From NCBI GenBank assembly GCA_034440595.1, contig JAWXCH010000361.1, forward strand, positions 1 through 52,301: DNA of 52,301 nucleotides, read 5' to 3'. Each line of letters begins with the position of its first letter. Position 1 is the stretch's first letter. Below the pieces are notes generated by a model. That model saw only the letters and a list, made by a program, of their open reading frames with translations, did no database searches and had not been told where the DNA came from. Below are positions 1-52,301 of the stretch, piece by piece. The DNA comes from Planctomycetota bacterium (lineage in GTDB: Bacteria; Planctomycetota; Planctomycetia; Pirellulales; JALHPA01). The translations under genes were made by a program, and so were the position numbers.

Positions 1-78
1 CCCTTGACCCGAAGGGCCAGCCAAACTACGCTTCCTCTCCCACCTAACTTGCGGCAAGATTGGAAGTTAACTCAGCAG

Positions 79-1347
79 ATGGCAAACAAGGACGCACTGA
101 GCCAACGAGCAAAATGGTCAGGAGGCCAGCCGATTGGCTACCTGATGCATATGGCCCTTGCGCGCCCGCGACTGATTTCCCTGGCGGCCGGGTTTGTCGA
201 TCAGACATCCCTACCGGCCGAAGAAACCAAAGTCGCCATGGAGTCGGTGCTGTCGGATCCCTCGGTGGCGCACGCCGCGCTGCAATACGGCACCACGCAC
301 GGGTACGCGCCACTGCGCGAGCAGATTCTGGCCCGACTCCAAGCGGCAGATGGCAGCAAAGCTAGCGAGATGCCGCCGCTGGAGCGGATGATTCTGACTG
401 CCGGCAGCAATCAACTGCTGCACCTGGTGGCCGATACGCTCTTGAATCCTGGCGATATCGTCCTGACCGCCGCCCCGACATACTTTGTATTCTTAGGCGT
501 GCTGGCGAATCTTGGGGCGCGTGCGATTGGTGTCGCTTCGGACGAGAATGGTCTAATTCCAGAAGCTTTGGACACCACCTTGCAGCAGTTGGCCAAGTCC
601 GGCGAATTATCGCGCGTCAAAGCGATCTACACAGTCAGCTATTTTGACAATCCAGGGAGTGTCTCGCTCTCGGCTGCACGCCGCCCGCAATTGGTCGAAA
701 TAGCACAACGCTGGTCGCAGTCGCATAAGATTTATCTGATCGATGACGCCGCCTATCGAGAGCTTCGCTACGCGGGGGAGGATATCCCCAGCCTGCTGGC
801 CGCCGATCCGTCGAACGAAACCGTCATCCATACGGGCACGTTTTCCAAGTCGTTTGCCCCCGGCATTCGCGTCGGCTGGGGAATCGTTCCGGCTGAACTG
901 GTCGAGCCGATGGTGCACCAGAAGGGGAATATCGATTTTGGCTCGCCGAACCTGTCGCAGCATGTGATGTCCAAGGTGCTGGATCTAGGTCTATACGACC
1001 CACATATCAGTCGGCTGCGTGGCGTTTATCAAACTAAGCTAACGGCAATGGTGCAGGCGGCAGAGAAATACCTTTCGCCGATCGATGGGACACACTGGCA
1101 GGTGCCGACCGGTGGGCTGTATGTCTGGCTGGCCGTGCCTGAATCGGTCGATACCGGCACCGATGGTGCGCTGTTCCAGCGAGCGCTGGATCAAGGGGTG
1201 ATCTATGTGCCGGGGCACTACTGTTATCCCAGCGAGGGAGTACCGGTGCCGACCAATCGGATTCGGCTGAGTTTTGGAGTGCAGTCGCCAGAAAAGATTG
1301 AGCAAGGAATGGAACTCCTGGCGCTGGCCATTCGCGATGTCGCCTAA
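79..1347 (+). CDS. PLP-dependent aminotransferase class I (ARO8/LysN/MocR-like)
   Basis: ISLAAG, ALQYG.T.G...LR, DNPGS, DDAAY and GTFSKSFAPGIRVGW (PLP lysine) motifs; ATG at 79 is in frame with ORF 4..1347. Confidence 0.9.
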   Translation: MANKDALSQRAKWSGGQPIGYLMHMALARPRLISLAAGFVDQTSLPAEETKVAMESVLSDPSVAHAALQYGTTHGYAPLREQILARLQAADGSKASEMPPLERMILTAGSNQLLHLVADTLLNPGDIVLTAAPTYFVFLGVLANLGARAIGVASDENGLIPEALDTTLQQLAKSGELSRVKAIYTVSYFDNPGSVSLSAARRPQLVEIAQRWSQSHKIYLIDDAAYRELRYAGEDIPSLLAADPSNETVIHTGTFSKSFAPGIRVGWGIVPAELVEPMVHQKGNIDFGSPNLSQHVMSKVLDLGLYDPHISRLRGVYQTKLTAMVQAAEKYLSPIDGTHWQVPTGGLYVWLAVPESVDTGTDGALFQRALDQGVIYVPGHYCYPSEGVPVPTNRIRLSFGVQSPEKIEQGMELLALAIRDVA

Positions 1348-1403
1348 TGGAATAGAACTGCATTGGACGAGCAGGAGTTTTCGTCCGAAATGGTAAGGAT
1401 GCC

Positions 1404-2540
1404 ATGCTGCTTATCGACCGCTATATACTCTGGCAATTCATTTCGGTGTTCGTCATCTGCTTTGTCAGTCTGGCGGGGCTGTTCATCGTCGCCGACGCGC
1501 TGGGGCATTTGGATGAATTCGTTACGGCCAGCGAAAAAGCGGGCGGGTCGTTGTTTACCTTAATGGCCAGTTTTTATGGCCCGCGCTTAATCTGGATTCT
1601 GGATCGCACTAGTGGCGTGCTGACACTGATTTCGGCGATGTTTACCATCGCCTGGTTTCAGCGACACAACGAAATGACGGCTCTGATGGCAGCCGGGGTC
1701 TCCAAGGCACGAATCATTCGTCCGTTGATCATTGCCGTTGGCGTGCTAAGTCTTATTGCCGCGCTGAATCGCGAGCTGGTGATTCCTCATTTTCGCGAAG
1801 AGCTGAGCCGCACCACGCAAGATCTGGCCCCGGATGCCGCCAAGAAGCTGGTCCCGCTGTTCGACAATCAGACGGGTATTTTCATCAACGGGGGCAAAGT
1901 GCTGACCAATCAGCGAACCATTGCCGATCCGAGTTTTCGGATGCCGCGCGAGTTGAGTCAGTATGGCCGCCACATCTCGGCACACGCTGCAATTTACTAC
2001 GACGCCACCGCCGACCACCCGGCGGGCTACCTGTTCCAGGCTATCTCGGAACCGCACGACCTGACAAAAAGAGCTTCGCTGTCGCTAAACGATCAGCCGG
2101 TGATCCTGACACCAAGCGACAATGCCTGGTTGGCTGCCGACCAATGCTTTGTCGTCAGTGAAATCGCATTTGACCAGTTGGTCGACCCCAACGGCTGGCG
2201 GCAGTACTCGTCAACCTGGGAACTGGTGCAAGGCCTATATAACCGCAGCCTTGATTTTGGTGCCGATGTCCGCGTGACGGTACACGCCCGAATGGTGCAG
2301 CCCGTGCTGGATCTCACGCTGCTGTTTCTCGGGCTGCCCCTGATCCTCAAAGGGGTTAATCGGAACATGTTCGTCGCCATCGGGCTATGTCTCGGCGTAG
2401 TAATCGGATTCTTGTTGATCGTGCTGGGTTTCCAGTACCTGGGATCCAGCATTTTGCTCAGCCCGGTGACGGCCGTTTGGATTCCGCTGTTTCTGTTCAT
2501 CCCGCTGGCCGCCTGGATGGCCGAGCCGATCTGGCAATAA
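1404..2540 (+). CDS. LptF/LptG family LPS export permease
   Basis: IDRYI start, NEMTALMAAGVS motif, 3 TM + periplasmic domain + 3 TM layout. Confidence 0.88.
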   Translation: MLLIDRYILWQFISVFVICFVSLAGLFIVADALGHLDEFVTASEKAGGSLFTLMASFYGPRLIWILDRTSGVLTLISAMFTIAWFQRHNEMTALMAAGVSKARIIRPLIIAVGVLSLIAALNRELVIPHFREELSRTTQDLAPDAAKKLVPLFDNQTGIFINGGKVLTNQRTIADPSFRMPRELSQYGRHISAHAAIYYDATADHPAGYLFQAISEPHDLTKRASLSLNDQPVILTPSDNAWLAADQCFVVSEIAFDQLVDPNGWRQYSSTWELVQGLYNRSLDFGADVRVTVHARMVQPVLDLTLLFLGLPLILKGVNRNMFVAIGLCLGVVIGFLLIVLGFQYLGSSILLSPVTAVWIPLFLFIPLAAWMAEPIWQ

Positions 2541-2629
2541 CCGAAAGTTGTCGCATCATGCTAATCTCGCAAACATCTGAGTTGATTCACCCGCTGGATT
2601 GCCCCATAATGGCCGCCAAGGAGGGGGAA

Positions 2630-4435
2630 ATGACAGAACAATCTTTCGCTACGCCGTGGGTCGACGGACTAACCATTGGTCAGGCTTTGGACGAAACCGC
2701 GCGGCGGTATCCGCTGTCCGATGCGCTGGTATTTCCCAAGCTTGGACTGCGGATAAATTACCGCGAGTTTCTGGCACAGGTCGAACAGGCCGCGCGCGGG
2801 CTGCTGGCGCTGGGCGTTCAGCCGGGGGAGCATGTGGCCATTTGGGCGACCAACGTTCCGCAATGGGTCATTACTCAGTTTGCTACTGCGAAGATCGGTG
2901 CCGTGCTGGTCACGATCAATCCGGCCTATCGTCCCTTTGAGCTGAGCTATGTACTAAAGCAGAGCGACGCCAAGGTGCTGCTACTGGTCGATCGCTTTAA
3001 GACTTCGGACTATCACGCCATGCTGGCCGAGATCTGCCCAGAACTTGCGCATTCCAAGCCGGGCGAGCTGCACTCCGAGAACTTCCCCAAGCTGCGTACG
3101 GTCGTGGCCATCCACGGCGAGACTCCGCCAGGCGCGATCCATTGGAACGACATGATGCAGCGCGGGCTGGAAGTCCCGTACGACAGCCTGCAAAGCTCAG
3201 CAGAATTGCTGCGACCAACGGATCCCATCAATATTCAGTACACTTCGGGCACAACCGGGTTCCCCAAGGCGGCTACGCTCAGCCACCGCAACTTGCTGTT
3301 CAACGTGTATTACGTTGGCGAGTGCTTCAAATACACTGAGGCCGACCGAATCTGCATTCCGGTGCCGTTTTATCACTGCTTTGGCTGCGTGCTGGGCACG
3401 CTGTGCGCGGCAATTCATGGTGCTGCAATGGTGGTCCCGGCCGAGTCCTTTGAGCCGGCAGCCACCTTGGCGGCGATTGAGAGCGAAAAGGCCACCTCGC
3501 TGTATGGTGTGCCGACCATGTTCATCGCTCAATTGAACGATCCGAGTCGAAAGTCTCGCGATTTAAGCTCGCTGCGAACCGGCATCATGTCGGGCAGTCC
3601 TTGCCCGATCGAAACGATGCGTGCCGTGATCAGCGAGATGGGTTGCCGCGAAATTACCATCGGCTATGGGCAGACAGAAGCCTCGCCGATCATCACCCAA
3701 ACGCGTACCGAAGATCCCATTGAAACGCGCGTCACAACGGTTGGTCGCCCCATCCCCGGACTGGAGGTCAAGATCATTGACCCGGCTACCAAGGCAGTAC
3801 TCGGGGACAACGAACAAGGGGAACTGTGCGCCCGTGGCCACGCCGTGATGCTGGGGTACTACAAAAACCCAGGCGCATCTGCCGACGCCATCGACCCCGA
3901 AGGCTGGCTGCACACCGGGGATCTGGCCATTCGCTTGCCGAATGGTTACTACAAGATTACCGGTCGCATGAAGGACATGGTGATTCGTGGCGGAGAGAAT
4001 ATTTACCCGCGCGAGATTGAGGAGTTTCTGTTTACGCACCCAATGATTGAACAGGCCTCAGTCGTCGGAGTGCCTGATCCCAGATATGGTGAAGAGTTAT
4101 GTGCCTGGATTCAATTGAAGCAAGGCTGCGAGGGAGTGGTCGTCGTGCCAAACGGGCCACCGGCGCGTTGCCTGCCGGGCGAGAACTCGGCCGGCAGTGC
4201 CCAGGCTGCATCCATTGAGATGCCCAACGAGTCTTCGTCTGTAGACAACGACAAATCGGTCACAGACCAGCAGATTCGCGAGTTCTGCCGCGCCAATCTG
4301 GCGTATTTCAAAGCGCCACGTTACATCCGCTTTGTCACGCAGTTTCCGCAGACGGTGACTGGAAAGATTCGCAAATTCAAGATTCGCGAAATGATGTGCG
4401 AAGAGCTGGGCCTGAAGGAAATCACCACCGCCTGA
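2630..4435 (+). CDS. AMP-binding acyl-CoA synthetase
   Basis: YTSGTTGFPK, YGQTE, GWLHTGD, GRMKDMVIRGGENIYPREIE and TGKI motifs; GGAGG upstream of ATG 2630. Confidence 0.92.
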   Translation: MTEQSFATPWVDGLTIGQALDETARRYPLSDALVFPKLGLRINYREFLAQVEQAARGLLALGVQPGEHVAIWATNVPQWVITQFATAKIGAVLVTINPAYRPFELSYVLKQSDAKVLLLVDRFKTSDYHAMLAEICPELAHSKPGELHSENFPKLRTVVAIHGETPPGAIHWNDMMQRGLEVPYDSLQSSAELLRPTDPINIQYTSGTTGFPKAATLSHRNLLFNVYYVGECFKYTEADRICIPVPFYHCFGCVLGTLCAAIHGAAMVVPAESFEPAATLAAIESEKATSLYGVPTMFIAQLNDPSRKSRDLSSLRTGIMSGSPCPIETMRAVISEMGCREITIGYGQTEASPIITQTRTEDPIETRVTTVGRPIPGLEVKIIDPATKAVLGDNEQGELCARGHAVMLGYYKNPGASADAIDPEGWLHTGDLAIRLPNGYYKITGRMKDMVIRGGENIYPREIEEFLFTHPMIEQASVVGVPDPRYGEELCAWIQLKQGCEGVVVVPNGPPARCLPGENSAGSAQAASIEMPNESSSVDNDKSVTDQQIREFCRANLAYFKAPRYIRFVTQFPQTVTGKIRKFKIREMMCEELGLKEITTA

Positions 4436-4469
4436 GCCGCTAGGTGTTTGTTGACAACTTGCTTTTCGT

Positions 4470-5011
4470 GTGCCACTGGCTCCGCCAGTGCTGAGGAGGG
4501 CGTTGAGGCAACATCACCTTAGACACACGACGACAGACATTTTAACTCGACGCGCCAGCGAGGCGCACCACGTTTGACGAATTTCCTCGCTGGCGCGTCG
4601 GGTTACTGTGGGCGTCTATCTCGCCAAGAGTACTGGCAGAGCCATTGGTATCTACACAAGTCTGCTAGCAGTCGCTGATGCTGTTTCAACGACGAACAGT
4701 GCTGAAAATCATTCAAGCGCTGCGGCACCTGTACGCCGAAGGCGTTCGATTCGGAAGCCTAGGGTTCGCTGCGCAGCAGTTACCGACGAATAAAATCGGT
4801 TACCGCGAAGCGGTTACACAATCGACTGATTGGGCTTTCCGTAGCGATCCGGCCATGAATGTAATCACTTCGTGGTAACAGGTTGGATGGAAAGGTAACC
4901 CCAGGTGCGCTGCGCGACCTGGGGCTATGGAATGTAACGCCTTCGGCGTAATTGCGGCAATCCCCTTGCTAGCAATGATGCGTAGATACCACTGGGCAAA
5001 GCCAGTGGCAC
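4470..5011. repeat. Mosaic of REP-like palindromes (family A GTGCCACTGGCTCCGCCAGTG; family B TAACYCGACGCGCCAGCGAGG hairpin; family C TACGCCGAAGGCGTT inverted pair)
   Basis: A at 4470-4490, 4631-4651 (degenerate, inverted) and 4990-5011; B at 4543-4605; C at 4732-4950. The same motifs recur elsewhere in the window. Confidence 0.85.
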
Positions 5012-5081
5012 ACAATTCCTAGTTGTCCCAATGCACTAGCGGCTGGCAGTGGGATCGAGGTTGAACGAACAATTGCGGCGG

Positions 5082-5828
5082 CTAAATCGCTCGCATGCTG
5101 GCGTAGTTCGTTGCCGCCGTTTGAGTCAGCGCCGCAGGCATATCCGACAGCGAAACGAACTGCCCTTCATCTGCGCTATAGGCAAAGACCTCACCGGTCT
5201 CAATCTTGTAGACCCAACCATACAGGCGCAGGTCTCCACGCGGTGCCAGCCGAACAGCCACTGCCGGATGTGTCCGCAAATTCTCCAACTGCACCAAAAC
5301 GTTCTCCTGGATCATGACGCTCATCTGATCCTCTTCGGATAGCCCGGTGTAGTTGGTGCGGACAATACGCCGAGCGCTCTCCGCATTTCCTAGCCAGGCG
5401 CTGACGCTTGGCATTTCAGTCAAATCCTCGGGGTGCAACAAACCCTTCATCGCACCGCAGTGCGAGTGCCCACAAATGACGATGTACTCGACATCCAGCG
5501 CGGTCACGGCAAACTCGATCGCCGCCGACGCACCGCCGTCCGCAGTCGTAGGACTGAAAGGAGGTACGATATTGCCGACATTCCGCAGAATGAACAACTC
5601 GCCCGGATCGGTCTGCGTAATCAGATTCGGGTTGATACGCGAGTCCGAACAGGTGATGAATAGTCCGCCTGGACGTTGGCCACCGGCCAGATTCTCAAAC
5701 AGCTCCCGCTGCGATTGAAAAACATTCGACTGAAATTCATGGATTCCAGCAACCAGCCGGTGCATACCAGCATTATTGTCGCCGTTCGTACCGCCGTATC
5801 CGTTGTGATTTCGATCCAACCGTACCAT
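5082..5828 (-). CDS. Beta-class carbonic anhydrase
   Basis: Zn ligand motifs CSDSR and HSHCG; PGELFILRNVGN; GGAG upstream of ATG 5828. Confidence 0.95.
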   Translation of the reverse strand: MVRLDRNHNGYGGTNGDNNAGMHRLVAGIHEFQSNVFQSQRELFENLAGGQRPGGLFITCSDSRINPNLITQTDPGELFILRNVGNIVPPFSPTTADGGASAAIEFAVTALDVEYIVICGHSHCGAMKGLLHPEDLTEMPSVSAWLGNAESARRIVRTNYTGLSEEDQMSVMIQENVLVQLENLRTHPAVAVRLAPRGDLRLYGWVYKIETGEVFAYSADEGQFVSLSDMPAALTQTAATNYASMRAI

Positions 5829-5906
5829 GCGCGCACTCCGTGTTAGGTTCTCTGAAGTATAAGGAACAGAAGTCAGCCGCAGAAAAGCAGCACACAGAAC
5901 GCTGGT

Positions 5907-6263
5907 TCAACAACGAAGCGGAGCACCCAAGCCAAACCGCAACTGATGCTCGCTCTGACAGGCGAATGAACAGGCCATATACAAACAATCCGCGATGATC
6001 TGCGGCTGCGCAGAGTGGCGGATCAGAACCTGACAACTACGGTCGCGAGATTGCACTACCGCGCACGCGGCGACTCGGACAGCGTGACTAGGCCTGGCTT
6101 CTTCTTCGACCGGAATCGAGTCACCGGTTCGCAATAGACCGCTGGATGCCAGGCAGCTTGCCGGGACGGCAAACAGGAACGCGACCAATAAACAGCACAG
6201 ACCGCGCGATGCTGATCGCACGATCGCTAGGTAGCTGAATTTGGCTCTGCTTTGTCCGCGCAT
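5907..6263 (-). CDS. Small hypothetical protein with a signal/TM segment and C-terminal EHQLRFGLGAPLRC (possible leader peptide)
   Basis: AGAGGA before ATG 6263; hydrophobic LCCLLVAFLFAVPA stretch; co-oriented, ends 78 nt before the carbonic anhydrase start. Confidence 0.55.
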   Translation of the reverse strand: MRGQSRAKFSYLAIVRSASRGLCCLLVAFLFAVPASCLASSGLLRTGDSIPVEEEARPSHAVRVAACAVVQSRDRSCQVLIRHSAQPQIIADCLYMACSFACQSEHQLRFGLGAPLRC

Positions 6264-6444
6264 GCAGAAATCCTCTGCGTCGATACCGATCTGTTGCCCC
6301 AAAATTTCGTAGCACTTAAGCTTACGGAATCGTAAGGATCGGGTCAATATTGCATCGGTCCGATGGGGCGGATTACTCGGAACTTTCTGCTGGTTTTTCC
6401 ACAGTATTGCGAAAAACCGACATGAAGGAGCGACTCAGGAGGGT

Positions 6445-8277
6445 TCAGCCCACTTTGGCAAAGGTGGCCAACTCTTGCTGCATGTGCTGCATGCGTGCTT
6501 GCAGGGTTTCATGGGCTTCTTGCAAGTCAGCCAGCAGCTCCGGCGCTTCGCAAGTGAACATGTAGAACTTGATTTTTGGCTCAGTCCCCGAAGGGCGAAC
6601 GGCCACGTAATTGCCGGGCGCATCGAGGTCAAGAATGACCATGTCCCCCTGAGGTCCAACCAGTGGCAACGGCGGGCTGCCCGGCCTTGTCTCGGTCAAA
6701 GACAGGTAATCGCGAACCAAGGTGACCTTCATACCGGCCAGACTTTGCGGCGGCGTGGCGCGGAATTTGGCCATAATCGTGAGCATGTCCTTCATACCTT
6801 GTGAGCCGGGCATGGTGATCGAAAGCTGCTGCTCCTGGTGATAACCATACTGCCAGTACAGCGAGTCGAGTTTGTCGTGTAGCGTCTGCCCGGCCGCTTT
6901 GCACTCGGCGGCTAGCTCCGAAAGCAACATCGCCGCCACCGCCGCGTCTTTGTCGCGTGCATGCGTGCCAACCAGGTACCCGTGCGATTCTTCACACCCA
7001 AGGACAAATTTGTCAGGTCCGAACTCGTCCATCGTCATGCCGATCCACTTAAAGCCGACCTGCAGATTGCCGAGCGTACGGACGTTATAGGACTCGGCTA
7101 CGCGGCGTATCATCTCAGTGGTGACCAGTGTCTTCACCACGTAGTGGTCAGGCGTAATGCTGCCCGCTTTTTTGCGCGCAGACAGGACATACTCGGTCAA
7201 TAGGGCAGCAATCTGATTACCGCTGAACGTGCGCCACGGGCCGGCTGTGTCCTTCGTCAATGGCGCAGCACAGCCAAGCCGGTCGCAGTCCGGATCGGTC
7301 GCCAGAATCAGATCGGCCCCGGTCTTTTGGGCCTGCGCGATGATAATGTCGAACACCGCCGGATTTTCCGGATTGGAGACATGATTTGGCACATTGGGAA
7401 AGTCGCCGTTCGGCTCCGCGTGTGGGCCAAATATTTCCACGTCCGCGAACCCATCGGCTGCCAGAACCGGCGGAACCGCGCTACCGCCGACACCATGCAA
7501 GGGAGAATAGATGATCTTCAACGCGCGCGGGCCGGGGAGTGCCTGCGACAGCACGGCCGATTGAAAGGCCGCATCGACCTCCTTTTGGCAGAAAATGACC
7601 TTGCCGCTTTTCACCCCTTCGGCAAATGGTGAACGACGGATTTCACCGGCATTCATCACCCTTTCGATAATGCCGGCATCGTGCGGCGGCAACACCTGGC
7701 AGCCAGTCGACCAATAGACCTTCACTGCGTTGTCGCTCGGCGGATTGTGGCTGGCCGTGACCATGATGCCACAGTGACAGCGGTTGTATCGCACCGAGAA
7801 CGAAAGCTCGGGCGTGCTGCGATATCCGTCCAGAAAATAGACCGTGAACCCGGCCGCCAGCATTACTTCGGAACACAATTCGGCAAAATGACGCGAACGG
7901 TGCCGCGTGTCGTAGGCAATCGCACAGCGCAGATCCTTGTTGTCGGGGAATTGCGCGACGATATAGTTGGCCACGCCTTGTGCGCTTTCGCCAATCGTCC
8001 GATCGTTGACCGCGTTGCTGCCGATCGGGAACATCTTGCCACGGCGACCACCGGTGCCAAACGGAATGATTGTCCAAAAAGCATCGTCCAACTCCTTCCA
8101 ACGCTTATCGGCAATGTACTGTGCCACTTCTTCGGCATACATCGCATAGCGAGCTTCCGTTAACCAGTCCCGGATGTTGACCTCGGCACTGGCGGTCAAT
8201 TGGCCGGCAGCCACGGCAGCGGCGACGGATTGCAAAGAAACGGCAGGATCGAACGGGGTGGTGCTTTTCAAGTCCAT
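6445..8277 (-). CDS. Phospho-sugar mutase (phosphoglucomutase/phosphomannomutase)
   Basis: FGTGG, TASHNP phosphoserine loop, DPDCDR metal loop, EESHG and RPSGTEPKIK motifs. Confidence 0.95.
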   Translation of the reverse strand: MDLKSTTPFDPAVSLQSVAAAVAAGQLTASAEVNIRDWLTEARYAMYAEEVAQYIADKRWKELDDAFWTIIPFGTGGRRGKMFPIGSNAVNDRTIGESAQGVANYIVAQFPDNKDLRCAIAYDTRHRSRHFAELCSEVMLAAGFTVYFLDGYRSTPELSFSVRYNRCHCGIMVTASHNPPSDNAVKVYWSTGCQVLPPHDAGIIERVMNAGEIRRSPFAEGVKSGKVIFCQKEVDAAFQSAVLSQALPGPRALKIIYSPLHGVGGSAVPPVLAADGFADVEIFGPHAEPNGDFPNVPNHVSNPENPAVFDIIIAQAQKTGADLILATDPDCDRLGCAAPLTKDTAGPWRTFSGNQIAALLTEYVLSARKKAGSITPDHYVVKTLVTTEMIRRVAESYNVRTLGNLQVGFKWIGMTMDEFGPDKFVLGCEESHGYLVGTHARDKDAAVAAMLLSELAAECKAAGQTLHDKLDSLYWQYGYHQEQQLSITMPGSQGMKDMLTIMAKFRATPPQSLAGMKVTLVRDYLSLTETRPGSPPLPLVGPQGDMVILDLDAPGNYVAVRPSGTEPKIKFYMFTCEAPELLADLQEAHETLQARMQHMQQELATFAKVG

Positions 8278-8408
8278 GATGTTGCTAAGATGAGTCGGCT
8301 GGCGGTCAGAATGAATTCTCAACAGCTAGGCAGTATGCAATAGATCGCCGCTTCCGAAAAGGTGGGCAGCGCGATTTCTAATGTCGCGAAAGGGGACAAA
8401 AGCCATTT

Positions 8409-8548
8409 TAACCCGACGCGCCAGCGAGGAAATTCGTCGAACACGCCGCGCCTCGCTGGCGCGTTGAGTTAGTATGCGAGGTCGACTTGCAAAGCGTACT
8501 GGCAAAGCCAGTGGCACACGTGATTCTCACTGGCAAAGCTACTGGCAC
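8409..8548. repeat. REP-like cluster: family B hairpin plus two family A copies
   Basis: TAACCCGACGCGCCAGCGAGG...CCTCGCTGGCGCGTTGAGTTA at 8409-8471; (T/C)ACTGGCAAAGC...TGGCAC at 8497-8517 and 8528-8548. Confidence 0.85.
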
Positions 8549-8571
8549 GCCAGTTTCGTTTTCATAAATCA

Positions 8572-10152
8572 CTAATCCGACGTCAGCATCCCGTTCAGCC
8601 GCACGCGCGCTGCTTCAAACTCCCCCCAGGCCTGTTTGCTCAATTTGCCCTCCAGGCGTTTCATTGGTCCTTCTAATCCGCTCTTCAGCAGATCGACTTG
8701 ATCCTTTCGCGGGCGTAGCAGGCGAGTCGGATCGTCGAAATAGATTGGCGCCGTGTGTGCAAACTGGACGATCTCTTCGACCGGCTGCTCCATGCAGCGC
8801 ACCGCCAGCCAGGAGCTGCCTTGAATTGTGACGGGCACCTCCCATACTTGAAATCCGGTCGCATCGGCAGCTTGTTTAGTCGCGTCGATTTGCTTCACCA
8901 CCACACCGTTCACCACTACTTCCACTTGCTGGAGCGGGCGAGTCCCTCCCGCCTTAATTTTCAACTTCAGCGGAAGCGATTGGCCCGCGGCTAGTTGCTT
9001 GTGGTCACCGGGCCGCAGGCCATCGGCTTCGATTAATAGCATCGGCCCATTCGTGACAAAGCTGCGACCGGCTTTGAACCCAGCGAACCATTTTTCAAAA
9101 GTCAGGGGACCATCTATATGGACGTATACACGGCTGTAGCCGAGCGGTACGCCCATCATGCCGTTGGCAGTACCGCCACTAATCGGCAGCACGAGGCCAG
9201 TGTTCAAAATGGCATAGTAAGTCTGAAACACGTACTGCATCCAGCCGGCGCTATCGTCGGTCAGCTTTAGCGAAGCGGGCGGACGCTCTCCCCAATTTTT
9301 AAACGGCGGATCCTTGCGCCACATACGGTTATTGGCAATCGGAAAACTATCGATCCCGTCCAGCGCGATGACCATGCTGGACCATGCCCAGCCGTGCTTT
9401 TCCAGGTCGACAACGGCCCCCTGGCTTTGTGCGTCATGGATCATCTGGATCACAGGGGGAACTTTGTTGGTCAACGGTGCTCGTTGACCAAGCACAATGA
9501 GTGCGCCGAGCGCCGTGTTTTCGCCGGCAATGTCGCCAATTTCGTATTCGGTATTCAGCGTCCAATACAGGTGCCGCGCGTCGATCGACTTGGCCTCTCC
9601 CTTGGTCGGAACCGGCTGTCGGTTGATGCCTTGTGGGGCTTCGTCCTTAGTTCTGGCCCAGGCTGTGATGGGAAACGCTACGTTGACATCCTCGGCCAGT
9701 TGCATCACGGTCAAGTCCTGCGGCGGCGTATGCACGTGTGTGTCCCCTGAGTACCAGCCAAGCGCTGCCATATCAAACAGCCGCTTCAGTGGCACAGAGA
9801 GTTTAGTAGGCGATTGTTCGCTCACCTCCAATTCACCGTCGTGCGGCAAATACTCCTTGCCATGTTCGACATGCAGCTTGTATTTTCCTGCCGGCAGTTT
9901 CAAAGTGGCCGGGCTGGTCGGAATAGCAATGAAGACTTCATTGCCTCCCCAATAGGGGTCGCCGTGCTTGGCATAGGACGTTTTTTCGACGAACGGATGG
10001 ACCGTCTTACCGGCCGAATTGTGCAAGTAAAACCGTGCACCAAGCGGAGCGTTGGACTTGGCGTCCACAACGCTCAGCACCACCTCCCCGGCCACGAGCG
10101 GTCTGGTCAGCAGCAACAACAGGAACGTCACAAAGCAGTAGCGGAGGGGCAT
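8572..10152 (-). CDS. Secreted CehA/McbA-family (PHP-like) metallohydrolase
   Basis: Signal peptide; WYSGDTHVH, LGYSRVYV, GRSFVTNGPML and FAHTAPIY motifs typical of the planctomycete family. Confidence 0.8.
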   Translation of the reverse strand: MPLRYCFVTFLLLLLTRPLVAGEVVLSVVDAKSNAPLGARFYLHNSAGKTVHPFVEKTSYAKHGDPYWGGNEVFIAIPTSPATLKLPAGKYKLHVEHGKEYLPHDGELEVSEQSPTKLSVPLKRLFDMAALGWYSGDTHVHTPPQDLTVMQLAEDVNVAFPITAWARTKDEAPQGINRQPVPTKGEAKSIDARHLYWTLNTEYEIGDIAGENTALGALIVLGQRAPLTNKVPPVIQMIHDAQSQGAVVDLEKHGWAWSSMVIALDGIDSFPIANNRMWRKDPPFKNWGERPPASLKLTDDSAGWMQYVFQTYYAILNTGLVLPISGGTANGMMGVPLGYSRVYVHIDGPLTFEKWFAGFKAGRSFVTNGPMLLIEADGLRPGDHKQLAAGQSLPLKLKIKAGGTRPLQQVEVVVNGVVVKQIDATKQAADATGFQVWEVPVTIQGSSWLAVRCMEQPVEEIVQFAHTAPIYFDDPTRLLRPRKDQVDLLKSGLEGPMKRLEGKLSKQAWGEFEAARVRLNGMLTSD

Positions 10153-10354
10153 GTTGCGAGAATTCCTGTACGTAAATCAATTGCTGACCATGCGGGAGGC
10201 CGGTTACGCCCCTCAAGCTGGTATCGAATGTAAGGGGCAGATCGTCCGGCAGTCAAGAAATCGCTCGAAATTAGACGGAATCGCACTGCACGAGGTAAAC
10301 TGTCAGTATTATCGCTGATAGTTCGCTTTAGTCGCATATAAACGCAAGTCAGCT

Positions 10355-12571
10355 ATGACCGCCAGCCAGTCTTCTCAAGCCAGCATTGACCGCCCGTTGC
10401 CGATGCGGATGCGGCCCGATCTGGTTGCGCAGCCGCTGGGAGATGGCCGGACTTGGAGCCTGAAGGATCCTCTGTCGCTACGGTACTGGCAGTTGGCTGG
10501 TGAGGAATATTTCATCCTCCGACAGCTAAATGGATCGGCCAGCCTGAATGACTTGCAGCGCAAGTTCGCCAGAGAATACGCGCCACGACGAATCACGCCC
10601 GATCAATTGCAACTCTATCTCGGCTCGCTGTTTGACGAGGGACTGATCTATTCGCAATCGACTGGGCAAGGTGTCGAACTGGCCGCACGGCGGAAGCGTG
10701 TGATCCGGCAAGAACGACTGGCCAAGTTAGGCTCGATACTAGCGTGGCGATTTCGTGGGGTCGATCCAGAGCAGCTGCTAAAGCGAATCGCGCCCTGGAC
10801 GAATTGGATATTTCGCTGGCCAGCCATTGCGGCCTATATGGGCCTGGTGGTTTCCGCGATTCTTTTGGTCACCTGGAAATGGCAAACGGTACTGGAAAGA
10901 TCCCCAGAGTGGACCAGTTTTTTTGATGTCCGCAGTGCGTTCTTACTGATCGTTGCGGCGTCGCTGGCCAAGATTTTGCACGAACTGGCACACGCCATTT
11001 TTTGCAAGCACTTCGGCGGCGAGTGTCACGAGATCGGCCTGATGCTGCTGTTTGGAACGCCCTGTTTGTATTGCAATGTCAGCGACAGTTGGATGCTGCG
11101 CAGCAAGTGGCAACGGGCGGCCATTGGCGCAGCCGGCATGCTGGCCGAAGTCGGCTTGGCCGCGGTGGCGACCTGGCTCTGGTGGTTCAGTCAGCCAGGA
11201 CTGTTCAATTCGCTTTGTTTTGACCTGCTGTTGGTCTGTTCGGTCAACACGGTTTTTCTCAACGGCAATCCGCTGTTACAGTACGATGGCTACTACATTC
11301 TGGCCGATCTGACCGAGACCCCCAATCTGCGTCAGCAGGCGAATCTGGTCGTGCGCCAGTGGTTGGCCAAGTTCTGGTTAGGGCTGGATTTGACTCCAGA
11401 GCGCAAGCTGCGCGAGCGCGGGCGAGTCTGGCTGGCACTGTTTTCGGTCGCGTCGGCGGTCTATCGGTGGTTTGTGGTTCTGACACTGTTGTGGATTGCC
11501 AATCAGTTTTTCAAACGGTATGACCTGCAACTGTTCAGTTGGTTGCTCGGTGCGATCTTTCTGGCCACACTGGTGGTGTTGCCACTGTGGAAGACGCTGA
11601 TGTTTCTCAGGCACCCTAGCCGGAGTTTGCAAGTGCGCTGGAATCGAGTTCTTGGTCGAGGGATACCGATCCTGCTGGTGTTGGTAGCACTGGCGATGAT
11701 CCCGCTGCCGTTCCACCCGACCGCGCCGGCGGTGATCGAGCTTAGAGACGAGGCGATGGTGTTTGTCGCCACGGCGGGAAATATCATTGACGCGGTTCCA
11801 GCGGGGAGTCGGGTGCAAGCGGGCGATCGATTGGCGACGCTTCAAAATCTGGAGATCGAGCGAGATGTGCGAAAGCTGCAAGGGGAGCTATCCGAAAAGG
11901 CCGTGCATCTGAAGAATCTGCGGCTTCGGCAAGGTGACCCCGAAGCGGCTTCTGCGATACCAACCGCCGAGAAATCGCTGGAAGATGCGCAGGAGCGGTT
12001 GCGGCAACGGCAGCGCGATCAAAGTGCACTCGAAATCAAGGCACCGCGCACGGGCACGGTCATTCCTCCAACTCGACGAGTAGCCGAACCGGGCCAATCC
12101 GAGGCGGGCGGTGGAGACTGGACGGGAGACCCGCTGGAACCGCGTAACCGCAACAGCGTGCTGACCTCCGGGACGCATCTCTGCAGCATTGGCGATCCCG
12201 CTCAAGTCGATGCGGTGCTATTGATCGATCAGGCGGACATTCGGTTCATCTCAGAGGGACAGACGGTGCAGGTGCTGCTTGACCAGTACCCTGCGCTAGC
12301 GGTGCAGGGTACGATCCGCGAATTGTCCGAGGTTGACACCTTGCACGTCCCGCCAGAACTGCTGGCACATGAGGACTTGCCGGTTCGCACCGACGAAAGT
12401 GGCAAGAAGACACCAACCGGGGTGCTTTATCAGGCCCGCGTGGCACTGGAGCCGACGACGTTGCCGCTCCTAGTCGGTTCCTCCGGGCGTGCCAAGATCG
12501 ACGCCAAACCGCAGTCGGCAGCCGCTCGGTTGCAACGGTATTTGCAGCGAACGTTTCGGTTTGACTGGTAG
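10355..12571 (+). CDS. Site-2 protease (peptidase M50) fused to a HlyD-type membrane-fusion/biotinyl-lipoyl domain
   Basis: HELAH zinc motif, NGNPLLQYDGYY, multiple TMs, coiled coil and IKAPRTGTV hairpin in the C-terminal half. Confidence 0.85.
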   Translation: MTASQSSQASIDRPLPMRMRPDLVAQPLGDGRTWSLKDPLSLRYWQLAGEEYFILRQLNGSASLNDLQRKFAREYAPRRITPDQLQLYLGSLFDEGLIYSQSTGQGVELAARRKRVIRQERLAKLGSILAWRFRGVDPEQLLKRIAPWTNWIFRWPAIAAYMGLVVSAILLVTWKWQTVLERSPEWTSFFDVRSAFLLIVAASLAKILHELAHAIFCKHFGGECHEIGLMLLFGTPCLYCNVSDSWMLRSKWQRAAIGAAGMLAEVGLAAVATWLWWFSQPGLFNSLCFDLLLVCSVNTVFLNGNPLLQYDGYYILADLTETPNLRQQANLVVRQWLAKFWLGLDLTPERKLRERGRVWLALFSVASAVYRWFVVLTLLWIANQFFKRYDLQLFSWLLGAIFLATLVVLPLWKTLMFLRHPSRSLQVRWNRVLGRGIPILLVLVALAMIPLPFHPTAPAVIELRDEAMVFVATAGNIIDAVPAGSRVQAGDRLATLQNLEIERDVRKLQGELSEKAVHLKNLRLRQGDPEAASAIPTAEKSLEDAQERLRQRQRDQSALEIKAPRTGTVIPPTRRVAEPGQSEAGGGDWTGDPLEPRNRNSVLTSGTHLCSIGDPAQVDAVLLIDQADIRFISEGQTVQVLLDQYPALAVQGTIRELSEVDTLHVPPELLAHEDLPVRTDESGKKTPTGVLYQARVALEPTTLPLLVGSSGRAKIDAKPQSAAARLQRYLQRTFRFDW

Positions 12572-12581
12572 GATCGGTTAC

Positions 12582-15500
12582 TTACCCCTCCCCTTCGCTA
12601 CGGATGCCAAACTCGCGGCGCATCTCAGATAGCACACTGCTGTCGCGGATCAGGGCCGCCATCAATTGCGGGAACGGCAATCCGCCTAGCTCCACCGCAC
12701 GCATCACGAGAAACGGCACAGGGCTGTGCGGTTCAATCGATTGCAGCGCGGTGGCGGCCTCGGAGAGTTGCGCGTAAATCGCTTCGCGTGTGTTCAATCG
12801 TGATTTAGCGGACTGACCGTTGGAAGCACTCATGGTACCATCCTCATTGACAGTCTCCTGGGCAAGGACATCACCCGCAGCAGGTCCTTTCTTCTGCACA
12901 ATCTGCATCGCCAGTGCACGGCACTCTTCCAAAGCCGGTCGAATCGCCGACAAGCCAGGCGCGTCCGGGCCCATCTTTTGGCGTAAAGTTTGCCCCAGCC
13001 ATTTTAGCTCGTTCAATGCCTGTGTAATGTCTTCGGCCACACGCTTACACTGCTCATGCGTGGTAATGCGTACGGCCTTCTCGACCAGTTCGCTGCTCAA
13101 CGAAGAACGACCATCCATCCCTAGATTCCATTGCTGGAGGCTATAGGTGTCCTCACCTGCATAGACGACCGGAGTCTGCTTCAATGTGAGCGGATAGCAA
13201 GACCCGCGATCTGGATCGTCCAGCCAATTGAACGGTCCGGCACGGACTTCCAAGTCGTCGTCTTCGATTTCAGGTTCCAGGCGATCCCAACAGACTTCGA
13301 CCAGCAGTCGAATCAAATGCAGGCCATCGCGGACCCCGGCAAACCCGTACTTCTTGGTCAGTGCCTCAAGAAATCTTGCCGCCACGAGCAAGTTCTTGGA
13401 ACGCTCGGTCAGCACGTCGCGGCAAATCGTAATGATCTGGTTCCAGTCGGCGCGGACCCATTCCGTCGGTCGCATCGGATCGTCTTCGCGAAAAGACTCC
13501 GGGTTGATCTCCTTACGGGCTATTTCCAATTCTTCTCGAAGCGGAAATGGCACACTTTCGCCCGCCGGATTGTCGCCCGGAATTGGCAAGAGCAGCTCCC
13601 GAAAATCGAACAACGGAGGCGAACCGGCGGTCGATTGGCGATATTTAGAGGCATCTTGCACCTGACGAATCAGTTCGTCGATATCGGCAATGTCGGTGGC
13701 CATGGTCGCAACACTCGGGGTAGAAGTCGAATTGGTCGTATCATCCACCGCTCGTGACTGGTTCACAATCGGCGGGGATTCAATCTCACGATAAGTTTCA
13801 GGTTCAGGTTCAAACGTGATTGCAATCGGATCCTGCTCAGATTCAAAATCCGCAGCAGGAGTTTCGTATTCAGTGCCCGATAGTTCAGCGAAAGACTCGT
13901 CGACTATCGGTGGTTCGATGGGCAGGTCTGGTGTTAGTTCTTCCGCCATGCCTGTGGCGTCAAACTCCGCGTTTGAAGAGTCGCCGGTGTCGCCGAGCAA
14001 GGCTGCCAGTTCAGGGTCCAGCTCGAATGGCGCCGGTGCGGGCTGGTCGTCAGCCGGTGGATCGGTGAATTCAGGCGTATCAACATCCGGGGCCTGCGAT
14101 GGTGATTCGTCGAATGACGGAATCTCGTCGGTTTGCGAGGAAGCAGGCTGATCCAGATCACCAAGCAATGCAGCCAACTCAGGGTCCATTGTGGTCAAGT
14201 CGACCGCAGGAGCCTCTTCCGCCGGTTGATCGTAGGTAGGTGCAGATTCTGTGTTCGCATCCGCGGCATAGGGGTCGCTAGCAGGCGTCTCGCCGCTATT
14301 CGCAAGAAAGTCCTCACGCAGCAGTGCGGCCAACTCGGGGTCCAACTCCATTGCCGGCATCGGCTCGGATGGTTCTTCGGCGGCTGGGGTTTCAGCGTAT
14401 GCCTCTTCGTGTGCTGGAACCTCTGCTAACAAAGCGGCCAATTCTGGATCCATTTCGGCTGGCACCTCGGGAGTGCTCTCCCCCAATAACGCTGCCAGTT
14501 CCGGGTCCAACTCAGCAGGAGGTTCCGACGCCGTCTCGCCAAGCAGGGCCGCCAACTCGGGGTCAAGTGTCGCCGGGTCTGGAGCCGCACCTTCGGCCTC
14601 GGCCAACATCGCGGCCAACTCGGCATCGGCGGCAGCACTAGCCGCCTCGTCGGTCGCGAATAGTTCTTCGGCGGCAGGTTCTTCCACCGGAGCCGCGTGC
14701 TGGACTCCGGCACCTTCGTTCCAGCCGCCGGCCAACATCGGGTAGGCGGTCGAAACGGCACGAATTGCGGCCAATTCGATAATGTCGCGCCCTCGCACTG
14801 GCAGGACCGGCATCAGCCCCCACGCGGCTAGTCGCTCGGAAACCAGCGACGAAAACCGCGCCGCGGTGCTGACGGCGACTTCATCATCATCGCCAGTGCG
14901 ATAGGAATGCAACGGCATGCTGTCGAGTTGCAGATGCTTGTCCGGAGTCAGACTCCAGCCAGATTCGATGAACCCGCGACCAAAGAGTGCCGCGGCCAAC
15001 AACGCGGAATTTCCCCACAAATAATCTGCGTGGCTGCCGCCAAACTCTTCAAAGTCAAACGCATCGACCGATTTGTAGTTCTCGCCAAACGGCGGCCGCA
15101 GCAGAAAGCCCGGCACCGTCAAGCCGAGGAACGCACTGTCTGGCAAGCTTTGCAGCGATTCCCAGGCGTACTTGGTATCGGCATCGAGCGCGAAATCCTC
15201 AGCCGTAACCGCCGCGCTGAGCGACGACAGAAACGGCACATTCAGGCTGTAGCCAATTAAGGCGGCACGCCCGAGCAGTTCGATCTGCGGCACCGTGATA
15301 TTGAAGTTGTACAGGCCGACCACCAGTCCCCAGGGGTGCTCGCTTTCGGCCTGCTGAGCGGTCAGTGCGTGGAGAATTCCCGATTGGCCGACGTCGTACG
15401 AATTTTGCAAATCGGCAAGAAACTCCGCCTGACTCAGATCGTAGAGCCGAATTTGAACCTGCGCCGACTTACTGCACCTGCGGAGTAGCCATTCCAGCCC

Positions 15501-15896
15501 ACGCCAGGCCGATTCCACGGTGCGAAAGTCTGGTGAATGGAGAATAGCCTTCATCAAGGCGGTTGCTTCATCGCCGCGCAGTCCCTGGACCTGGTCGACC
15601 TGACGGTGGATACCGTCCGGGTGAAAGTCGTCGAATTCCCTGAACTCCACGGTCGCGGTGCTCTGGTCCGGAAGCGGCAAATTCAGCCGCGGAACCACCT
15701 GGCCGAGCAAATCCTCCAGAGATTCAAACGTCGGCTTGAGGGGCCGCATTTCGGCGATCTGCTGACTATCGGCAGACTCACCCCGATTGTCCCGACCTGA
15801 AAAGTCACCAAATATCGCAATCCGAAACGGGATCTCGGACTCTGGCCGTGCCCGACTCCGCTCGAGTTCATTCAGTTGGCCGAAACGGAGTTCCAT
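12582..15896 (-). CDS. T6SS fusion protein: TssB/TssC-like sheath domain + acidic repeat linker + TssA (ImpA_N and C-terminal EPHSP domain)
   Basis: N-terminal PFRIAIFGDFSGR (VipA-like); ILHSPDFRTVESAWRGLEWL, FLLRPPFG and YLWGN (VipB-like); C-terminal LLLPIPGDNPAGE...SKNLLVAARFLEAL...GFAGVRDGL (ImpA_N) and EPHSPVPFLVMRA. Confidence 0.85.
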   Translation of the reverse strand: MELRFGQLNELERSRARPESEIPFRIAIFGDFSGRDNRGESADSQQIAEMRPLKPTFESLEDLLGQVVPRLNLPLPDQSTATVEFREFDDFHPDGIHRQVDQVQGLRGDEATALMKAILHSPDFRTVESAWRGLEWLLRRCSKSAQVQIRLYDLSQAEFLADLQNSYDVGQSGILHALTAQQAESEHPWGLVVGLYNFNITVPQIELLGRAALIGYSLNVPFLSSLSAAVTAEDFALDADTKYAWESLQSLPDSAFLGLTVPGFLLRPPFGENYKSVDAFDFEEFGGSHADYLWGNSALLAAALFGRGFIESGWSLTPDKHLQLDSMPLHSYRTGDDDEVAVSTAARFSSLVSERLAAWGLMPVLPVRGRDIIELAAIRAVSTAYPMLAGGWNEGAGVQHAAPVEEPAAEELFATDEAASAAADAELAAMLAEAEGAAPDPATLDPELAALLGETASEPPAELDPELAALLGESTPEVPAEMDPELAALLAEVPAHEEAYAETPAAEEPSEPMPAMELDPELAALLREDFLANSGETPASDPYAADANTESAPTYDQPAEEAPAVDLTTMDPELAALLGDLDQPASSQTDEIPSFDESPSQAPDVDTPEFTDPPADDQPAPAPFELDPELAALLGDTGDSSNAEFDATGMAEELTPDLPIEPPIVDESFAELSGTEYETPAADFESEQDPIAITFEPEPETYREIESPPIVNQSRAVDDTTNSTSTPSVATMATDIADIDELIRQVQDASKYRQSTAGSPPLFDFRELLLPIPGDNPAGESVPFPLREELEIARKEINPESFREDDPMRPTEWVRADWNQIITICRDVLTERSKNLLVAARFLEALTKKYGFAGVRDGLHLIRLLVEVCWDRLEPEIEDDDLEVRAGPFNWLDDPDRGSCYPLTLKQTPVVYAGEDTYSLQQWNLGMDGRSSLSSELVEKAVRITTHEQCKRVAEDITQALNELKWLGQTLRQKMGPDAPGLSAIRPALEECRALAMQIVQKKGPAAGDVLAQETVNEDGTMSASNGQSAKSRLNTREAIYAQLSEAATALQSIEPHSPVPFLVMRAVELGGLPFPQLMAALIRDSSVLSEMRREFGIRSEGEG
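13990..14630 (-). repeat. Intragenic peptide repeat DPELAALL x6 (plus one DAELAAML variant)
   Basis: Read directly from the translation of 12582..15896. Confidence 0.95.
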
Positions 15897-16211
15897 TCTT
15901 GCGATCTATCCGAAGTCAGTAAGTGGGTTCGTGCGTCGTGCCGTGAAAGTTCTACCGCAGTTCTCAAAGTTTAGCGGTTCTCCCTGGTTCCTACAAAGAG
16001 AAGTCTGACCGGACTTCCAAAAAAAGGGAATACAGCGATTCGAGCATTCGCGGGCCAGCCTCTGAAACGCCAGGGCGTGTTCTTTAGTCTTCTGGCAGTT
16101 GCTTGATTCGGAGCGAACGGTCAGAATGGGCCACATCGAGTACTCTATCGGCCGGAAACTCCCGGCCGGTCAGGCAAGTTTCCGTTTTTCCTTCCGCAGG
16201 AGTTAGTCGCG

Positions 16212-17351
16212 ATGATCGCACGGCGCAAGTCCCATTCAAGGTCCAAACTCGGTGCGCGGCGAGCAATTTGGACGCTGTCGCTTCTTACGATCTTGGCGGC
16301 CCTAACTGCTGGATCGTTCGCAATCGCTCAAGAAGAGTCGGATAGCAAGAAAGCGACCAGCGAGACCATAGCGGACCCCAGTGTACCGGCTCCCGTGAGG
16401 GCGGCGGCAGCAACCGACGCAACCAGCGCAACCACTGCTGCGGCTGCTTCCAATGAGGTCAAGATTGGAGTATACGCCAGTCAGATTCACTCAGTAAATT
16501 TGCGTGAGAATCAGTTCAAGATCGACTTCTATATCTGGTTCCGCTGGACCGACCCAGATTTGGAACCGCATAAGACGTTTGAAGTCGCCAACGGCCAGAT
16601 CGACAATGACGAACCACCTACCGAGCCGGTAAAGTTGAACGATGGTTCGTATTATTCCTACCGGCATGTGGTGGCGACCATCACGCAGTTCTGGGACGTG
16701 ACACGGTTTCCGATGGACGATCACAAGCTGCTGGTGATCATCGATGACAGTGCCAACGAAGTCGACAAATTGCAGTACGTGGCCGATGTCAAAAACACCG
16801 GCATCGACAACGATTCCAAAGCGCCCGGCTGGGACATCGGAAAAGCGGCCGGCGAAGTTTCGGTAAAGACCTACTCGACAAACTTTGGCGATACGAACCT
16901 GGATACCGGCAACGTTTCAAAGTACTCGCGATTTATCTTTTCCGTACAGTTGGAACGAGGTGGCATCGGGGCGTTCCTGAAGCTGTTTTTTGGCCTGTTC
17001 ATTGCCGTTGCCATTGCCCTGCTAGCATTCTTCATCAAGCCGACGGAGGTCGATCCCCGGTTTGGCTTGGGAATTGGTGCCATTTTTGCCGCCGTGGCCA
17101 GTCTGTACGTGGTGACTTCGTCGCTGCCCGATTCGCAAACGATGTCCATGGCCGATATGCTGCATTTACTGGCGTTTCTGGTGATATTCCTGTCCCTGCT
17201 GGAATCAACGTGGTCGTTATCTGCGTACGCCAGCGAGGAAGAATCCAAAGTCGCGCTCTCCAAACGGGTTGACCGGCTTTCGTTTGTAGTGCTAACCGCG
17301 GCATATGTCGGACTAACCATCTGGACGATTTCCGCTACCTGGTGGGTTTAG
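16212..17351 (+). CDS. Prokaryotic pentameric ligand-gated ion channel (GLIC/ELIC-like Pro-loop receptor)
   Basis: Signal peptide; V.IGVY...I.SVNLRENQFKIDFYIWFRW.DP beta-strands; Pro-loop DVTRFPMDDHKL; GW; pre-M1 LER; four TM helices. Confidence 0.85.
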   Translation: MIARRKSHSRSKLGARRAIWTLSLLTILAALTAGSFAIAQEESDSKKATSETIADPSVPAPVRAAAATDATSATTAAAASNEVKIGVYASQIHSVNLRENQFKIDFYIWFRWTDPDLEPHKTFEVANGQIDNDEPPTEPVKLNDGSYYSYRHVVATITQFWDVTRFPMDDHKLLVIIDDSANEVDKLQYVADVKNTGIDNDSKAPGWDIGKAAGEVSVKTYSTNFGDTNLDTGNVSKYSRFIFSVQLERGGIGAFLKLFFGLFIAVAIALLAFFIKPTEVDPRFGLGIGAIFAAVASLYVVTSSLPDSQTMSMADMLHLLAFLVIFLSLLESTWSLSAYASEEESKVALSKRVDRLSFVVLTAAYVGLTIWTISATWWV

Positions 17352-17556
17352 TCGAGAAATGGACTCAAATAGTGCCCGGTTCGACCTTTGCTTCTGTATT
17401 GGATTGACAACCCCAAATATTCAAACAGTATCCATAAGGTGGCCGGTCCCGATTGCAGTAGCAATTTTGTGACAGCCGCGATTCAGTAACAGTGTTTCAG
17501 CAGCAGTGATGTAGTAGCCTGACGGTTTGACAGTAGCAACTTGATAGGAGACTGGC

Positions 17557-19719
17557 GTGCCAACGTTTTCACAGGACGATCGGCCGATCGGCATCACGAC
17601 CCCGTTGGGTAAGGACAAGCTGCTGCTCGATTCTTTTGGCGGACTGGAGGGAATCTCCCAGCCATTCCGTTTTGAGGCCAGCGTACTTGCCCCGGCGGAT
17701 ACCACCGTCAAGTTTGAAGACCTCCTCGGTCAGTCGGTGACAATACGCCTGGATGTGCAAGGTTCCGACCAGAACCGGCGCTTCTTCAACGGGGTGGTCA
17801 TGCAGCTCAACGAAGGGGCGCGCGTCCGATCGTCCGACGGAGGTGAGTTGTTCACGCGATACCGAATGGTTCTGATGCCGAAACTGGCGCTCTTGCAGCG
17901 GCGGACCAATAGCCGCACCTTTCAGCATCTGAGCGTCGTCGACATTCTGAAAAAGGTGCTGACCGGCCTGCCCGTCAAGTGGCAGATCACCGGCACATTT
18001 GAACCACGCGACTACTGCGCGCAGTACCAGGAAACCGACCTCTCGTTTGCCAGTCGCCTGATGGAAGAAGAAGGGATCTACTACTTCTTTACGCATACCG
18101 ACGGCAATCACGAGATGGTGGTCACCAATGACCCGGCGAATTTCGGCACCATCTCGCCGGCAGTCAAATTCGAGGACTTCCAGGGACACCGCAGCACTGG
18201 CACGCAAGAAGATCGAATCCTGCGCTGGAGTAAAAGCCAGGAAATGCGTTCTGGCAAGTTCACCGCCTGGGACTATAACTTTGAACTCCCCGACAAGCAC
18301 CTGGAGGCGGAAAAAACCGTCATGCCATCCGTCGCGGCGGGCACAGTAACGCACAAGTTGAATGTAGCCAATTCCGCGCTGGAGCTATATGACTTCCCCG
18401 GCGAATACGCTCAACGCTTTGACGGGATCGACGCCGGTGGTGGTGAACAGGCCTCAATGCTGCAAAAAATCTTTACGGACAATAAGCGCACGGTTGAGAT
18501 CCGCATGCAGCAGGAATCGGTCGCCGCGCTGCGGATCAATGGCGAAAGCAACGTCCGCAAACTGGCCGCCGGGGCGAAATTCACCCTCGCCGAGCATCAC
18601 AACGGCGACGGAGAATATGTACTCACCACCGTGGAGCACCGTGCCAATCTGGAAGGAACCTATACCTCCAACCAGCAGGCCGAACTGAAGTACGCCAACG
18701 GATTTCAGGCGATTCCTTCGGCACTCCCGTTCCGCCCGCAGCGAACCACCCCGAGGCCAACGATTCGCGGCACGCAATCGGCGGTAGTGGTCGGACCTGC
18801 CAGCAGTGAAATCTATACCGACAAATATGGCCGTGTAAAAATCCAGTTCCCGTGGGATCGCGAGGGGCAAAAGGACAGCGATAGCTCCTGCTGGGTGCGT
18901 GTCGCACATATCTGGGCCAGCAAGCAATTCGGCGCATTTGGACTGCCGCGGATTGGGGACGAGGTGGTCGTCGCGTTTGAGGAGGGGGACCCCGATCAGC
19001 CGATCATCGTCGGTAGCGTGTACAACGCGGCCAATATGCCCCCGTACGTTTTGCCGGACAACATGACGCAGACCCTGCTAAAGACTCGCTCGACAACGCA
19101 GGGAACGACCGAGATGTTCAACGAACTACGGTTCGAGGACAAAAAGGATTCCGAACACATCTACTTCCATGCCGAGCGAGACTTCAACCGCGTGGTCGAG
19201 CAAAACGACACACTGAAGGTTGGCTTTGAGAAGCATGAAGGAGATGACAAGGGAAATCAGACGATCGAGATCTTTGGCCATCGAAAAATCACTGTCAAGG
19301 AACGAGACGAAGCGACCACCATCGAAAAAGGTAAACGCACGGTCAAGGTCCAGTTGGACGATGCCAAGGAAGTGGTCGAAGGAAATCGACTGGCCACCGT
19401 TTCCAAAGGGAATGACACGATAACTATCTCCGAGGGAAACCGCTCCACCACCATCGACAAAGGTAATCGAAGTTCGACGATCTCGATGGGGAACGAAACG
19501 ATCGACATTACTGCGGGAAAAAGTTCAACCACCGCCGGCCAGGAAATAGAGTTGAAGGTAGGAAGCAATTCAATCGTCATCAGTCAAAGTGGCATCAAGA
19601 TCAAAGGGATGATGATCTCGATCGAGGGGGATGTGTCGTTGACGGTTAAAGGATTGATGAGTGAAATCAGCGGCACCGCCATGCTGACTGTGAAGGGTGG
19701 CCTAGTGCAGATTAACTAA
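17557..19719 (+). CDS. vgrG: T6SS spike protein VgrG
   Basis: EGISQPFRF, QYQETDLSFASRLMEEEGIYYFF, DKYGRVKIQFPWDR, SCWVRV, PRIGDEVVVAFEEGDPDQP and NELRFED motifs; gp5-like C-terminal repeats; AGGAG before GTG. Confidence 0.97.
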   Translation: MPTFSQDDRPIGITTPLGKDKLLLDSFGGLEGISQPFRFEASVLAPADTTVKFEDLLGQSVTIRLDVQGSDQNRRFFNGVVMQLNEGARVRSSDGGELFTRYRMVLMPKLALLQRRTNSRTFQHLSVVDILKKVLTGLPVKWQITGTFEPRDYCAQYQETDLSFASRLMEEEGIYYFFTHTDGNHEMVVTNDPANFGTISPAVKFEDFQGHRSTGTQEDRILRWSKSQEMRSGKFTAWDYNFELPDKHLEAEKTVMPSVAAGTVTHKLNVANSALELYDFPGEYAQRFDGIDAGGGEQASMLQKIFTDNKRTVEIRMQQESVAALRINGESNVRKLAAGAKFTLAEHHNGDGEYVLTTVEHRANLEGTYTSNQQAELKYANGFQAIPSALPFRPQRTTPRPTIRGTQSAVVVGPASSEIYTDKYGRVKIQFPWDREGQKDSDSSCWVRVAHIWASKQFGAFGLPRIGDEVVVAFEEGDPDQPIIVGSVYNAANMPPYVLPDNMTQTLLKTRSTTQGTTEMFNELRFEDKKDSEHIYFHAERDFNRVVEQNDTLKVGFEKHEGDDKGNQTIEIFGHRKITVKERDEATTIEKGKRTVKVQLDDAKEVVEGNRLATVSKGNDTITISEGNRSTTIDKGNRSSTISMGNETIDITAGKSSTTAGQEIELKVGSNSIVISQSGIKIKGMMISIEGDVSLTVKGLMSEISGTAMLTVKGGLVQIN

Positions 19720-19777
19720 GAAGTGGTCTTCAGATTCTCTAATTCAACCTGCTAGTTTTGCCTCGGATCAAAGTTTT

Positions 19778-20722
19778 ATGGGCGTAGTTCTGCAGATCAC
19801 CAACGGACCCTATACCGGTCGCAAGACGCACCTGCTGGCAGGCCAGGTCTTGCAAGTTGGCCGTACCGAATGGGCCGATTTCTCGGTCCCGAGTGACGCA
19901 CGCATGCACGACGTCCACTTTACGGTCGCCTTTCAATCCGGTTCATGCATTCTGCGCGATCTAGGTACGCCGAACGGTACGCTGGTCAACGGTCAACGTG
20001 TCACCGAAATCGCCTTGAACCATGCAGATCAGATCCAGGCCGGCACGACCATCTTTCGTCTGGTTGTAGAAGGGACCGCCAGTGGAACAGCCACCGGTTC
20101 GGCAACCGCCAACAACGGCGCGTCCGCAGCCGGTAGCGGCAAATTCAGCGGGTTTGTTCGCGTGGCACCACCCACTGCCGCGGTGATCTGTGCCGACTTC
20201 AGTCTGGACGCCGATGCCCAGGCGGTCCTGACGCCGACCATCACCCCACGCGATTTTGTCACGCAGCTCATCGAGCGCGAACTATACGCCGACGCGCTGC
20301 GGTTCATGGCGCATGCCTTGCCCAAGCCAGAGGCCGTCTGGTGGACCTGCCTGGCCGCACGCAAAGCCGGGGGCGAAAAGCTGGCCGAAAAAGACGCCGC
20401 TGCCATCGCTGCTGCCGAGGCCTGGGTGGTTGAATCCACCGAAGAAAACCGCCAACAAGCTGCCAAGGCGTCTGAAGCTTCGCGGTATGAGACCGCCGCT
20501 TCGTTCGCCGCCGCCGCCGCAGCTTGGAGTGGCGGGAGCCTGGCACCTCCGGGGCTTCCAGAAGTCCCCCCGGCACCGACCTTGACCGCACAGGCTGCAA
20601 TTGGTTCAATTCGCCTCTCGGCCGTCGCCATCGGCGGAGCAAAGCTGGTTCCAGTGCAGCGCGACCTGCTCAACCTGGCCATCGACATTGCCGACGCCAA
20701 GAACCGTTGGCCAGAAAAGTAA
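19778..20722 (+). CDS. FHA domain + DUF6931-like domain protein
   Basis: FHA motifs VGR...DARMHDVHF...LRDLGTPNGTLVNG; C-terminal ALRFMAHALPKPEAVWW...AAEAWV...WSGGSLAPP typical of VgrG-linked DUF6931. Confidence 0.78.
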   Translation: MGVVLQITNGPYTGRKTHLLAGQVLQVGRTEWADFSVPSDARMHDVHFTVAFQSGSCILRDLGTPNGTLVNGQRVTEIALNHADQIQAGTTIFRLVVEGTASGTATGSATANNGASAAGSGKFSGFVRVAPPTAAVICADFSLDADAQAVLTPTITPRDFVTQLIERELYADALRFMAHALPKPEAVWWTCLAARKAGGEKLAEKDAAAIAAAEAWVVESTEENRQQAAKASEASRYETAASFAAAAAAWSGGSLAPPGLPEVPPAPTLTAQAAIGSIRLSAVAIGGAKLVPVQRDLLNLAIDIADAKNRWPEK

Positions 20723-20764
20723 AACTCCGGTCATTAAACACATAGCAAACTCGAGGTCATCACC

Positions 20765-21058
20765 ATGCCCCCTGCCGCGCGACTGACCGATTTGCATATC
20801 TGCCCCGCCGTGACGGTCCTTGTTCCACACGTCGGCGGACCCATTTCTGCGCCTGGCGCACCGACCGTACTGATCGGAAAAATGCCCGCCGCCTGCATGG
20901 GAGACATCGCCATTTGCGTCGGGCCACCCTCGTCCGTCATCAAAGGCTCCGCCACGGTCTTGATCGGCGGCAAACCGGCAGCCCGCGTCGGCGACAACAC
21001 CGCACACGGTGGGGTGATCGCCCCGCCGGGATGTGTGACGGTAATGATCGGGGGGTGA
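20765..21058 (+). CDS. PAAR domain spike-tip protein
   Basis: PAAR, PAAC and PAAR motifs with His/Cys zinc ligands; 97 aa, no toxin extension. Confidence 0.95.
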   Translation: MPPAARLTDLHICPAVTVLVPHVGGPISAPGAPTVLIGKMPAACMGDIAICVGPPSSVIKGSATVLIGGKPAARVGDNTAHGGVIAPPGCVTVMIGG

Positions 21059-21109
21059 GGAGTGGCAAAGGGCGAGGTAAATACCATTGCGCATCTCAAG
21101 GAGTGAGCT

Positions 21110-21847
21110 ATGCGATTTCTGTTATTCACAGTAGTTGTGGTCAGTCTTCTGACAGGATTGAAGGCGGAAGAATTGCCTCCAAAGAGCCAGGGCTTTGAAG
21201 TGGAGATGCACAAGCGCATTAACGCGTATCGCGACGAACTGGCCGCACTCCAGAAGAAAGATAAGACGGAAGAAAACTTAGATCGGATAAAGTTACTTCA
21301 AGACACTTTACCAACGAAGGAGGTTGAGGCCGCCCTATTTCGGATCAAGGAGGGGATGCCTCGGGAGAAATTGATCGATCTTCTGGGTAAGAATTTCTCG
21401 AAGACGGATCACCGGGTAGAGATAAATTGGTCGAAGGGGCGGGATATGTTGGAAGTCTCTTATAGGGACAACCGCATCGTCGGCTATCGTGCTAGGTTAG
21501 GAGGTTGGAAGCATTCTGAAACTGAAAACGGTTTCAGTAAAAGTGCAGACTGGGAGTGGGTGCCTGTTAATGCGCTTTCCAAGAAAATCAGGAAAGGAAT
21601 GTCCGTTGCGGAGTGTGTGGCAATTCTCGGAAAGGATTGTGAAGTTACGATCGAGCCTGAAAATCTTGTTTGGGAGGTCAAGTCTGCCGGCATCGAGGAC
21701 CCCGGAACGTTGGTGGTATACATTGAAGATGGTTTAGTGTGCGGAACCATGATTATTTGGACGAACGCAAATGGGACGCGCGGATTCAAATGCTTCGGGC
21801 GAATTTTCAAAAGAGCAAAGGTAGAGGATCTCCTAAAAGAGCAGTAA
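21110..21847 (+). CDS. Secreted hypothetical protein with two SmpA/OmlA(BamE)-like repeats
   Basis: AAGGAG RBS; signal peptide; repeats RIKEGMPREKLIDLLG and KIRKGMSVAECVAILG; visibly more AT-rich than its neighbours. Confidence 0.7.
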   Translation: MRFLLFTVVVVSLLTGLKAEELPPKSQGFEVEMHKRINAYRDELAALQKKDKTEENLDRIKLLQDTLPTKEVEAALFRIKEGMPREKLIDLLGKNFSKTDHRVEINWSKGRDMLEVSYRDNRIVGYRARLGGWKHSETENGFSKSADWEWVPVNALSKKIRKGMSVAECVAILGKDCEVTIEPENLVWEVKSAGIEDPGTLVVYIEDGLVCGTMIIWTNANGTRGFKCFGRIFKRAKVEDLLKEQ

Positions 21848-21969
21848 AACCCGGCTTGTCGCATCATGTCTGCGTTCGCCTAGGTGCCGGGCACCTCATC
21901 TGGCTTGCAAGCAATGCCGTGTGAAATCAGCGGCCTGCATTGCTGAGCAGCCTGAGAGTACATTACGCT

Positions 21970-22270
21970 CTTCGGCCTGAATGGCCGTTTCTACCAGCCC
22001 GGGGCGGAGCCGCGCAACCATCCGTCATTCCCGCGCATGCGGGAATCCAGCCTTGCAGGATACGCGCAACGGTGCAACCCCGGGTTGCTGTTCTATCCAC
22101 TGGCTCGCCCTCACCCGACGCTGGGGCGTCGACCTCTCCCCCACGGCGCGATGTGTGAAGTCAAAGTCTTGCGGGTGGAGAGGTGGAGGATAGTTGGACC
22201 GTTGACCCAGGGTTCCGGTCGCTGCGCCGGCGTCACCCTGGGCTGACAGAGACGACCCTTCGGGTCTAAA
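21970..22270. repeat. Mosaic of REP-like elements (includes GTCATTCCCGCGCATGCGGGAATCCAG and family E)
   Basis: Perfect hairpin at 22027-22046; 22204-22268 is similar to 45127-45190 (shared GGGCTGACAGAGACGACCCTTCG). Confidence 0.75.
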
Positions 22271-22447
22271 TCGCGGGTGAGTGTGGCCAAACTTAAGAGA
22301 GTCGCGATGATTGTCGCGAAATGCTGAGCCATGTCAATAACAAATAGAAAATAATTGATAACAAATAACAAATTGATTTCGCCACTTGTTACTGCGGCGC
22401 GATTTATTATTTGTTATTTTGGGACGCCGGGTAACATCGACGCAACA

Positions 22448-24421
22448 CTAATACGTCCACTTCAGCTCAAATCGCAAGAGCGACGCATACCAGTGGTCGC
22501 TGGTCAGAGCGAGACCGGTTCCGATGCCGGCCTCCAGCAGCCCGAGGTCGCAGCCCATGTCGTAGACAAATCGCACGCCGGGGTAGACGTTCAGAATTGC
22601 CACCGGGTCAACCGCTTCGATAAAACCGTCTGGTGCGGTTTGCTGCCCATCGAGCGCCCACCAACTGACGAACTCCAGCGTGGGAATAATCGCGTAGTCA
22701 TCGCTCTCGTACAGCAAGCGGCTAACACCTGCACCGGCACGCAGCACCTGCCCCGATGCATCCAGGTCGCCGCCCAGCGGCACCCAGTAACGTAGCTCGT
22801 AATGCAGGTCGGTGATCTTGTTGTATTTCTGACGGAATAGGAAGCCGGGCTCAATGGATATGTGCCCGTTGCCCAGGCCTTTGCCCGCCGATCCTGTCGC
22901 AAAAGTTGTCTTAAAAAACTGCGTCATCTGCCAGGTATCGCCATCCAGCATCACCAGCTTCGTCGCCAGTGACATATCGCCAAAACCGGTCGTGTTGGGA
23001 TTTTGCTCAGGATCCAGACAGATAATCGGCAGGTCCGTTGTCGCCGAAAATTTTGGTCCGCCGACTTCCATCCGGACGCGCATTTCCTGATAGTCAACTG
23101 CCGTTTCTGGAATCGCCGGGCCGCGCACCCCTTGCTTGGCCCAAAAGAATTCCGCTCGATCTGGATAAGTCCAGTCGTAGGCCAGATCGGCACGCAGGCG
23201 AAAGTTATTCGACGGCTGCGCGATTTCAATTTCTTGAATGGCAAAGGGTAGTCGTTCGGTACCGACCCCATCCTCGACCAAACAAGCGTTGTTCCAGCCC
23301 CAAAGCGGAAAGCGTTTTGGTCCTAACGGCCCACACTGATCGCAATCTCCACAGCCGCCACAGCTTTCACAGCCCCCCATCGCTGAGTCCATTTCCATCC
23401 CCGGTTCAATCATTCCGCCTTCGATAACTGCTCCAGGGGGCAGCGATCCGTCGGGCATCGGGCCTTCAATGGTTCCACCGGGAATCTCTTCGATCGTGCC
23501 GTTTGGTGGCGGCAGCATGAACTCGCCAGGGCCAAGCTGTGCGACTGAAGTGGGCTGAGATCTCGCGGAATACGATACAGGCATATTTCGGGAGCGGTCG
23601 CTAATCCAATCGCGCGTCAGGTATTGGCGTCGGTCGGTCTGCGTTGCGGTCGGAGGCATCGGTGGTCCACCAACCGCCTGCTGCACACCGCCGGTCAAGT
23701 TCTGCGCCGCATCAATGTCACCCTCATGGGAAGCTTGTCGATTCGCTTCATTTGGTGCCGGAGGATGTGCCGAGCCGGACATCAATTGCCGGCGCGACGC
23801 TTTGCCAGTGGGAATTGCCTGCCAAGCTGATGCATTGATCGCCCCAAATCCGCTCGGAGCACCGGGCTGTGCTGTCATGCCGTCCGGTGCTGTGACAACC
23901 CCGACGTCAAGTGGCGGTGGTTGAATGGCAAATGGTTGCGTCGGCTGTTGATTCTGCAGAGTTCGCAGCGCCTGTAAGTGCGGCGACTCAATTGCCGGAG
24001 TGATGGCCGCGCTGCTCGCAGGTGCCGCTGGCTCGATACTTACGGGCGCGGCATATTGAATCTGCTGGCCGTAATAGGCTGGCTGCGGCATGTCGGTCAC
24101 GGGCTGCTGATAGTAGGCGCTCTGCACGCCGGCGCTTGGCATAGCGGATTGGCCGCTTGCCGTTACTACGGTGTCATAGTTCGCCGTTACGGCACTGGAA
24201 TAAGGCGAACTAGATTGCTCCGCGCTGGCAAATGGATCAAATGCCGGTCGCGAAGTGCCCACGGCAGAGGCCGCGACCGCCGGTGTGGTCGCGTCTAAGG
24301 GTGGCCCACCAAACAGTGGACTAGACACCGGCGGAGACTGGCCGCGCGCAAGCCCAGTCTGTGCGATCACAAGGACCGACAGCATCAGCCAGCGAATTGA
24401 CCAGTTCAATCGCACAGTCAT
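22448..24421 (-). CDS. Planctomycete-type secreted protein with low-complexity N-half, Cys cluster and putative C-terminal outer-membrane beta-barrel
   Basis: AGAGGA RBS; signal peptide; P/A/Q-rich region; CESCGGCGDCDQC; alternating beta-strands ending RFELKWTY. Confidence 0.65.
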   Translation of the reverse strand: MTVRLNWSIRWLMLSVLVIAQTGLARGQSPPVSSPLFGGPPLDATTPAVAASAVGTSRPAFDPFASAEQSSSPYSSAVTANYDTVVTASGQSAMPSAGVQSAYYQQPVTDMPQPAYYGQQIQYAAPVSIEPAAPASSAAITPAIESPHLQALRTLQNQQPTQPFAIQPPPLDVGVVTAPDGMTAQPGAPSGFGAINASAWQAIPTGKASRRQLMSGSAHPPAPNEANRQASHEGDIDAAQNLTGGVQQAVGGPPMPPTATQTDRRQYLTRDWISDRSRNMPVSYSARSQPTSVAQLGPGEFMLPPPNGTIEEIPGGTIEGPMPDGSLPPGAVIEGGMIEPGMEMDSAMGGCESCGGCGDCDQCGPLGPKRFPLWGWNNACLVEDGVGTERLPFAIQEIEIAQPSNNFRLRADLAYDWTYPDRAEFFWAKQGVRGPAIPETAVDYQEMRVRMEVGGPKFSATTDLPIICLDPEQNPNTTGFGDMSLATKLVMLDGDTWQMTQFFKTTFATGSAGKGLGNGHISIEPGFLFRQKYNKITDLHYELRYWVPLGGDLDASGQVLRAGAGVSRLLYESDDYAIIPTLEFVSWWALDGQQTAPDGFIEAVDPVAILNVYPGVRFVYDMGCDLGLLEAGIGTGLALTSDHWYASLLRFELKWTY

Positions 24422-24807
24422 TTCCTCTAAATTGCATAAACTCGCTGCCTTGGTGTCGGAAGGTGAGTAAATCGACCCGCCGCGCAACAAATCAACCAGA
24501 GACAGCTAAACGCCTCGGCAAACTTATCGGCTGTATCAATCAACCGGATTGAGTGAACTAGAGAAGATTTGCGGATTAGCCGGATTGTGCTACCCGCCGT
24601 GCGCGATGCTATCATGGCCAGCGTGCTGTGGTCGCAATGCTGACAGCATGCTGATGTTTACAACATATCGCGGCACTGCTACATTGCGCGATCATTATCC
24701 CCCATTTTTATGGCGTCAAGTTGTGTTGCCGCCAAGGTTTGGGCACAGTCCGTTCCCCCGCTAGCAGAGCTGCTGCGGTGGAGCGCTAGCCAGCAGGTCA
24801 TGTTGCG

Positions 24808-26274
24808 ATGCGGAATCTGCCAGTCCACTGGTACGAAGGACTTTTTCTCAGGCCTCAGCACTTCCAGGCTGCGGATCGGTATTGGACTGAACTGATCGCC
24901 ACAGCCGACCAATGGGGTCAGCCCTATAACTATGGCGTGCATGCCTTTGAGTACAGTCGCGAAGCGCTGGCCAACAATCAGTTTCAAATCCATACGCTGC
25001 AAGCACGCATGCGCGATGGCACGCTGATTATGCTTGGCGGAGGGAGTGAACCCGACCGACTCGATCTGAAACCGACCTTCAAAGAACTGGGAGCCGGCAA
25101 GATCGATCTGGCCGATGCCTTTGGCCGCGAAAGCACGGTCATTGTCTATTTGGCTATTCCAAAACTGCAACTCGGTCGTGCCAATGTTGGCCGTCCTGGC
25201 GAGTTCGACCGGACGCGCTATATCGAAGCAGACACGCCCGCGTTTGATGAAACGCAAGGTGGTGGCGATCAATCCATTCAGGTACGCACACTCAACGCGC
25301 GTTTGCTGCTTTCGACACAGGATCTGTCGGGCTACGAAATCCTGCCGATTGCACGCATCCGTCGCGCCAGCGAAGAGCAGGCGGTTCCTAGACTCGATCC
25401 AGATTACATTCCGCCGGTGCTGTCGATCGGTGCCTGGCCCGCTTTAGGACGCGACACCGTCCGCGCCATCAACGATGTTATTGGCCAGAAGATCGAAGTC
25501 CTCACTTCCCAAATCATCAATCGTGGTATCGGGCTGGATAGCCGCGATCCGGGCGATTCGGATCGTATTCTGATGCTGTCGCAACTGAATACGGCGCATA
25601 GCGCGCTTTCGATTCTGACCGCGGCGCAAGGGGTCCACCCGTTCAATGCCTATATCGAACTGAGCCGCATTGTCGGTCAGCTCTCGATCTTTGCACGTGA
25701 GCGCCGTACTGAGGAGATGCCTCCCTACGACCACGACGAACTAGCGCGGATTTTCGCCTGGGCACGCACCCGGATCGAACAGCTGATCAATATGGTCCGC
25801 GATTACGAGTTCGAGCAACGCTACCTGATCGGTGTGGGACTGGGTATGCAAGTCACGCTGGAACCCAAGTGGTTCAACAGCGATTGGCAGTGGTATATCG
25901 GCGTAAACAAAGGAGACCTGACCGAGGCCGAATGCCGCGAACTGCTTTCGCCGGGCATGCTGGACTGGAAATTCGGCAGCGGTCGGCAGGTCGAAATTCT
26001 GTTTAAGAATCGTGCCGCCGGCTTGAATCTGACGGTGATGGAGCGCCAGATTCGTGCGTTGCCAGCCCGTAAGGATTGGATCTATTTTGAAGTGGATCGC
26101 CGTGATTCGCCCGCCTGGCGCGACGTGCAAGAGACACAGAGCATGGCCATGCGGTTGAAGGATTCGTTGATTCTCAATCGAGACCGCCTACAAGGGGAGC
26201 GGCAACTGATCGTCTCGGCGCGTGGCAAGGCAGCGACACTGCAGTTCGCCTTGTTTGCTGTGCCGTCCGCTTGA
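24808..26274 (+). CDS. tssK: T6SS baseplate subunit TssK
   Basis: VHWYEGLFLRPQHFQ, LDPDYIPPVL, HPFNAYIEL and PPYDHDEL motifs. Confidence 0.95.
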   Translation: MRNLPVHWYEGLFLRPQHFQAADRYWTELIATADQWGQPYNYGVHAFEYSREALANNQFQIHTLQARMRDGTLIMLGGGSEPDRLDLKPTFKELGAGKIDLADAFGRESTVIVYLAIPKLQLGRANVGRPGEFDRTRYIEADTPAFDETQGGGDQSIQVRTLNARLLLSTQDLSGYEILPIARIRRASEEQAVPRLDPDYIPPVLSIGAWPALGRDTVRAINDVIGQKIEVLTSQIINRGIGLDSRDPGDSDRILMLSQLNTAHSALSILTAAQGVHPFNAYIELSRIVGQLSIFARERRTEEMPPYDHDELARIFAWARTRIEQLINMVRDYEFEQRYLIGVGLGMQVTLEPKWFNSDWQWYIGVNKGDLTEAECRELLSPGMLDWKFGSGRQVEILFKNRAAGLNLTVMERQIRALPARKDWIYFEVDRRDSPAWRDVQETQSMAMRLKDSLILNRDRLQGERQLIVSARGKAATLQFALFAVPSA

Positions 26275-26330
26275 TGCCGCCGGAATTCAGTGGCTATAGA
26301 TATTCAAATTTACCGCTTCGCTAGATTGGC

Positions 26331-26969
26331 ATGACGCCCAAATTCGCCCAAGCCGTTGACCCGATTTTTCTCCATGTGCTGGAGTTGTTGGATCGTATCG
26401 CGCGCGACGAGCGAATCTCTCCGCAGGACGAACGCCTTCGCGTCCGTGCGTTAATCGATCAAGCACAAGCGTTCATTGGCAACAGTCAAGAATGGGATCT
26501 GGCCAAGTACGCGATTGTTTCTTGGATCGATGAAGTGTTGCTCGAGGCCCCGTGGCAAGGTCGCGAATGGTGGAGCAACAACGTCCTTGAAGTCGAGATG
26601 TTCAACACGCGCTTGTGCAATGAGATGTTTTACGTCCGCGCGCAAGAAGCCTCCAGCTTGCAGAGTCGCGATGCACTAGAAGTCTTTTATGTCTGCGTGG
26701 TGCTCGGCTTTAGAGGGCTGTACCGAGACCCAACGATTGCCGCCATGTTTACGCAGGTCCACGGCCTGCCCCCGGACCTGGAGAGCTGGGCCAAGCAGGC
26801 GTCACTAGCGATTCGACTTGGTCAGGGACGTCCGCCACTGGCTGGACCTCGGCGACAAATTGCCGGAGCGCCCCCGTTGCGGACCAGACCATTGGTTGTC
26901 TGGTCCTGGCTATCCGCCGCATTGCTGTCGGTGATGGTCGTGGTGTTTTACACACTGTTTATTGCCTAA
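26331..26969 (+). CDS. tssL: T6SS membrane subunit TssL/DotU
   Basis: AKYAIVSWIDE and LEVFYVCVVLGFRGLY motifs; C-terminal TM; directly follows tssK. Confidence 0.92.
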   Translation: MTPKFAQAVDPIFLHVLELLDRIARDERISPQDERLRVRALIDQAQAFIGNSQEWDLAKYAIVSWIDEVLLEAPWQGREWWSNNVLEVEMFNTRLCNEMFYVRAQEASSLQSRDALEVFYVCVVLGFRGLYRDPTIAAMFTQVHGLPPDLESWAKQASLAIRLGQGRPPLAGPRRQIAGAPPLRTRPLVVWSWLSAALLSVMVVVFYTLFIA

Positions 26970-27000
26970 GCGCGCCTGCTATGTGCGGGAAATTTGAACT

Positions 27001-28875
27001 ATGAGCACTGCCGAACCTGAACCGAAACCACGCGGTAAGATCAGCCGTTTTTTCGGTGCCATCTTTGGTTTTCCGCGCAAGCTGCTCTCTCTCTCGCTTC
27101 CGACCAAGGCCGCCCTGGTCGTACTATTCGTTCTGCTGACGGTTGTCATCGTGGCCTGGATCGTGTTTCTGGTCGATCCGGAAAGCGTACCCTGGCGGCA
27201 CAGCATGGGCTTTGGCCGCATCGTGGCGGTGCTATGCCTGCTGACTCTGATCCCAATCGTGCTGCATCGCGGGCTAAAACTCTGGCTGGAGGGCGAAAGT
27301 TCACAATTCCCGGACATTGATTTCGCCTGGCGTGCCGGTGTGGATGCACTGAAGCGCAACGGAATCGACCTGGGTGCTACTCCACTGTTTCTCGTGCTAG
27401 GTTCATCCGATGACCAGCAAGAGCAGGCGGTCATGACCGCGTCTGGATTGAGCTTGCGTGTGCGAGATGTCCCTGAGGGGCCATCTCCGTTGCACTGGTA
27501 CGCGAATCCAGACGGCGTGTTTCTGTTCTGTAGCGGTGCGAGCTGGCTGAGTGCCTTGTCCGAACTGAACGAAAAGCGCAAGACCGACGATGTGGCCCGT
27601 GCGCTGCCGGACTTGGAAGGCCCAACCGAGATGCGTATGGCCGCCGGTGAAATGCAGGCTCCGACGGCACTTTCGCCGGTTGGATTTAGCAGCGGTGCCG
27701 CACCAGTGCCTGCCTCTGGGAGTGGCTCGTACGGTGCATCCTCGGGGGCTCCGGTTGCCGCCGCGCCAGTCTCGCAGGTCAATCAAGGTGACGCGCGCGG
27801 CACGATTATGCTCGACTCCTACACCGCCAGTGCGCTGGCAGCCAGCATGAATCCGCCAGCGGCAGGTGCGGCAGGGGGAGGCGCAGTTTACAGTGGATCG
27901 GCGGCCAATCTGGAAGCGATGGCCATGCAAGAAGCCGCCGGCAGGCATGGCACCATCATGCTCCAGGCACCGCTTGGCGATCCTTCCAAGGCCGGCACAT
28001 TTGCCGCACCGCAGACTATGCAGACACCTGCGCCCAGCATGGCAACGCCTGCGTATTCGGGTGGGTCACCGCAGCGATCTGCCGCACTACTCCCTCCGCA
28101 GGAATCGGCCGAACAACTGCGCCGCCTAGGCTATGTCGGCCAACTGCTGCGACGTGCTCGCCAGCCGTTGTGTGGTGCCAACGGGATTCTGACGCTGCTG
28201 CCATTTGAAATGGTCGCCGGGGGCACACGCGAAGCCGAAGAGTTGCAACGCGCCACCAAGAGCGACCTGCGCACGTTGCAGCGCACATTAGAACTTCAAT
28301 GCCCCATCACGGCACTGGTGGTTGGTTTGGAAAAAGAAGCCGGCTTCCGCGAACTGGTTCGCCGCGTCGGGCGCGATCGCACCAGCGTGCAGCGGTTTGG
28401 ACAACGCTACGACGTGCGTAGCATCGCTACCACCGAGGAACTGGCCTCGCTCTGTGCACACGTGTGCGGCACGTTTGAAGATTGGGTCTATACCCTGTTC
28501 CGTGAACAAGGTGCCCTCAGCCGACCCGGCAATACCCGCCTCTATGGGCTACTGTGCAAGGTCCGCACGCAGCTTAAGAACCGCTTATCGAGTGTGCTGG
28601 CCAATGGCTATGGCCACGAGACGGCTGGTTCCGGCCAGGACGCGCTGTTCTTTAGCGGGTGTTACTTTGCCGCCACCGGCGACAGCAACGACCGGCAGGC
28701 GTTTGTGGCCGGCGTCATGCAAAAGCTGACCGAAGAGCAGGAAGAGGTCGAATGGACGCAGCGCGCTTTACGCACCAACCGCCGCTGGCGCCGCGTGGCC
28801 GTGGCCGGCCTGATCGCCAACGCCGCACTTCTAGCGACCCTCGGCGGCATGATTGTGTATAAGCTGTTTTGGTAA
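27001..28875 (+). CDS. Short TssM/IcmF-related protein (cytoplasmic ImcF_N-like domain only)
   Basis: Follows tssKL; 2 N-terminal TMs; PLFLVLG, LRRARQPLCGANGILTLLP, GLEKEAGFREL and FSGCYFAATG motifs; ends at a C-terminal TM. Confidence 0.75.
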   Translation: MSTAEPEPKPRGKISRFFGAIFGFPRKLLSLSLPTKAALVVLFVLLTVVIVAWIVFLVDPESVPWRHSMGFGRIVAVLCLLTLIPIVLHRGLKLWLEGESSQFPDIDFAWRAGVDALKRNGIDLGATPLFLVLGSSDDQQEQAVMTASGLSLRVRDVPEGPSPLHWYANPDGVFLFCSGASWLSALSELNEKRKTDDVARALPDLEGPTEMRMAAGEMQAPTALSPVGFSSGAAPVPASGSGSYGASSGAPVAAAPVSQVNQGDARGTIMLDSYTASALAASMNPPAAGAAGGGAVYSGSAANLEAMAMQEAAGRHGTIMLQAPLGDPSKAGTFAAPQTMQTPAPSMATPAYSGGSPQRSAALLPPQESAEQLRRLGYVGQLLRRARQPLCGANGILTLLPFEMVAGGTREAEELQRATKSDLRTLQRTLELQCPITALVVGLEKEAGFRELVRRVGRDRTSVQRFGQRYDVRSIATTEELASLCAHVCGTFEDWVYTLFREQGALSRPGNTRLYGLLCKVRTQLKNRLSSVLANGYGHETAGSGQDALFFSGCYFAATGDSNDRQAFVAGVMQKLTEEQEEVEWTQRALRTNRRWRRVAVAGLIANAALLATLGGMIVYKLFW

Positions 28876-28908
28876 AGTACTCCTCATGCTCCGCATTAGG
28901 TACGCTTT

Positions 28909-28971
28909 TAACCCGACGCGCAAGCGAGGAAATCCGCCAAACGCGCTGCGCCTCGCTGGCGCTTCGGGTTA
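28909..28971. repeat. REP-like family B hairpin
   Basis: TAACCCGACGCGCAAGCGAGG...CCTCGCTGGCGCTTCGGGTTA. Confidence 0.85.
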
Positions 28972-29037
28972 CAAAAACTCTGCTCGCCAAATAGACCGAC
29001 CCGGTTACATCTTGCGGAGCAAGATGAGTACTTTGCA

Positions 29038-29430
29038 CTACTCATTGCCCTGCTGACCCTCCCACCACTCTGGCAATCGCGGGTTAATGACCTGCCAGCC
29101 CACGCCGTGGTACGAAACCCGTCGGGCCTCTATCGTCACCAAAATCGCAGTAGTGGCCAGCGCGATCGCCAACGACACCGGCCATTGAATAACCTCAATC
29201 GCCGCTAATGTTGCGACGACGACGAACACTCCGCTCCACACCAGTTCCAACGGCCGCGACATCCGCACGATGTTACAAAACAAAAAGAAGTGGGCCACGA
29301 CAAAGGCCACACCGACGCCGATCCAAAAATGCTCGCGCATGAGCCACGCGGCCAATACGGCCCCAACGGCCAGAATCACTCCATCTACCGTGAAAAAGCG
29401 AAACCCGGGCTGAAACCGGTGGTTGTCCAT
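29038..29430 (-). CDS. Hypothetical membrane protein (about 4 TM)
   Basis: Hydrophobic 130-aa ORF; HFFLFCNIVR and YHGVGWQVINP.LPEWW look like conserved motifs; GGAGA upstream. Confidence 0.75.
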   Translation of the reverse strand: MDNHRFQPGFRFFTVDGVILAVGAVLAAWLMREHFWIGVGVAFVVAHFFLFCNIVRMSRPLELVWSGVFVVVATLAAIEVIQWPVSLAIALATTAILVTIEARRVSYHGVGWQVINPRLPEWWEGQQGNE

Positions 29431-29649
29431 GGCCTAATTTCTCCACAGTGCTGTTGAAACGGCGGTTATTCACGCAAATTTAATCGTTTCGCGAATTGCC
29501 AACTATTTGCTCCCCCTCCGCCCGGCAAATATACTGACTACCGGTGCCCGACCACCAACCACCTGCTGAACACGCTGATTCTGTTCGCCCGCGCGCACTG
29601 ACTGCGGGGGACAGAACGAACTCTGCTCATCTGAATAGGACGCTCGAAT

Positions 29650-30219
29650 ATGCAAGCTCGCCTGGTCATCGCCACCAAGGACGGAGACGTTCGCGAGGTC
29701 AACTTGACTGTACCTGCCACGCTCGGTCGAAGCCGTCAGGCTAGCGTCTCGTTGGTGCATACGCAAATCAGCCGCGTCCACTGTGAGTTGTTCGAGCGCA
29801 ACGGTGTATTGTTCGTGCGCGACTTGGACTCTACCAACGGCACATACGTCAATCAAGATCGCGTCTCTGGTGAAACCAAGATCCCGTCAGGTGCCACGCT
29901 AAAGCTAGGCGAGGTTGCCGCTAGAGTGATTTACGGCGATCAACCGGATGTCACGCTGACCACCAATATGACTGGCGACACGCTCCGCTCCGACCCTGCC
30001 GAAGACACTTTTGCCGAACTCGGTCTGCAACCGCTAGAAGAGTTGACCGAGATCGAAATGGTGGATGTTGACGAAGACCCACCAAAGGCCGCGAAAGAAA
30101 AAGCACCCGCAAAAGCCACAGCCGGCAGCGATGCCGAGGCAACCGAAAAAGACACCGCCGACGGCCTCAAGAAACAGGAAGACGATGATCTCGATGACTT
30201 CTTTAATAGCCTGATGTGA
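29650..30219 (+). CDS. FHA domain protein with acidic tail
   Basis: LGRS...ISRVHC...VRDLDSTNGTYVN motif; AGGA RBS. Confidence 0.9.
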   Translation: MQARLVIATKDGDVREVNLTVPATLGRSRQASVSLVHTQISRVHCELFERNGVLFVRDLDSTNGTYVNQDRVSGETKIPSGATLKLGEVAARVIYGDQPDVTLTTNMTGDTLRSDPAEDTFAELGLQPLEELTEIEMVDVDEDPPKAAKEKAPAKATAGSDAEATEKDTADGLKKQEDDDLDDFFNSLM

Positions 30220-30245
30220 TCAACCGGCGTGTGCCACTTCTTAGT

Positions 30246-30435
30246 GTGCCACTGGCTCCGCCAGTGTGAATGACGCTTGACGCTGAATTCGCAAACTGTG
30301 GATAACTGCGAGAAAAGCAGTAGGCACTGTCCCCGTGCCGTAACCGAATACCTACACGTCTAGAGTTAGCGATAAGCTTGCGGTAAGTCTCTGCAGCGTG
30401 CTTCAATTGAGAAGCACTGGCGGAGCCAGTGGCAC
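30246..30435. repeat. REPIN-like inverted pair of family A
   Basis: GTGCCACTGGCTCCGCCAGTG at 30246-30266 and its exact reverse complement at 30415-30435. Confidence 0.9.
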
Positions 30436-30480
30436 ACCTGATTTCTCAGATGCAAAGTCAATAGTACACTTCTCGACACC

Positions 30481-31137
30481 CTACATCCGAAACATCTCGC
30501 GAAGTGCCTGTGCCACCGCCGTGCCGTCCTTGATCGTCAGATAGATTGGCCAGCTTAACAGCAACAGCCCGCACGTCAGAAAGCTGAACCCGCGTGGGTT
30601 CGGCGACACTTCAGTCTGGCGAAGTGCAACACGCAGATCTTTTTCCAACCGTTGCCAGCCGGCAAAACTCTGTCGATCGCCGATCGATACCAACGACAGG
30701 CTGCGCATCGGCGAGTACGGCTCCAGATGGAACTGCAATCCTAGATGCGGCAGCATCAGGCTGTCCCCTGCCCAGCGGACTTCACTGTCCAACTTGGCAA
30801 CCACTTCAGCCAGGACAGGGCGAAGCTGCTCGGCACTCAGATTAAAAATCACCAGCCGCGGCCGCGACAGCAAAATGCAGAGCGTGACCGATAGCCCGTA
30901 GAAGCCGAGCATCAATAGCCAGACCCACGCCCCAAAGACGTTGACCGCCCCCTCGGGCAGCAGCAGACCCATCGGGCCAACCACCACAAAACCGGAGACC
31001 GACAGCGCCACCGCCGCACTGTTCATCGCGCCAGAAACCAGCACCGGTCGACGCAACAGGTTGATTCCTGCCAGGTACAGCATATAGAGGGCCAACGGCC
31101 CTAATGCGACCGCCAGAGGTACCGGATCCATCGCCAT
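30481..31137 (-). CDS. Hypothetical membrane protein
   Basis: Hydrophobic ORF from MAMDPVPL; the upstream part of the listed ORF (to 31368) runs through REP repeats. Confidence 0.75.
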   Translation of the reverse strand: MAMDPVPLAVALGPLALYMLYLAGINLLRRPVLVSGAMNSAAVALSVSGFVVVGPMGLLLPEGAVNVFGAWVWLLMLGFYGLSVTLCILLSRPRLVIFNLSAEQLRPVLAEVVAKLDSEVRWAGDSLMLPHLGLQFHLEPYSPMRSLSLVSIGDRQSFAGWQRLEKDLRVALRQTEVSPNPRGFSFLTCGLLLLSWPIYLTIKDGTAVAQALREMFRM

Positions 31138-31224
31138 TGGTTGTGCACTTTCAGAAACTTCTGAACTCCAGCCACTACTGAAATTCAGTGTAAGCCCGCC
31201 AGATCGGTCGGTCAATCTACATAC

Positions 31225-31546
31225 TAACCCGACGCGCCAGCGAGCGAATTCACTCGGGGCTGGGTGCCACGGCTGGCTGTACAGTTGCCTTTCACTCCGT
31301 GAAAGAGCACTTGTCGCAAGCGATAACGTAGAATCATGGTATGGCGACCGGGATCCAGAAATGATCACTCTTTCGACGGAGCGAAAGGCGACTGACGGGC
31401 GGTTCCTCTTTCGCTACCTATCGCCGGGTGCCACGGCTGGCTTGCCCAGCCGTGCGTTCGGAGCATTGCGTTTTTAACTCAACCGACGCGCAAGCGAGGA
31501 AATTCGCCGTTTGGCGCCCGCTGCGTCTCGCTGGCGCGGCGGGTTA
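31225..31546. repeat. Nested REP mosaic (B half, A' truncated by a family D pair, A', B)
   Basis: B half 31225-31244; GGGTGCCACGGCTGGCT from 31262; D pair 31283-31393; A' 31426-31454; B 31481-31546. Confidence 0.8.
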
Positions 31547-31592
31547 CGATACTTCGCTTCTGTTCCATCTCACGGAGTGAGATGGCTACATC

Positions 31593-32402
31593 CTACATCA
31601 ACCACCACTGATCCTGCGTAACCACATAAATTCCCAGCAACAGGTTGGTAATCGCGTGCGCCAGTACGCAGTCCCAAACGTTCTTGGTGCGAACGAACAT
31701 CCATGCCATCGCCCCGAACCAGACGATGGCGGCGACCGCTTCGTAAGGATGCATCAGCACCGGCACCGCAATTGCGGCAATGATGCCAACGCGATCGGCC
31801 TTGCCCAGCGGGACTTTCCACCACTCATTCGCGGCGGGGAACCGCATGATAAACCCGCGAAGAAACATCTCTTCAATAATCGGCACCAATACAGCCAGGC
31901 CGATGAATCGCACGGCCAAGAACCCCCAGGCCGCAACCGGCATGTCGGCCAGATGCAGCAGCGGATTAAAACCAGCGCGACGCCCTCCAAGATACCCATC
32001 CAGCGTTGGTGCCAGGCCACTCGCCTCTTCCACCCAGCGTTGGCCGTGTGCCAATGCAATCCACGCCACCGCACCACCGATTCCGACCAACCAGGCCAGC
32101 GGACTGATCGCGCGAAATCGTGGATAGTTCTTCCAGACCGCCGCTACGGCCAGCGCGACCAGCAGGATCTTGATCGAATAAACAATCGGGTAGTGGCCAT
32201 ACTCAATGCCAAACCAGCCAGTTGCCGCCGGCTCGCCTTTGGTCAGAGGTGGCGATGGTTCCAGCGAACCGAGCAGCATGAAAACAATGAACGGCCCTAG
32301 GTAGATAACCCACGGGTTGTTAAGCCACCCGGTACCGCGATCGGTTGGATCGGCGCTGTACCCCGAAGTCTGATTCTCGTGTTCGGCGGCGTTGTTGGCC
32401 AT
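31593..32402 (-). CDS. CAAX prenyl protease-related (CPBP/Abi) intramembrane glutamic protease
   Basis: VPIIEEMFLRGF and CVLAHAITNLLLG motifs; multiple TMs. Confidence 0.88.
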   Translation of the reverse strand: MANNAAEHENQTSGYSADPTDRGTGWLNNPWVIYLGPFIVFMLLGSLEPSPPLTKGEPAATGWFGIEYGHYPIVYSIKILLVALAVAAVWKNYPRFRAISPLAWLVGIGGAVAWIALAHGQRWVEEASGLAPTLDGYLGGRRAGFNPLLHLADMPVAAWGFLAVRFIGLAVLVPIIEEMFLRGFIMRFPAANEWWKVPLGKADRVGIIAAIAVPVLMHPYEAVAAIVWFGAMAWMFVRTKNVWDCVLAHAITNLLLGIYVVTQDQWWLM

Positions 32403-33092
32403 ATTCGAGTAATTTCCTTATTGCAGGTTCAATTTAGCTTTCGGAGCGGCTCAGGCGGCTGCGGGTGAACTTTTCGTATTAGATTTACGTAAAAATGGAG
32501 CGATTAGATTATTGCAATTTGCCGGCTGAGGCTGCTTATTATTGGTGCATTCGCACCATCGGGAAGCTTTAAAGCTAGCATTGTGCGGGTACAGTTTTGC
32601 GGTAAGTAAACGGCATTTCAGTCGTTAGCATTGGTCAGGCTAATCGATGGACTAAGTGTCGACAACATTAGGTTATAGGTTCGTGAGGGGAAAAGCGGTT
32701 GTCCGCAAGGCGAAGCAGGGCAAAAAAGCCGGAAAACTGGCCGCAACCCCTGCCGCCAGAGCATTAAATTGGCCTTTCCCAAACGGAAAATCCGAGTAGG
32801 ATAGTTAATTAGGCACTCCCACCACACGCTAGATTGGTACGCCTCGGATCGATTCAGTTCCGAATGTGAATTGCATTCGGAGCCAATATGCCGCTTGCGG
32901 TAATCGGTTAGGGTGTCGTGCGTTGCAGGCCGAAGAGTCACGTCTGCCGGATTGTTTGACTGCCAAATATCGGCCGTTAAGAGTTTCGGCAGCTAGTTTT
33001 TCGGGCATACAGATAGTCGGCTCGTTCTCGCCCTACTGCAAGGCGAAGTCATCCATTCCCCTAGTTTTTTTGATTGTTTTGAGGCTCCCCTT

Positions 33093-35195
33093 ATGGACCT
33101 GTCGAAAGTTCGGAACATCGGTATCTCGGCTCACATTGACTCGGGCAAGACTACGCTCAGCGAGCGCATCCTTTTTTATGCAGGACGCATTCACCGCATC
33201 AATGAGGTGAAGGGTGGCGGTGCCGGCGCGACCATGGACTATATGGACCTGGAGCGCGAAAAGGGAATCACTATCACCAGTGCGGCCACCAGTGTCCATT
33301 GGCAAGATGTCGATATCAATCTGATTGACACGCCGGGCCACGTGGACTTTACCGTCGAGGTCGAGCGATCGCTGCGCGTTTTGGACGGAGCAGTCCTGGT
33401 GCTTTGTGCCGTCGGTGGCGTGCAGTCGCAGTCCATGACGGTCGACCGTCAGATGAAGCGTTACCATGTGCCGCGTCTGGCGTTCATCAATAAGATGGAC
33501 CGCACCGGTGCCAATCCATTCCGCGTCGTCGAAATGGTCCGCGAAAAGCTGCATTGTGATGCTGTCTTGATGCAGCTTCCGATCGGCAAGGAAGACAAAT
33601 TCCAAGGCGTGGTCGATCTGATCACCATGAAGGCCTATTACTTTGACGGCGAAAACGGCGAAAAGGTCCGCGAGGAAGAGATTCCAGCCGACCTGAAGGA
33701 CGACGCCGCCAAGTTTCGCGCTGCCATGCTGGAAAGCCTGGCGATGTACAGCGACGAAATGATGGAGTTGATGCTCTCCGAAGAGCCGGTCCCCGATGAC
33801 CTGATCCACTCCGTTATCAAACAAGCTTCACAGACGCAGGATCTGACCCCGGTCTATATGGGTTCAGCCTACAAGAACAAAGGTGTGCAGAAGTTGCTGG
33901 ACGCCGTGGTTCGCTATTTGCCATCTCCGCTGGAACGGCAGATTTCGGCCAAGGCGCACAACAATCCTGACGAAAAGTTCCCACTGGAACCAGATCCCAA
34001 GAAGCCGCTGGTTGCCATGGCCTTTAAGGTCATGGACGATCCGCACGGCCAGTTGACCTTTACGCGCATCTATCAGGGTACGATCACTAAAGGTGAGACG
34101 TACTACAACCAACGTACCGGTCAGAAGCAACGCTTCAGCCGACTGGTGAAGATGCACTCCGACAAGCGTACCGAAATCGACAGTGCCGAAGCCGGCGACA
34201 TCGTCGCCATCATGGGCGTCGATGCCGCCAGCGGTGACACCTATTCCAGTGAGTATAAGTACTGCACGCTGGAAAACATGTTCATTCCCGAGCCGGTTAT
34301 CAAAATGGCCATTTCCCCGGTCAATCGGGACGGTGCGGACAAGCTGAGCAAGGCTCTACAACGATTTAGTCGCGAAGATCCAACTTTCCGCCTCGCCACC
34401 GACGAAGAAACCTCCGAAACGGTGATCGCCGGCATGGGCGAGCTGCACCTGGAAATTTACGTCGAACGTATTCGCCGCGAATACAAGGTCGAAGTCGAAG
34501 TCGGTGCCCCGAAGGTCAGCTACCGCGAGGCTCCGACTGCCACGGCCGAATACAACTACAAGCACCGGAAGCAAACCGGTGGTTCCGGTCAGTACGCGCA
34601 TATCGTTGGAAAATTTGAAGTGCTTCCTGAAAGCACTGAAGAAGCACCAAACGATGGCATTTACGAGTACGTGAATAAGGTTGTCCAGGGCCGTATTCCA
34701 AAGGAATTCATCCCGTCGATCGACAAAGGTTTTAAGGCCTCGCTGAGCAAGGGACCGATTGCCGGCTTCCCGATTGTTGGCGTCCGCTGCATTGTCGAAG
34801 ACGGTTCCTATCATGATGTCGATAGCTCCGACATGGCGTTCCAAATTTGCGCTCAAGGTTGTTTCCGCGAGACTTTTTTGAATGCCAAGCCGGTGTTGCT
34901 CGAACCGATCATGAAGCTGGAAGTTGAGGTTCCGACTTCGTTCCAAGGAACGGTTGCGGGCGAATTGACCAGCCGACGCGGAATGATTCTCTCAACCGAG
35001 ATGCAAGGCGCTACCGCCATCATCGAAGGAGAGGTGCCGCTTTCGGAAACGTTTGGTTACTCGACCGACTTGCGTAGCATGACGCAAGGTCAGGGAACCT
35101 TTACGATGGAATTCAGCAAGTACGCCCGCGTACCTTCCTCGATCCAGCAGGAAATCGTTGCCGACAAGAAGAAACAGCTTGTCGGTGCCAAATAA
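33093..35195 (+). CDS. fusA: Elongation factor G (spd-EFG1-like, outside the str operon)
   Basis: AHIDSGKTT, EKGITITSA, DTPGHVDF, NKMD, GMGELHLE, KQTGGSGQY, DGSYHDVDSS and LRSMTQG motifs. Confidence 0.97.
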   Translation: MDLSKVRNIGISAHIDSGKTTLSERILFYAGRIHRINEVKGGGAGATMDYMDLEREKGITITSAATSVHWQDVDINLIDTPGHVDFTVEVERSLRVLDGAVLVLCAVGGVQSQSMTVDRQMKRYHVPRLAFINKMDRTGANPFRVVEMVREKLHCDAVLMQLPIGKEDKFQGVVDLITMKAYYFDGENGEKVREEEIPADLKDDAAKFRAAMLESLAMYSDEMMELMLSEEPVPDDLIHSVIKQASQTQDLTPVYMGSAYKNKGVQKLLDAVVRYLPSPLERQISAKAHNNPDEKFPLEPDPKKPLVAMAFKVMDDPHGQLTFTRIYQGTITKGETYYNQRTGQKQRFSRLVKMHSDKRTEIDSAEAGDIVAIMGVDAASGDTYSSEYKYCTLENMFIPEPVIKMAISPVNRDGADKLSKALQRFSREDPTFRLATDEETSETVIAGMGELHLEIYVERIRREYKVEVEVGAPKVSYREAPTATAEYNYKHRKQTGGSGQYAHIVGKFEVLPESTEEAPNDGIYEYVNKVVQGRIPKEFIPSIDKGFKASLSKGPIAGFPIVGVRCIVEDGSYHDVDSSDMAFQICAQGCFRETFLNAKPVLLEPIMKLEVEVPTSFQGTVAGELTSRRGMILSTEMQGATAIIEGEVPLSETFGYSTDLRSMTQGQGTFTMEFSKYARVPSSIQQEIVADKKKQLVGAK

Positions 35196-35245
35196 GCCGG
35201 TCAGGTGGCACCTGGCATTCACTCTGCCAGCGAAACAATGATTAC

Positions 35246-35283
35246 AAAAAGAGCGAGGATCTGACGGTCCTCGCTCTTTTTTT
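35246..35283 (+). terminator. Rho-independent terminator after fusA
   Basis: AAAAAGAGCGAGGA-tctgacgg-TCCTCGCTCTTTTTTT. Confidence 0.9.
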
Positions 35284-35290
35284 GCTTGGC

Positions 35291-35445
35291 CTATCAGCCG
35301 TTACACCCATCAGCCGTTGGGCGCTAGCCCACGGTTCCTGCTGCGGTACTGATCCTACTGCCATACTCCAAACCGGTCGCTAGCGCGATTCGGCTCATTG
35401 CGTACGGCCCCTATCAGCCGTTGGGCGCTAGCCCACGGTTCCTGC
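35291..35445. repeat. REP-like family F (ATCAGCCGTTGGGCGCTAGCCCACGGTTCCTGC x2 with a degenerate inverted copy between)
   Basis: Direct copies at about 35309-35341 and 35413-35445; inverted AACCGGTCGCTAGCGCGATTCGGCTCAT at about 35371-35398. Confidence 0.8.
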
Positions 35446-35598
35446 GGCGGTACATGCTACGACGGCGAATTACTATCTACTGATCTGGCGTTCACACAGA
35501 TTCTGCTGCACGGCGTGCTCGCTTTGGCATAGAATACATCTGTGCAGAGCCACACATACTAGCGGTTCTCATCCCGATGTCCTCTGGAGGGCCATGCC

Positions 35599-36042
35599 AT
35601 GAAAGCACATAAGATTTTGTTTCCCACCGATCTGTCTCCGGACAGTAATTCGGCCCTGCCACAGGCTACAGCGCTTGCGCGTGGTGCCGGTGCGACTCTC
35701 TTGCTATTGCATATCGAAGAGCCGCCGCTGCCGTATGGGGGTGGCGAAGTCTACTACGGCACCAGCGATTTGAATCTGGAACCAGCCGAAGACATGCTGG
35801 AAAAAATCGTCCTGCCGGACCCGAGCGTTCCTTGCGTCCGTCGCGTTACCGTTGGCGATCCTGCCTCCGAAATCGTCAACGTCGCCAAGGAAGAAAACGT
35901 CGACCTGATTGTGATGTCTACTCATGGCCGCAAGGGTATCAGCCGGCTACTGATGGGCAGTGTCGCCGAACTCGTCGTCCGCAGGGCGCACTGCCCGGTC
36001 TTGACCGTCCGCCAGCCGGGTGAAGAGCCGCTGGAGATGTAG
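35599..36042 (+). CDS. Universal stress protein (UspA family)
   Basis: ILFPTDLS, GDPASEI and DLIVMSTHGRKG...LMGSVAELVVRRAHCPVLTV motifs; GGAGG RBS. Confidence 0.95.
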   Translation: MKAHKILFPTDLSPDSNSALPQATALARGAGATLLLLHIEEPPLPYGGGEVYYGTSDLNLEPAEDMLEKIVLPDPSVPCVRRVTVGDPASEIVNVAKEENVDLIVMSTHGRKGISRLLMGSVAELVVRRAHCPVLTVRQPGEEPLEM

Positions 36043-36233
36043 AGTGAAGATGTAGGGTTTGCGAAACGCACCGCGCATTCCGTTTGAGCTTGCACATCAC
36101 TTCGCATCAATATACTCACAAGCAGCTTGCAACCAATTCAGCCGGTGCGTGGAACGAACCATGAACCACGTTTGACAATATTTCACGATAAGCACCGAAG
36201 AATGTTAAACGCGCCGCAAGCCAAGTGTTTAAG

Positions 36234-36332
36234 TACGCCGAAGGCGTTCCATACCACAGCCTAGGATCGCTGCGCAGCAGCGCACCCTAGGTAGGAAAAG
36301 AGTCAAACAGTTACCGCGAAGCGGTTACACAA
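36234..36332. repeat. REP-like family C copy
   Basis: TACGCCGAAGGCGTT...CCTAGG..CGCTGCGCAGCAG...TTACCGCGAAGCGGTTACACAA, matching 4732-4821. Confidence 0.8.
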
Positions 36333-36484
36333 GCGGCTGAGTCAGATCATATCCACCCATCCGGGCATCCCTCCACCAGCTTCTGCAAACCAATGTCGAC
36401 ACCTGGCATACCGGAAAAACAACGCCTGCACCACCAACAGCGGAACCCGCCCCCCAACTGGCGCAACGTCCCTCACGGTTTCGC

Positions 36485-37011
36485 ATGTCGCTGCGGACGC
36501 TGCTGATCATCGTGGCCTCATTTGTGCTGTGGTGTCACTGCAAATGCGACTGCGAAGTACCCAGGCGGAACTATCTCGCTATGAAGCGATAGGCGCTCCG
36601 CTGAAATTAGAAGCGGATCAGTTTCGCGTGATTTCGCGAGTCGTGTTCGATAACAAGACCAGCAAAATAGCGAACTTCCGTGTCGAATCAAAAAAACCGC
36701 TCGTCGTCACTGTTACCGGGCCAACCAGCACTAACGGGAATCCTTCTAACTTCGATTCGAAAAGCGGACTCAATTACGCGGATATTACGATTCTATCTGA
36801 CCTTATACGAGGTTTATCTGATCGACATAGCTTTAAGCAACTAGTAAACGTCGGCGGAGGCCAGTCAACCAGTGAAGAATTGGTCGCAGACGACTTTTCG
36901 CTGGGTCGTAAACTAAAGATATGCGAGACCGGGAGCGTCTATAAACTCAGCGAGGCCGTAGAAATCCTGACGCTTAACGGCGATCGATATGTGCTAACGG
37001 TGAAGCCGTAG
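36485..37011 (+). pseudogene. Frameshifted membrane-anchored hypothetical protein (true start may lie upstream)
   Basis: RFRMSLRTLLIIVA in one frame continues as LICAVVSLQMRLR in the frame of ORF 36529; one extra C at 36516-36517 would join them. Confidence 0.6.
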
Positions 37012-37368
37012 CCTTTTGCCGCCTGCCTAGCCAATCTCAGCGGCCTACTAATGTCCATAAACTCCATGCTGTTTAGCCGCGTGCGTGATGCTCTCTGCAC
37101 CTCGTTTTGCCTATTTTCCTCGGCATTTTCGCACAAAATGGGATTTTAGTGTCCCCACGTCACGTGCCTCAAAACCCACTTCTAACATCAGGCAAAGTTG
37201 ATGCAAATCGAGAAAATCGAATTTTCTGAGAATTATTGAGAAACTTCAGACCAGACGCTAGACGCGGACCTCAGACACCTATACACTCGCACCTATCGGG
37301 TGGGACTGTGCAGATTACGGTGCCCGATCCAGATTTCCTCATTAGGCCCGCAAAGGGAAGAAACGCCA

Positions 37369-38046
37369 ATGATTAAACGACACCTAGGACTTTTTGCCGT
37401 GCTTGCCATCTTGGCGGTCGGCACTGTCGCTCAGGGGGCAACCCTGACGCACGGTCCGACGGCCTTCGGATCCTTTTCGGCTGGAACCGGCGGCATCTTC
37501 AATATCCCGCAGTTCGATCCAATCTTGGGAACGCTGACCCAGGTCGATCTGAGCATCATCGGCAATTCCGTCGGCGGCAGCAACGGATTGCAAAACTTGT
37601 CGGGGAATGCCGGCACTGCGTCGGTGTCGATCGGCACCAACATCACCGTCGGCGGACCTTCATCGTTGGCCGCATTGGCTTTTCCTGCCAGTAGCAACAG
37701 CGGTCCGGTCGCTGCGTATGGTGGTGTTCCTGATTTTACTTACTCGGGGCCTGATTCGATTAAAGTTATCGGTTCTCCTGCCACCGACAGTGACAGCGAT
37801 TCGATCTTTGCGTCGCTCGGTCCCTACATCGGTGTGGGTAGTGTCGTTTTCAACTATTCAAGCGCATCGAACAATTCTTCGACTGCCACCTTCTCACCAA
37901 CATCATCGGGCACGACTCCTGCCGACTTTGACTTCGAGGCAACCGTGACCTACCACTACGATCTGGTTCCAGAACCTAGCACCTTTGTGCTGCTGGGCCT
38001 GGGCGCGGTTGGTATGATCGCATTTGCCCGCCGCCGTATGGCCTAG
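37369..38046 (+). CDS. PEP-CTERM sorting-domain protein (choice-of-anchor E-like)
   Basis: Signal peptide; IPQFDPILGTLTQV; Ser/Gly/Thr-rich body; C-terminal VPEPSTFVLLGLGAVGMIAFARRR. Confidence 0.92.
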   Translation: MIKRHLGLFAVLAILAVGTVAQGATLTHGPTAFGSFSAGTGGIFNIPQFDPILGTLTQVDLSIIGNSVGGSNGLQNLSGNAGTASVSIGTNITVGGPSSLAALAFPASSNSGPVAAYGGVPDFTYSGPDSIKVIGSPATDSDSDSIFASLGPYIGVGSVVFNYSSASNNSSTATFSPTSSGTTPADFDFEATVTYHYDLVPEPSTFVLLGLGAVGMIAFARRRMA

Positions 38047-38074
38047 TTTGCCAGTCGGTTAATACTGAAAGTTC

Positions 38075-38110
38075 AAAGCGGGCCACCCTCACCGGTGGCC
38101 CGCTTTTTTT
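38075..38110 (+). terminator. Rho-independent terminator after the PEP-CTERM gene
   Basis: AAAGCGGGCCACC-ctcacc-GGTGGCCCGCTTTTTTT. Confidence 0.9.
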
Positions 38111-38356
38111 GTTATTGCATTGCCAGCGCATCAGGGCGGGTCGAACGGTGTTTTCACCGCTAAGGACACGAAGGGACGCAAAGGATAAGGAGTAGCGGGT
38201 TTTACGGCGCTCTGCTGAGTTTGTCTCGATGCACCCAGTGCGTTACACTGCCATGGAGCAGGCTCGAAGCCAGCGGGCATTCTTGGCGAACGGTGTCATG
38301 GCTTCGTCAAACGGCAGTGTATTGGGCAATTCTTTCTCGAGGAGCGAGCGTCCTGT

Positions 38357-39385
38357 ATGAATAGCAATTGCGGTCCTGAATTCACTCGTTTCTTTGCGCC
38401 AATTCTCGTCGCGCTGCGCGAGATAGGAGGCTCCGGCAAGACCTCAGAAATCATCGATCGTAGCCTCGAACTGCTCGGGATTTCAGAAGCGGAGCAAAAC
38501 GTGGAAATACCAAGTGGCAGCTCGCGCGTACGGAATCAAGTACAGTGGGCGCGCCTTTATTTGGCACGTGGTGGGCTCCTCGATTCGTCCAAACGCGGAG
38601 TGTGGCAATTGACCGAACAGGGGGCCACGATCGATTTAGAGTACTTGTTTACCGTGTTTTAGCCGACGCTAGCATCGGTTTTTCCGAGGAATTTGATGCT
38701 GACGCCTGCCAACTGGCGTATAAAATCGTCTAATTCTGATATCAATGGTGATTTGAGGCCGGAAAAACAGGGTCCGAAGGCGGTAAACAAGTACGATTTA
38801 GATTCGTACGATTGGCGAGCGTTGTTTCGCAATGTTCAACGGCAATTCACCGAAGAACGCCAGAACCGAGATGAAGTCGACGAAGTACCCGAAATTGATT
38901 CGGATGATATCTCTACTCCAGCCGAAGGCTATCAAACGACCTTGCTCCAAATTCTGAGAAGTTTGCCTCCAGCCGGATTTGAAAAAATTTGCCAGAGATT
39001 GCTCAGGGAGTCCGGCTTTGAGAAGGTTACGGTCACCGGTAAATCCGGCGATGGTGGCATCGACGGAGTTGGAATTCTGCAAATCAACAACTTTGTAAAT
39101 TTCAGAGTGTTGTTTCAGTGTAAGCGATATTCCGGCTCTGTCTCACCTTCGCAAATACGAGATTTTCGCGGTGCTATGATGGGCCGGGCAGACAAAGGAC
39201 TGGTCCTTACTACCGGTACATTCACTGTTGAAGCCAAACGTGAGGCAGTCCGCGACGGTGCTCCTCCCATAGAGCTTGTGGACGGCGAGGAACTCGTTCG
39301 CTTGTTTGAAAAACAAGAACTCGGGCTAAAGCCGCGAACCACCTACGATGTCGACGAATCCTTTTTCCGGCAGTTTCAGGAATGA
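38357..39385 (+). pseudogene. mrr: Mrr-family type IV restriction endonuclease, split by a MITE into Mrr_N (38357-38662) and catalytic (38696-39385) ORFs
   Basis: Winged-helix N-domain (NQVQWARLYL..RGVWQLTEQG); catalytic domain FEKIC..GDGGIDG..QCKRY..IRDFRGAM..TTGTFT..IELVDG; both halves in the same frame. Confidence 0.88.
38641..38794. mobile_element. 154-bp MITE (non-autonomous IS derivative)
   Basis: Perfect 14-bp TIR GTACTTGTTTACCG/CGGTAAACAAGTAC; flanking 8-bp direct repeat GATTTAGA (38633-38640, 38795-38802); removing it restores ...ATIDLDSYDW... Confidence 0.92.
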
Positions 39386-39507
39386 GATTGCCGAAATTGA
39401 TCGACAACTCGTTCGCGTTGTACTGCATTTCAGCTATCAACTCCTCTTTACAATCCTTGCTGTTACGAATAACCAGTCTGCGCCAACCTCCCACCTGCCG
39501 TTTCACT

Positions 39508-40248
39508 ATGCAAGTTCCTGAATACATTGAACGGCGCATCCGTCGTCCCATTCCACCGGACTCATGCGTTGTTGATTGCTCAACGCCGGTAGTCTCTTTC
39601 GGTGACGCTCACACAGCCACGGTTGCGACGCTTGGCCTCAATCCCAGTCGTGTAGAATTCCTTGACCGCAATGGAAATGAACTTATCGGTCCTAACCGTC
39701 GGCTGGCAACACTAACCTCGTTGGGTGCTTCCGACCTTACAAACGCGCCGCTTGAGTCTGTCGCGGAAGTCCTGAGTGACTGCAATTCCTATTTCGAGCG
39801 CAATCCATACCGCCAATGGTTTGATCAACTCGAATTGATACTCGATGCCTGTGGTGTCTCATATTACAACGGCTCTGCCTGCCATCTCGATCTCGTCCAA
39901 TGGGCGACCGATCCAACATGGGGAAGTTTGCGTCCACCCGCATTGCGGAATCGTTTAATAAGTGCCGACTCCCGATTTCTTGTCGAACAATTGTCAAATG
40001 AGAACATCCGTTTGCTGCTGGTCAATGGAATGGGTGTCATTCGACAACTTCAGTCCACGGCGCATGCGAGTCTCGATGAGCTGAAGCCGATTGTGGGACT
40101 CAGTCGTCAGAACACACGAATATTTATGGGCATGATTGTAGATAGGGTCCGGGTTATTGCATGGAGTACCAATCTTCAGTCATCATTTGGCGTTACAACT
40201 GAACTGAGAAATGAAATCGCAAGACGCGCAGCTGAGTTGGTTGACTGA
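39508..40248 (+). CDS. Hypothetical protein, possibly uracil-DNA-glycosylase-like fold
   Basis: PVVSFGD...VATLGLNPS resembles UDG-superfamily motif 1; HLDLVQWAT; LLLVNG; downstream of mrr. Confidence 0.65.
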   Translation: MQVPEYIERRIRRPIPPDSCVVDCSTPVVSFGDAHTATVATLGLNPSRVEFLDRNGNELIGPNRRLATLTSLGASDLTNAPLESVAEVLSDCNSYFERNPYRQWFDQLELILDACGVSYYNGSACHLDLVQWATDPTWGSLRPPALRNRLISADSRFLVEQLSNENIRLLLVNGMGVIRQLQSTAHASLDELKPIVGLSRQNTRIFMGMIVDRVRVIAWSTNLQSSFGVTTELRNEIARRAAELVD

Positions 40249-40291
40249 CGCTCGTTTGTCATCTCCCCCGAGGGCGAATACTTGTGGCGTT

Positions 40292-40320
40292 GGGTGCCAC
40301 TGCTGGCTTGCCCAGCAGTG
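40292..40320. repeat. REP-like family A' palindrome
   Basis: GGGTGCCACTGCTGGCTTGCCCAGCAGTG, matching 31426-31454. Confidence 0.8.
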
Positions 40321-40676
40321 TGACTTTGAGAAACGGTTGCAGTGCCACTTTCGGTGTAACATCCGCTCGGCTTTCTCCTCCTCTCGCGCAATGCATCAAC
40401 GCCAAAACCAAGCCATTCGCACCACAAATCATTCGCCGCTTTCCGCGCTTGAAAAAAAGCCAGCACCTGTGCTAGGGTGAACGCTGAAGATCAAGACGAA
40501 TACCACCTTTGACAATGCGTTGACCTCAACACGCCAAAGGCTTTTCGGCACGGGGACCGTGCCGGCTACATTACAGCAACCTGACTTTGCGGCGCTGCCC
40601 ATTCCCAATCAAGTTCCCTCCGCAAATGGTCGATGCGCCCTTTTTGCGGCATGTTTTTCTTGCCAGGGAGGGGACG

Positions 40677-41405
40677 ATGCAAAACCTGCTGCGATCGATC
40701 GCCCCTCTCGCATGTCTGGCGGTGATTCTATCCCTGCCGCGACCGGCAACTGCCGAAACGCTCAACGAAACGGGAGTTTGGACGGCGCTCTTCGCCAACG
40801 GCGAGCTACTGCTTCACCAGGACGCAAAGGGGAACGCAGAGAATCCCTGGCGCTGGTGGTACGATGGTCAGCTCCGCTGGTTCGAGGAGTTTGACGGGTT
40901 CGGGCAGACCATTGTTCGACCTGGGATCGGTTACAAAGTGACCGACAAGATGACCCTTTGGGGTGGATATGCCTGGGCTCACATCGAGCCGCTCCACGAC
41001 CCGCCGATTGACGAGCATCAGTTCTGGCAGCAGATCACGTGGTCGCACAAATTCGATCCGGCCACGTTGGACTTGCGTTCGCGGCTTGAGCAACGATTCA
41101 GAGAGGAAGGTGACGACACCGGCTGGCGGTTCCGCCAGATGTTTGCCTATCGTCAGCCACTAGAAGTGACCCCGAGGCTTACATTTGTGATGTGGGACGA
41201 AGTCTTCTTTAATCTTAACGATACGGATTGGGGATCGCACAGCGGGTTCGATCAGAATCGTGCATTTGTCGGCCTCGGTTGGAAACCAACACCCGAAACG
41301 ACGTGGCGCGTGGAAGTTGGCTACCTCAATCAGTTCATCGATCGCGTCGGCCGGGCCAATATGAACAATCACCTGCTCTCGATCAGCCTGTTCTGGAACC
41401 CGTAA
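40677..41405 (+). CDS. DUF2490-family outer-membrane beta-barrel
   Basis: Signal peptide; VRPGIGY, EHQFWQQ, RSRLEQRF, WDEVFFNLN, GFDQNRAFVGLG and EVGYLNQ motifs. Confidence 0.85.
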   Translation: MQNLLRSIAPLACLAVILSLPRPATAETLNETGVWTALFANGELLLHQDAKGNAENPWRWWYDGQLRWFEEFDGFGQTIVRPGIGYKVTDKMTLWGGYAWAHIEPLHDPPIDEHQFWQQITWSHKFDPATLDLRSRLEQRFREEGDDTGWRFRQMFAYRQPLEVTPRLTFVMWDEVFFNLNDTDWGSHSGFDQNRAFVGLGWKPTPETTWRVEVGYLNQFIDRVGRANMNNHLLSISLFWNP

Positions 41406-41452
41406 GGGAGCTGCATTATGCGGTGACGCTAACTATTAGCAGAACCATCCCC

Positions 41453-41770
41453 CTACCCCGCAGTCACCTTCAGCCCCACAATTCCACCGACGATCAACAG
41501 CAGGCAGGCTGCGCGCCATATGGTAATTGGCTCGTTGAACAGAAACACGCTCACGATCGCCGTTCCCGCCGCACCGATTCCGGTCCAGATGGCGTAGCCC
41601 GTGCCGATTGGGATCTCGCGAACTGCCTGTGCCAGGCAATAGAAGCTAGCCACCATGATCAAGAGCGTAAACACAGTTGGGATCGGTTTGGTCCAGCCGT
41701 CTGTGTATTTCAGGCCGAGTGCCCAAAGCACCTCCAGAACGCCAGCTACCAGCAAATAGATCCAGGCCAT
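41453..41770 (-). CDS. sugE: SMR family transporter, SugE/Gdx type
   Basis: MAWIYLLVAGVLEVLWALGLKYTDG and PIGTGYAIWTGIGA motifs; 105 aa, 4 TM. Confidence 0.9.
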   Translation of the reverse strand: MAWIYLLVAGVLEVLWALGLKYTDGWTKPIPTVFTLLIMVASFYCLAQAVREIPIGTGYAIWTGIGAAGTAIVSVFLFNEPITIWRAACLLLIVGGIVGLKVTAG

Positions 41771-41955
41771 ATCAAATCCCTTCCTCCGCGAGATAAAACA
41801 CTTCCCCCGAAATCTGCGACCACAGCGGCCATATTAGCCGTTTACCGTAGTTTGCGGCAGTCCCGGTAGCCTTGTGGCCGCGGCAACGTCACCTTAAAAT
41901 TACGGGTTTGGAATCGCTGCGGTCATTTATTCAAATCGTGAAGAGGAATGCTGTT

Positions 41956-43272
41956 GTGCCCGGAACTTGTGTGATTGGATTGCAGTGGGGAGACGAAGCC
42001 AAGGGGAAACTGGTCGACCTGCTGACCGAGCAGCACGATATTGTCGTGCGTTATCAAGGGGGTGCCAACGCTGGGCACACGGTCGTCGTCGGTGGCGAGA
42101 CGTATAAGCTGTCGCTGATCCCGAGTGGTATTTTGAACCCACGCGTGAAGTCGGTCATTACCGGCGGGGTGGTGATCAATCCGCCGAGTGTGCTGGGGGA
42201 GATTGAACAGCTTGTCGCACGTGGCGTGCAGGTCAGCGATAATCTGATGATCAGCGACCGTGCGCATGTGATTTTTCCGTGGCACATGCAGGAAGACCGC
42301 CAGATGGATGGTGGCGTTTCTGGTGGCGAGGCGATCGGCACCACACAGCGCGGCATTGGCCCATGCTACCGCGATAAGGTTGGCCGCGCTTATGCTATTC
42401 GTCTGGGCGATCTGTTCCGGCCAGAATTTCGCGAGCAAGTGGCGCACATTTGCGAGGCCAAGACCAGGTTGTTGGCGGGTTCGACTGTCGCGGCGAACTC
42501 GGCCGCACTCAATGCCGAGCAGATTTTCCAAGAGTACAGCGGCTATGCAAAACTGCTGAAGCCGTATGTCGCCGATACAACGGCGTATCTACTGGACGCT
42601 GTCGAAAACAATCAGCGACTCTTGTTTGAAGGTGCTCAAGGGGCTCTGTTAGATATCGACCATGGCACGTTCCCTTATGTGACCAGCAGCAACAGCTCGG
42701 GCGTCGGTGTCTCCAGTGGATCAGGAATTCCAGGCCGCTGGATCAACAAAGTCATTGGCGTGATCAAGGCGTACAGCACACGTGTCGGGGGCGGGCCATT
42801 TCCGACCGAACTGGACAACGAAATCGGCCAGCTTCTGCGCGACCGTGGCAATGAATACGGAACCGTGACGCGACGACCGCGCCGCTGCGGTTGGTTCGAT
42901 GCAGTCGCCGCACGCTACACGGCCCGACTGAGCGGGGTGGATTCGCTATCGGTCATGCTGCTGGATGTGCTGGGTGCCAGTCCAGAAATCAAGATCTGCA
43001 CCGCCTACGAAATTAACGGCAAACGTGTGACGCAGTTCCCGAGTCATGTGAATGACCTGCGTGTGGCCAAGCCGATTTATGAAACGATGCCGGGATGGCA
43101 GCAAGAGATTACCGAGGTCCGCAACATTGAGGATTTGCCGCAAGGTGCGCGGGACTACTTGAACCGATTGAGCGAAATCATGGAACGCCCGGTGGATGTG
43201 GTGTCTGTTGGTCCGGACCGCGAACAGACGATGTTCGCACACCCGATTGAAGAGCTGGCAACGGTAAGATAG
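41956..43272 (+). CDS. purA: Adenylosuccinate synthetase
   Basis: GLQWGDEAKGK, GGANAGHT, EGAQG, GTFPYVTSS and RPRRCGWFD motifs; AGAGGA before GTG 41956. Confidence 0.97.
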   Translation: MPGTCVIGLQWGDEAKGKLVDLLTEQHDIVVRYQGGANAGHTVVVGGETYKLSLIPSGILNPRVKSVITGGVVINPPSVLGEIEQLVARGVQVSDNLMISDRAHVIFPWHMQEDRQMDGGVSGGEAIGTTQRGIGPCYRDKVGRAYAIRLGDLFRPEFREQVAHICEAKTRLLAGSTVAANSAALNAEQIFQEYSGYAKLLKPYVADTTAYLLDAVENNQRLLFEGAQGALLDIDHGTFPYVTSSNSSGVGVSSGSGIPGRWINKVIGVIKAYSTRVGGGPFPTELDNEIGQLLRDRGNEYGTVTRRPRRCGWFDAVAARYTARLSGVDSLSVMLLDVLGASPEIKICTAYEINGKRVTQFPSHVNDLRVAKPIYETMPGWQQEITEVRNIEDLPQGARDYLNRLSEIMERPVDVVSVGPDREQTMFAHPIEELATVR

Positions 43273-43359
43273 TTGCCTTTCACTCCGTGAAAGCGCACCG
43301 TCTAGAAATAAAATGTCAACCTGAATATCTAGCGCTATTTCGCGGAGCGAAATGCGACT
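43271..43359. repeat. REP-like family D inverted pair
   Basis: AGTTGCCTTTCACTCCGTGAAAG...TTTCGCGGAGCGAAATGCGACT; left arm identical to 31283-31305. Confidence 0.8.
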
Positions 43360-43377
43360 GTAAGCGACTGTATATTT

Positions 43378-44130
43378 GTGCCAGAATTATCCGCCACTGC
43401 CGAAAGCTCTCTCCACCTGCCGAAGGAAAAATTGCCGCGGCATATTGCCGTGATTATGGATGGCAACGGCCGCTGGGCACAGCGCCAAGGCCTGCCACGG
43501 ATCGAAGGGCACCGCCGTGGTGTCTCCAGTGTGCGCCGCACCACCGAAGAGTGTGCCCGACTCGGTATCGAGCAGCTCACTCTCTATTGCCTCTCCAGCG
43601 AGAACTGGAAGCGCCCCCAGCACGAACTGGACTTTCTGATGCACTTGCTGGAACAGTACATGATCGAAGAGCGCACCACGATTATGAACCAGGGAATCCA
43701 GGTCCATGTGATCGGTCGGCGCGAAGGGATCCCAGCGGCGACACTGGCCGAAATGGATAAGACCATCGCCATGACCGCCGGAAATACTGGCATGCGGCTC
43801 TGCCTGGCGATTAACTATGGCGGTCGCGCGGAACTTTTGGACGCAGTGCGGCAGATCGCCACTGAGGCTCAGCGCGGGGAGTTGGACCCGGCGTCGCTAA
43901 CTGAGTCGACCATTGACCAGCATCTGTACACCGCCGGCATGTCGGACCCAGACCTGCTGATTCGCACCGCCGGTGAGCGACGGATCAGCAATTTTCTGCT
44001 CTGGCAAATCAGTTATGCGGAGATTTGGATCACTGATCGCTGCTGGCCGGAGTTTGACGAGGCGTGTCTGCACGAGGCACTCATAGATTTTGGCAGCCGC
44101 GATCGACGATTCGGCGGATTGAATAGCTAA
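43378..44130 (+). CDS. uppS: Undecaprenyl diphosphate synthase
   Basis: HIAVIMDGNGRWA, SSENWKRP, NYGGR and DPDLLIRTAGERRISNFLLWQ motifs. Confidence 0.96.
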   Translation: MPELSATAESSLHLPKEKLPRHIAVIMDGNGRWAQRQGLPRIEGHRRGVSSVRRTTEECARLGIEQLTLYCLSSENWKRPQHELDFLMHLLEQYMIEERTTIMNQGIQVHVIGRREGIPAATLAEMDKTIAMTAGNTGMRLCLAINYGGRAELLDAVRQIATEAQRGELDPASLTESTIDQHLYTAGMSDPDLLIRTAGERRISNFLLWQISYAEIWITDRCWPEFDEACLHEALIDFGSRDRRFGGLNS

Positions 44131-44152
44131 CTCTTAAAGGGCAATCGAAACC

Positions 44153-45067
44153 ATGCTACGCTGGCGATTGCTTCTTGGTGCGATTTTCATAGCGGCCTTG
44201 GCGGCGCTATGCTATTTCGATGCCACTACACAGCGCGGCGATACAGCACCGGGGATCTATCTCTTTCCGCTGGCCCTGCTGCTCAGCTTGCTAGCCAGCG
44301 GTGAGATGCTGCGATTCTTGCGCGCGGTCAAGATGGCACCCAGCGCTGCGCTAGTCTACCTGGGCAACCTGGCAATTGTCGCCAGTAATGGAATTCCCCT
44401 TTATGGATCATCGCTCGGTATCGAATTAGCCGACCCGGCTGCACTCGGAAGACTCGGTTGGCCGTTGATAACACTCACGCTGTCAGTGCTGGTGCTATTT
44501 GCCATCGAAATGATTCGCTACCAAAAGCCGGGCCAGAGTACGCTCAACTTGGCGGGTGGTGCGATTTCACTATTGTATGTCGGTGTGCTGCTCAGCTTTG
44601 TTGTGCAATTGCGCGCGATCGATCTGGCTGGTTACGACGGTGCACGTTCGATCATTCCGCTGGTCTCGCTGATTGCGATTGTAAAGATCGGGGATATCGG
44701 TGCTTACACGCTCGGCCGACTCTTTGGCCGACATAAAATGACGCCGACGCTCAGCCCGGGCAAGACCTGGGAAGGGGCTGGTGGAGCGCTACTATTTGCG
44801 TCGATCACTGCGCTAGTAATCGGGTACTTCTGGAGCGGTACTGCAGACAACGCCGCATCGATCGGCCGCTGGATCATTTACGGGCTGCTCATCGGTGCGA
44901 CGGGAATCGTCGGCGACCTGGCCGAGTCACTTCTTAAACGTGACACCGGGTTCAAAGACTCCAGCAGTTGGATGCCCGGCTTTGGAGGGATCTTGGACCT
45001 ACTAGACTCAATCCTGTTCACCGCCCCGGTGGCGTATTTGTGTTGGGTGATGGGATTGGTGGGATGA
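44153..45067 (+). CDS. cdsA: Phosphatidate cytidylyltransferase
   Basis: DIGAY, SPGKTWEG and GDLAESLLKRDTGFKDS...PGFGGILD motifs. Confidence 0.93.
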   Translation: MLRWRLLLGAIFIAALAALCYFDATTQRGDTAPGIYLFPLALLLSLLASGEMLRFLRAVKMAPSAALVYLGNLAIVASNGIPLYGSSLGIELADPAALGRLGWPLITLTLSVLVLFAIEMIRYQKPGQSTLNLAGGAISLLYVGVLLSFVVQLRAIDLAGYDGARSIIPLVSLIAIVKIGDIGAYTLGRLFGRHKMTPTLSPGKTWEGAGGALLFASITALVIGYFWSGTADNAASIGRWIIYGLLIGATGIVGDLAESLLKRDTGFKDSSSWMPGFGGILDLLDSILFTAPVAYLCWVMGLVG

Positions 45068-45094
45068 AAAGGATTGCGAATCATCACTGAACGT

Positions 45095-45190
45095 CCCTTT
45101 CAGGGCCGAGGAGTCGATTGCCTTGTAACCCGGGGTTCCGCCGCTGCGCGGCTCCACCCACGGGCTGACAGAGACGACCCTTCGAGTCTG
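45095..45190. repeat. REP-like family E
   Basis: CCCTTTCAGGG...ACCCGGGGTTCCGCCGCTGCGCGGCTCCACCCACGGGCTGACAGAGACGACCCTTCG; similar to 22204-22268. Confidence 0.75.
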
Positions 45191-45419
45191 ACACTTGGCA
45201 CCCACGGCTTTTCCGAATGCACGGCCTCTAATGACAACCGCATAGGCTTCAACCTTCAGCTTGGTTCGAGCAAATCGCCACAAGCACAATCACAACAACA
45301 CCTTACAACCTATGCCATTTGGCACAGTGCACGTTTGCTCACGAATCGGGTATAGTTGAGTATTCGACTTACCCTTTCCGGTCGGCGATCGCCTGGTTTT
45401 CAGGCGGTGCCATAGGTGA

Positions 45420-46382
45420 ATGAACGAAAAAAACATCTCGGTCCTCGACTCGAAAACGCTTCTGGCGCTGTTCGGCCCGCGCGACCAATATCTCCGCAAG
45501 ATTCGTGCGGCGCTAGGGGTTGTGATTTCGGCCCGCGATGATCGCATTCAGATCGAAGGCGAGCCAGCCGCCGTGGCCCAGGCTACCAGCGTAATCGAAC
45601 AGCTTACGGCGATTGCTCATCGGCATGGCGAGATTAGCCCGCACGATGTGGCCAAGGTACTATCTGGTGTGACCGGTCAGCCACTTGCCGATCAGCATGC
45701 ACCGATCGATGGATTGTCCGCCGGTCGCATGGTCAAGCCGCGTACCGCCGGTCAGGCTGAATACGTGCAAGCCATCACCGACAACGATCTGGTGTTTTGT
45801 ATTGGCCCGGCGGGAACCGGCAAGACGTATCTGGCGGTCGCGCTGGCAGTGGCAGCATTGCGACAGGAGCGCATTCGCAAGATCGTGCTAGTTCGCCCTG
45901 CCGTTGAAGCGGGCGAAAGCCTCGGCTTTTTGCCAGGTGATTTGCAGGCCAAGATCAATCCTTATCTGCGCCCGTTGCTGGACGCTTTGCGCGAGATGAT
46001 GGATTATGAACTGGTCAAGCGGCTCAAGGATCAAGACGTTATCGAGATGATTCCGCTGGCCTACATGCGTGGACGGACTTTGAACGATGCTTTCATCATT
46101 TTGGACGAAGCACAGAACACCACCGTCGCACAGATGAAGATGTTCCTGACACGTATGGGACAAAACAGCAAGATTGTCGTCTCGGGCGATACTACGCAAG
46201 TCGACCTGCCAGCACATACCAAGAGCGGCCTGATCGACGGACTGGGTCGTTTGCGCGGCATACCCGGCTATTGTGAAGTGAAGCTCGGCAAGGCGGATAT
46301 TGTCCGACACCCGTTGGTACAAAAAATTGTGGAAGCTTATGAAGAGGATGACGACGCATCGAGTCGGCGGCGGAGGTCGTAA
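45420..46382 (+). CDS. phoH: PhoH-family ATPase (YbeZ-like)
   Basis: GPAGTGKTYLA, RPAVEAGESLGFLPGD, YMRGRT, DEAQN and DIVRHPLV motifs. Confidence 0.95.
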   Translation: MNEKNISVLDSKTLLALFGPRDQYLRKIRAALGVVISARDDRIQIEGEPAAVAQATSVIEQLTAIAHRHGEISPHDVAKVLSGVTGQPLADQHAPIDGLSAGRMVKPRTAGQAEYVQAITDNDLVFCIGPAGTGKTYLAVALAVAALRQERIRKIVLVRPAVEAGESLGFLPGDLQAKINPYLRPLLDALREMMDYELVKRLKDQDVIEMIPLAYMRGRTLNDAFIILDEAQNTTVAQMKMFLTRMGQNSKIVVSGDTTQVDLPAHTKSGLIDGLGRLRGIPGYCEVKLGKADIVRHPLVQKIVEAYEEDDDASSRRRRS

Positions 46383-46459
46383 AACGGTCATCATCGCAAA
46401 CCGAATATGCAGTTTTCAAGAATCTGTTTAAACACCCTTTAGCCCCCTGATTTCTGCCG

Positions 46460-48757
46460 ATGTCCACCAGTGGACAACGTCGAACACGCATTGAACGTGT
46501 AGCTGCCTTGGAGCTCCCTCCGAATCTGTGGGAGCGTCTGGTGGAGCGCGTCCAACATGCCGATGTCTGGGTTCGCCTAAGCATTTGTGCGGTGGCCGCA
46601 TTCTTGATGTTAATCATCATCGGCGGCTGGGATCCTCCGTTTATCTATCGAGCTGGGTACTCTCCATCGCGCGATATTGTCTGCCGCACGACGTTTTCGG
46701 TGCCAAACGACGAGCAGACAAAAGCTGCCCGCGAACGAGCGCAGAATCAGGTGCGGTATGTCTATATCCACGACGCGAAGCAGTTAGAGCAATTGCGAGA
46801 CAAGTTGTTTACGACTATGTCTCAGATTAGCGCAGCGGCAACGATGGCGGATCTGCCACCGGACATGATGCCGTCGTTCACTTCGCCCCCCATGACTAAT
46901 GTTGAGGCCCCGACGAAGGAGCAGCTTGAGGAAGACTTTAAAAAGCTTCGCGAGTTGGTCGACACCAAGGAAAAGATGGCCAACTTTGAAAAGAAGCTGA
47001 CCAGTGCTTTTACGGACATTGTAAAAAACGGCATCGGCACGCCGCAAAAACTAAAGGCCGAACCGATCGGCGGCCGCGACGAAATCCAAGGCGATCAGAC
47101 AAAGATCGAAACGCATCCGCCTGGCGACTCGAAATTTCCACTGGTCGTGAATATCCCTGAAATTCTGCCGGATGCAGCAGCCTCGCATCTGTTGGGCCAA
47201 CTCAAGACCGAATTTGGTGCCGATCAAGGACAACTCCTTTACTACTGGATCAAGCCAAAATTGCCGGCGTCCACCATCACTCTGGACGAACCGGCAACAT
47301 TGGAAGCGCGCGAAAACGCTGCCGCCAAGGTCGAACCGATTTTGACTCTCTACAAGGCTGGTGAGGCGGACCTGGCACCGGGCAATGTGCCTTTGGATCA
47401 GGAAAAAATCAAACTGCTGCGCACCGAATACGAAGCCGAAAAAGCGGAACGTAATTGGAAAACACGTCTGTTCCGTTCGTTATCTGTGCTCGGAATGTTT
47501 GTCGCGCTATATACCCTCAGCGGATTCTACATTTTCTTCCGCGACCGTCGCCTGCTGCTGAATCTCCGCAAATTCAGTAGCCTGATTCTACTGTTCGCTG
47601 GAGCCATTGCCCTCTCGCGACTGGCCAGTGGAGACAGCCTGCGCGCCGCCGAGTTGATTCCGGTGCTGCTGTTCGGCATGACCGTCGGCATCGCCTACCA
47701 TCAAGAACTGGCACTGCTGCTCACCGCTGCACTCAGTCTGGTCATAGTTGTTGCCCTTGGACAGAATCTGACCGACTACGTCATCTTGCTCAGCGCCGCC
47801 GCCACTTCAATCTTGCTGCTGGGGCGAATTCGCACGCGAACGCGCCTGCTTTACGTCGGTCTGGTCGCCGGGGCTGTCACCGCACTGACCGCGATCGGCA
47901 TGGGAGTCGTCAGCAATCAACCGTTCGATCAGTACCTGGTGCATGTCGCTTTGGTCGACGCGGGCTGGGTCATCATCGCCGGCATCCTGATGACCGGGCT
48001 TTTGCCGTATGTCGAACGCCTGTTCGATGTCATGACCGACCTGCGACTGCTGGAGATTGGCGATCCGTCGCATCCATTGTTGCAAGAGTTGGTTCGCCGA
48101 GCGCCCGGCACGTACAACCACTCGATCAATGTCGCTTCACTGGCCGAAGCGGCTGCTGAGTCGATCGGTGCCCGTGGGTTGCTGGTGCGAGTCGGAGCCT
48201 ATTTTCACGACATCGGCAAGATGCTCAAGCCGGGCTACTTTGTCGAAAATCAGGGTGGTGAAGGGAACCGGCACGATACGCTGATGCCGGCCATGAGCAC
48301 GCTAATTATCATTGCTCACATTAAGGATGGGGCTGACCTTGGCCGCCAGCATAAACTGCCGCAGCCGCTGATCGACTTTATTCAGCAGCACCACGGGACC
48401 ACGCTGGTTGAGTACTTCTTCCGCCGCGCCAATCAACAAAGCGAAGCGGATCCGAACGGCAGCGAAGTCGACGAAAGCTTGTTCCGCTATCCCGGCCCAA
48501 AACCACAGACCAAGGAAGCCGCAGTCCTGATGGTGGCCGACGCAGCCGAAAGCGCTAGTCGATCGCTGGTCGATCCAACTCCATCCCGGTTGGAAAGCCT
48601 GGTCCACGAACTGGCCATGAAACGCCTGATTGACGGGCAATTCGACGACTGCGGTCTGACCTTGCAAGAATTGAACGCAATCGAAGACAGCCTGGTCAAA
48701 TCGTTGATCGCCGTCTATCACGGCCGAGTGAAGTATCCTGACCAACGGACCGCCTAA
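46460..48757 (+). CDS. 7TM-HD (HDIG) membrane phosphohydrolase, PgpH-like
   Basis: Extracytoplasmic domain, 7 TM, APGTYNHS, HDIGK, HHGT and FRYPGPKP motifs. Confidence 0.92.
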   Translation: MSTSGQRRTRIERVAALELPPNLWERLVERVQHADVWVRLSICAVAAFLMLIIIGGWDPPFIYRAGYSPSRDIVCRTTFSVPNDEQTKAARERAQNQVRYVYIHDAKQLEQLRDKLFTTMSQISAAATMADLPPDMMPSFTSPPMTNVEAPTKEQLEEDFKKLRELVDTKEKMANFEKKLTSAFTDIVKNGIGTPQKLKAEPIGGRDEIQGDQTKIETHPPGDSKFPLVVNIPEILPDAAASHLLGQLKTEFGADQGQLLYYWIKPKLPASTITLDEPATLEARENAAAKVEPILTLYKAGEADLAPGNVPLDQEKIKLLRTEYEAEKAERNWKTRLFRSLSVLGMFVALYTLSGFYIFFRDRRLLLNLRKFSSLILLFAGAIALSRLASGDSLRAAELIPVLLFGMTVGIAYHQELALLLTAALSLVIVVALGQNLTDYVILLSAAATSILLLGRIRTRTRLLYVGLVAGAVTALTAIGMGVVSNQPFDQYLVHVALVDAGWVIIAGILMTGLLPYVERLFDVMTDLRLLEIGDPSHPLLQELVRRAPGTYNHSINVASLAEAAAESIGARGLLVRVGAYFHDIGKMLKPGYFVENQGGEGNRHDTLMPAMSTLIIIAHIKDGADLGRQHKLPQPLIDFIQQHHGTTLVEYFFRRANQQSEADPNGSEVDESLFRYPGPKPQTKEAAVLMVADAAESASRSLVDPTPSRLESLVHELAMKRLIDGQFDDCGLTLQELNAIEDSLVKSLIAVYHGRVKYPDQRTA

Positions 48758-48783
48758 TGCTTTGTGACATTTTGCTTTACCGT

Positions 48784-48856
48784 GTGCAACTGGCTCCGCC
48801 AGTGCTATGAAGATGTCTTACTTTCAAGCGATTCACACTGGCACAGCCAGTGGCAC
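48784..48856. repeat. REPIN-like inverted pair of family A
   Basis: GTGCAACTGGCTCCGCCAGTG at 48784-48804; CACTGGCACAGCCAGTGGCAC at 48836-48856. Confidence 0.85.
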
Positions 48857-48880
48857 ACAAACCCTCAAATTAGAGCAACC

Positions 48881-49393
48881 ATGTTTCGGATCGAATTGAC
48901 TAACGAGCAATCGCTTTTGACCGTCGACGAAGCGCAGTTGCGCGCCGCAGTCGAGGCGATTCTCGCTGGCGAAGGGATCCCTGCTGCGACGATTTCTATT
49001 GCCGTGGTCGATGACGCCACAATTCACCGCATCAATCGAGAATTCCTGCAGCACGACTATCCGACCGATGTGATCAGCTTTGTGCTTGACCATACGCCGG
49101 ATCTGCTCGAAGGCGAAATTGTCGTCAGTGCCCAGACTGCGATCCAACAGGCCGAACAATACGGCTGGCCTGCCAGCAATGAATTGCTGCTATACGTTAT
49201 TCACGGAGCGCTTCATTTGGTCGGATACGATGATCTTTCGCCACTTGATCTCCGCGAGATGCGCAGTCGGGAGCAGCACTACCTGGCGCTGTGGGGTTTA
49301 GAGGCCAAATATGCCGATGAAACATTCCCAGCCAGCGCCGACAATTCAGCGACGCTGCCCGAGCCGATACTGCAGGGAGGCCGGCGATCGTGA
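48881..49393 (+). CDS. ybeY: rRNA maturation endoribonuclease YbeY
   Basis: INREFL.HDYPTDVISF, GEIVVS and HGALHLVGYDD motifs. Confidence 0.95.
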   Translation: MFRIELTNEQSLLTVDEAQLRAAVEAILAGEGIPAATISIAVVDDATIHRINREFLQHDYPTDVISFVLDHTPDLLEGEIVVSAQTAIQQAEQYGWPASNELLLYVIHGALHLVGYDDLSPLDLREMRSREQHYLALWGLEAKYADETFPASADNSATLPEPILQGGRRS

Positions 49394-50718
49394 GTATTCT
49401 GCTAGTGGGCCTACTAACTGTATTGGCCGTGGTGCTGGCGGCATTTGCGTCGGCAGCGGTCAAATCGCTGCAAGAGTACTCGCACAACAAGCTCGAGGAA
49501 ATCTGCCGCCAGCGCAATCAGGCCGCGCTTTTCGACCAGATCCTGCGCCGACACGATGCGGTGAAACTCTCGGCCGAAAGCATACGGGTTCTCTTCACCG
49601 CCTCGTCGGTGGCGTTGCTTATGAATTGGCTTGAGGCCGCCTGGAGCTGGGACCAACTCCCTTTCCCTCAAGGCCTGCTGCTCGACATGCTCTGGCTGGC
49701 CGGTTTCATCCTGCTGCTGTGGCTGGCCTTGATTTGGGTTCCCAACGCCGTAGTCAAGGTCTATGCCGAACGTGTTCTGCTTTGGTCCTGGCCAACGCTA
49801 AATATCCTTTCGCGTCTGACCATCCCTAGCGCCTGGGGAGCAAAGACCACCGAGCGGATGCTCCGCTGGTTCTTTGGATGGACCGAGAATGGCAACAGCG
49901 CCGAGGAAGTGCTGGAAGACGAGCTACTGTCGATCGTCAGCGAAGGGCACCGCGATGGACTGATTGAAGAGGATGCTCGCGAAATGATCGAAAGCGTCAT
50001 GGAGTTATCCGAAGTACCGGTGGCTCAGATCATGACCCCACGAATTTACATGGTCTCCATGTCCGTCGATCTGCCGTGGGAAGAGGCGGTCCAATTCGCC
50101 GTCGAAGTCGGGCACTCGCGCATTCCCGTGTACGGCAAATCGCGCGACGACATCGTGGGCATTCTGCATGCCAAGGATCTGCTGGCTGAACTAGCCCGAA
50201 AAGATAGCCTGCCGCGCTCGATCAGCGAGATCTTGCGCAAGGCGTTCTTTGTTCCCGAATCCAAAAAAGTTAGCGAATTGCTCCCTGAGTTCCAACTCAG
50301 CCGCAACCATATGGCGATTGTGCTGGACGAATTTGGCGGTGTGTCGGGGGTGGTCACCATCGAAGACGCCATTGAGGAAATCGTTGGCGAAATCGCCGAC
50401 GAATACGACGAGGCCCTGGTCGACGGTATCAAATGCTACAGTGATACCTCTTGCGAAGCGCTGGCGCGAGTGCGGATTGAAGAAATCAATCAGCGTCTGG
50501 GGCTGTCACTGCCGGATGACAATGAGTTCGACACCATTGGCGGTTTTGTGTTCCACAGTCTGGGTCGCATTCCCAAAGTGGGCGAAGAGCTGGTGCGCGA
50601 CGACGTTCGCATTCGCGTATTGGATGCCTCGCGTAGCCGAATTGACCGCGTCGCTATCGAGGTCCTGCGACCAAGCAACCAGCCCAGCGGCTCGGTAGAG
50701 GTCGGCAATAGCGAGTGA
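49390..50718 (+). CDS. Hemolysin-family / CorC-HlyC (CNNM + CBS + CorC) protein
   Basis: N-terminal TMs; IMTPR, HSRIPVY, AIVLDEFGGVSGVVTIEDAIEEIVGEI and DTIGG motifs. Confidence 0.93.
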   Translation: MSILLVGLLTVLAVVLAAFASAAVKSLQEYSHNKLEEICRQRNQAALFDQILRRHDAVKLSAESIRVLFTASSVALLMNWLEAAWSWDQLPFPQGLLLDMLWLAGFILLLWLALIWVPNAVVKVYAERVLLWSWPTLNILSRLTIPSAWGAKTTERMLRWFFGWTENGNSAEEVLEDELLSIVSEGHRDGLIEEDAREMIESVMELSEVPVAQIMTPRIYMVSMSVDLPWEEAVQFAVEVGHSRIPVYGKSRDDIVGILHAKDLLAELARKDSLPRSISEILRKAFFVPESKKVSELLPEFQLSRNHMAIVLDEFGGVSGVVTIEDAIEEIVGEIADEYDEALVDGIKCYSDTSCEALARVRIEEINQRLGLSLPDDNEFDTIGGFVFHSLGRIPKVGEELVRDDVRIRVLDASRSRIDRVAIEVLRPSNQPSGSVEVGNSE

Positions 50719-50823
50719 TTGCAAACGCTGGTGCCAGCTAAACGGTGCTCTAGGTCGAACTGAGCCTGTGTTTATTGAGAAGGCGGTCCGCGTTCCTTGC
50801 TCTCGCCGGATTCCTCTCCTTCC

Positions 50824-51117
50824 TTAAGTAGGGTCGGCGGACGTGAGTATCCCGATTTTCCGAAGCCAATCTTCTCGTGATTTGGGGCAACGGGCTAAAT
50901 CCAGAATAAAAGCCGCGTTGACTCTCAGGTCATTCTTAATATGTGGAACCAGGATATCCTTCTTGGAAGAACGACGTAGACCGGTAATGGCGACGATCTC
51001 ATCGTTATGATAGATAGCAAACATTGGGTGGACATCGTTTTTCTCGGTTACATCAACGGCGCACAGCTTCTTCAAAGCTTTTGTCGCGACCTCTTGTGTT
51101 AAGGGATTGCCACCCAT
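50824..51117 (-). CDS. Putative HicA-like toxin
   Basis: 97-aa basic protein with helix-beta(H)-beta pattern (KALKKL..DVHPMFAIY..VAITGL) and CPKSREDW; starts 1 nt after the partner's stop. Confidence 0.55.
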   Translation of the reverse strand: MGGNPLTQEVATKALKKLCAVDVTEKNDVHPMFAIYHNDEIVAITGLRRSSKKDILVPHIKNDLRVNAAFILDLARCPKSREDWLRKIGILTSADPT

Positions 51118-51118
51118 C

Positions 51119-51466
51119 CTAGATTTTCGCAATATGCTTTCGGAGAGTTGCTAATTGCTGCCGCGGGCGAGTTCCCAGTTCTTGCTCCCGGTTCACAAAC
51201 AGACGGTAGCTAGACGCCAGCATCTCCTTCAACATTTCGACTGCTTCAATTTGGCTATCACCGCTCGCATTGATATTCGCGTCGAAGAATGTTGCCACAA
51301 ACGCGCCTTCATCTTCCTGAACGACCGCCAGGATCTCCTTAATAACAACCAGTTGGTCGTCATTGAGACTCTGAATGGGAATGGTGATTGGCCCATTCGC
51401 GATTTGATGTTGAATCGCCACAATCGTGGATTCAAGTGCAGCGATTTTTTCGTTCGTTGTTTCCAT
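51119..51466 (-). CDS. Putative HicB-like antitoxin
   Basis: EDEGAFVATFFDANINASGDSQIEAVEMLKEML resembles the HicB partial RNase H fold. Confidence 0.65.
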   Translation of the reverse strand: METTNEKIAALESTIVAIQHQIANGPITIPIQSLNDDQLVVIKEILAVVQEDEGAFVATFFDANINASGDSQIEAVEMLKEMLASSYRLFVNREQELGTRPRQQLATLRKHIAKI

Positions 51467-51759
51467 GGTCTTCCAAGTACAAAAAGTCCGCACATTTGAC
51501 GTTCCGCCAAAACAGCGTTTGCCCTAATTTCAGGATAGGTTAGCGATGGCCTAGAATCAATTGCAATGCGTGTGTTGACTGATTTCTGGAGCGAATTTCT
51601 GTCCGGCCTGACTGTGGACCATTTTGGACTAGAGATGCAAGAACCAGCATGCCGCTAGCACTTGCTTCGCTATAATACGGCAGCGAAAATACTTCCGCCA
51701 ATAAGCTGGCCTAGCCCCGGCCGCAGTCGGATCGTTTTACTTTGTTCCGCTTTGCCAGT

Positions 51760-52301
51760 ATGACCCCCGAAAAAGCCACCGCTATCGTTCTCAAAGTCAT
51801 CGAATTCAGCGAGACCAGTGCTATCGTCACCCTCTTCTCGCGGGAATTTGGCAAACTGAGCGGAATGGCGAAGGGCGCTCGCCGGCCAAAGGGACCTTTT
51901 GAGTCTGCCCTTGACCTGTTAGGGGAGTGTCGAATACTCTTCCTCCGCAAATCAACCGGAGCGCTCGACCTCCTGACCGAGGCCAGGCTGGAAAAGCGAT
52001 TCCGACCCCGCGGTCGTAATTTAGCTAGTCTTTACGCGGGCTATTACATTGCCGAACTACTTATCGAGCTGACGGACGATTACGATCCGCATCCTGACCT
52101 GTACGATGCGGCGGTTTCTGCCTTGGCAGAACTGGCCAGCGATCGTTCGGTCAGTGCGACCGTATTGCGGTTTGAATTGGCGGCGCTGCGATTACTTGGA
52201 CATTTGCCATCGTTCGATGCCTGTGCCGAGTGTGGCAAGACGTTGCCGCTGGCCAATCGCGTCACGTTTGGTCTGTTGGCCGGAGGAGTACTGTGTGCGG
52301 A
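51760..52301 (+). CDS. recO: DNA repair protein RecO (partial, runs off the window end)
   Basis: Translated by hand: MTPEKATAIVLKVIEFSETSAIVTLFSREFGKLSGMAKGARRPKGPFESALDL...CAECG..LC; absent from the ORF track because it has no stop in the window. Confidence 0.93.
   Translation, partial: MTPEKATAIVLKVIEFSETSAIVTLFSREFGKLSGMAKGARRPKGPFESALDLLGECRILFLRKSTGALDLLTEARLEKRFRPRGRNLASLYAGYYIAELLIELTDDYDPHPDLYDAAVSALAELASDRSVSATVLRFELAALRLLGHLPSFDACAECGKTLPLANRVTFGLLAGGVLCA

What the first reader, a model, noticed from the sequence alone, without database searches (positions are those of the whole stretch)
12582..15896. Single-chain T6SS sheath-cap protein: compact TssB/TssC-like domain tethered to TssA by a ~330-aa acidic linker
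Seen: one uninterrupted 1104-aa ORF. The first ~390 aa carry TssB-like (RIAIFGDFSG) then TssC-like (ILHSPDFRTVESAWRGL, FLLRPPFG, YLWGN) motifs. The last ~370 aa are a TssA (ImpA_N plus EPHSP C-domain). Established: TssB, TssC and TssA are normally separate genes, TssB+TssC together are much longer than 390 aa, and TssA caps and coordinates sheath polymerisation. Inference: a minimal sheath-like protomer leashed to the cap could nucleate, terminate or anchor the sheath, which would be a variant assembly mechanism. An internal ATG at 13703 (MATDIADI) with a weak GAGTG upstream could also yield free TssA from the same gene.
Basis: partly seen in the sequence, partly recalled or inferred. Interest (0 to 1): 0.82.

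Follow-up and report, generated by a model that had tools for sequence, protein, structure and literature searches.

The report
Sheath-like domain fused to T6SS TssA
One real 1104-residue gene in a planctomycete joins a cut-down copy of the type VI secretion sheath subunit, a long acidic tether carrying six copies of a short peptide motif, and the assembly protein TssA; the sheath-like module belongs to a widespread, almost unstudied family.

Summary
An uninterrupted 1104-aa ORF lies at 12582-15896, on the minus strand. It reads TssB-like plus TssC-like (1-396), an acidic disordered region (397-734), then a short-type TssA (735-1104).

The N-domain has the sheath fold (AF2 pLDDT 93.7; VIA-align Z 29 to TssC1). 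It lacks the gp25-like C-domain of TssC, the TssC N-terminus and the TssB C-terminal helices. It scores below the NCBIfam TssB and TssC cut-offs, so it is not a normal polymerising protomer.

Canonical tssB and tssC lie on another contig. The fusion holds the only ImpA_N match in the genome.

The "linker" carries six DPELAALL motifs. The amino acids are identical but the codons differ.

The fusion recurs in 12 of 151 sampled genomes of the order. The sheath-like domain (SLD) alone occurs in about seven phyla, usually between clpV and vgrG. The roseobacter form was named TssCL in 2022, with no function assigned. I found no paper on the TssA fusion.

Most likely it is a non-propagating sheath pseudo-subunit tethered to TssA at one sheath end. 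Which end is unresolved, and "cap" is unproven.

Verdict: a new variant of a known kind, moderately interesting.

The parts
12582..15896 (-). Whole ORF: 1104 aa plus stop (P0001), the SLD-linker-TssA fusion
   Evidence: no indel or other letter in contigs of runs X1-X4 where they cover it
15576..15896 (-). Residues 1-107: TssB-like N-part, including the conserved N-terminal xExxFGxL segment. The C-terminal helices of TssB are missing.
   Evidence: Pfam T6SS_VipA 14-106 = profile 18-113 of 155. TIGR03358 scores 25.6 bits against a cut-off of 97.25. G6 is invariant in 45 sequences.
14709..15575 (-). Residues 108-396: TssC-like middle domain, equivalent to TssC1 residues 68-401. There is no gp25-like C-domain.
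   Evidence: Pfam VipB E 1.4e-39. AF2 pLDDT 93.7. VIA-align Z 29.1 with model 101-396 = 5n8n_B 68-401. Foldseek E 3.2e-18.
13695..14708 (-). Residues 397-734: acidic, predicted-disordered region (net charge -81 over residues 401-734)
   Evidence: pLDDT < 50 over 401-734 in the full-length AF2 model; charge
14535..14567 (-). Motif copy 1, LDPELAALLGE (residues 444-454)
14478..14510 (-). Motif copy 2, LDPELAALLGE (463-473)
14421..14453 (-). Motif copy 3, MDPELAALLAE (482-492)
14313..14345 (-). Motif copy 4, LDPELAALLRE (518-528)
14157..14189 (-). Motif copy 5, MDPELAALLGD (570-580)
13989..14021 (-). Motif copy 6, LDPELAALLGD (626-636)
13701..13703 (-). Met732 codon: possible internal start, or a relic of the start codon of a once-separate tssA
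   Evidence: A Met-Ala upstream of the TssA module is seen in 19 of 21 aligned fusions. The helix at 738-750 already belongs to the confident TssA fold.
12585..13694 (-). Residues 735-1104: short-type TssA module
   Evidence: TIGR03363 195.1 bits against a cut-off of 160.85; AF2 pLDDT mostly 70-93
13218..13589 (-). ImpA_N (Nt1) domain, residues 770-893
   Evidence: phmmer hit to B. cenocepacia TssA Nt1 6hs5_A, E 3.6e-12
12594..12788 (-). TssA C-terminal oligomerisation domain with EPHSP, residues 1037-1101
   Evidence: phmmer hit to the TssA CTD 6h8f_A, E 3.8e-5, chain positions 8-72 of 75
17557..19719 (+). vgrG, divergent neighbour (T6SS context)
   Evidence: Pfam Phage_GPD, Gp5_trimer_C, Phage_base_V
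19778..20722 (+). FHA-DUF6931 protein
20771..21055 (+). PAAR-like stretch
   Evidence: tblastn with the Ruegeria PAAR protein, 50% identity
24808..28875 (+). tssK, tssL (DotU) and a short TssM-like ORF

Best explanation
What the gene encodes. It encodes the TssA of an otherwise canonical, TagJ-containing T6SS. The TssA is of the short TssA1 type: an Nt1/ImpA_N domain plus a small ring-forming C-terminal domain. Its N-terminus has gained two extra parts.
1. A sheath-like domain (SLD). This is one chain that reproduces the TssB N-part plus TssC residues about 68-401. It lacks the gp25-like C-terminal domain, the TssC N-terminal region and the TssB C-terminal helices.
2. A roughly 340-residue polyanionic disordered tether carrying six selected DPELAALL helix motifs.

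Proposed mechanism (inferred). The TssA C-terminal domain oligomerises into a ring. Many SLD heads then hang on long tethers around the sheath end where TssA sits. Each SLD docks on sheath-type surfaces as a pseudo-subunit. It cannot propagate the lattice, so it couples TssA to a sheath end, marks that end or stabilises it. The motifs are trans-binding sites for a conserved T6SS partner that is not identified.

In other lineages the same SLD acts in trans. It is either free or tethered to an extra TssB copy (TssCL).

Shown: domain content, fold, missing domains, selection on the motif, conservation of the fusion, T6SS linkage, and that it holds the only ImpA_N match in the genome. Inferred: ring formation, docking, and which end (baseplate-proximal or distal, about even odds).
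For: - Domains and fold.
- No gp25-like C-domain in 0 of 249 family proteins, against 4 of 4 control TssCs.
- Canonical tssB (171 aa) and tssC (494 aa, VipB + VipB_2) lie on contig C351.
- hcp x2, tagJ, tssE, tssF, tssG and clpV lie on C193.
- The fusion holds the only ImpA_N match in the genome, which is 91.5% complete.
- 12 of 151 sampled order genomes hold SLD and ImpA_N in one frame of more than 1000 aa. In 8 of these 12 it is the only ImpA_N match.
- In G008 and G026 the fused gene lies on the same contig, 2-3 kb from the canonical tssC match.
- Two independent tetherings of the SLD to sheath-end or sheath parts: to TssA in 25 of 249 family proteins, and to a full TssB in 49 of 249.
- The SLD gene sits inside T6SS loci. 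vgrG is directly downstream in 40 of 80 loci, tssB in 8 of 80, and clpV directly upstream in 23 of 80.
- Six DPELAALL copies are identical in amino acids, with 2-5 synonymous codons per position and mean nucleotide identity 0.74.
- The same motif recurs 2-11 times in 17 of the 18 close homologues P0002-P0019; P0018 has none. It is also the extreme C-terminus of the Ruegeria protein.
- The TssA CTD matches the B. cenocepacia TssA1B CTD, which forms a 32-subunit ring.
- Short TssA Nt1 binds the sheath.
Against: - No binding was shown for the SLD with anything.
- No expression data: no RNA run is listed.
- The SLD lacks the domain through which sheath subunits normally interlock, so lattice-like docking is not guaranteed.
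- In the isolated-domain model the N-terminal segment packs in cis, so it may not be a donor arm.
- The motif helices have pLDDT below 50 in the full-length model, so they give no sign of docking in cis.
- The literature disagrees on where short TssAs sit.
- P. aeruginosa H1-T6SS, the closest studied system, has no such gene according to Suria et al.. The module is therefore not generally required.
Confidence: 0.5

Rival explanations
1. Decoy or recruitment hub. The SLD and the acidic motif array do not join the sheath lattice. Instead they mimic sheath surfaces or peptides. This would hold or concentrate sheath-binding factors (TagJ, ClpV, the TssA Nt1 domain itself) at TssA, and so tune assembly or recycling.
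For: - The SLD lacks all known lattice connectors.
- The motif E-L-A-A-L-L resembles the N-terminal TssC motif of the TagJ class, EFASLL in HsiC1. The Ruegeria TssC has EFEALL.
- 11 of the 12 fusion-bearing genomes also have TagJ.
- TagJ is reported to bind short TssA, TssB and ClpV.
Against: - TagJ also occurs in many T6SS genomes without an SLD (45 of 151), so the co-occurrence does not discriminate.
- SLD-only forms of about 500 aa in Acidobacteriota, Desulfobacterota and Nitrospirota have no tail, so the motif is not the core function of the family.
- The cognate TssC N-termini differ (LLDQIV here, EFEALL in Ruegeria) while the tail motif is the same.
Confidence: 0.2
2. Two products from one gene. 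Internal initiation at Met732 yields a free short TssA that does the canonical job. The full-length protein is a minor or regulatory isoform. This is not exclusive of the other readings.
For: - A Met-Ala lies 30-70 residues upstream of the TssA homology in 19 of 21 aligned fusions.
- Met732 sits exactly where the confident TssA fold begins.
- 4 of the 12 fusion genomes also carry a free short TssA, so free TssA is compatible with this biology.
Against: - Only a weak GAGTG lies upstream.
- The conserved Met may be a relic of the pre-fusion start codon.
- P0108 and P0129 lack it.
- There are no RNA or protein data.
Confidence: 0.15
3. Spike or baseplate loading factor. The SLD has been re-purposed to bind VgrG/PAAR or cargo rather than the sheath.
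For: vgrG is the co-directional downstream neighbour of the SLD gene in 40 of 80 loci from several phyla. Here vgrG is a divergent near neighbour.
Against: - Adjacency in a T6SS operon is weak evidence of contact.
- The retained fold is the sheath's middle layer. From my recollection of the sheath structures, that layer touches neither tube nor spike.
- Fusions are to TssA and TssB, not to VgrG.
Confidence: 0.08
4. Artefact: a mis-assembled or decaying gene, with a missed stop or frameshift joining two genes.
For: The window comes from a fragmented metagenome-type assembly of 599 contigs.
Against: - Contigs of three other runs agree with 0 differences wherever they cover the ORF.
- 12 genomes and 25 database proteins show the same single frame.
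- Both end domains fold confidently.
Confidence: 0.02

Closest known systems
TssCL of roseobacter T6SS1 clusters (Suria et al. 2022, PMC9515649; passages read)
   Same: It has the same sheath-like module, a short divergent VipA part plus a VipB domain about 31% identical to TssC. The query SLD is 32.7% identical over 98% of its length to the Ruegeria conchae protein. It also has a long acidic region with LxxLL-type motifs and the same C-terminal DPELAALL motif. It coexists with normal tssB and tssC, and its function is unknown.
   Different: TssCL carries a full extra TssB domain at its N-terminus and no TssA. Here there is no extra TssB, and a TssA follows. The paper reported TssCL only in Alphaproteobacteria. 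In the passages I read it does not mention the missing gp25-like domain, the motifs or any TssA fusion. Its supplementary tables could not be seen.
Short TssA, clade TssA1B (Burkholderia cenocepacia TssA; Dix et al. 2018, PMC6232143, passages read)
   Same: It has an Nt1/ImpA_N domain (6HS5, E 3.6e-12) and a small C-terminal domain (6H8F, E 3.8e-5). It passes the TIGR03363 equivalog cut-off.
   Different: Known TssAs start at or near the ImpA_N domain. This one has 734 extra N-terminal residues. Ring formation and stoichiometry were not tested here.
Canonical TssB/TssC (VipA/VipB) sheath protomer
   Same: It shares the fold of the TssB N-part and of TssC residues 68-401 (Z 29.1, 296 residues, rmsd 3.3 A to 5n8n_B).
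   Different: The SLD is a single chain. It has no VipB_2/gp25-like C-domain, no TssC N-terminal region and no TssB C-terminal helices. It scores below the NCBIfam TssB and TssC cut-offs. It is only 31% identical to the genome's own TssC.
Second TssC of Rhizobiales (Agrobacterium TssC40/Atu4340; Lin et al. 2013, PMC3702570, passage read)
   Same: It is a second, non-redundant TssC-like protein encoded inside a TagJ-class T6SS locus.
   Different: The Rhizobium tumorigenes counterpart (461 aa) has VipB plus VipB_2 and no VipA part. It is a near-complete TssC paralogue, not an SLD.
Specialised sheath paralogues of extracellular contractile injection systems (Afp2/3/4, Pvc2/3/4). Their roles are recalled from memory, not taken from any call.
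   Same: This is a precedent for sheath-fold paralogues used only at one end of a sheath. Chains from PVC and AFP baseplate entries are the best single-chain matches (Z 16.8-17.6, model residues about 20-396).
   Different: Those proteins keep their handshake domains and are not fused to an assembly chaperone. The Z scores are no higher than for ordinary sheath chains.

Membership tests
TssA (NCBIfam TIGR03363, short TssA) | Whole-protein score above the curated equivalog cut-off | tested here: met
   195.1 bits against a cut-off of 160.85, residues 764-1094 = profile 2-350 of 353
TssA (NCBIfam TIGR03363, short TssA) | N-terminal ImpA_N (Nt1) domain | tested here: met
   PF06812 E 9.2e-24; match to 6hs5_A E 3.6e-12
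TssA (NCBIfam TIGR03363, short TssA) | C-terminal domain that oligomerises into a ring | not testable with these tools
   Only sequence likeness to the ring-forming CTD 6h8f_A (E 3.8e-5) and a confident helical fold
TssA (NCBIfam TIGR03363, short TssA) | Required for, or localised at, sheath assembly | not testable with these tools
   Indirect only: it holds the sole ImpA_N match in a genome that has the other T6SS genes
TssC, contractile sheath large subunit (TIGR03355) | Score above the equivalog cut-off | tested here: not met
   130.3 bits against a cut-off of 271.5
TssC, contractile sheath large subunit (TIGR03355) | VipB N-terminal sheath domain | tested here: met
   PF05943 E 1.4e-39; Z 29.1 to TssC1
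TssC, contractile sheath large subunit (TIGR03355) | C-terminal gpW/gp25-like domain (VipB_2) | tested here: not met
   No PF18945 hit at E <= 1. My own HMM of that domain hits 4 of 4 control TssCs and 0 of 249 family proteins. The structural match stops at TssC1 residue 401.
TssB, contractile sheath small subunit (TIGR03358) | Score above the equivalog cut-off and a full-length match | tested here: not met
   25.6 bits against a cut-off of 97.25. Pfam VipA scores 32.1 bits but covers only profile positions 18-113 of 155.
TssCL (Suria et al. 2022) | Divergent short VipA part plus VipB domain in one chain, alongside normal tssB and tssC | tested here: met
TssCL (Suria et al. 2022) | An additional full, TssB-like VipA domain at the N-terminus | tested here: not met
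   P0001 has a single partial VipA match. Roseobacter members P0068 and P0223 have two.

The most novel reading that the evidence does not exclude
The SLD may be an overlooked structural component of TagJ-class T6SSs in about seven phyla. It would be a sheath "end subunit" that supplies the outer sheath layer without the gp25-like domain. It could pair with TssE, which is only a gp25-like domain, to build a complete pseudo-protomer ring at the baseplate. Alternatively it could plug the last ring distally. Under this reading the planctomycete fusion is a Rosetta stone showing that short TssAs work through this subunit. The DPELAALL array would be a new multivalent T6SS docking motif.
Probability: 0.15. 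Interest if true: 0.85.

Novelty: new variant of a known kind. Interest (0 to 1): 0.6.

Why it matters
How short TssAs engage the sheath, and at which end, is still argued in the literature. Here nature has covalently tied a short TssA to a sheath-fold module. The same module is tied elsewhere to TssB and sits in T6SS operons across many phyla.

This gives a concrete and testable handle in two directions:
- localise and delete the SLD in a tractable roseobacter (TssCL) or planctomycete;
- use the DPELAALL motif as bait to find its partner.

The result also corrects the published view that this kind of protein is confined to Alphaproteobacteria. It further shows that public annotation, which calls these proteins "TssA" or "sheath large subunit", hides a distinct protein family.

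Tried and rejected
- Complex prediction. I sent the ClpV N-domain (C193, residues 1-165), TagJ (C193) and the motif peptide 455-484. The score was 0.02 against a mark of 0.34, so "no answer". As a result SLD+TssE, SLD+TssBC and SLD+TssA-Nt1 could not be tested.
- Full-length AF2. The motif helices had pLDDT below 50. No inter-domain information is returned, so the run says nothing on cis docking.
- Is Agrobacterium TssC40 the same family? Rejected. The Rhizobium counterpart has VipB plus VipB_2 and no VipA part.
- Expression. No RNA holder is listed. All laid runs are contigs. No single piece spans the whole ORF, and some bins have no cover in X2-X4.
- TagJ co-occurrence. It does not discriminate, because TagJ is also in most SLD-less T6SS genomes.
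- The listing of cluster members gave no organism names.
- Literature searches. Searches found no paper on a TssA-sheath fusion or on planctomycete T6SS. led to TssCL. The 2026 review has 0 occurrences of sheath-like, TssC-like, TssB-like or Planctomycet.
- Supplementary tables of PMC9515649 (the list of TssCL proteins) were not available and may bear on the reported distribution.
- The search for related loci used a pattern that the query's own sequence does not match (FR instead of FQ). Close relatives of the fusion were therefore probably missed. 0 of its 80 loci carry SLD and TssA in one ORF.
- The SLD tree is FastTree only. It used all 25 fused rows, 4 control rows and every second of the 223 other rows (112).


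Full report
**1. Observation**

The ORF at 12582-15896 is on the minus strand and encodes 1104 residues without a stop.

Pfam finds three families:
- a partial T6SS_VipA match at 14-106, profile 18-113 of 155, E 1.2e-7;
- VipB at 113-376, E 1.4e-39;
- ImpA_N at 770-893, E 9.2e-24.

Nothing else appears at E <= 1, so no VipB_2 was found.

NCBIfam gives three relevant scores:
- short TssA (TIGR03363): 195.1 bits, above the cut-off of 160.85;
- TssC (TIGR03355): 130.3 bits, below the cut-off of 271.5;
- TssB (TIGR03358): 25.6 bits, below the cut-off of 97.25.

The protein is therefore a TssA by the curated test. By the same test it is neither a TssB nor a TssC.

**2. Is the frame real?**

Nine DNA runs hold the stretch, mostly microbial-mat metagenomes. 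Contigs of X2, X3 and X4 lie on pieces of the ORF, including parts of the linker DNA (13695-14708). They show 0 other letters and 0 gaps, and no indel rows. X1 may be the source sample, and no single piece spans the whole ORF.

Independent support comes from the order. In a sample of 151 genomes, 51 have an ImpA_N match. In 12 of these the match lies in a frame of more than 1000 aa that also holds the sheath-like domain. The 12 are G000, G083, G052, G002, G070, G098, G030, G046, G064, G023, G026 and G008. In 8 of the 12 this is the only ImpA_N match; G023, G064, G046 and G052 also have a free short TssA. An assembly artefact is very unlikely.

**3. The N-terminal domain (SLD)**

AlphaFold2 with a 45-sequence alignment gives mean pLDDT 93.7 and pTM 0.93. 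The best Foldseek matches are T6SS sheath large subunits, led by 5n8n_B (TssC1) at E 3.2e-18.

VIA-align places model residues 101-396 on TssC1 residues 68-401 (Z 29.1, 296 aligned residues, rmsd 3.3 A). Single-chain sheath proteins of pyocins, PVC/AFP and phages span model residues about 20-396 (Z 13-18).

The domain is therefore a one-chain copy of the TssB N-part plus TssC 68-401. Three things are missing:
- the last roughly 100 residues of TssC, the gpW/gp25-like VipB_2 domain;
- the first roughly 67 residues of TssC;
- the C-terminal helices of TssB.

From my recollection of the published sheath structures, the missing C-domain carries the strand-exchange "handshake" and the tube contact. 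The missing TssC N-terminus carries the ClpV-recognition helix, as confirmed in the passages.

An HMM of the C-domain, built from four canonical TssCs, hits all four controls. It hits 0 of the 249 family proteins collected.

**4. The rest of the T6SS**

The window is the whole contig C361. Genes elsewhere in the genome:
- Contig C351 carries canonical tssB (171 aa) and tssC (494 aa, VipB + VipB_2), plus the 3' end of clpV.
- Contig C193 carries the 5' end of clpV, tssG, tssF, tssE, tagJ and two hcp genes.

The window itself adds vgrG, an FHA-DUF6931 gene, a PAAR-like stretch, tssK, tssL, a short TssM-like ORF and an FHA gene. The fusion holds the only ImpA_N match in this 91.5%-complete genome.

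**5. The "linker"**

Residues 401-734 have net charge -81 and pLDDT below 50. The region is not featureless. It holds six copies of (L/M)DPELAALL(G/A/R)(E/D). The eight core residues are identical in all six copies. Each codon position uses 2-5 synonymous codons, and mean nucleotide identity is 0.74. This points to selection on the peptide, not a recent DNA repeat.

The motif recurs 2-11 times in 17 of the 18 close homologues P0002-P0019; P0018 has none. It recurs four times in two Maioricimonas proteins that lack TssA. It also forms the extreme C-terminus of the Ruegeria conchae protein. Of the 249 family proteins, 114 end in an acidic LxxLL-type motif.

The motif resembles the N-terminal TssC motif of the TagJ class, EFASLL in HsiC1. 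I tested the ClpV N-domain plus TagJ against one motif peptide. The job returned no answer and counts for nothing either way.

**6. The TssA part**

Residues 760-928 match the B. cenocepacia TssA1B Nt1 structure 6HS5 (E 3.6e-12). Residues 1037-1101 match its C-terminal domain 6H8F (E 3.8e-5). That C-terminal domain forms a 32-subunit D16 double ring with Nt1 domains on the outside (Dix et al. 2018, passages).

The confident fold starts at about residue 735, just after Met732. A Met-Ala at this point is present in 19 of 21 aligned fusions. That fits either a relic start codon or a real internal start. Only a weak GAGTG precedes it.

**7. The family**

A full scan of 1.84 billion representatives with residues 1-400 gives 4098 hits at E <= 1e-3 and 747 at E <= 1e-30. 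The weaker hits presumably include canonical TssCs. Many of the best 150 are about 480-530 aa, and in them the match runs to the last residue.

I classified the 249 collected proteins with my own HMMs. This set is biased by the length window.

| Architecture | Count |
|---|---|
| SLD only | 79 |
| SLD + C-terminal tail | 68 |
| Full TssB + long linker + SLD + tail | 49 |
| N-terminal tail + SLD + C-terminal tail | 25 |
| SLD + TssA | 25 |
| N-terminal tail + SLD | 2 |
| No SLD core | 1 |

In a FastTree of the SLD rooted on canonical TssCs, the 25 TssA-fused rows share an ancestor that holds 31 of 141 tips. Of the six non-fused tips inside that clade, three are short and P0009 is labelled partial, so they are probably fragments. 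One is the Maioricimonas protein P0021. One ancient fusion is therefore plausible.

Named genomes with an SLD come from about seven phyla (the phylum assignment of these names is from memory):
- Planctomycetota;
- Desulfobacterota;
- Acidobacteriota;
- Nitrospirota;
- Verrucomicrobiota;
- Candidatus Binatus;
- Alphaproteobacteria.

In those 80 loci, vgrG is the next gene downstream in 40, tssB in 8, and clpV the next gene upstream in 23. In a Ruegeria conchae plasmid the gene order is clpV ... SLD-protein vgrG PAAR tagH tssK. The real ORF there is 1382 aa and starts with a TssB-like domain that the annotation leaves out.

**8. What is known**

Suria et al. 2022 named the roseobacter form TssCL (passages). 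They describe two VipA domains and one VipB domain, found in 20 of 28 roseobacter references. They did not detect it outside Alphaproteobacteria, and they assign no function.

I found no paper on a TssA fusion, on the missing gp25-like domain or on the motif (searches; review checked). Public records call these proteins "TssA" or "contractile sheath large subunit".

The second TssC of Rhizobiales is a different thing, because it has VipB + VipB_2 and no VipA part.

**9. Mechanism**

The SLD cannot be an ordinary polymerising protomer. It is, however, tethered in two independent ways to things that sit on the sheath: to TssA here and to TssB in roseobacters. It is also encoded inside T6SS operons in many phyla.

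The simplest reading is a non-propagating pseudo-subunit acting at a sheath end. In this organism it would be displayed in many copies by the TssA ring on long acidic tethers, whose motifs bind an unidentified conserved partner.

Which end is open. The 2026 review places short TssAs and their partners TsmB and TagJ at the baseplate. Fecht et al. 2024 dock Nt1 at the distal end. TssE is only a gp25-like domain, and that domain is exactly what the SLD lacks. An SLD-TssE "ring zero" is therefore an attractive idea, but I could not test it.

Rival readings are a decoy or hub, two products from one gene, and a VgrG loading factor. They are scored in their own sections.

**10. Verdict**

This is a new variant of a known kind: a short TssA joined to a TssCL-type sheath-like module. 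It is of moderate to good interest because it gives a natural Rosetta-stone link between TssA and an overlooked, widespread sheath paralogue.

Noticed in passing
L007:17625-21773 (Ruegeria conchae plasmid NZ_CP081104.1): The annotated start of the "sheath large subunit" gene (locus position 18363) looks too short. An ATG ORF of 1382 aa begins at 17625 and overlaps the end of the upstream gene. It adds a TssB-like N-terminal domain, as seen in database proteins such as P0068.
   Followed up: partly
L022-L101 (80 loci of genome contigs): The sheath-like domain family is not confined to Alphaproteobacteria as published. By record titles it also occurs in Planctomycetota, Desulfobacterota, Acidobacteriota, Nitrospirota, Verrucomicrobiota and Candidatus Binatus. 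In several Acidobacteriota-type loci it sits first, ahead of tssB-tssC-hcp-tagJ, with a TssA frame of about 600-660 aa further down.
   Followed up: partly
window 27001-28875 (+): The TssM-like ORF is only 624 aa and matches only IcmF-related_N. The Ruegeria TssM found nothing in the genome by tblastn at 1e-5. This may be a reduced or very divergent membrane complex; no tssJ was looked for.
   Followed up: no
G000 contig C193, L021:4648-6343 (-): A HipA-like kinase ORF (309 aa) and a HIRAN-domain ORF (253 aa) lie between tssE and tssF in the T6SS operon.
   Followed up: no
window 16212-17351 (+): A 379-aa ORF lies between the fusion gene and vgrG, with only a weak sub-threshold match to a neurotransmitter-gated channel ligand-binding domain. 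Roseobacter loci have an unrelated hypothetical gene and an ion-transporter gene at the equivalent place.
   Followed up: no
window 19778-20722 (+): An FHA domain is fused to DUF6931 directly after vgrG. A DUF6931-like ORF follows vgrG in most roseobacter loci too (labelled hyp23940).
   Followed up: partly
window 8572-10152 (-), 21110-21847 (+), 22448-24490 (-): Three sizeable ORFs in or beside the T6SS region have no Pfam match. They are possible effector, immunity or accessory genes. A relative of the 22448-24490 product lies next to an SLD gene in locus L022.
   Followed up: no
P0001 residues 1-13 and 386-392 (window 15858-15896 and 14721-14741, minus strand): Two family-specific conserved end motifs frame the sheath-like domain. 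An N-terminal xExxFGxL has G6 invariant in 45 sequences. A C-terminal LxGxW has G390 and W392 invariant. Their roles are unknown.
   Followed up: no
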